DNA of 64,000 nucleotides from Dictyostelium discoideum (lineage: Eukaryota). The stretch covers positions 2,144,001 to 2,208,000 of the forward strand of contig CM000152.2 in assembly GCA_000004695.1 (NCBI GenBank). Reading direction: 5' to 3'. Position 1 is the first letter of the stretch. Each line of letters begins with the position of its first letter. This document shows positions 1 to 64,000 of the stretch, in pieces. The translations under genes and the position numbers were made by a program. Under the pieces are notes generated by a model. It saw only the letters and a list, made by a program, of their open reading frames with translations. It did no database searches and was not told the DNA's origin.

Positions 1-170
1 TCAAAATCAATACCAACATCAAAATCAACATAAAAAATATAATAATAATATTAATAATAATAGTAATAATTCATCCCCAAATTCATCACCAAACTTGACT
101 TCATCACCAAATTTAAATTCACCACCAAATATTAATAATGGTAATAACCACCAAAATAACAATAATAATA

Positions 171-258
<88 letters not shown>

Positions 259-526
259 GAATCGTAGATTTATCAGTACAAAATTAGTAAAGAATAATTC
301 TCAATTTCAACAAAAACCTCCACCACCTCATAGACATATGTCTCCATTACAAATACAACAACAATTTTTACTTCAACAACAAAAAGAGCAACAGCTACTT
401 CAACAACCACAAAAAGATCAATTACATCAATTACACCAACAACAATCACAATCAGCTTTACCCGATTTCTCTGCTGCCAATTTCATGGAAGCATTATTAA
501 AGAGAAAAAATGATTCACAACAATAA
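1..526 (+). CDS. C-terminal part of a Q/N-rich protein (5' partial; the gene starts upstream of the window)
   Basis: The reading frame is open from nt 2 (caa aat caa tac...) through the TAA at 524-526, so the listed ATG at 95 is internal. The composition is poly-Asn then Gln-rich (QQQFLLQQQKEQQLLQQ), as in low-complexity Dictyostelium proteins. No recognisable domain. Confidence 0.45.
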
Positions 527-686
527 TATCAAGATATCAAATTTAATGTTTTTTTTTTTTTTTTTTTCAAAAAATAAAAAGAAAAATCTTTGTACAAAAA
601 TAATAAAAGAGATAATAAAAAATAGTTAAAGAATTCTTATCTTGTATTTAAAGAGTTTTGTGTATATATTTTTTTTTTATTCATTT

Positions 687-868
687 TTATTTTTTTGTTG
701 ATACAACATACGAATCTAATATTCCGAATGCATTTGATGGGTCGACATTATTTTTAGTTTTGTTTGGGTTATTATTATTATTATTACTACCATTGTTACT
801 GTTAGTTACTGGAGATTTAATGGTGGTTGTGACAAATTCAAAATCCAGGTTTGATTTACCAGTATTAT

Positions 869-902
<34 letters not shown>

Positions 903-1273
903 GTTATTATTATTATTATTGTTGTTGTTGTTCAAATTATTGTTAAATCCATTACCAATAGTTGGGCTACTATTCATCTTTGGTAGAGTTGTTGTGTAAA
1001 AGGCAGTTGAAGTATTTGTACTATTATATGCAGTGGTTGTAAATGGTGGGGTTGAGGTTTTAATTGGTGGGGTAGTTGAGGATTTTGTTGGAGTTGGTTG
1101 GAGTGGTGTATTTGGTGATATAATTGCGATTGCATTTGTATCAACTTTAGTATTACTGTTACCTGTGAATGAAATACTTGAAAAATCTAAGTCATCCATT
1201 ATACTTGGTACTTTTTTATCATTAATCTCTGCTTTGCATAGAGGATCTAAATCATCCATTTTCTTACTCTCAC

Positions 1274-1364
<91 letters not shown>

Positions 1365-1654
1365 GTTTGTAATGTTATTGAGGTTGGTGTTATTTATATT
1401 ATTATTGTTTGTGGTGTTATTAATTGATAGTTCACTAAAGAAATCAAAGGATGAGTTATTATTGTTGTTATTATTTGTAGTATTGATATTATTGTGATCC
1501 AAGCCATTAACTTTTTTTTGTTGGTTTGGATTATTGACAGATAAACCACCAAAAATATTTTGATTCTGAGATTGATGTTTTGGTTGATTTGCTTGTGATT
1601 GCGATTGTGATTGTGGCTCTGGTTCATCAAAATTGAATATACTACCAACTTGTG

Positions 1655-1738
<84 letters not shown>

Positions 1739-2029
1739 TGTCATTAATATTATTATTGTTATTATTATTATTATTAAAATTTCTATTTGATCTTTGTTGT
1801 AATTGTTCTTGTTGTTTTAAATATTGTTGATATTGTTCTTGTCTTTCTTTTTCATCCTTTTCATCTTTAATTCTTTGTTGTTCTTTTAGTGATTCTAAAC
1901 TTTTTTCAAAATCAATACCAATCATTCTTAGGATAGATTTTGATTTTTCACGTGGTCCAATATGAGTTGAGGTTGTTAATGTAATTAAATGTGAATGATT
2001 CTTTTTAAAGAAATCCATAACCATACTAC

Positions 2030-2083
<54 letters not shown>

Positions 2084-2372
2084 CATGCTTATCATTACCA
2101 TGATATTGTAATAATTGTTCAATTAATAATAAATATCTTTGTTTAATTTGCCATTTTTTAACAGAATCTATAGAGTAATAAAGTATTGATAATATTGTTT
2201 CAATAGTATCTTTATTACAACTACCATAGAATGATATGAATTTAGAGGTTGAAAGATTACTTAAACTAGTTTCACTTGTACTTGTTCCAATTATATTAAT
2301 AATTGTATTATATTCATTTGTACCTAAATATGGATTATTTGAATCTGTATTTATATCATTTCCATTTATATA

Positions 2373-2419
<47 letters not shown>

Positions 2420-3315
2420 TATTATTATTATTATCATCATTATTATTATTATAATCTATAAAACGAGAACCATCTTTCATTGGCACTAATGATAAATTAT
2501 TATTATCTGTTACTGGAACTGAATCGAAATTAAGTTTTGATTGTTCATTATTAAATATTTTTGAAGGTAATGATTGAATCTTTTGTTTAAATTCATCTAT
2601 TGCAGTTTGTTGTTGTAATGGTGCATTTGTAATTGCACCTGAACTACCAACACCAACCATTGGTCTATGTGTATTACCAATATCATATGATAAATTTGAA
2701 TTACCATGACCTTCATATAAAACTATGTCATTATTATTATTATTGCTGCTGCTGCTGCTGCCATTATAACCATTACCATTATAATGATTATTTACAGAAG
2801 TGACTTCTGAATTTGAAGAATATTGATATAGAATATTTAAAATATCTTGAGACTCTTTTCTAACCAACATGAATGGATTATCACCATGCAATGAATCACT
2901 TCTACCTGAAAAATTTGTACAATTACGTACTTCTGCTAAATTTAATATTAACTCTTGTTTAAATGCTGCGTTACCCTTTAATATTAAATGTTTAATGATT
3001 TTCAATGTCTTTAATTTAACATGTGATGAATTATTCTTTAATCTCTCTTGTAACTTTTTTAAAATATCCATACATTTTTCAAATGATTTATTGGTTTCAT
3101 CTTTTATTATAGATTATTATTATTTATTAATATAATTATAATTATAAATTTTTTTTTTTTTTATTTTTTTATTTTCGTTTTTACCTACTTTGTATATCTA
3201 AAAATAAATAACCAGGTGTTGGTTCAGGTGTATCGACTGTCGCTTTCCCAACAATTGAAAGTACAGAATTTACATTATTTGCAATATTAACTATTAAATT
3301 ATTTACATTATTCAT
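687..3315 (-). CDS. Tepsin-like ENTH-domain protein (AP-4 accessory-like), 2 exons: 3315..3189, 3100..687
   Basis: Exon 1 (42 codons, MNNVNNLIVNIANNVNSVLSIVGKATVDTPEPTPGYLFLDIQ) ends at donor GTAGGT (3188..). An 88-nt AT-rich intron runs 3101-3188 with acceptor AAAAG. Exon 2 is in frame with the 794-aa ORF. The spliced N-terminus (...PGYLFLDIQ-N-ETNKSFEKCMDILKKLQERLKNNSSHVKLKTLKIIKHLILKGNAAFKQEL...SLHGDNPFMLVRKESQDILNIL) matches, from memory, the tepsin/ENTHD2 ENTH motif pattern (PGYLFEEI...GKLKVLKILLYL...KRNSAFIQE...PLHGNSLYQKVR). The remainder is N/S/T-rich low complexity. Confidence 0.6.
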
Positions 3316-3616
3316 TTTATTTCTTTCTCTTTAATATTAAAAAAAAATATAAAAAAAATGAAAAAAAAAAATAAAAAAAAATAAAGGTGAAAAAAAAAAA
3401 AATAAAAAAAAAAAATATCCCAAAAAATAAAGGTGAAAAAAAAAAAATAAAAATAAAAACTTTTTTTTTATCATCAAACCATTTGGGAAAACGATTCCAT
3501 AAATTAGCTGGAAAATTTGAACCAAAGGTTGGAAATTTTTATTTTTTATTTTTTTTATTTTTAATTTTTTTTTTTTTTAATTGGTTTTAGGTTTATTATT
3601 ATAATTATTTACAATA

Positions 3617-4087
3617 TTAATCATCACTATCATATCTGGATCTTCTTCCTCTGCCTCTGCCTCTTCTGTCATCGTCATCATCATCATAATGATCACTGTC
3701 ATCATCGCTGTGATTTCTATTTTTTCTAAAAGGTGAAGATGAAGAATTAACATTTTTTTCTTCATTTTTAGGTACTGAAGATGATGATAATGGTGATGAA
3801 GCTACATTTGAACTTGTTGTTGTAGTTGTAGTTGTTTCTTCTTTTCTTTTTAATGAATCATTTTCTTCATCATGTTCTCCCTCTTCTTTTTCATTATTAT
3901 TACTATTATTATTATTATTATCATTATTATTTCCAGAGTATTTTCTTTCATTTTCTTTATTTTCATGATTTTTAATTGTAATTTTAATATTTTCTAAATC
4001 CTTTTCTGAATAGGTATCTTTATAATCAATATCGGCATAACTTCTATTATTAGAACTTCTTGATGAATCTATTTGAGAATTATCATG

Positions 4088-4128
<41 letters not shown>

Positions 4129-5527
4129 ATCTTTCTTTTCTTTTGTTATAGTTTGAATCATTATCTTTTTCATCTCTACTGTTATTGTCTGAATATCTAT
4201 TATCCCTATTATCCCTAGCATTGTCTCTATAATCTCTATTATCCCTATAACCTCTATTATCCCTATTATCCCTATAATCTCTATTATCCCTATTGTCCCT
4301 ATATTCTCTACCAAATCTATTACTACCATTTCTATCTTGAGAATATTTTACAGCACCTCTACCCTTTACAGTTCTACCACTTGAATCACTCTGTCTAATT
4401 GGTGAAGTTGATTTTTTATCATATCCTCTTGATGATGATGATGATGATGATAATGGTTTATACCTATCCTTTAATTCATCAATTGAACCACTTCTTGATC
4501 TATCTCTTTTTGATGATGATGATTTTCTATCTTTTGATCTTGATCTCGATCTACCTCTTTTATTTTTATTTTTTTTATTATCATCATCATCGTCATCAGA
4601 ATCAGAATCATCACTATAATCAGAATCATCACTTGATGAACTATATGATCTTTTCCTTTTCTTTTTTCTATCTTTTGATTTTCTTTTTTTCTCTTTTCTT
4701 TTCTTTCTTTTCTTTCTCTTTTTTCTATCTTCTTCAGATGATGATGAATCTGAAGAGTCTGAATCTGAATCTGAATTTTCAGAGTCTGAATCTTTTTTAT
4801 TATTTTGTGAACTTGATTTTAAAACCAATTCACCACAATGAACTATTTTAACATCTGCATATGGTTTATCATTTTGATCTGTTAATAATGAATTTAAAAT
4901 GTCTACAACATTTTGTCCTGAAACTACTTTTCCAAATACACAATGTTTACTTTTTTTTTTTAAAAAAAAAATATTAACATTAGTAATTATATAGTTATAT
5001 ATTATATATTTAATATAATTACCCATCTAAATGTGAAGCAGGTGCAGTTGTAATAAAGAATTGACTTCCATTTGTATTTGGACCAGCATTTGCCATTGAT
5101 AATAAATATGGTTCAGAATGTTTAATTTTAAAGTTTTCATCATCGAATCTTTTACCATAGATTGATTCACCACCTGTACCATTCTTATTTTGAAAATCAC
5201 CACATTGCACCATAAAGTTTTTAATGATACGATGGAATGGTGTTCCTTTATAATGAAGACGAGTTTGTGTAATCTTTGAATATTGTGTACCTAAACATAA
5301 TACTCTAAAATTTTCTGTAGTTTTTGGTGCAACATCATTAAATAATTCAAAAATAATCCTACCAACTTTAATAAAATAAAAAACATTAGTATAAAAAAAA
5401 AAAAAAAAAAGAAAAAAAAAAGAAATAATAATTATAATTATAATTATAAAAGAAAAAAAAAAAATAAATGAAACTTACTAGGTTTACCATCAATTTCGAC
5501 ATCGAAAAATGTTCTTTGGTTAACCAT
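3617..5527 (-). CDS. Cyclophilin-type peptidyl-prolyl cis-trans isomerase with C-terminal RS/RD/K-rich domain (SR-cyclophilin, PPIG/CypG-like), 3 exons: 5527..5479, 5365..5023, 4949..3617
   Basis: Exon 1 [16 protein letters not shown]| with donor GTAAGT. Exon 2 encodes ...[25 protein letters not shown]...[77 protein letters not shown], which are canonical cyclophilin motifs. A 73-nt intron (GTAATT...AAAAAG) follows. Exon 3 continues [20 protein letters not shown]...KIVHCGELV, then about 400 aa of RS/RD/SD/KR repeats. The frame and phase are consistent: 49+343+1333=1725 nt. Confidence 0.75.
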
Positions 5528-6257
5528 TTTGGTTGTGTTGTGAAAATTTGAAAAATGAAAAAAATAAAAAATAAAAAAAAATAAATATTGAAATTTTTTG
5601 TAAAAATCAATTTAAAAAAAAAGTAATATTAAAATTTTGTTATAATTATTTCCAAACCAAAAAAGTAAATCAATTTAAATCAGGATTATTTGTTTTTTTT
5701 TTTTTAATTTATTTTTCAAACATTCAAATTTAACTTTTGTAAAAAAAAAAAAAAAAAAAATATACAAATTCAACCAAACCAATCTTTTTTTTTTTTTTTT
5801 TTATATTTCACATCATTTTTAAAAAAAAAAATTCAATTCTATCCCTTCATTCCTTAAAATAAATAACAATTATAAAAAACAAATGATAAAAAATTAAATT
5901 CTAAAAATAAAATTTGTTATAAAAAAAAAAAAATTTTAAAAAAACAGAATGTTTACTTTCATTTTTTTTTTTTTTATCATTTTGTGTTCTGTTTAAATAA
6001 AAAAAAAAAAGTTTTTTTTTATTTATTGCCCAAAAGTAAATAAAATATTTTTTTTAATGCACAAATGAAAAAAAAAAAAAAAAAAAAAGTTTTAATGCAT
6101 CAAAAGAAAAAAAACTTGAAGGTCGATTTTTTTTTTCCGGGTTTGAAATAAGTTTTATTCGTGAAAAAGTGAGTTAGGCGAGCATTATAAATTAATAATA
6201 ATATTATTTTTTTTTTTTTTTTTTTTTTTTTTCTTTAATGCATCACAATTAAATAAA

Positions 6258-8187
6258 ATGAAATCAATTAATAAAATAATAATTTTATCAGTTTTACTAT
6301 TTTGTACATTTGTTTGTGGGTATAATGATGAAGACCCCCTTGAAACTTGTATCTTTCCAGTAGGTGGCAATTCATACATTGATTTAACTTTATTAAAAGA
6401 AAAGTAATTTTAATTTATTGTTGTATTAAAAAAAAAAAAAAAAAAAAAAAAATGAAAAAAAAAAAAATTATTAATTTTTAATTTTTAAAATTAGTGCAAA
6501 TGGATATTCATACTCAGTAAATGACTTTGAATATTACTTTTCATTTTGTGAAGATTCATTGTTTTGCAATAAGGAAATGGGTCGCTCTGGAGTTGAAGCC
6601 TGTCAAGTAGGAAAACATGATGCTTTTTCCTATGAATTGGGTAGCACAATGACAGGTGAATATTCAATTAATAAGGAAAAGGGTGGCATGATATTAAGTT
6701 ATAATTCAACCAATAAAGAAACTTGCCAAGATGGTTACTATCGTAGTAATACCTTTTTCTTACAATGTACTCAAAATCAAACATTTTTAGTAACTTCTTT
6801 AACTGAAAACCCACCTTGTCATTATAATTTTGTTATTGAAACTTGTAATTATCATTAATGTATATATTTTTTTCTTTTCTTTATTTTCTTTTCTACTAAC
6901 TTTCTTATTTTTTTTCTTTTCTTTATTTTCTTTATAACTAACTTTTTTTTCTTTCTTTAGCTGCTGCTTGCCAAATTACGCCAACTCCATCGCCAACTCA
7001 ATCACCAACTCCATCACCAACTCAATCACCAACCCAATCACCAACCCAATCACCAACTCCATCACCAACTCCATCACCAACTCCATCACCAACCCAATCA
7101 CCAACCCAATCACCAACCCAATCACCAACACCATCTCCAACTCAATCACCAACTCAATCTCCAACTCCATCACCAACTCCATCACCAACTCCATCCCCAA
7201 CTCCATCCCCAACCCCATCCCCAACTCAATCCCCAACTCAGTCACCAACCCAATCTCCAACTCCATCACCAACTCAATCTCCAACTCCATCTCCAACTCA
7301 ATCCCCAACTCAGTCACCAACCCAATCACCAACTCCATCACCAACTCCATCACCAACCCATTCGCCAACTCAATCTCCAACTCATTCACCAACTCAATCT
7401 CCAACTCATTCACCAACTCAATCACCAACCCATTCACCAACTCAATCACCAACCCATTCGCCAACTCAATCTCCAACCCAATCTCCAACTCAATCTCCAA
7501 CACCAACACCACCAACACCATTACCAATACCAAAATCTTGCATTTTCGAATCTGGAAAAAATTCTTTAGATTTAACTGGTTTAATATCAAATGACTATTA
7601 TGGTCATATTTATTATGATAATTCAACAGATTCAGAATACTTTTTCAATTTCTGTGAAACTGTAAAGTATTGCTCAGATATCGTTAATTCAGATCTTCAA
7701 TCTTGCCAAAAAAAAGGTGCTTATGAATTTGAACTTTCATTTGTGGACTCTGGTAAATATATTTCAACAAGAAAGGGATTGGAATTATATTATAATTCTG
7801 ATCAATATTTATGGTGTAATGGAAATTCTCAAAAATCTACAGTTTATATTATTAACTGTAACCAAAATTACACATTTGAAATTGTTGATTTCGTTAATAG
7901 TGATAACTGCACTTACACCTTCACCATTGAAAGTAGTTATGTTTGTGCTAATTCTAATCCAACACCATCTCCATCTCCGACTATATCCCCAACACCAACT
8001 CCATCACCAATGGAATCATGTATTTTCCCATTTGGACCTACTTCAAATAGCGCTTTAAACCTTTCACCTCTTAAAAATAACACTGATGGTTATATGTATT
8101 ACAATCAACAATTGAATATTCAAGTATGTATTTTTAAAATTGCAATAATTATATTAATGTTTTATATATTTTTATTAAAATTTTTTT

Positions 8188-8221
<34 letters not shown>

Positions 8222-8592
8222 TATAAAAATAGTTTTATTTTGGAATTTGTGAATCAAGTACATTTTGTGAACAATTAACTGGTCAAACTGATGTTGAATC
8301 TTGTGGAGCTACTGGTGCATCAGGTTTTACAGATAGTTATGTGTTTGGATCATTAAACTCATCAACATATTCATTCAATCCTGAAGGAATTACACTTTAT
8401 TATAATTATACTGGTTCTAATTCCCTATGTTCACAATCCAATTATTCATCTGTTTCAATTCAATTTATATGCAGTTCAACTTCTGACTTTAATATAATTA
8501 ATGTTTCTAATGTTGGTGATTGTCAATATTCATTTATCATTCAAACATTTTATGCATGTGTAAGACAATTATCAAAAATTTTAATTAATTGA
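6258..8592 (+). CDS. Secreted protein with 3-4 cysteine-rich MRH-like (mannose-6-phosphate receptor homology-like) domains and a Pro/Thr/Ser/Gln mucin linker; 4 exons: 6258..6403, 6495..6844, 6961..8123, 8233..8592
   Basis: A signal peptide is encoded ([21 protein letters not shown]). Introns are 6404-6494 (GTAATT..TTAG), 6845-6960 (T-rich, contains CTAAC twice) and 8124-8232 (GTATGT..ATAG). Phases are consistent and the total is 2019 nt. Domains repeat a pattern YxY...FxYYFxFCE...C...C...YxFxIxxxxxC (e.g. [30 protein letters not shown]). Exon 3 begins with a roughly 190-aa (SPTQ/SPTP)n linker. Confidence 0.55.
6968..7530 (+). repeat. Coding tandem repeat (12-nt units tcaccaactcaa/tcaccaactcca) encoding an (SPTQ/SPTP)n mucin-like linker inside the MRH-like gene
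   Basis: About 45 imperfect direct repeats are visible in the sequence. All three plus-strand frames are open across it; only the frame giving [11 protein letters not shown] connects to the flanking exons. Confidence 0.8.
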
Positions 8593-8740
8593 AATTAAAT
8601 GTTTAATTTTTAAAAAACTATTAAATAATAAATTCTTTTTGATTTTTTTTGTAAGATTTATTTTATTTTTTATTATTATTATTTTTTTTTTTTTTTAAAG
8701 ATATGTATAAAATATTAATTATTTAATTTTAATTTAAACT

Positions 8741-9830
8741 TTAAAATTGCCCTAGTACAATTTATTAAGTAGAGTCGAGTAAAAGAGCTTTTCATCTTTA
8801 GATGGTTTGTCGATATGCAAATCCACCCAGATGTTATGAATTATTAATTCCAAAATGTTTCTATATGTGAAGGTTCAGGATAGGTCATATTTTACACATT
8901 TATATCCCATTTGTAACAAGATCTCAAAAATATCTTGTTAATACTAATATTTATTTAATTTTATGAAATGTTCTAAACAGAACATTTAAAAATAACTATT
9001 AATATTGAAATAATAATTCAATATTAATTATTACTAACTTAATTTATTTTAATAAATTGTTTCATTTATAATAAACTCACACAATTTAAACTACAATATT
9101 ATATTATTTTAATTTAATTATTATTTTCTCTTTTAATTAAATTATTTTTAATTTTATATTATTATTTTATATGGTGATTTTGTGTGTGGATCTAACCCTA
9201 TCGGCCGAGGTTGGAGTAGTTAACAGATTTGGGTTCGCTCAAAGCTAAGGACTATAAAAGGAAAACTAGGTTTCTAATTCAACCTCAGTAATAAATATAT
9301 ACAAATAATAAAAACACGATAGGGCTACGGTCATTAATTAATTTTGCGTACATTTATTTCTTAAATAATTAATCATTTACTTTAATAATAATAGAATAAA
9401 TAAATAATCAAATTTTATTAAATAATTTATTTTAAGAGAATGTCAACTAATAATAACGAAGATATTGATAATGATGAATTGCAACAGGATAATGAGGAAC
9501 AACAACAACCACAGGTATCAACATTCAGTGAACAGCAACGTCAGATAAGGGAACAGCAGCAGGTAAAAGATAAACAAAATCAACTTCTTCAACAACACAT
9601 TCAATTAATAAATCAACAATCTCAACAACAATTAAATAATCATTCGACACCACCATCATCACCCAACATTACAACACCAATAACTTCAGCAGCAATAACC
9701 AACACAATAAAGAAATCATTAGGAAAAATTAACACTGATGATACCGACCACCAGTTGTTACACCATTCAAAGTATTCTTGGTTAAATCAAAGATTTGGGT
9801 ATAGTCTATATTAACCTCATGACTTCTTCA
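8741..9830. mobile_element. Repetitive/mobile-element-associated segment of uncertain identity, adjacent to the retrotransposon remnant
   Basis: There is an abrupt rise in GC content relative to the flanking host DNA. A perfect 11-bp hairpin tgtaacaagat-N7-atcttgttaa lies at about 8919-8947, and an inverted repeat accctatcg / cgatagggct lies at about 9196 / 9318. The 124-aa Q-rich ORF 9440-9814 (+) uses CAG codons that are atypical of host genes. The segment sits between a host gene 3' end and the minus-strand retroelement ORFs. Confidence 0.3.
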
Positions 9831-10221
9831 TATTTGGTGAGATTTTTGATGTGATTCTGTTTGGAAATTTATTGTTGGGTCTAACTCTTTATTGGGTCCA
9901 ATGTTTTCTGCGAACTGTTTCAATGGATATGAAAGTTTTTCAATATGTGAGGTTGTATAAATTCTAATTTTTTCTTTTTTTTTTTTTTTTTTTGAATATT
10001 GGATTAACAAGATTGATATATGTCCATCTGTGTTAATACGAGTTTTTATTTAATATTTATTTATAGGCTTATCATTTAAGCTGAAGGGTTATTTTAATCA
10101 TATGAATTGATCAAAAGATATAATATTTGGGAGAGATGATTCTGGAATACAATAGTAATTAGCTGTTGTTTTTCTTAGCTTGATCGTTGAGGTGAGAAGG
10201 ATCTTAGGATCTTTGAAGTTA

Positions 10222-11037
10222 TTATGGTCTTTTGCTGATAGAGTTATGGTTGGATGACAGCTCCCTTGAATAATCGTTAAGTAGGAAGTCTATTTTCTTA
10301 AGCATTATGCTTGAGAGGATTGAGGATTTTTTTAATCTCCATCTGCGCTTGTTCATCTGTATGTTGGGTAGAGTGAAAGTGGTTGATAGGAAGTTGTGAT
10401 CTGATAGAGGTATGTCGTTAATTTTTGGGGGGATTAGGTTCCTTAAGTATAATTGGCTGTAGTTGATTAAGCTATTGTTAAGGTATATTCTGTCTAGTCT
10501 CCTTTCCAAGATTCTTGTGAGGTTATGTATCGTTCTTGAGAAGGTGGGTCTTTTATTTAGTTGGTCCATATCCATTAGGTTATTTGAAATTCTGATGGCT
10601 TCGATTACTGTGGCCATCTCATCTGGGGATTGTGTTGTCAAGTTGCCTTGGTCATCATTTGATGTGTGATTGTCATTGAAGTCTAAACAGTTGAAGTCGC
10701 CTGCTATGATGTCGATGTTTTTATTAGGGTTAGACGTTAGGTTGTGGTATTGGTTGTTGAAGTGTTTGTTTAGTGTTGAAGCTAGTGTTTTTCTTTTATC
10801 AGGTTGGGCCGGGGCGTATATGGCCAAGATTCTCGTTGTGGTATCTTTTATTAGAATGTCTGATATTATTAGTCTACCTTCTATTATGAATATTGGTGAG
10901 AGTTTTATGTTTTGGTTGTTGTGGTTTAGTATTCCTATTCCGTTGCCTCTGTTGGTTGCGCTAATGATGGAGCCAGGAAATAGCTGGTGTGCTTGTGTTG
11001 CGTCGGCGTTGAGTTCATTGACTATGGTTAGTGCCAA
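10222..11037 (-). CDS. Retrotransposon ORF2 fragment: apurinic/apyrimidinic-like endonuclease (EEP) domain, truncated before the reverse transcriptase
   Basis: It carries ILAIYAPAQP ... IIAGDFNCLDFND ... RLDRIYLNNSL ... IPLSDHNFL motifs typical of L1-type EN domains. The ORF terminates at 10222 and no RT motifs follow. Confidence 0.55.
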   Translation of the reverse strand: MALTIVNELNADATQAHQLFPGSIISATNRGNGIGILNHNNQNIKLSPIFIIEGRLIISDILIKDTTTRILAIYAPAQPDKRKTLASTLNKHFNNQYHNLTSNPNKNIDIIAGDFNCLDFNDNHTSNDDQGNLTTQSPDEMATVIEAIRISNNLMDMDQLNKRPTFSRTIHNLTRILERRLDRIYLNNSLINYSQLYLRNLIPPKINDIPLSDHNFLSTTFTLPNIQMNKRRWRLKKSSILSSIMLKKIDFLLNDYSRELSSNHNSISKRP

Positions 11038-11141
11038 TGAGTTTGGGGGGGATTGGGATTTGATAAAGTCTGTTTTGTTTTTGAAGGAGGTGTCAGTGCC
11101 CCAACCTCTGACATTCTATTGGTTGATTTTGATTACTACTA

Positions 11142-12392
11142 TTATGAGATGATATCGATCTCCTCTTGGGAGTCGTATAGCTGCGGTTTGGATGGTGAAG
11201 GGTAGATACTCTCTATGAAGCTCTCAATGATTCCTTTCCTTTCTTTTTTGACAGGTGTCTTATGGGTGGATGGGATGTAAGGGTTGCTTCTGTTTATTGT
11301 TGGTGAGAGTTGGTTGACTTCATTGTTTGAGTGGATTTCCTCGTTCTTGCGTTTATGTGATGGAGGGATGTTTAGTGTCTTCTCTCTGTTTTCCGAGGAT
11401 GAATGGATGTTAGTGCTCGTTTTGTTGGCATTGTCTTTTTGGATGGCGTTGGATGTTGTGGTAGTGGTTGTGGTGGGTTTGACAGATTGAGATTCTGCTG
11501 GGTTTTTGGGGGGAAGAGGTAGAGATGACTTTTTTGCTTGGGCTTTTTTCTCTTGGGTTGATTGTTTATCAGACTGATTGTTTGCTGGGTTGTTTGTTTG
11601 TTGTTGTGGTTTTGGTTGAGAGGATTTGATTGCTATCCTGTTTTGGGTGTTAGGAGGATCTGTCATCTCATCTTCTGATGGTTCCTCCGTGTTGTTTGTC
11701 TCTACTTTCTTGTTTTTCTTTTGGGAGGAGTAGGTTTTGGTGGCCGTTCTGATGGTAAAGTTTGCGATTTCTGTAATGTGTTGGCCAGATTTCATTTGAT
11801 CGCCTATTTGGCATTCTATTAGACCGAATACTATGAGGTGGTCGGTGGAGTATGGAGTATTGTATATTGCATAGGGTATTTCTTCTGCAAAGGCAGTTTT
11901 GATGAGGGCGTCCACTATTCCTGCCTTTTCTCTGGGAATTCTTACTCTTCCTGTGAGGACGTGGAAGTCTCTACTGGAGGTGATGAAGGTTCCCAATTTG
12001 CTTCTATCTCTAATGATATTTAGGAGAGATTGTTCGTTTTTAATCATCAGGTGGATCGTTTTTCTAGTTCCTTTGCCTATGTATATCTTGTCGATTGGGA
12101 TATCGTAGTTTGAGAGTGTTTTTCTCATTTCTTCTAACCCCTTGAGATCCATTTTGGGGAATTCGAGTGTAATTGGGTAGAATCCGTTGTTCTTCTCGTA
12201 GGTTGAGAGCGCAGTCATGTTCAATATGGTCTCGCAGTATTTGGAGATGTCTTTGAGGCCTATTGATAGTTTGGGGTAGGTCTCCTTTATCTCTGCTGTT
12301 TTTGTGGAGAATTCCTTAATGAAGTTCTCCGATGCCTCGTCCATATGGGTGGAGGGTTTGGCCATTTTAGCCGCGTCTGCGTAGGAATTCAT
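11142..12392 (-). CDS. Retrotransposon ORF1 protein (416 aa)
   Basis: Intact ORF with non-host codon usage. Its C-terminal half is basic, Lys/Pro/Thr-rich. It lies immediately 5' of the APE ORF on the same strand. Confidence 0.5.
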   Translation of the reverse strand: MNSYADAAKMAKPSTHMDEASENFIKEFSTKTAEIKETYPKLSIGLKDISKYCETILNMTALSTYEKNNGFYPITLEFPKMDLKGLEEMRKTLSNYDIPIDKIYIGKGTRKTIHLMIKNEQSLLNIIRDRSKLGTFITSSRDFHVLTGRVRIPREKAGIVDALIKTAFAEEIPYAIYNTPYSTDHLIVFGLIECQIGDQMKSGQHITEIANFTIRTATKTYSSQKKNKKVETNNTEEPSEDEMTDPPNTQNRIAIKSSQPKPQQQTNNPANNQSDKQSTQEKKAQAKKSSLPLPPKNPAESQSVKPTTTTTTTSNAIQKDNANKTSTNIHSSSENREKTLNIPPSHKRKNEEIHSNNEVNQLSPTINRSNPYIPSTHKTPVKKERKGIIESFIESIYPSPSKPQLYDSQEEIDIIS

Positions 12393-12611
12393 CTCGATGA
12401 GATTCCTTTGAATCGGCGATTTGGTAAGTTAGATCTGTAGATCGTGGTGGATTGGTGATTTTTTTTTGAAAGATTGTTTAAAATTGACCGAGATTAAGGA
12501 TAGAAAAGGATGAATTACTTTTCACGTGTATCTTGTATCCTCTTGATCGCGGTACGAAAATTCCTAATTTTTTCTTACAATTTCAACCAATTTTAAACTG
12601 TCACCCTAAGT

Positions 12612-12624
12612 GGGATTCGAACCC
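12612..12624 (-). promoter_or_regulatory. External B box (ex-B, TFIIIC-binding B-box copy) downstream of tRNA-Glu
   Basis: On the minus strand it reads AAGGGTTCGAATCCCAC, a near-perfect B-box consensus GGTTCGAATCC. It lies about 30-40 bp 3' of the tRNA with no matching A box or cloverleaf around it. That arrangement is known for Dictyostelium tRNA genes. Confidence 0.45.
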
Positions 12625-12653
12625 TTAATCTAATTTTGGTCGGAATAAAAACC

Positions 12654-12725
12654 CTCCCCATTCGGGAATCGAACCCGAGGTACCAGTGTGAAAGACTAGA
12701 GTGTTACCGACTACACCAATGAGGA
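12654..12725 (-). tRNA. tRNA-Glu (anticodon UUC)
   Basis: The minus strand reads TCCTCAT TG GTGT AGTCGGTAA CAC T CTAGT CTTTCAC ACTGG TACC TCGGG TTCGATT CCCGA ATGGGGA G. It has a 7-bp acceptor stem with one G-U pair, D and anticodon stems, anticodon loop C-U-UUC-A-C, and a T-loop TTCGATT. Confidence 0.8.
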
Positions 12726-13077
12726 ATTGGATGAAATTTCAATTTTTTTAGTAAAAAATATTTATAAAAAAAAAATTTATATGGAAAATAAAATACCATT
12801 AAAACAAAAACCACAAAAAACAACAAAGCCAACAAAAAAATAAACAACAAAAACCAACAACATCCTAAGGCTGTTTAAAAACTAGGCCCTCTATTAACAA
12901 AACCATAAATAAAATGACAACAAGTAGAATCAACAAACAATTGCATTAACCAATTCAAAAAAAAAAAATTCCAAAAATAAAATATTTCAAAATTACAATT
13001 ACAATTTTAAAATATACTAATTTGATAAAATATTTTATTTAAAAATAAAATCTATTAAATTTATGGTTTTAGGAAAA

Positions 13078-14745
13078 TTAATAATGAATGAATGATAATG
13101 CAATACCAATGAAGAACAATGAAATAAAATTAAAAGACTTTAAATAAGAGGAATCACTAGTTGAACCATCAGTAGTACTTGAAGAAGAAACAGTAAATGG
13201 TTGTTTACCAGTAGTTGAACCTCCAGTAGCAGAGCCACCGGTTGTACTTGATTGAGAGGATGATGTAGGGAATGATGTTGTACCAGTACTGGTACCATCA
13301 GCATTACCACAAAAGTTTGGAATATTACATTTGTTACAAGTGACTGATATTTGAGAAGTTGTACCCATAAAACTAATACCACTAATATTAACAAAACTTG
13401 ATGAACAAGATATTGCTGGTGGACCACTCATTAAACCAATGGTATTATTTGTAATGAAAACATTTGAACCTTGAGTATTAACCAAATATCCATCACATTG
13501 AGTACTTGAATTCAATGATGATATAGTAGATGTTTGGATGGTTAAAGTTGAATTAACAATATAAACTAAACCACCACTATTAAAAGCAGAATTTGATTGG
13601 ATAAACTTTGAATTACTAAAATTCAATGGAGTATTAATTGAATAAACTACACCACCACTATTTGATGCATAACTTCCACTAAAACTACAATTATTAATAT
13701 TACTAAGTGTTGGTTGGAATTGTCCAATATTTGATGCATATATTGAGCCACCATTTTTGGAATAACAATAGTTAAATTGACAATTTTGAAAACTAAAATA
13801 ATTACTATCAGTTGTAGTTAATGATGTCAATATACTTCCAGATACTGATGATTCACAATTTGAGAAACCTGTACCATATGATTTAAATGTTGTATCTTGA
13901 ATTTTAAATACACCATATTGAGTTGCAACAGATCCAAAATTACTATATGAAAGAGTAATGAAACTATTAATTGATGATATAAAACTTTGAGCCGATATAT
14001 TGGAAGTTGTTAAACCTTGTAAAGTGATTGTAGTTGCCGATATAGAAATTACTGGGAAACTATTATTAATTCCACTAGATCCTGTGAAATATGAATTTGT
14101 AATTGATATACTAGCTGGATAAGTTTTAGTTACATTTGACCAAACATTAATCAATGACACATTTTGAATATTTGTTGAGAAATTACTAAAATTACAACCC
14201 TCAAATTCAATACTTGCAACTGATAAGTTTACAATTACATTAATGATTGGTGATGTACAATCTTGGAATGTAATATCATAAATTGATACACCAGTTGTAA
14301 TACCATTACCACTACCAACAACAACATTATTAATACTTTCATCTACATTAATCAATGGTAAATTATTTTTATTTCCACCTTTAACAATTACATTGGTTGA
14401 ACCTTGAGTAAATGATGCAATTCCAATGGTTTTACCAAATACTTGAATACTATTATTTGAGAAATCATAAATACCATCAACTAATAAAAATCCAACTTGA
14501 CTTACATCTCCAGAAAGTGTATTTGCATAATTTAATGCATCAGCCATATTATTACATGAAAATGAAATATTACCTCCACATTCTCCACCAACTGGATAAA
14601 TATTAAATTTATTTGAATCAACTATTAAATTTAATAAAGAATTATTGGTATCGTAAATATTATCTTTATTTGATTTTACTTTAATGCAAAAACAAAAATT
14701 AATAAATAAAAATGATATTAAAAGAGTATTTATTAATTTATTCAT
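13078..14745 (-). CDS. Secreted or GPI-anchored cell-surface protein with parallel beta-helix (pectate-lyase-like, PbH1) repeats and a Ser/Thr-rich stalk
   Basis: It has an N-terminal signal peptide (MNKLINTLLISFLFINFCFC). Repeated GGSIYA / GGVVYS / GGLVYIVNS motifs are spaced about 22-25 aa apart and are Asn/Ser/Thr-rich. The C-terminal TTGGSATGGSTTG stalk is followed by a hydrophobic tail (FISLFFIGIALSFIHY), consistent with a GPI signal. Single exon. Confidence 0.55.
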   Translation of the reverse strand: MNKLINTLLISFLFINFCFCIKVKSNKDNIYDTNNSLLNLIVDSNKFNIYPVGGECGGNISFSCNNMADALNYANTLSGDVSQVGFLLVDGIYDFSNNSIQVFGKTIGIASFTQGSTNVIVKGGNKNNLPLINVDESINNVVVGSGNGITTGVSIYDITFQDCTSPIINVIVNLSVASIEFEGCNFSNFSTNIQNVSLINVWSNVTKTYPASISITNSYFTGSSGINNSFPVISISATTITLQGLTTSNISAQSFISSINSFITLSYSNFGSVATQYGVFKIQDTTFKSYGTGFSNCESSVSGSILTSLTTTDSNYFSFQNCQFNYCYSKNGGSIYASNIGQFQPTLSNINNCSFSGSYASNSGGVVYSINTPLNFSNSKFIQSNSAFNSGGLVYIVNSTLTIQTSTISSLNSSTQCDGYLVNTQGSNVFITNNTIGLMSGPPAISCSSSFVNISGISFMGTTSQISVTCNKCNIPNFCGNADGTSTGTTSFPTSSSQSSTTGGSATGGSTTGKQPFTVSSSSTTDGSTSDSSYLKSFNFISLFFIGIALSFIHY

Positions 14746-15312
14746 TTTTATGTTTAGTAAAAAAAAAAAGTAGGGCGCTTATAGAAAAATAAAAAATCAA
14801 AAAAAAAAAAAGTAGGACATTTATAAAAATAAAAAATCAAAAAAATCAAAAAAAAAAAATATCCTGGTTTGAAAGAATGGGTTTAATATTCTTTGGAATA
14901 TTAAATTATACCAATAACTTATTTTCTAAGTAAAAAAAAAAAAAATTTCTGCTCAGAATATCAACACAGAATACGTTAAAAATGTTAATTTTTGGCTTTT
15001 TTAAACATAAAAATTTTAAAACTTATTTTTACCACATTTAGATTTTTTTTTCTTTAAAAATTAGGATAATTGAACTTTTTACATATTACTTTTTTTTAAT
15101 CAATAATTTACAAACCTTTTATTTGCTAAAAAAAATTTTTCTTTTTTTTTTTTTTACTAAAAATTATCTAACACGAAATTATTATAAGATTATTTTTTTT
15201 TTATTTTTTTTTTTTGCGGGTTGAAATTATTTATTTTGAAATTAAAAATAAATTTCAAAAAAACGAGACTTAAGGTTACGTTTTTTCGTTTTTTTTTTTT
15301 TTTTTTAAATTT

Positions 15313-15359
<47 letters not shown>

Positions 15360-15484
15360 AAAATTTTTGGCTATAAAACAATTTTTTTTTTTTTTTTTAT
15401 AATCACAACACTTTCGTTTTAATAAAAATATTTTATTGGTATGTAATTAAACTGTCAAAAAAAAAAAATTAAAAAAAAAAAATA

Positions 15485-15590
15485 TGCGTATAATATTTTA
15501 GATGATGAATATTTTTGATTCGTGTTTCTGATTACACCCTGATTATAAATGAGCCTTTGGCTCTTGGCTGATTTAAAATATTATACGCGT
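15485..15590 (+). ncRNA. Box C/D snoRNA candidate
   Basis: A terminal inverted repeat atgcgtataatatttta (15484-15500) / taaaatattatacgcgt (15572-15589) brackets a C box AUGAUGA (15502-15508) placed 1 nt after the 5' stem, and a D box CUGA (15568-15571) placed immediately before the 3' stem. Internal D'-like CUGA copies sit at 15528-31 and 15539-42, and a C'-like AUGAG at about 15548. The box-to-box length is about 70 nt. It lies in an intergenic region between two minus-strand genes. Confidence 0.45.
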
Positions 15591-15835
15591 ATAAAAAATA
15601 AATAATAATAATATATTTTTTTAAATAACTTACTAATTATTATTTTATTTTTTTAAAAAACAACAGATTTTCCTGAATTCCTTTTATTGTCCCTTGTTCC
15701 TTTTTTATTATTATTGCTATTACTATGAAAATACTAAATAAAGATAATTTTAATTTAATCAAAAAATTCTATTATGTGTTTTTTATTTTTTTATTTTAAC
15801 ATTTAAAAATTTTTTTTTTCTTTTTTATTTTTTTT

Positions 15836-16539
15836 TTAAAAGTTTCTCTTTACCCAATCACCATGTGCTATAATTGTTTCTCTATTACAATCTTCTCTAT
15901 GGTAAATGTAACAATATGTATGGTCATTTTGAGTTTGGTTACCATCAACAACTCCATCCTTGTTGGCATCACCACCATCTTCATTTAAATGTTTCACCTT
16001 AATGATTGATCTTTTATAAATTTCAGGATACTCTTCAATTATATCAGCCTCTTTCAATTTCTCTTCAAATAATTTTTCAATGTCATTTGTGTCGCTCAAT
16101 AAAGTTTCGTCAATAGTTGCCAAATATCCAACAATACCATTACACTGATTATCATTATATAGGTTCATAAGGGTTTCATCAAATTTCTTAATTGAAGGGT
16201 TACTCTCATCTGAATGGTAATGGTCATTATCACTATATAATAAAGATACTGTAGGAAACTCATCAAAAAATAAAATTCCATCCCTAAAATGTGCTTTTTT
16301 AAATTTTAACCCTTTTACAAAATCTTTTGTCCATGGTGCTTGACTTATTATATATTTATTTTAACAATAATAATAATAATAAATTAAAATTATATTGTTA
16401 GTAAGTAATTAATTAACATATATATAAAATTTTATATTGTTAAATAAAAAACCTCTTACCTATTATCATCAGGTCTTAATGTACCATAAACAAAAAAGCT
16501 TGTTATTTTTACAGTTTTAGTAGTTCCTTTTTTTATCAT
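15836..16539 (-). CDS. AIG2/gamma-glutamylcyclotransferase-like (GGACT family) protein, 2 exons: 16539..16460, 16343..15836
   Basis: Exon 1 MIKKGTTKTVKITSFFVYGTLRPDDN| carries the GGCT-family YGTL motif and ends at donor GTAAGA. A 116-nt intron runs 16344-16459 with acceptor ATAAG. Exon 2 is in frame with the 110-aa track ORF and extends it upstream (SQAPWTKDFVKGLKF...). Total 588 nt. Confidence 0.6.
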
Positions 16540-16564
16540 TTTTTTTTTTTGTTTTTTCTTAAAA

Positions 16565-16610
<46 letters not shown>

Positions 16611-16864
16611 GTTTGTGTGTTTGTATGTTTGAAAATTTTTTATTTTTTTTTTTTTTATTTTTTAACTTTTTTTCCCTCCTCTTTTTTTTTTTTTTTTTAT
16701 TTTATTTTATTTTTTTTTTTTTTATTTTTTTTTTTTTTTACTTTTCATTTTTCATTTTAAACATTACACATAAGTTCAAGTTTAAAAAAAAAAAAAAAAA
16801 GATATAAAAAAAAAAAAAAAAAAAAAAAAAAGAATAACATTCAAAAAAAAAAAAAAAAAAACCG

Positions 16865-18796
16865 ATGAAGAGAAAGGAAGATATTGGGAGAGTTCCAATA
16901 AATAATAATGATCCAATACTTTCTCAATCATTATTAATGAATAATAGTAGTATAATGATGAATAGTAGTAGTATAATGATGAATAATAGTAATTTTGCAT
17001 TTAATAATACAATAAATAATAATAATAGTATGATGATGAATAGGACAATTAATTCATTGGCATCAAGTGTAATTATTCCTTCAAATACAGAAAAAAGGGA
17101 TTACCTTTCAGAAATTATAAAGTTTTTAATATGTCATGAAGAAGGTCATTTCAATAATATTGCAGAATCATTTAATATGAGTACAATGTTAAATAAAACT
17201 ATAAATAATAATAATAATAATAATCACAAAAATAGTAACAATAGCGCAGGAAGTACATCAACATCACCAATATTAAATAGTAGTTTATTAAATTTAAATG
17301 TTAGTAATATTGCATTAAACACAACATGTACTACAAATATATCACCAACTTTATCTTCACCAACTACATCGACAACTACATCAACACCATCAACAACTGC
17401 ATCAACAGCTACATCATCATCATCATCATCATTAAAAGGAAAAACCAATAAAATATTCGACTCATTTAGTTTTTCAATTGGTGAAAAGTTATGGTTAATA
17501 CATGTTATCGATTCAATTCATAATAATTTAAATGGTATTGTTGAACCACATGGTGATATATATAAAGTTATTTATAATTTAATTAGATTTATATTAGATA
17601 ATGATACATTTTTAAATAATGGCAGGAAAAATTCAAGTAATACTAATAAAAATGTTGATCAACAACAACAACAACAACAACAACAACAAAATAAAAGAAT
17701 TAAATACAGTAATAGTAATAATCAATTTGAAAGATTACCAGTTACATCTAGTATACAATCAATTCAAGATGTATTAAGTAGAGATAGAAATCAAACATCT
17801 AAATCATCTTTAAAGGATCAAGATAATCAAATTTTAAGAATTTTAATTGGAAAGGTTGGTTCAATTCAATCTAATAATGCAAATACAAGTCACATACTTA
17901 CATTACAAGATTCAACGGGTGAAATTGTTATTGAAATTTGTGAAACTAAATTTTATTTATTGGATACCATTGTATTCATACCATTTTTTAATGTTATTTG
18001 TCCATCAAATTTTAGTAATACTTATGGTAGCAGTGGTAGTGGTGGTGGCAGTGGTAATAGTTTAATAAGTAGAGCATCTATTAACAATAGTATGTTAATG
18101 TCAACATCAATAAGATCATCATTAGGAAATTATAGTATAATATCAGGTATTGGTAATACAAGAATCGATCTATCGAAATTGAATTACCTTGAAATTGAAA
18201 TCATTTATATCATTCATAGATATAGTGATCATTATTATGAACAAATGATCAACTATTTCAAAGAGTCATTAGAGAGACAAAATCAAAAAGTACCATCTTA
18301 TGAACTCTCTTCATCACGTAATCAAAGATTAGAAAATTTCATCATTGATCAATATTCACCATTCACTCCAATTACGAAATTGAATCAATTGGATAATCCT
18401 CAAATTGAATCAATTAATATCTATGGCATCATTTTATCAAAATCTGCAATTTTACATACTAGACCATCAATGAAAGAATCTCAAAAAGATACTATGTTTT
18501 TCGTTAGAATCAAAGATATTGGTGGTATTAGTAGTGGTGGTAGTGGTGGTAGTGGTAGTGGTAATAAAGAAGAATCATCAATGGGTAATTGTGAAATATT
18601 TTTAATATTTTTTGAAGAAAGTTTAAGATGGTTTCATTTATTATCAGTTGGTAGTAAATTTATATTTACAGATGTAATGTGTCAAAATTCATTATCGAAT
18701 TCTGAATCAAAAAAGAATATAATTATAATTAAACCAACAACAAATATTTATAGTATATTGGATGAATCATTCAATCATTTAGAGAAGATCACTTAC

Positions 18797-18856
<60 letters not shown>

Positions 18857-21012
18857 CCAATTAATTGTTCATCAAGAGTTTTAGATTATAATAGTGAAAT
18901 CATTAAAGAATTAAATTACAATTCTTGCTCAACAATCTATGGTAATGGTTCAATCAATTGTATAGTTACAATCACTGAGGAGATGAATACGAAATTGGGA
19001 ACTATTGGAATCGATGCAAATAAGGGTAAATTATTCATTTCACATTATCGTTCTCATTTATTCCATGGTAGAGGTTTAAGAGTTGGTACAAAGATTGCAT
19101 TATTCGATGTTCATCCAATCTATAACCCCAATGGTAATGGTAAATTAATTGGTTTAGGAATGTGTACTTCAAGTAGTTTTAAATTTTTAAAATTTGATAC
19201 AACTTCTTTATTAACTCATATTCCATTCTCAAAAGATACTTTAATTGATACATCATCTATAAATAATAATAATAATAATAATAATAATAGTAATAATAAT
19301 AATAATAATAAAAATAATAATAGTAATAATAATTATATTAATGGAGAACAACCTTCATTTAGTGAACTTTGGAGAAAATATTCAATTGTAAATTCATATA
19401 TTTTATCAATTTTACTATTAAAACTTGAAAGAAAATTTCCAAACGTTTTTCAATCATTTGAATCATTTAAATTTAATTTCTCTGGTAAACCACTTTATGA
19501 ACATATAGCAAAATTATTTAATATTCCAAAAATGATTGATGATGGTTTTAGTGGTTATGATAATATTTTATGTCATAATATTAAATGTTCATTAAATTAT
19601 AATAATAATAATAATAATAGTGATAACAAGGGATTAAACTCAACACCAATTTTACCGACATTAATAAAACTATCACAATTATCAAATTTAAAATCAGATA
19701 GATACTCAAGTAAATTTGATTACTCTAAAAAGTATTCATTAATTGGTCAATTGGAATTAAGTCCACAAGGTTTTGAATGGGGTAAAATTTCATTAACAGA
19801 CTCAAATTCAACAGTGGATTGTTTTATTACAGATGTAAATGAATATCATTTAAATAAAATTTGGAAAATTAATAGTTTTCAAGTGAACTTTGAAGAATAT
19901 CAAGAAACATCACAAGATAAAATTAAAACTATAAATTATTTACAATTTTCAATGAAAGATTGTGAATTATTATCACCAATAATTAATAATTTTAATAATT
20001 CAAATTTACCATTTCAAAATTTATTTAATCAATCTCAAATTAATATAATTCAATATTTTAAAAATAATAATAATAATAGTAATAATAATGCAACAACTCA
20101 ACAAACCATATCTACAACTACACATAACATATTTATATTATTGTTAGAGAAAATCGTTGAGTTAGGATTAATTACTTTAAATGCAATACTATTAATACCA
20201 TCATTACCAAAGATTAGTATTCATACTACTTCATCTTTAAAAGTTAATTTCCCAATTTTACAAGTTGGTCATTGTTATTATCTTAGTGGTGTATCATTTA
20301 AACCTTCAACAAATGATAATAGTAATAATAACAGCAATGAAAATGATACTCCAATATGTTCATCTTCTTTATCTAAACCGATTAAAGATTATGATTTTAT
20401 TTTAACAACAAATTGTATGTATTGATTATTATTATTATTTATTATTTATTATTTATTATTTTTTTGAAAACAAATTTACTAATTAATAATTTCATTAAAG
20501 CAATTTTAAAAAGTATTGCATTAGTTCATTATGTTGAAGAGAATAAATTAATTTTATTCCCAACAGTTTTGAAAGCTAAAACAGTTAATCATTTAGGTAT
20601 ACCATTAGTAACAATAAGTGATAAAAGCTATTTTAAGAATATTTCAAAGATTGATACCACTGGTAAATTCATTCAAACCAAATCTATCGAGCAAATTCAT
20701 CAAGGTCAAGGTGTTGATCAATGCGATTTCGTTTCATTTAGAGGTTTAATAGTTTCAAAAAGAATTGAAAAATTACAAAATACAATTATATTATCTTCAA
20801 CATTACCAAAAGATAAAACAACCACAACAACCACCACCACCACACCAAATGTTAAAATTAATGAAACTATAGTTTTACATTTAACATGTACTGATCCGAA
20901 TAGTCCTGGTAAACATTTAATTCCAATTTCAATTGAAAACTTTTATTGTGGTTTAACAGTTGGCTCTGTTATTGACTTTTATTTTTTACAATGTAAATCA
21001 GTTTGGTCTTTA

Positions 21013-21062
<50 letters not shown>

Positions 21063-21503
21063 AAATCCTGAGAAATCAAAAATATTATGTCATTCAAATA
21101 GATTTTTTTATTATAAAATTGTTGATCAAGAAATGGATATAAATTTATTCGATTTTATTGATAACTCAAACTTATCAAATATTAATAAAAGTTCATTGGA
21201 TCAATATTATAGAGTTTTGGCAGATATCGTATCAATAGTGAAATTGGATTTATCTTACAAGTGCAATAAATGTAATCAAATCATTAAAAATTCATATTCA
21301 TCATCATTAGTCTCAACTGGTAATGTGTGTAGTTGTAAAAATCCTCAAGATTTCATTTTTAATGGTTCTTTAGAATGTGAATTATCTGATGGTACTACCT
21401 TAAAAAAATTATTAATTAAAAGAGAACCAATAATTTCAACAATTTTAGGATTATCTTTAGAGTATGTATTTTAATATATTAATTTTAAAATATATATATA
21501 ATA

Positions 21504-21557
<54 letters not shown>

Positions 21558-21924
21558 GATGAATAATATAAAACTATATTCAATTCAAACAAAACTATCA
21601 TTTATTTGGGAAAGGAAATATATATATTTGAATAAAAAGAATACAGTTGAAAAAGACAATGAGGACGACGAAGGGGAGGAAGATGACAATTTAAGTTCAT
21701 CAACAACAACAACAACAACAACAGCGACAAACTCTCAAATTATTACCAATACATCATTTTCAAATCAATTCCCGGTTTTAAAGGATATTTTCAAACAAGT
21801 TCCACATTCCTATAATATTATAGTAAAGAAAATTGATATAGATGGTAATTTATTAATGTGTTGTCAAGTTGACTATGTGGAAAGTACTGAACAATCTTGG
21901 AAACTTTTAAATTCTTTAAAATGA
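16865..21924 (+). CDS. Large (about 1626 aa) low-complexity protein with several OB-fold-like segments and a C-terminal C-x2-C...C-x-C cluster; 3 exons: 16865..20414, 20501..21461, 21555..21924
   Basis: Donor GTATGT at 20415 with an 86-nt intron, and donor GTATGT at 21462 with a 93-nt poly-T intron. Both joins preserve the frame and link three track ORFs: ...TTNC|S|ILKSIALVHYVEENK and ...GLSL|E|MMNNIKLY. OB-like patterns include LRILIGKVGSIQS...HILTLQDSTGEIVIEICE and GFEWGKISLTDSNSTVDCFITD. The Cys cluster is CNKCNQII...CSCKNP. Confidence 0.5.
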
Positions 21925-22621
21925 TCAAAAAAATTAAAAAAATAAAAAAAAAAAAAAAAAAAAAAAAAAACTATATTTTCCAAATATATTCAGTTTCATT
22001 TACAAATAATAAACTTTATTATTGTTAATTATTAATACACAACATATCTAAATACAATTTCCAACAAAATTTATTATTTATTTTTTTTATTTTTTTTTCA
22101 AAACAATATTTTTCTTTTTTTTTTTTCCATTGAAATCTTTGCAACGTTTTAATAAAAAAACAAAAACAAAAAAATCGTCATTGTACGAATGGTTAATTTG
22201 TTTTTGTGGGTGTCAAACCAAAAAAAAAAAAAAAAAAAACAAATAATTAAGCGCTGGTGGGTTTGTGTGGCCTCTTTTATTTTTTTTATTTTCTATGCGA
22301 CTCCTCTTAATAATTAATCCTTACACCAAATAATTTTATTTATTTTATTTTTTTTTATTTTATTTTTTATTTTATTTTTCTCGCATCCAACCGACTTTAA
22401 AGTATCACAAAAAAAAAAAAAAAAAAAAAAAAAATCAAAAAAAAATCAAAAAAATCAACGAATTTATGAAAATATTTTTTTCTAATCACAAAAAAAAAAA
22501 AATAAAAAAATAAAAAAACTCTTTGTATGGTTTAAAACTCAAAATTTCCCACATCAAAACTCTATTGATTATTCAATTTGAAAGAATATTTTTATCATTT
22601 TTTTGAGGTAAAAAATTTAAA

Positions 22622-26410
<3,789 letters not shown>

Positions 26411-27055
26411 ATTAATTATAATTCACCATCATCTTTTTCTTGTAAATAAATAAAAAAAAATAAAAATTAGAAAAAATAAAAAACAATTATGTCATTCTTT
26501 CAAATTTAATTTCTTGTCTTGAAGTTTTTAATTTTTACTCTTATAGTATATTTGTGATAAACTTTTATTTTTTTTTTTTTAAAAAAATAAGGTGTAAATA
26601 TAAAAGACTTTTTTTTGTTTTTTGGGTTTTTAGACAATGTTAGGAGGAGTTAGTGTTAATTGATTCATAATATTATAAAGTATAAAATGTAGTTGCCTAC
26701 GTGTTAACAATTCTTGATCAATTCTTAATGTTTAAAATAAAAAAACTAAATATTTTTTCATATGTTCACTTTATTTTAGTTTTAGAATTAAAAAAAAAAA
26801 AAAATAGAATCAATAGAATCAAGATATTTTTTTTTTTTATAAAGAAACTTCAATATTTTATTTTTAATTTTTATTTTTTTTTAACTAAAAACATAAAATA
26901 ATATCTTCTATAGAATTGTTTTTTTTTAATCTAAATTAATTTAAAAACTGTTAAATTTATGATAATTTTAATATTTACTGACTATAAATAACTTTTTTTT
27001 TTTTTTTTTTTTCATCCTAATTAATAATTAATTAAAATCGAAATAAACCAAAAAA

Positions 27056-27144
27056 ATGTTATTAAAAATTTCTTTAATTTTATGCTTCTTTATCTCATTA
27101 TCAATGGTATAGGTTTATTATAAAAAAAAAAAAAAAATAAAAAA

Positions 27145-27215
<71 letters not shown>

Positions 27216-27942
27216 ATAGATAAATAAATAAATAAATAAATAAATAAAATAAAAAAAAAAATAATAATTACTAATTAGTAATGTTTAAAAATAAAAGGGA
27301 TTTTCAATTAATCAAGGAAATATTCCAAAAGTTACAATTAAAAATGAGGTTGAATCTTATACATATTCAAAAGATGCAGGTTTTACAAGTGGTAAATCAC
27401 AAGATGTAGATTTTACTGGAGGAACAAGTGGTCCATCAAAAATCAATGATCATTCAAATAATATTCAAAATCCAGTTGAATCTTATACATACTCAAAAGA
27501 TGCTGGTTTCACAAGTAGTCAATCATCAGCACAATCAAATCCAACCTCAACAACTGGTCAAGGTAATAATGCAAATGGTCAAACTAAGAATCCAGTAGAA
27601 TCATACACATATTCAAAAGATGCTGGCTTCACAAGTGGTCAATCATCAGCACAATCAAACCCAACATCAACAACTGGTGAAGGTAATAATTCAAATGTTA
27701 AAACAAAGAATCCAGTAGAATCATACACATATTCCAAAGATGCTGGTTTCACCAGTGGTCAATCATCAGCACAATCAAACCCAACCTCAACAACTGGTCA
27801 AGGTAATAATTCAAATGTTCAAACAAAGAATCCTGTAGAATCATACACATACTCAAAAGATGCTGGTTTCACTAGTGGTCAATCAACACCATCTAATCCA
27901 ACTTCAACTGGTCATGGTAATGGAATTACAATTTATCATTAA
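27056..27942 (+). CDS. Small secreted protein built from five tandem ~40-aa repeats (NPVESYTYSKDAGFTSGQSSAQSNPTSTTGQGNNSNVQTK); 2 exons: 27056..27106, 27298..27942
   Basis: Exon 1 encodes the signal peptide MLLKISLILCFFISLSM and ends at donor GTATAG. A 191-nt intron carrying an (AAAT)n microsatellite runs to acceptor AAAAG at 27297. Exon 2 (645 nt, frame verified) encodes five 120-bp direct repeats at 85-95% identity. The exons are not in the ORF track because exon 2 has no ATG. Confidence 0.5.
27143..27248. repeat. (AAAT)n microsatellite inside the intron of the secreted repeat-protein gene
   Basis: About 25 tandem aaat units are seen directly. Shorter (AAAT)n copies are at 16561-16606 and 28991-29030. 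Confidence 0.9.
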
Positions 27943-28139
27943 TAATTATTTCTAAAATAAAAAATAAAAAATAAAAAATAATTATTCAGAAAAAAAAAAA
28001 AAAAAAAATACATTTAATTTTTAATTTCTTTTTTTTTATTTTAAAAATAAAGTTTTAATTTATTTATTTAGTTTTATTTTATTTTTTTTCAGTTTTTTTT
28101 ATTTTTTATTTTTACCATTTTAATTTAAAAAAATAAAAT

Positions 28140-28512
28140 TTATTTGTTGATATGATATTTCTTGATATGGTTAATAAAATTACCATCATGTCTTTCGTTT
28201 GTGCATAATGGACATACAATATAAATACTTTTTAATAATTGTTCTTGATGACATTCTAATAAATGTAATGCCAATTCATGTTCATCATAACCTTCACTTA
28301 AACAGTTTAAATATGGACATGCATAAATTTCTTCTTGGTTATTAAAATTTCCAAACATTTTAAATAATTCTTGATTTTCATCATCGTCAATAAAATATTC
28401 ATTTTCGTCATTATAATTGAACTGATTCATAAAATCAATAGAACAAGTATCACAGAAACTAAAAAAGGAAAAAAAAAAGGAAAAAAAAAAATTATTAATT
28501 AGTTTTTAATTT

Positions 28513-28544
<32 letters not shown>

Positions 28545-28712
28545 CATTTTCTAACTAAAAAAGAAGAAATTAAAATTAACATACCCATTTATATCATTAC
28601 ATTTTGATTGACCATTATTATTATTACTATTGTTATTGTTATTATTGTTATTGTTTAAATAATCATGATTACATGGAATAATTACTAAACTTTGATTATT
28701 GTCTAAATTCAT
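28140..28712 (-). CDS. Small C2H2-type zinc-finger protein (148 aa), 2 exons: 28712..28585, 28458..28140
   Basis: Exon 1 MNLDNNQSLVIIPCNHDYL(N)n...KCNDIN ends at donor GTATGT, with a 126-nt intron to acceptor TTTTTTAG. Exon 2 carries ...FCDTCSIDF...ACPYLNCLSEGYDEHELALHLLECH and CPLCTNERHDGNFINHIKKYH (C-x2-4-C...H-x3-4-H). Frame consistent: 128+319 nt. Confidence 0.5.
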
Positions 28713-28996
28713 TTTCCTATTTTTTTTGTTTTATTTTAATTCGAGATTTTTTTTTTTTTTTTTTTTTTTTTTAAATAAATAATAAATAAAATATATTTTA
28801 TAATTAAAATATAGATTGTTTGTACAAGAAATAAGAAAAAAGGTTTTTTTTTTTTTTTTGTTTGTTTTTTTTTTTTTAATAAATTGATAAAGATATTTTT
28901 TTTTTTTTAAAATAAAAAAAAAAATTATTTGATTTTTATATGAATTATTAAAACAATTAAAATAAATAAGTAAATTAAAATAAATTAAATTTAAAA

Positions 28997-29031
<35 letters not shown>

Positions 29032-29161
29032 AAAAATAAATAAAAATATAAATATAGATAATATAAAAAGGGAGTAATTATGATTAATTGATTTGGTTTT
29101 GATTAGATTTTTATTTTTTTTTAGTCTATTTAAAAAGTTTTTAATGATGTGGAATTACATG

Positions 29162-29221
<60 letters not shown>

Positions 29222-30693
29222 ATAAAATTAAAATAAAATATGGTTGAGGTGATTTCTATCTATATATGGTCAATATCAAATCAAACAAATACTGATCACT
29301 CACCATAAAAACAAAATAAACAATTATTGAAAAAAGGAAAAAAAAATAAAAATAAAAATAAAAATAAAATAATTAAATGATAAAATAAATAATACACACA
29401 CGCACACACTCTCTCACTTATTTTTATTTTTTAATTTTTTATTTTTTATTTTTTATTTTTTATTATATTTTATTTTAAAATTTAATCTTTTAATAATTTT
29501 ATAATTATTATCTATTACTATTTAATAAAAATTACTAGTAGAAGTAATAATAATAGATCCAGTAAGGTTACTGGCATTTAGGATAAAAAATCACATTTGC
29601 AATGATTTCCATTCTTGATATGATTTTATAATAATTTTAATAAAAAAATTTTGAAAAAAAAAAAAAGCTATTGATTTTTGTGAAGATTGATTTTATCATA
29701 ATTTGTTTTTAATTTGATTGTTTTAATTGGTTAATATAGCATTTATTTTAAGTATAATGTTGGGTCTTGAAAATAAAATTTTAAAAAAATAAAACAAAAT
29801 TATAAAAAAATAATAATAACGCCACATTCACACATTCACACACACACTCACATACTCGTTCAAACACGAGAGCACATTAACGACAATTACCCTATCTCTA
29901 TTTATTTCACTATAATCATTCACTCACTCACCCACACACACACTCCTGGTTTTTTTTAAAAAAAAATTTTATTTTTAAAATCATTATTTGAACATTTTAC
30001 AAAATAAAAATAATAAAAAAAGTATATTTCAAATGAATTACAGAAAGTCTTTATAATAATTTTCATCTATCTCTCAATGATCTCTATTAATTTTATTAAT
30101 TTACTAATTTATTAATTAAATTTTAACAATCAAAAGAGATTGGATGATTTTTTTTACTTAAAAAAAAAAAAAAAGAAGATTAATTTATTAATATTATATT
30201 AATTAAAATAAATAAATTAAAAAATAACATGAAAATTAAAAATAAAATTAAAAATAAAATATTAAATTAAAATTATAAAAAATAACCAATTATTATAATT
30301 TAAAAATAAAGTTAAAGTTTTTTATTTTTTTTTTATTTTTTTTTTTTATTTTTTTTTTCTTTTAATTACTTTTTTAATAATAATAATAATTATTATTATA
30401 ATATTGAATTTCAAATTGTGTTATAACGAAAAAAATGATTAAAACTATTTGTATTACTTTTTTTTGATATTTTTTGCTATTAATTTATGGTCAATTTAAT
30501 TTTTTTGGATATTTCAACATTAAAACCTTTTTATAAAAAGGTTGGAATTTGGCATTTGAAAAAAAAAAAAAACAGAATAGCTATATTCATTTTATATGAT
30601 TTTGTTCATTTTTGAGTGGCCTATTTTTGTATACTAAATTCATATTATAAATAAATAAAATTAATTCATTGTTGTAAGTAAATAAAAATGAAA

Positions 30694-30728
<35 letters not shown>

Positions 30729-30874
30729 TTTCAAAAATTTCGTGAATTGCCAACTTTTTTTTTTCTTTTTTTATTTTTAATTTTTTTTTTTTTTTATTTT
30801 CATTAAAATAGTTGGAACGTGACTATTGAAAACTTTGTATAAAAAAAAAAAAAAACCAAAAAAAACCACAACAG

Positions 30875-30992
30875 ATGGTAGGATTAAAAGATACCACTGA
30901 AGAAAATAGTAATGGAGAATCTACTTTATCACAAAATATAAAACAAAATATAGATAGAATTTATAAATCTTCAATATTGAATACATTAAAAT

Positions 30993-31044
<52 letters not shown>

Positions 31045-32510
31045 AACATCAACAACCACAAATACAAATAATAATAAAACATCAATTGACGATAATGGTG
31101 AAGATGAATCAAAAAGGATAAAATTATATTCAAAAATTAAAGATGAATATGAACCAGTTAAAGATTTACCAATGGTAGCACCACAACAAAGAAAACCTGC
31201 TGCTACTGCTAAACAAACTTCAACACCTACAACTACCTCAACAGAATCAAAACCAACTATTGAAGAAATGGAAATTGATAAATCAATTGATAATATAATA
31301 AAAAGTTTACCAAAACAAGAGTATGTATATAAGTTAATAAATATATATAAATATAAATTATTATTTTTTAATATTAATATTTTTTTTTTTTTTTTTTTTT
31401 ATAAGTGAAAAAAGAAGAAAAATTGAAGATGATAAAAGTTCACAAATTACAATATATAATAAAACAAATACAGATGATATAAATAATAGAACATTAATAA
31501 ATCAATATGAACCATTAACTTATACAAAACCAGAATGGCATCCACCATGGAAATTAATGCGTGTAATTAGTGGTCATACAGGATGGGTTAGAGCAATAGC
31601 AGTTGATAAATCTAATGAATGGTTTGCAACAGGTAGTACAGATAATACTATAAAGGTATGGGATTTAGCATCTGGTGAATTAAAGGTAACCTTGACAGGT
31701 CATGTTAGTGCCATTAGAGGATTGGAGGTGAGTTCGAGACATCCTTATCTCTTTTCAGTGGGTGAAGATAATAAGGTGTTATGTTGGGATTTAGAGTCCA
31801 ACAAACAAGTTAGAAACTACTATGGACATAGGCAAGGTGTTTACTCGGTTGCACTTCATCCAACATTGGATGTATTGTTTAGTGGTGGTCGTGACAATTG
31901 TGTACGTGTTTGGGATATGAGAACCAGAGCAAACATATTCGAAATGAAGGGTCACAAAGGAACAATTCTATCTTTGAAATCTCAAAATGCAGATCCACAA
32001 GTTATCTCTGGCTCAATGGATACCACGGTGAAACTTTGGGATTTAGCAACGGGTACAAGTGCTGCAACTCTAACCAATCATAAAAAAGGTGTACGTTCAA
32101 TGGTAATTCATGAAAAGGAGTACTCATTCGCCACTGGTGCCGCTGATAATATTAAACAGTGGAAATGTCCTGACGGTTCCTTTATAAAGAATCTATCGGG
32201 TCATAATTCAATCATCAATGCTATGGCATTGAATGCTGATAATGTTTTGGTTAGTGGTGGTGATAATGGTTCAATCAGTTTTTGGGATTGGAAAACTGGT
32301 TATTGTTTTCAAAAAACTCAATCAATCGTTCAACCTGGTTCATTGGAAGGTGAAGCTGGCATTTTCGATATGGCTTTCGATAAAACTGGTTCAAGATTAA
32401 TCACTTGTGAAGCTGATAAAACTATTAAATTTTATAAAGAAGATGAAGATGCAACACCTTATACTCATCCTGTTGTTGATTGGAAACCAAAAAATAATGA
32501 TCGTTATTAA
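30875..32510 (+). CDS. Pleiotropic regulator 1 (PLRG1/Prp46/PRL1) WD40 spliceosomal protein, 2 exons: 30875..31320, 31406..32510
   Basis: Donor GTATGT at 31321 with an 85-nt intron. The C-terminal 330 aa align from memory with PLRG1 orthologs across all seven WD repeats ([27 protein letters not shown]..., [36 protein letters not shown]). Confidence 0.85.
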
Positions 32511-32876
32511 TAATAATAATTATAATAATAATAAAATTAAAAATAAAAATAAAAAAATATCTTTTTTTTTTATTTCCAAACTTTGGTAAACTTTTTTTAT
32601 TTTTATTTTTTTTTTTTTTATTATTGTTGAATTTAGATAGTGGAAAAAAAAATTACTATGAAAAATAAAAAAGGTAAAACGGGTTTTTTTTTTCCTAAAG
32701 TGTCGAATTTAAATTTTTTATCAATATTTTTTTTTTTTTAAAAATTTTTTTAAAAAAAAAGGAAAAATCTTTTTAATTTTCATTTTTTTTTTTATTTTTT
32801 TATTTTTTTTTATTCTTTATTTTTTTTTTTTTTTATAAATACTTTAAAAAAAAAAAAAATAAAACAATATTAAATA

Positions 32877-36563
<3,687 letters not shown>

Positions 36564-37106
36564 TAAATAAGAATTAAAAAAAAAAAAAAGACATTGAAAC
36601 AATTGTTTTCACATTTTTTCATTGTTTTTTTTTTCAAATAAAAATCCCATTTAAGCGAAACTATGACCAAATTTTGGCAAAAGAATTTTTTTTTATTTTT
36701 TTTTTTATTTTTTTTATTTATTTTTTTTATTTTTTTTAATTTAATTTTTAATTTTTTATTTTTTATTTTTTTTTTCTTTTTCTTTTTCTTTTCTCATTTA
36801 AAAAGAAAGAAAAAGAAAATTTGGTTCAAAAGATAATTAATTAATTAATTTTGGAGTTAATCTATTCAATCAATCGTATGTATGTATGATATTAAATAAT
36901 GTTTCATTATTGAGCAAATCAGTTTTAGTGAAATGATAATATTATCATAAGGATGCACTCAATTTTATGAAACTGTATAAAAAAAAAAAAAAAAAAAAAA
37001 TATAATAAAAAACAATGATTTTGTTGTGTTTGTGTGTTTAAAAATATATATTTATTTTATTATTATTATTATTATATTATTCATACCATTAAAATAATAA
37101 TAAAAA

Positions 37107-37137
<31 letters not shown>

Positions 37138-37331
37138 AATAATAATTTAATTAAATAAAATATTAAAAATAAATAAAAAATATCATTTTAATTTATTTGT
37201 TTTTTTTTTTTTTTTTGAAAGATACATTGTGAAGTATTTGGGAGCCCACTTATTTAAACCCCCAATTACCACCAATTACCACTCACATAAAATAATTTGA
37301 TAATGTAAATAAATTATTAAATTTTTTTTTT

Positions 37332-37389
<58 letters not shown>

Positions 37390-37907
37390 CCTAACCACAT
37401 ACACACACTCACAAATGTTACTACTTCCATTATATAACAATAAAAAAATACAATAGCATATATGCCAAATATAAACATTTAAATTTTACAAATAATATTT
37501 GCTGTGTTTTTATTTTATTTTTTTTTATTTTTATTTTTATTTATTTTTATTTTTCTTTTTTTTTTAAAAGTTATTTAAAAAATATATTTTTTTTTTTTTC
37601 ATTTATTTATTTATATTTTAAATAAAACTGGTTATAATTATTATTATTATTATTGTAATACTGTTGTTTTTTTTTAATTATTTTTTTTTAAATTTTTTTT
37701 TAAATAAATAATATTTCATACTACTACAATTTTTTTTTTTTTTTTTTTTATTATTATCAAAAGTCACCATTCACTCATAGCTCTCAATAATAATAATCCA
37801 TAATAAATATTTTTTAATTAATTAAAAAATAAAAATTAAAAATAAAAATTAAAAAATAAAAATTAAAAAAATAATAAATAATAATAATAATAAAAATTAA
37901 TAATCAA

Positions 37908-37948
<41 letters not shown>

Positions 37949-37976
37949 AAAAAAAAAAAAAAAAAAAAAAAAAAAT

Positions 37977-38423
37977 ATGATTGAATCAATATTTTCTCAA
38001 CAACAAATTGAGCAAGAGAAAAAAGAATCATTAAATAATAATAAATTAAATATTTATACTGAAGAAAAAGAGGAAGAGGAAGAACAAACCCTTTCATCTT
38101 CTGGTATAAACAAAACTCCAAATATTAATTTTAACGAAGATATTGATAATAATATCAATATTGACAATATTAACAATATTATCGATAATATCGGTTTTAT
38201 TTGTAATAATAATAATAATATTAATAATATTAATAACAATAACAATAAAAGTAATAATTTTGGTCCAACCGAAATGACAGGATTTGATAATTCTGAAGAG
38301 TCAAGTGACAGCTCAGGTGATATTTCTATATCATCTGAATTTGATTCACAATCATTGTCTAATAGCACTAGAAATGCCTTTGTTAACCACCATAACAATC
38401 ACAATCACCATAATAGCCATAAC

Positions 38424-38458
<35 letters not shown>

Positions 38459-38886
38459 TACTAATATTAAAAACCCTCCTATTGTGCCAACGATACCTTT
38501 AAACCTTTTACAAGATACCAATACAAATAGTAATAATACTGAACAACAACAACAGCAACAACAAAATAATTCACCAAAATCTTCAAGATCAAGGGGCAAC
38601 ACTCCAAAAAAAGAGAAATCATTTACAGATACTCTTAGTTTAATCTCCCCAAGATCCATATTAGGTAAAAAGGATAAAAAGGTAAAACAACTTTCATCAT
38701 CACCACAATCACCACCACCACCAACACTAGATGATAAAATTTTAAATTCTGCTTTGGATTCATCTTTATTGGATTCAAATAATAATAATAAAAATAATAG
38801 TAACAATAATAATAACAATAATGATAATAATGAAAATGAAAATAATAATGGAAATATTGATAATTATAACATTGATAATAATGTAG

Positions 38887-38970
<84 letters not shown>

Positions 38971-40169
38971 GTAATAATAACACCGATATTAGCAATATTG
39001 ATATTAATACAGAAATAACAGAGATATCACCATCAACTCAATCATTACAAACTTCCTCATCGAGTATAAATAAACCAATTTTGGTTATTCCACCTCAAAC
39101 TACTCAGCAAGCACCAAAAAAAAGATGGTTTGGCGGTTTATTTAGTAAAAAACAAAAGAATCCAGAAAGTGATAACAGTACTAAATCCGATAATAATGAT
39201 AATAGTAATAATTATAATAATAGTATATTGAATACACCATCAACTCAATCAACACCATCTACATCGTCAACTCAATCAACACCACCATTAAATGATTTTA
39301 AATATCCAATGAATAATAGTAATGGTGGTATACCAATTTATAATCATAATCATATTGGTGGTAGTATTAATTATAGTAATAATAATAGTAATGGTAATAA
39401 TAATAATAGTAATAATCACATAGCATCATTATCAATATCATCATACTCACCAGGTGGTGTAGTATCACCCTTGGTCCAACAACCATCACCATCTTATCAT
39501 ACTAGTTTAGTTAAACCAAATGGTGTTTATAGAAAAGGATCATTACCAAACACTAATTTACTTCATAGATCATTGACCAATCAAAATGAAGTCAATGCAT
39601 TAGGTGGAATATCATCGTCATCTTCTTCATTTTCACCAAATAGAGCCTCACCATCTTCCATATTTATAAATAAATTAAGTTCTAGTGGAAATTTTAATAG
39701 TAGTAATAGTAATAATAATAATAGTAATAATATTTATCATCATAATTTATCAGAGACAGGATCATCATCACCAAAATTATTTATTAATAATCTTCATGTA
39801 AATAATAATAATAATAATTTAGGTTTATCATCCTCAAGTACACAAGTTATGTCTTTTTCATCAGAATCGGTATGGGCAATGATCTCATCGAATTGGGAGG
39901 AATGGTCAGAACCACATTTAAGACCAATTCTAACTAAACATGTCCATCAAGGTATTCCAGAGAAATATAGACCACAAATTTGGTATCACTTTTCAAATAT
40001 GATACCACAACCATCGATAATACCAACTTGCTCCGTACTTGCGTTATCTCACTCTTCAAATAAAATTAATACAAATGTTTCAACGTTAACACCATTATCA
40101 ACACCATTATCAACACCATTATCACAAACACCAACTTTTAAATCTTCGTCATCAACTTTATTCGAACCA

Positions 40170-40259
<90 letters not shown>

Positions 40260-41666
40260 CAATTTTCATCAATTTCATCAGATTCTGGAAGTGTTCCAAT
40301 AACTAATGGAATTGGTAATAGTGGTTCTTTAAAAAAAAGTTCAAGTAGTAGTAGTGGTTTAAATAATAGTTTGGGTATTCCATCACTACAACATCAACAA
40401 TCAATAATGTCACCTTCAATTTTATCTGTAAATAATAATAATAAAAATAATAATAATAATAATCAATCACCAAAAGTTTTAAATAGGTTATCGATTATAC
40501 ATTCACATCCAACAAATAGACCACATAAATGTTTTTATCGTAGTATTATAAAATTCCCATGTAAAGATGATGAACAAATTGAAGTTGATTTAATTAGATC
40601 ATTTCCAGAGACAGAAAGTGAATTGGTTGAAATTTATACAGGACAATTAAGGAATGTATTGAAAGCAATTTCTCTATTTGATCCAGAGATTGGATATTGT
40701 CAAGGTATGTCATTCGTTGCAGCTTTGATTATACCTTATCTCTCAGAGGAGGAAGCGTTTCATATATTGGTTCGACTTTTTAATGGTGTAATGAGAGATT
40801 TCTATGGTGTTGGTATGAAGGCTTTACAATTAAGAGTATTTCAATTGAAAAAGTTTGTAGAATTATTATTTCCAAAACTTCATGCTCATTTGAATGAAAT
40901 TGAATTGGATATTTCAATATTTACATCACCATGGTTCCTAACGGTGTTTGCTTATCACTTCTCTGATGAGGTGGCAACTAGAATATTGGATGTTATCTTT
41001 TTACAAGGTTTAGAAGCATTCTTTAGTGTGGCATTGGCAATCTTTCAAATCATTGAAGCTGACCTAATGGAATGTTCAGAAAACTCTCAAGCAATGGCTT
41101 ACTTTAGAAATAATACCAAAACAAAGATTGATGTTGACACTTTAATGACAACCGCTTTTAAAATCAGAGTTAGTCAAACTCAATTGGCAAACTTTAAACA
41201 ACAATTCGATTCAGGTTTTAAACCATCGGTTATAACAGTTTTTAATCCTGATGAACTACCTGAAAAGAAAATTAAAGATCCAAGATGGACCGTTAAAAAG
41301 TATAAATTAAAAGAAAGAATTTCAAATTTAGAAGATGATTTAGCTCTATCAAAACAAGAATTACATTATACAAAAGATAAACATGAAGAGGAAAAGAATC
41401 AAACAATTAACCATCTTAGAGATGTTGCTGATCGTGAATTGTCTCAACAAGAACATACTCGTTTTTTAGAATCAAAATATATTCAAATGGAAAAAGATTA
41501 TCAAAATCAAAAACAACAATTGGCTCAATATGCAAATATAAATTTAAATTTAACACAACAAAATAATTCTCTAAAATCTGAATTAGAAAGTATAATATGG
41601 CAAAATAATCCAAAGAAATCAATTAAATTCATTAAAGATGATATTACTTTAAATCAAAAAAAATAA
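37977..41666 (+). CDS. TBC-domain Rab GTPase-activating protein
   Basis: The C-terminal third has both catalytic fingers of TBC RabGAPs: IxxDxxR (IEVDLIRSFP) and YxQ (GYCQGMSFVAALII), plus the flanking conserved helices (RPILTKHVHQGIPEKYRPQIWY ... FTSPWFLTVFA). The N-terminal 800 aa are N/S-rich low complexity, and a coiled-coil tail follows. Single long exon. Confidence 0.8.
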
Positions 41667-42015
41667 TAAATATTTATATATAAATATATAATATATCAAA
41701 AAAAAAAAAAAAATAAAAAAAAAATAAAATAAATAAAAAAAAAAAAAAAAAAAAATAGAGTACATTTATTTTGTTTACATTTATTTTTTTATTTTATTTT
41801 TTTATTTCTAAACTAACTTTTGCCTCAAAAGATCAACCTTAATTTATTAATAAATTTATATTTAATTTAACAAATCTTAAAGTTTTAATTGTTTTATCGG
41901 TTTTTTTTTTTTTTTTTTTTATTTTTTTATTTTTTTTTTTTTTATCGATAACTTATACGATTCAAGTAATTGGTTTATTTATACATAAATGGTTAAGTTC
42001 AATTTCTCATAAAAA

Positions 42016-42048
<33 letters not shown>

Positions 42049-42380
42049 TGAAAATAAAAAGATAAAAATAAAAATATGCAAAAGTAAAAATAAAAATGTT
42101 CATCAAAAAAAAAATAAAAAACTATTCTTTGAATTTTAAAAAATGACTTTCCATAAAATATCATAAAAACTAAAAAAAATTAAAAAAAAAAATAAAAATA
42201 AAAATTTTTGAGATCATTTTAAAATTATTATTTTCATTCAACAAAACAATTATTTGAAAAAAAGCCACTTTTTTTTTTGAAAAACCCTGTTTTTTTTTTT
42301 TTTTTTTTTTTTTTTTTGCCATATTATTTTTTTATTTTATTTTTTTATTTATTTTTATATAAATACTTTAAATAATAAAA

Positions 42381-64000: not shown

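Follow-up and report, generated by a model that had tools for sequence, protein, structure and literature searches.

The question raised by this locus is what has been inserted behind a single tRNA gene, and how often. In a 64-kb stretch of Dictyostelium discoideum DNA (the window, whose first letter is position 1), a tRNA-Glu(UUC) gene on the minus strand is followed by GC-richer sequence that the original prediction read as a nested or decayed cluster of tRNA-targeted retrotransposons. The analysis described here led to a different picture: a tRNA-Glu(UUC) gene with its usual external B box and, downstream of it, two independent and unrelated insertions, namely a TRE3 retrotransposon devoid of reverse transcriptase and an 851-bp element of the cut-and-paste type. 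We assign this reading a probability of about 85%. The coordinates of all features are collected in Table 1.

Table 1. Features of the tRNA-Glu(UUC) locus, from the tRNA gene to the host DNA beyond the second insertion
Feature	Position in window	Strand	Basis or remark
tRNA-Glu(UUC) gene	12653-12726	-	ARAGORN; Rfam RF00005, 56.3 bits
Internal B box GGTTCGATTCC of tRNA-Glu(UUC)	12665-12675	-	B-box pattern search
T5 Pol III terminator	12647-12651	-	directly past tRNA-Glu 3' end
External B box (ex-B) GGTTCGAATCC	12613-12623	-	B-box pattern search
TRE3 target-site duplication, 5' copy GAAAAAATTAGGAATTTT	12557-12574	-	read directly from sequence
Internally deleted TRE3 non-LTR retrotransposon without reverse transcriptase	9975-12556	-	blastn against full-length copy in L001
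TRE3 5' UTR	12393-12556	-	
TRE3 ORF1, intact, 416 aa	11142-12392	-	ORF list, Pfam
TRE3 ORF2 remnant	10222-11160	-	translation; PF03372, E = 2.3e-5
Junction of 2,641-bp internal deletion	10238-10245	-	between short direct repeats AACTCTAT and AACTTAT
A19 tail of TRE3 copy	9975-9993	-	
TRE3 target-site duplication, 3' copy GAAAAAATTAGAATTT	9959-9974	-	read directly from sequence
Host intergenic DNA between the two insertions (191 bp)	9768-9958		~76% to syntenic L011; by eye to L010
Right target-site duplication CCATT of 851-bp element	9763-9767	+	
851-bp element, probably non-autonomous and of cut-and-paste type	8912-9762	+	absent from syntenic L010 and L011 loci; other copies
Q-rich ORF, 124 aa	9440-9814	+	ORF list
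Conserved GC-rich core of 851-bp element	9187-9335	+	
Inverted segment of 851-bp element	9082-9186	+	inverted relative to 1.16-1.2-kb copies
Subterminal hairpins, left end of 851-bp element	8914-8940, 8966-8987	+	fold z = -4.3
Left target-site duplication CCATT of 851-bp element	8907-8911	+	
Host DNA, outside any insertion	8741-8906		downstream of gene ending at 8592

A tRNA-Glu gene with the usual external B box

The anticipated tRNA-Glu(UUC) gene, with a second B box some 30 bp behind it, was recovered by ARAGORN, Rfam and a B-box pattern search. An external B box (ex-B) was taken to be a match to the B-box consensus GGTTCGANNCC that lies downstream of the tRNA terminator and outside any tRNA. 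The second box is such a match: it is found 29 nt downstream of the tRNA end, beyond the T5 terminator, and neither ARAGORN nor Rfam found a second tRNA around it. The pattern GGTTCGAWNCC occurs twice in the 64 kb, in the internal B box and in the ex-B, against 0.03 matches expected. Two other D. discoideum assemblies (loci L010 and L011) carry the tRNA gene unchanged (100% identity) between flanks that are 85-89% identical, and both keep the ex-B core (GGGTTCGAAACCC and GGGTTCGAAGCCC), with variation at the N position alone. In its consensus match, its place downstream of the terminator, the lack of a surrounding tRNA and its conservation between strains, this box resembles the Dictyostelium ex-B, which has been reported at ~80% of D. 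discoideum tRNA genes (PMC5911963). Counted between their starts, the two boxes are 52 bp apart, less than the roughly 100 bp quoted in a review. The ex-B of this tRNA-Glu is the usual arrangement, with nothing unusual about it.

Two insertions in host DNA

Comparison with an empty site, as the original prediction had suggested, delimited what has been inserted. Both other assemblies retain the tRNA-Glu gene and the ex-B and lack 9975-12556 as well as 8912-9762; a single CCATT is present at their empty sites. Both insertions are strain-polymorphic, and the comparison assemblies, being fairly divergent (85-90% in intergenic DNA), show the absence of these insertions rather than their recency. 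The region from 8741 to 9830, previously taken as one GC-richer block of roughly 1.1 kb, does not form a unit: 8741-8911 and 9768-9958 are host DNA, conserved at 76-89%, and only 8912-9762 has been inserted. The alignment of window positions 8346-8911 with each of the two other assemblies (89%) runs unbroken out of the upstream gene. DDB_G0279497 is the gene that flanks the locus.

An internally deleted TRE3 copy behind the tRNA gene

The insertion closer to the tRNA gene was characterized by blastn against a full-length relative in L001. This relative, of 5,223 bp plus A(n), is oriented like the tRNA-Ser(AGA) gene behind which it lies. In TRE3 the order within ORF2 is APE, reverse transcriptase, zinc finger; the ORF2 of the L001 relative has an APE endonuclease domain (aa 8-253), a reverse transcriptase domain (RVT_1, aa 524-771) and, close to its C-terminus, a CX2CX12HX4C motif. 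Window positions 12556-10238 correspond to L001 6838-9170 (97.2% identity), and 10245-9968 to L001 11812-12087 (97.8%). The part of L001 that is deleted in the window, 9171-11811, covers about aa 306-1186 of ORF2, with the reverse transcriptase and the zinc finger within it.

The description of a same-strand, GC-richer non-LTR element with ORF1, an APE endonuclease (PF03372) and an oligo(A), but without reverse transcriptase, was thus confirmed by Pfam, the ORF list and blastn, while its dimensions had to be corrected: the copy measures 2,582 bp including the tail, not 2.7 kb, and it starts at 12556, 56 nt past the ex-B and not about 45 bp. ORF1 matches a D. discoideum protein of 417 aa at 95% identity, has about 55 cluster members across five clusters, and gave no domain in a Pfam search. 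The ORF2 remnant reads in the -1 frame relative to ORF1, carries within its APE domain an in-frame TAG (11116-11118) where the L001 copy has Trp, and stops three codons past the deletion junction (...NHNSISKRP*). Pfam, translation and blastn found ORF1 and APE only, with no reverse transcriptase in the copy, which keeps its 3' UTR. The original prediction had suggested looking for target-site duplications at 8741 and 12570; the 16-18-bp duplication GAAAAAATTAG(G)AATTT flanks the TRE3 copy itself and is not at 8741, its two copies matching except for one extra G at 12557-12574.

The TRE3-like position inferred earlier was also borne out. TRE3 elements share the orientation of the tRNA gene and lie beyond it, about 40-150 bp on the downstream side. 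Here the orientation is shared, and the distance from the tRNA-Glu 3' end is 78 nt to the duplication and 96 nt to the element. Measured downstream from the ex-B, the insertion is 38-57 nt away, and from the internal B box 90-109 nt, so that either of them may have been the TFIIIC-bound landmark for TRE3.

As for the subfamily, consensus lengths are 5,229 bp for TRE3-A, 5,279 bp for TRE3-B and 4,734 bp for TRE3-C (PMC5006619, Table 1). The element is a TRE3, most likely TRE3-A (Tdd-3), the suffix being derived from the length of the L001 relative and from abundance rather than from alignment to a reference sequence. That it belongs to TRE3-B or another TRE3 family is unlikely but deserves some weight, given how the name was reached and given that TRE3-B has a similar consensus length and integrates identically to TRE3-A. 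However, the L001 relative, before its tail, is 6 bp off the TRE3-A consensus and 56 bp off that of TRE3-B, the number of ORF1 cluster members is as expected for the commonest TRE3, and the same 90% cluster includes an old ORF2 entry of UniParc with 1,260 aa.

A second, unrelated element with TG...CA ends

The farther insertion is delimited by the ends TGTAACAA...TTGTTACA. Its perfect terminal inverted repeat spans 8 bp only, and when the terminal 150 nt of both sides were aligned locally, nothing beyond it appeared at the termini. Three other complete copies were found (L012 7164-8326, L013 1715-2911 and L014 7234-8190), and the family ranges from 851 to 1,197 bp. Three of the four complete copies share the ends given above; the one in L013 has lost 6 nt just inside the left end and keeps TGTAAC and the right end. 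Each is flanked by a different 5-bp duplication: CCATT in the window, and AGTTT, CATAT and AATTG in L012-L014. No tRNA gene occurs within 8 kb of the latter three. These separate duplications, together with the lack of nearby tRNA genes, fit a non-autonomous DNA transposon of the Tdd/Ginger2 type, which is what the family most likely is, judged against published descriptions of Tdd-4 and Tdd-5.

Internally, window positions 9082-9186 match the minus strand of the L012 element (its positions 547-448) at 94% by blastn, and this inverted segment adjoins a 275-bp internal deletion. The hairpins noticed earlier in the 8741-9830 block are real and lie at the left end of the inserted unit. The plus-strand Q-rich ORF is likewise present, but it is not confined to this unit: 108 codons are read within the element before the frame runs 52 nt into the host flank, where its final 16 codons and the stop are found. 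It is the sole ORF of the element, open to the right end. There is no integrase-like transposase, and no partner element providing one was found for the family. A homologue in L012 has 143 aa and a different flank-derived tail; relatives of the ORF were confined to three short proteins from other copies of the element, and no Pfam match reached the cut-off.

Several of these traits would also fit a solo LTR, the remnant of LTR-LTR recombination in an uncatalogued LTR retrotransposon: Ty3/gypsy LTRs typically combine TG...CA termini and a short inverted repeat with a 5-bp duplication, Ginger termini resemble those of Gypsy LTRs (Bao et al.), and the unit contains a TATA-like motif that could act as a promoter. 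Even so, this origin is improbable. The known D. discoideum LTRs are much shorter (Skipper-1, 390 bp; Skipper-2, 208 bp; DGLT-A, 265 bp; PMC5006619, Table 1) than the 851-1,197 bp of this family, an ORF open to the very end would be unusual for an LTR, and all four complete copies are solitary with their own duplications; among six copies or fragments, no pair flanking an interior was seen.

The idea of a nested or decayed cluster of tRNA-targeted elements does not survive these results: host DNA separates the two insertions, and the second has TG...CA ends and relatives remote from tRNA genes. Within 8741-9830, both of the outcomes named beforehand as speaking against that idea, a family not targeted to tRNA genes and unique host sequence, were found in part; the TRE3 portion of the prediction stands.

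The deletion predates the insertion

A further element of the original prediction was that integration had been followed by deletion. This was contradicted by three other TRE3 copies with identical blastn breakpoints (L015, L016 and L017), the junction sequence of L015 being identical to that of the window. Two lie in the same orientation behind other tRNA genes, 164 bp behind tRNA-Tyr (L016) and 119 bp behind tRNA-Thr (L017), and the third, in L015, is embedded among clustered transposons, with the nearest predicted tRNA about 1.15 kb away. The four deleted copies are 99.2-99.5% alike, compared with 96-98% to full-length copies, and share 49 diagnostic columns; each carries a separate poly(A) tail and sits within a duplication of its own, and the flanks differ between loci. 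At the protein level, the C-terminus ...NHNSISKRP recurs in four products, encoded on four contigs of a single genome. As judged from sequence comparison, the window copy is a member of a reverse-transcriptase-less TRE3 subfamily. The common junction and the 49 diagnostic differences at three other loci indicate that this TRE3 was already deleted when it inserted, and that the deletion would have arisen once, in a master copy.

The junction could in principle have spread instead by gene conversion or ectopic recombination among resident TRE3s, as TRE copies are numerous and similar, rather than through a retrotransposed deleted RNA. This is very improbable: every junction-bearing copy has its own tail and duplication, three of the four follow a tRNA gene, each a different one, and their likeness is uniform over the whole length, with the 49 diagnostic sites shared, as expected of a single young master lineage and not of patchy conversion. 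Least probable of all is that a full-length TRE3, which the position, orientation and GC-richness of the region would fit, lost its reverse transcriptase at this locus and that 8741-9830 is a second tRNA-targeted retroelement nested in it or adjoining it, since the junction and its 49 diagnostic differences recur at three other loci, each flanked differently and two of them placed behind other tRNA genes, and the second block has no poly(A) tail but inverted TG...CA ends and a 5-bp duplication, lies 191 bp from TRE3 in host DNA, and has its other copies away from tRNA genes.

A model for the locus

All these observations can be integrated in a model with two separate histories. The A19 tail and the 16-18-bp duplication suggest that the TRE3 copy entered by target-primed reverse transcription, and the literature on TREs suggests that its targeting was presumably guided by a Pol III factor on the B boxes. 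The pattern of copies suggests that, after the deletion in the master copy, the deleted derivative may have spread to further tRNA genes by using, in trans, the ORF2 protein of full-length elements. Separately, the 851-bp element would have inserted 191 bp beyond TRE3, producing the CCATT duplication. A transposase provided by another element, DDE and integrase-like as in Tdd-4/Tdd-5, probably moved it by cut and paste. The locus represents known biology, and both insertions are ordinary transposons.

Comparison with known systems

The window copy resembles TRE3-A in its placement, within 40-150 bp on the downstream side of a tRNA gene and oriented like it, and in its ORF1, its -1-frame ORF2 opening with an APE domain, its oligo(A) tail and its target-site duplication; the full-length relative, of 5,223 bp plus A(n), is close to the 5,229 bp of the TRE3-A consensus. 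In contrast to TRE3-A, it is without 2,641 bp of ORF2 and has an early in-frame stop in the APE domain, and it is non-autonomous.

The trans mobilisation considered above would parallel that of TRE5-A.2, an ORF2-deleted element for which such mobilisation is established (PMC3159450). Both keep the UTRs and ORF1, have lost most of ORF2 and are found at several tRNA genes, a pattern that points to mobilisation in trans by the ORF2 protein of full-length elements (PMC3159450). However, the window copy is of the TRE3 family and not of TRE5, it lies downstream of its tRNA gene in the same orientation, whereas TRE5-A.2 is placed about 50 bp upstream in the opposite orientation, and it retains the APE domain; trans mobilisation, established for TRE5-A.2, is here suggested by the pattern of copies.

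Finally, Ginger2/Tdd elements (Tdd-4, Tdd-5) have TGTNR...CA termini and a 5-bp target-site duplication (PMC2836005), and the 851-bp family shares both features with Tdd-4 and Tdd-5. Unlike these, it is 0.85-1.2 kb long, compared with 3.8 kb, and lacks an integrase-like transposase. The terminal inverted repeats also differ, being 260-297 bp in Tdd-4/5 (Bao et al., Table 2) and about 45-300 bp in Ginger2/Tdd elements generally, against a perfect 8 bp in the 851-bp element, which falls short of the Ginger2/Tdd range. Taken together, the families Tdd, DDT and Thug account for 1.5% of the D. discoideum genome (PMC5633606). Like the DDT-S and thug elements, which are catalogued in the same genome as putative DNA transposons, the 851-bp family is small and non-autonomous in appearance, and it could possibly be one of them.

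Two adjacent insertions and their empty sites

The DNA comes from Dictyostelium discoideum: the ORF1 of the retroelement is 95% identical to D. discoideum proteins, and the neighboring gene at 13078-14745 (-), which has a single exon, matches DDB_G0279497 of strain AX4 exactly. The same locus was found in assembly GCA_054883475.1 (loci L002 and L003), and the comparison of the window with L003 revealed 7 substitutions, all within the TRE3 copy (10941-11855), versus none in 3.6 kb of flank. Probably, the two strains are near-identical and the substitutions are differences in assembly or consensus related to the repeat. The flanking gene also occurs on short Logan contigs (L004-L009), which stop in or near the repeats and added little. 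Within the upstream gene, the segment 6968-7594 has a high C content and a strong skew (GC about 0.5, GC skew about -0.93), and its plus strand encodes a long (N/P)SITN-type peptide repeat. The product of this gene has 672 residues in the L002 annotation and 672, 730 or 768 across strains, possibly owing to repeat number.

Syntenic loci were obtained from the flanking-gene orthologues in two other D. discoideum assemblies, L010 (GCA_054859355.1) and L011 (GCA_054859385.1). Both retain the tRNA gene and its external B box (ex-B), and in both about 160-210 bp separate the counterparts of positions 12575 and 8911, with the TRE3 copy and the segment 8912-9762 absent. The comparison with an empty site in related strains, suggested in the original prediction, thus shows both insertions missing at the two loci, which constitute natural empty-site alleles for each of them. 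The empty alleles read ...ACATA-CCCATT-CAAAGTATTC... and the window reads ...TATATC-CCATT-TGTAACAAG...CAGTTGTTACA-CCATT-CAAAGTATTC..., which sets the exact limits of the smaller insertion (8912-9762, 851 bp).

The remaining sequence of the region belongs to the host. Positions 8741-8911, which lie downstream of the gene with its end at 8592, are conserved (89% in both other assemblies), and 9768-9958 is intergenic DNA (about 76% to L011); therefore, the two insertions are adjacent and not nested. The proposal of a nested retroelement cluster at 8741-12725 must accordingly be abandoned, as host DNA separates the elements, their transposon classes differ, and of the two TRE3 alone is tRNA-targeted. 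A decayed TRE3 or Skipper-2 element at 8741-9950 was also rejected, since this stretch has no long minus-strand ORF and consists mostly of host sequence or of the TG...CA element.

Features of the locus and of related copies (window positions unless a locus is named)
Feature	Position	Strand	Remarks
tRNA-Glu(UUC)	12653-12726	-	ARAGORN, sole tRNA in 64 kb; Rfam 56.3 bits
T5 terminator	12647-12651		directly past tRNA
Internal B box	12665-12675	-	GGTTCGAWNCC match
ex-B GGTTCGAATCC	12613-12623	-	29 nt past tRNA
TRE3 target-site duplication, GAAAAAATTAG(G)AATTT	12557-12574 and 9959-9974		flanks TRE3 copy
TRE3 ORF1	11142-12392		416 aa, intact; no Pfam domain
TRE3 poly(A) tail, A19	9975-9993
Full-length TRE3	L001 6838-12060		plus A32 tail; downstream of tRNA-Ser(AGA), same orientation
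RT-less TRE3, L015			among clustered transposon fragments; nearest predicted tRNA about 1.15 kb away; own flanks and duplication
RT-less TRE3, L016			164 bp behind tRNA-Tyr(GTA), same orientation; own tail and flanking duplication
RT-less TRE3, L017			119 bp behind tRNA-Thr(AGT), same orientation; own tail and flanking duplication
5' (A)n-C / AAAAAC stretches	L015 3550-3575; L016 3555-3565; L017 3555-3565; L001 6828-6837
Small element, complete	L012 7164-8326		same ends; duplication AGTTT
Small element, complete	L013 1715-2911		same ends, 6 nt lost just inside left end; duplication CATAT
Small element, complete	L014 7234-8190		same ends; duplication AATTG
Small element, further copies	L013; L017		one rearranged (L013); one partial (L017)

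The tRNA-Glu(UUC) gene and its external B box

The B-box pattern GGTTCGAWNCC matches twice in the 64-kb window (internal box and ex-B), against 0.03 matches expected. The tRNA is 100% identical in the two other assemblies, where its flanks are 85-89% identical and the downstream box is GGGTTCGAAACCC or GGGTTCGAAGCCC, so that variation is confined to the N position of the consensus. The predicted association of tRNA and ex-B is thus upheld by ARAGORN, Rfam and the two pattern matches, and corresponds to the ex-B that about 80% of the tRNA genes of D. discoideum are described as having (PMC5911963); the arrangement here is an ordinary one.

The upstream side of the tRNA gene is also structurally polymorphic. 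L011 carries, about 40 bp upstream of the tRNA, two 96-bp direct repeats (12514-12609 and 12762-12857; 99% identical, 248 bp start to start), and the window has nothing corresponding to about 0.9 kb of this part. This side is possibly an old target of the TRE5/DGLT-A type. In the window, positions 12800-12969 are A/C-rich on the plus strand, with a strong AT skew, and terminate in A11 (about 12958-12968). This stretch, also found in L010 (88%), might be the tail of a short 5'-truncated retroelement at the TRE5 position.

Structure and identity of the TRE3 copy

ORF1 of the retroelement gave no Pfam match above cut-offs, and a further reading frame, offset by -1, codes for an endonuclease/exonuclease/phosphatase (APE) domain. 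An ORF1 homologue led to a full-length copy in L001, with an ORF1 of 417 aa and an ORF2 of 1,234 aa; the latter contains APE (aa 8-253) and RVT_1 (aa 524-771) and has a CCHC motif at its C-terminus. Window positions 12556-10238 align with L001 6838-9170 (97.2%) and 10245-9968 with L001 11812-12087 (97.8%). Consequently, both the 5' and the 3' end of the window copy are complete, and 2,641 bp of its interior are missing (about ORF2 aa 306-1186). The junction of this RT-less form, ...CCATAACTCTATCAGCAAAAGACC..., is flanked by the short direct repeats AACTCTAT and AACTTAT, and shifts the frame so that ORF2 stops 3 codons further on. In addition, ORF2 of the window copy has a TAG (INQ*NVRG) where the full-length copy encodes Trp.

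The element is inserted 78-96 nt beyond the tRNA gene and is oriented like it. TRE3 is known to integrate 40-150 bp downstream of tRNA genes, oriented as they are, with the internal or the external B box as target (PMC5911963; ranges are also tabulated in PMC5006619, Table 1), and the window copy conforms to this published behavior. The TRE3/ex-B interpretation proposed from the sequence is therefore sustained by the downstream side, orientation and distance, together with the 97% identity to the element behind tRNA-Ser. TRE5-A.2 was discarded as a candidate for the 2.6-kb element on account of the wrong tRNA side, the wrong orientation and that same identity. All matching proteins are named "hypothetical protein" in the databases. 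The TRE3 identity of the 2.58-kb element is firm. Its subfamily is probably TRE3-A (Tdd-3), as set by the length of the full-length relative and not by reference alignment: 5,223 bp plus A(n), nearer the TRE3-A consensus (5,229) than TRE3-B (5,279) or TRE3-C (4,734).

Two further observations concern TRE3 ends. Between tRNA-Ser(AGA) and the full-length TRE3, L001 6775-6837 holds a 40-bp fragment closely resembling the TRE3 3' end (aagcct.ttaa.taaatattaaataaaactcgtatta), followed by A12. This resembles the remnant of a previous TRE3 insertion that was 5'-truncated almost completely; the site would then be a tandem arrangement. Where the duplication gives way to the aligned sequence, most TRE3 copies also carry (A)n-C or AAAAAC just in front of CGTACCGCG, and the window copy does not. 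Either TRE3 truly begins about 6 nt further out, with a slight truncation in the window copy, or these are untemplated or variable 5'-junction nucleotides.

An ORF2-deleted TRE3 subfamily

The terminus of the truncated ORF2 product, ...NHNSISKRP, is common to 4 proteins on four different contigs of one genome. At L015, L016 and L017, blastn breakpoints are exactly those of the window copy, which also has the same junction sequence as L015. Among the four deleted copies, identity is 99.2-99.5%, compared with 96-98% to full-length copies, and 49 diagnostic columns are common to all four. The deletion is a trait of a subfamily and not a local event; the original prediction, which placed it after insertion, is at odds with the common breakpoints and diagnostic columns. 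In the simplest reading, a single deletion would have arisen in a master TRE3 copy, and the shortened RNA would then have been retrotransposed with ORF2 protein supplied in trans by full-length elements. A second type of ORF2 deletion, ...SLKYISA/ITLEYIKKAKDL... (...KYISA/ITLEYIKK..., the slash marking the junction), occurs at two or more loci, on two contigs of GCA_054883475.1 (proteins P0007 and P0022), and more than one RT-less TRE3 derivative may have propagated.

The small TG...CA element

The 851-bp insertion starts with TG, ends with CA, and has an 8-bp terminal inverted repeat and a 5-bp duplication. Its Q-rich ORF (9440-9814, +) led to three more loci, L012-L014, which define a family with the ends TGTAACAAGATCTC...CAGTTGTTACA; no tRNA gene lies within 8 kb at these loci, and a search for a second copy within the window found none. 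The longer copies measure 1.16-1.2 kb; the window copy lacks 275 bp, and the adjacent 105 bp (9082-9186) are inverted. The hairpins noticed initially are real: they belong to the left end, where they are subterminal and conserved (8914-8940 and 8966-8987; z = -4.3). As the Q-rich ORF has no stop inside the element, its C-terminus varies with the insertion site (124 aa here, 143 aa in L012); Pfam returned nothing above cut-offs for it.

A GC-rich core (9187-9335), conserved in L012-L014, contains the nested inverted repeats CCCTATCG...CGATAGGG, GAGGTTG...CAACCTC and CAGATTTG...CAAATCTG, which surround a TATAAAAGG motif. It folds only weakly better than shuffled sequences (z = -2.2), and matches no known RNA family, as a permissive Rfam search of 8000-13500 retrieved only the tRNA.

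The small element is best read as a non-autonomous cut-and-paste element, and possibly is a catalogued small DDT or thug repeat (PMC5633606). A solo LTR would equally have TG...CA ends and a 5-bp duplication; however, known D. discoideum LTRs measure 208-390 bp, and no paired copies were seen.

Significance and comparison with known systems

The original prediction was largely correct regarding the tRNA, ex-B and TRE3, and failed on deletion after insertion and on nesting. All of it agrees with the well-described biology of Dictyostelium transposons, so little here is new, and the locus offers a clean textbook example of mobile-element survival in a gene-dense genome. Its main value is in annotation, as two elements of different classes that had resembled one cluster are told apart and the boundaries and target-site duplications of both are fixed. 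Brief follow-up is merited by the RT-less TRE3 subfamily and by the unnamed family with TG...CA ends. Tentatively, with a probability of about 0.3 for both parts together, the former could be a young "TRE3-A.2" (99.2-99.5% identity, ORF1 intact, RT deleted), trans-amplified behind several tRNA genes and undescribed as such, and the latter a non-autonomous, uncatalogued partner to the integrase-like Tdd transposons, with the flank at the landing site completing its ORF. Of modest wider interest is the presence of at least one ORF2-deleted TRE3 derivative at several tRNA genes; should TRE3 tolerate trans mobilization as TRE5-A does, it may be feasible to assay targeting downstream of tRNA genes with a marked "mini-TRE3".

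The small element shares with Tdd-4 and Tdd-5, the Ginger2/Tdd DNA transposons of D. discoideum, their hallmark 5-bp duplication and TGTNR termini, whereas Tdd-4 and Tdd-5 are 3.8 kb long, carry long inverted repeats and have a transposase of integrase-like type (PMC2836005). The RT-less TRE3 finds its analog in TRE5-A.2, which is likewise ORF2-deleted and whose mobilization in trans has been established experimentally (PMC3159450; PMC5633606), while that of the RT-less TRE3 is inferred.

Follow-up and report, generated by a model that had tools for sequence, protein, structure and literature searches.

A stretch of Dictyostelium discoideum DNA in which a long inverted repeat brackets motifs of the box C/D type raises a simple question: is it the gene of a small nucleolar RNA (snoRNA), a foldback transposable element with fortuitous C/D-like motifs, or a chance coincidence in AT-rich DNA? 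The element lies in a stretch of 64,000 nt (the window, in whose positions all coordinates below are given) with a G+C content of 20-25 %. The window belongs to chromosome 3 of D. discoideum AX4, and the proteins encoded on either side of the element match AX4 exactly: a 555-aa open reading frame at 13078-14745(-) is identical to DDB_G0279497, and the GGACT-family protein DDB_G0279499 is matched without differences by the product of two exons at 15836-16539(-) that were joined by eye. A first-pass annotation had read the element as an unannotated box C/D snoRNA candidate in an intergenic region, and had offered a MITE-like hairpin as the alternative. Here we report that the sequence at 15499-15574(+) is, almost certainly, the D. 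discoideum box C/D snoRNA CD24, a functional orthologue of U18/SNORD18. CD24 was published in 2022 (Diesend et al. 2022, Sci Rep 12:1952, PMC8817022, Table S5), in a study that added 30 box C/D snoRNAs to the 17 previously known in D. discoideum. The call of a snoRNA was therefore correct but not new, and nothing is added here to the snoRNA catalogue.

Identity of the element

CD24 is listed at chr3:2159499-2159574(+), with a length of 76 nt, 34.21 % GC, box C AUGAUGA, box D CUGA and a gap of 59 nt between boxes C and D (PMC8817022). The published coordinate minus the window coordinate is exactly 2,144,000, the interval 15499-15574 is 76 nt long with 26 G+C (26/76 = 34.21 %), and the 18-nt string formed by the guide and D' box of CD24 is present exactly at 15514-15531. 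Since chromosome, strand, coordinate offset, length, GC content, boxes, gap and guide string all match, we regard the element and CD24 as the same gene, and place the mature 76-nt RNA at 15499-15574(+) on the basis of the published coordinates and the GC match. The distance between the boxes, initially put at about 70 nt, is thus 59 nt.

Rfam by itself would not have led to this identification. At gathering thresholds, a search of the whole window returned tRNA only and gave no hit at the CD24 locus. A permissive search of 321 nt with cmscan gave eight hits at E <= 10, of which six or seven were C/D snoRNA families on the + strand; the best of these sub-threshold hits, which run from box C to box D, were DdR12 (RF01562; 31.7 bits, gathering score 70), TtnuCD15 (31.1 bits) and SNORD18 (RF00093; 29.2 bits, gathering score 41, E = 0.0012). 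The check with Infernal that the first-pass annotation had suggested therefore supports its reading, in that the stronger hits are all C/D snoRNA families, though below their gathering scores. CD24 itself is absent from Rfam, so that the identification is taken from the literature.

We compared the locus with the syntenic regions of six further genomes (D. citrinum, D. dimigraforme, D. firmibasis, two genomes of D. cf. discoideum, and Polysphondylium violaceum), which were found via DDB_G0279499 and members of its protein clusters. Each of these loci (6/6) carries one CD24 orthologue, on the strand opposite to the GGACT gene and approximately 250-330 nt past its stop codon. At the syntenic site of D. 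purpureum we found only a 14-nt remnant of box C, and the U18 orthologue was not found. MAFFT misaligned the hairpin of P. violaceum and the donor site of D. firmibasis, and both were read by eye.

The boxes AUGAUGA and CUGA and the internal D' box CUGA are all where they had been placed at first reading, and they are conserved in the seven genomes. Box C (AUGAUGA, 15502-15508(+)) is the same as in published CD24, is identical in the six group-4 genomes and reads CUGAUGA in P. violaceum; box D' (CUGA, 15528-15531(+)) is invariant in the seven species, and box D (CUGA, 15568-15571(+)) is 100 % conserved. Box C' has to be moved. The motif AUGAG (15549-15553) that was first proposed runs into an internal hairpin and lacks conservation, whereas UGAUUA at 15540-15545(+) is, like GAUUCGUGUUUCUGAUUACACC, invariant in all seven genomes, and was aligned by cmscan to the C' region of SNORD18 and DdR12. 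The element thus combines C, D, D' and C' boxes with terminal complementarity and an antisense element of at least 10 nt upstream of D'.

This antisense element, UUUGAUUCGUGUUU at 15514-15527(+), agrees base for base with the guide given for CD24 in PMC8817022 (Fig. S6), where 5'-UUUGAUUCGUGUUU|CUGA-3' is drawn paired to 26S 3'-GAACUAGGCACAAA-5' and 26S-Am844 is the predicted target. With the 26S segment printed in that figure, 5'-AAACACGGAUCAAG-3', it forms 14 pairs, two of them G-U, and A844 stands opposite the fifth base upstream of D'. The string gattcgtgttt, singled out by the first-pass annotation as the D' guide with a methylation site 5 nt from the box, is therefore the published guide for 26S-Am844, with that spacing. 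The block GAUUCGUGUUUCUGA within the guide is invariant in all seven orthologues and aligns to the SNORD18 guide GGUCCGUGUUUCUGA. In the mechanism that we envisage, boxes C and D would be juxtaposed into a K-turn, the platform for assembly of the methylation snoRNP; C/D snoRNPs contain the proteins Snu13, Nop56/58 and fibrillarin. The 14-nt element upstream of D' would pair with the 26S segment and so place A844 for 2'-O-methylation.

Published data agree with an expressed and functional RNA. In RNA-seq, CD24 was covered by over 100 reads, had a distinct 5' end and received an expression score of 15, and RiboMeth-seq showed 26S-Am844 to be methylated (PMC8817022). The homologous positions are Am649 in yeast, Am1313 in human and Am647 in Arabidopsis, and at each of them U18 is the guide (Table 1 of PMC8817022). 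Table S2 of the same paper lists no primer-extension oligo for CD24; an oligo that is labelled 'CD24 NB' there has no match in the window even with three mismatches, and the legend of the northern figure (Fig. S8) names CD21 rather than CD24. The oligo was probably mislabelled. As the paper has no primer-extension oligo for CD24 and the 'CD24 NB' oligo does not match the locus, the direct RNA evidence for CD24 is that from RNA-seq.

External stem and internal hairpin

The inverted repeat that drew attention to the locus is real, but it had been given as 17 bp and consists of 15 perfect pairs (15486-15500 with 15574-15588), extended in the + strand RNA to a stem of 21 pairs, 19 Watson-Crick and two G-U, between 15482-15502 and 15572-15592. 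A repeat search reported 22-nt arms with 91 % complementarity. Box C does lie 1 nt inside the perfect 5' arm, from which it is separated by G15501; box D had been placed immediately inside the 3' arm and is separated from it by two U. These intervening bases can also pair (G-U, A-U). In RNAfold the + strand reaches -35.5 kcal/mol (z = -7.6), a value matched by none of 200 shuffles (0/200), while the minus strand forms the 15-bp core only, at -26.7 kcal/mol. It is the G-U pairs that lengthen the stem on the + strand, and a difference of this kind between strands is what one would expect were pairing important to the + strand RNA.

Most of this stem lies beyond the mature RNA. Within the 5' arm (15482-15501(+)) the bases 15482-15498 are outside it, as are the bases 15575-15592 of the 3' arm (15572-15592(+)); the mature ends at 15499 and 15574 leave about three terminal pairs, and the other 17-18 pairs would be confined to the precursor. 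In the published snoScan analysis CD24 was without a likely terminal stem (PMC8817022).

Could the motifs and the repeat have come together by chance, or could the repeat be that of a MITE-like or foldback transposable element? The window does contain other pairs of C-box and D-box motifs, three on the + strand and one on the - strand, as coincidence would have it. Of perfect 15-bp inverted repeats with three or more G/C and a spacer of 40-120 nt, on the other hand, the 64-kb window has one and 30 first-order Markov simulations have none; together with the fold z of -7.6, the conservation across species and the exact agreement with an expressed RNA from the literature, this excludes chance. 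A transposon origin would account for arms that, at 21 pairs, are unusually long for the terminal stem of a snoRNA, as the first-pass annotation had rightly remarked, and the A/T-rich flanks are compatible with a target duplication of the TA type. Yet there is no second occurrence of the arm in the window when two mismatches are allowed, and each related locus has a single copy at the same syntenic position. The pattern of conservation also speaks against a mobile element. Mean pairwise identity among the six group-4 genomes is 51-52 % in the flanks beyond the arms, 73 % in the 5' arm and 82.5 % in the 3' arm; it is 97.5 % from box C through box C', 80 % in the C'-D spacer and 100 % in box D, so that the interior is the most conserved part, and it is the interior that carries the published, functional guide (PMC8817022). 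Moreover, P. violaceum has the interior without the arms, and where a MITE should be present or absent as a whole at orthologous sites, the interior is found in all six further syntenic loci. The MITE-like hairpin is thus refuted by synteny in seven dictyostelid genomes, by its single copy in the window and by the armless interior of P. violaceum, and we consider a mobile origin of the repeat exceedingly improbable.

If the interior is the snoRNA, the arms call for an explanation of their own. A flanking stem of 12-22 bp is predicted in all six group-4 genomes (z = -3.2 in D. citrinum), and P. violaceum has no significant flanking stem (z = -0.18), which means that the stem is not essential to the snoRNA. 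Double changes from G-C to A-U are found at two pairs in D. firmibasis and at one in D. dimigraforme, one G-C pair is replaced by G-U in D. citrinum, and a 3-nt deletion in one D. cf. discoideum genome produces a bulge. Overall, five pairs of the external stem show double changes against 3.9 expected, and as many or more were obtained in 151 of 500 column shuffles, so that the covariation is not significant. To judge from these alignments, the external stem would be a lineage-specific addition that is better conserved than its surroundings, though not proven by covariation.

We suggest that the stem may hold boxes C and D together in the precursor during snoRNP assembly and may then be trimmed to about 3 nt from each box. 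Diesend et al. mention complementary stretches flanking some stem-less CD RNAs as 'data not shown' and speculate on a role in the precursor (PMC8817022). The flanking stem at the CD24 locus is neither shown nor discussed in that paper and is new here; the locus would be the first concrete multi-species example of the complementarity to which the authors refer. [quoted passage not shown] Methylation in that knockout was essentially unchanged, however, and the one affected site was Am1463, not Am844 (PMC8817022); we regard a DrnB substrate as quite unlikely, and prefer to see in the stem a device for bringing the two boxes together.

A second structure lies within the RNA. The C'-D spacer contains a hairpin, GAGCC-UUU-GGCUC at 15551-15563(+), that is predicted in every fold and has 91 % of its cells paired across the seven genomes, with one double change from G-C to A-U in one D. 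cf. discoideum genome; P. violaceum has a GAGG-UUUACU-CCUC hairpin at the same place. The 4-5 bases between hairpin and box D (15564-15567) vary among UUGG, GUAU, AUAU, UUAA, AUAG and AGAU.

The first-pass annotation had proposed the sequence upstream of box D, gcctttggctcttgg, as a second guide. In the Rfam search it shows a weak likeness to the TtnuCD15 and snoZ157 guides. We rejected it as a guide, for it is self-complementary, being mostly the conserved hairpin, and the bases beside box D vary between close relatives as a guide for conserved rRNA would not; the published account, too, assigns CD24 a D' target only and no D-box target (PMC8817022). The hairpin is more likely to be structural, perhaps shortening the effective C'-D spacer, and one half of CD24 would then be structural rather than guide.

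A possible intron and host transcript

Diesend et al. class CD24 as intergenic and CD38 as the only intronic CD RNA (PMC8817022), and the intergenic location assumed at first reading agrees with this. It may nevertheless be wrong, as conserved splice-like signals flank the gene. Within flanks that are only about 50 % identical among the group-4 genomes, two islands are fully conserved: GGTATGT, which is part of GGTATGTAA, identical in the six group-4 genomes and located 51-63 nt upstream of box C, and TTACTAATTATTA, likewise identical in the six and located 60-75 nt downstream of box D. The latter is followed by a T-rich tract and then, 25-40 nt on, by an AG. In the window, these signals would define a putative 228-nt spliceosomal intron at 15439-15666(+) with CD24 inside it: a putative 5' splice site G|GTATGT (15439-15444), a branch-point-like TTACTAAT (15630-15637) containing ACTAAT (15632-15637), a T-rich tract, and a putative 3' splice site CAG ending at 15666, with its AG at 15665-15666. 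In D. discoideum the most frequent branch-point hexamer is ACTAAT, and poly-T reaches its maximum 15-40 nt from the acceptor (PMC2483917). The order GTATGT (GTGTGT in P. violaceum), TACTAAT, T-rich tract, AG is found in all seven loci. In P. violaceum, where the flanks cannot be aligned, GTGTGT stands 89 nt upstream, TACTAAT 53 nt downstream and CAG 29 nt further.

Further conserved features outside the putative intron have the appearance of a small transcription unit. Upstream, TATAAAA (15372-15378) and a 17-nt oligo-dT (15382-15398) are conserved in the group-4 alignment and may together form a Pol II promoter at 15372-15398(+); an arrangement of TATA box and oligo-dT is typical of Dictyostelium promoters. 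Between the oligo-dT and G|GTATGT lies a putative non-coding exon 1 of about 39 nt (15400-15438(+), start approximate), which contains no ATG. Past the acceptor, a putative exon 2 (15667-15760(+), 3' end approximate) is suggested by a conserved block of 19 nt, ATGAAAAYAYTAAATAAAG at 15725-15743, which is identical in the six group-4 genomes apart from two Y positions and includes AATAAA at 15737-15742. The sequence past this block diverges, and the short reading frames there are not conserved.

Taken together, the splice-like signals, the promoter and the AATAAA suggest a very short, probably non-coding host transcript with an intron containing CD24. More fully, CD24 would lie in the single intron, of approximately 228 nt, of a transcript that would be very short and polyadenylated, driven by a TATA box and apparently without coding capacity, an arrangement conserved from P. 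violaceum through group 4, and its precursor would be this intron rather than the product of a free-standing gene. In the group-4 genomes sampled, the external stem of 12-22 bp would have been added to this arrangement and would hold boxes C and D together in the intron. On the conserved signals we hold this proposal to be evenly balanced between true and false. The published view, that CD24 is a free-standing and independently transcribed intergenic gene, is a serious possibility that we place slightly below an even balance. On that view, GGTATGTAA and TTACTAATTATTA would be promoter or initiator and 3'-end-formation elements, or would be conserved for other reasons, and a short primary transcript would be trimmed at its ends. 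It is favoured by the classification of all CD RNAs except CD38 as intergenic (PMC8817022), and we found no annotated gene on the CD24 strand at the locus in any of the genomes fetched. The Logan contigs recovered for the neighbouring gene were genomic and have G instead of A at 15632, where ACTAAT begins; no spliced contig was among them. What the published view leaves unexplained is why the conserved blocks should fit the donor, branch-point and acceptor consensus, with the right order and spacing, at 7/7 loci, and why they should recur in P. violaceum despite unalignable flanks. Nor does the upstream region look like that of an independent ncRNA gene: the DUSE, a CCC-containing motif found about 60 nt upstream at many Dictyostelium ncRNA genes, is missing upstream of CD24 in the window sequence, and it is GTATGT, rather than the snoRNA, that has the TATA box and oligo-dT about 60 nt upstream. 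The conserved AATAAA, 71 nt past the AG, likewise fits a host transcript better than a free-standing snoRNA gene.

A spliced host transcript for CD24, if real, would mean that Amoebozoa have dedicated non-coding snoRNA host genes, and other 'intergenic' Dictyostelium snoRNAs might need to be re-examined. It is a testable possibility that at least one 'intergenic' Dictyostelium snoRNA is derived by processing from the intron of a miniature host gene, much as introns give rise to U18 in yeast and vertebrates. The C'-D hairpin, the cross-species orthologues and the intron-like signals of CD24 are not described in PMC8817022; these secondary observations (stem, hairpin, possible host gene) are of modest value and mainly for specialists.

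Relation to CD12, vertebrate intronic snoRNAs and U18

The closest relative of CD24 among the Rfam hits appears to be within D. discoideum itself. DdR12 corresponds to CD12, since the CD12 primer (Table S2 of PMC8817022) matches its Rfam consensus; at 31.7 bits, CD24 falls well short of membership. CD12 resembles CD24 in box C, in GUGUUUC and in a near-identical 20-nt D'-C' block, UGAUUACAYCCUGAUUAUAA, and its target, A841, is in the same rRNA helix as A844 and 3 nt from it. The difference of target follows a difference of sequence: CD12 has three extra bases (AGA), which make its D' box AUGA and shift the methylation by 3 nt to A841. CD12 also has a different D-side half and is located on chromosome 5, whereas CD24 is on chromosome 3. 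Judging by these likenesses, CD12 and CD24 are probably paralogues whose targets became offset by a 3-nt indel.

[quoted passage not shown] Like CD24, these snoRNAs have three terminal pairs or fewer in the mature RNA, and complementarity outside it could juxtapose C and D and then be removed. The stem of CD24 differs in being long (21 pairs) and restricted to one lineage, being found in the six group-4 genomes and absent in P. violaceum, and its role is putative.

The nearest counterpart in function is U18/SNORD18 (yeast U18, human U18A-C, AtU18). The D' guide of U18, like that of CD24, ends in GUGUUU|CUGA and is directed against LSU GAAACACGG, and the homologous adenosine is methylated (yeast A649, human A1313). 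Where the U18 guide has GGUC, the CD24 guide has GAUU, which fits the Dictyostelium 26S variant GGAUC, and the remaining sequence is unrelated. CD24 is thus a functional orthologue of U18 and, by the Rfam criterion, is not a member of RF00093. U18 is reportedly a classic intron-encoded snoRNA (Caffarelli 1996, cited in PMC8817022), and this would be a parallel to the location of CD24 in an intron that is suggested here. The two would differ in their hosts, for U18 is carried by ribosomal-protein or translation-factor genes, whereas the host of CD24 would be a tiny non-coding transcript.

RNA evidence and strain variation at the CD24 locus

Here we report that direct evidence for the RNA of CD24, the published box C/D snoRNA at 15499-15574 (+), comes from RNA-seq. 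The oligo named "CD24 NB" (ACAGAACTCTAGTCTTTAGCTGT; Table S2 of Diesend et al. 2022, PMC8817022) finds no match at 15480-15595, even with three mismatches allowed, the northern legend (Fig. S8 of the same paper) gives CD21 rather than CD24, and a primer-extension oligo for CD24 is absent from Table S2.

Logan contigs from another D. discoideum strain (L008-L010) are genomic and align to 15339-16588 at 98.7-98.9% identity. CD24 and its two stem arms are unchanged in them, and one A-to-G change affects 15632, where the putative branch-point hexamer ACTAAT begins.

Upstream blocks and the D. purpureum site

Two blocks on the plus strand 5' of the TATA box, TTCGTTTTTT and TTTTTTACTTTTTT (together 15280-15323; TTTTTTACTTTTTT at 15310-15323), are kept in the alignment of group-4 genomes (D. 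discoideum and its close relatives). They lie in a region common to the CD24 side and the divergent gene DDB_G0279497 (13078-14745, -), and may be promoter elements of the putative CD24 host gene or of DDB_G0279497.

At the syntenic position in D. purpureum (contig L002), ATGATGAATATTTT is the sole remnant of CD24 (about 10977-10990, -); guide, D boxes, stem and splice-like signals are all absent there. A U18 orthologue was sought in D. purpureum and was not found. In this species the gene has apparently decayed or moved elsewhere.

Other features of the window

A tRNA-Glu(UUC) gene (12653-12726, -) is followed about 260 nt downstream by the ORFs of a non-LTR retroelement, the whole region spanning 10222-12726 (-): one of 416 aa (11142-12392, -) without a Pfam match, and one with an endonuclease/exonuclease/phosphatase domain (10222-11037, -). 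This arrangement is similar to that of the tRNA-gene-targeted TRE elements of Dictyostelium.

On the plus strand, a 1186-aa ORF rich in Asn, Ser and Gln runs (16865-20425) weakly matches Pfam CTC1, the family of a subunit of the telomere CST complex; the score of 19.9 bits falls short of the 27.8-bit cut-off. The ORF may encode a divergent CTC1-like protein, or the match may be noise.

Additional RUGAUGA...CUGA pairs spaced 45-100 nt apart occur at 60150 and 60192 (+) and at one minus-strand site (40920, reverse-complement numbering); Table S5 of PMC8817022 gives no snoRNA at their chromosome positions.

CD24 and CD12

We compared 15502-15549 of CD24 with Rfam DdR12, which is CD12 on chromosome 5. 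The two have box C and GUGUUUC in common and a near-identical 20-nt D'-C' block, but differ by a 3-nt AGA indel that displaces the D' box, so that methylation is directed at A841 instead of A844. CD24 and CD12 appear to be paralogues that the indel has retargeted.
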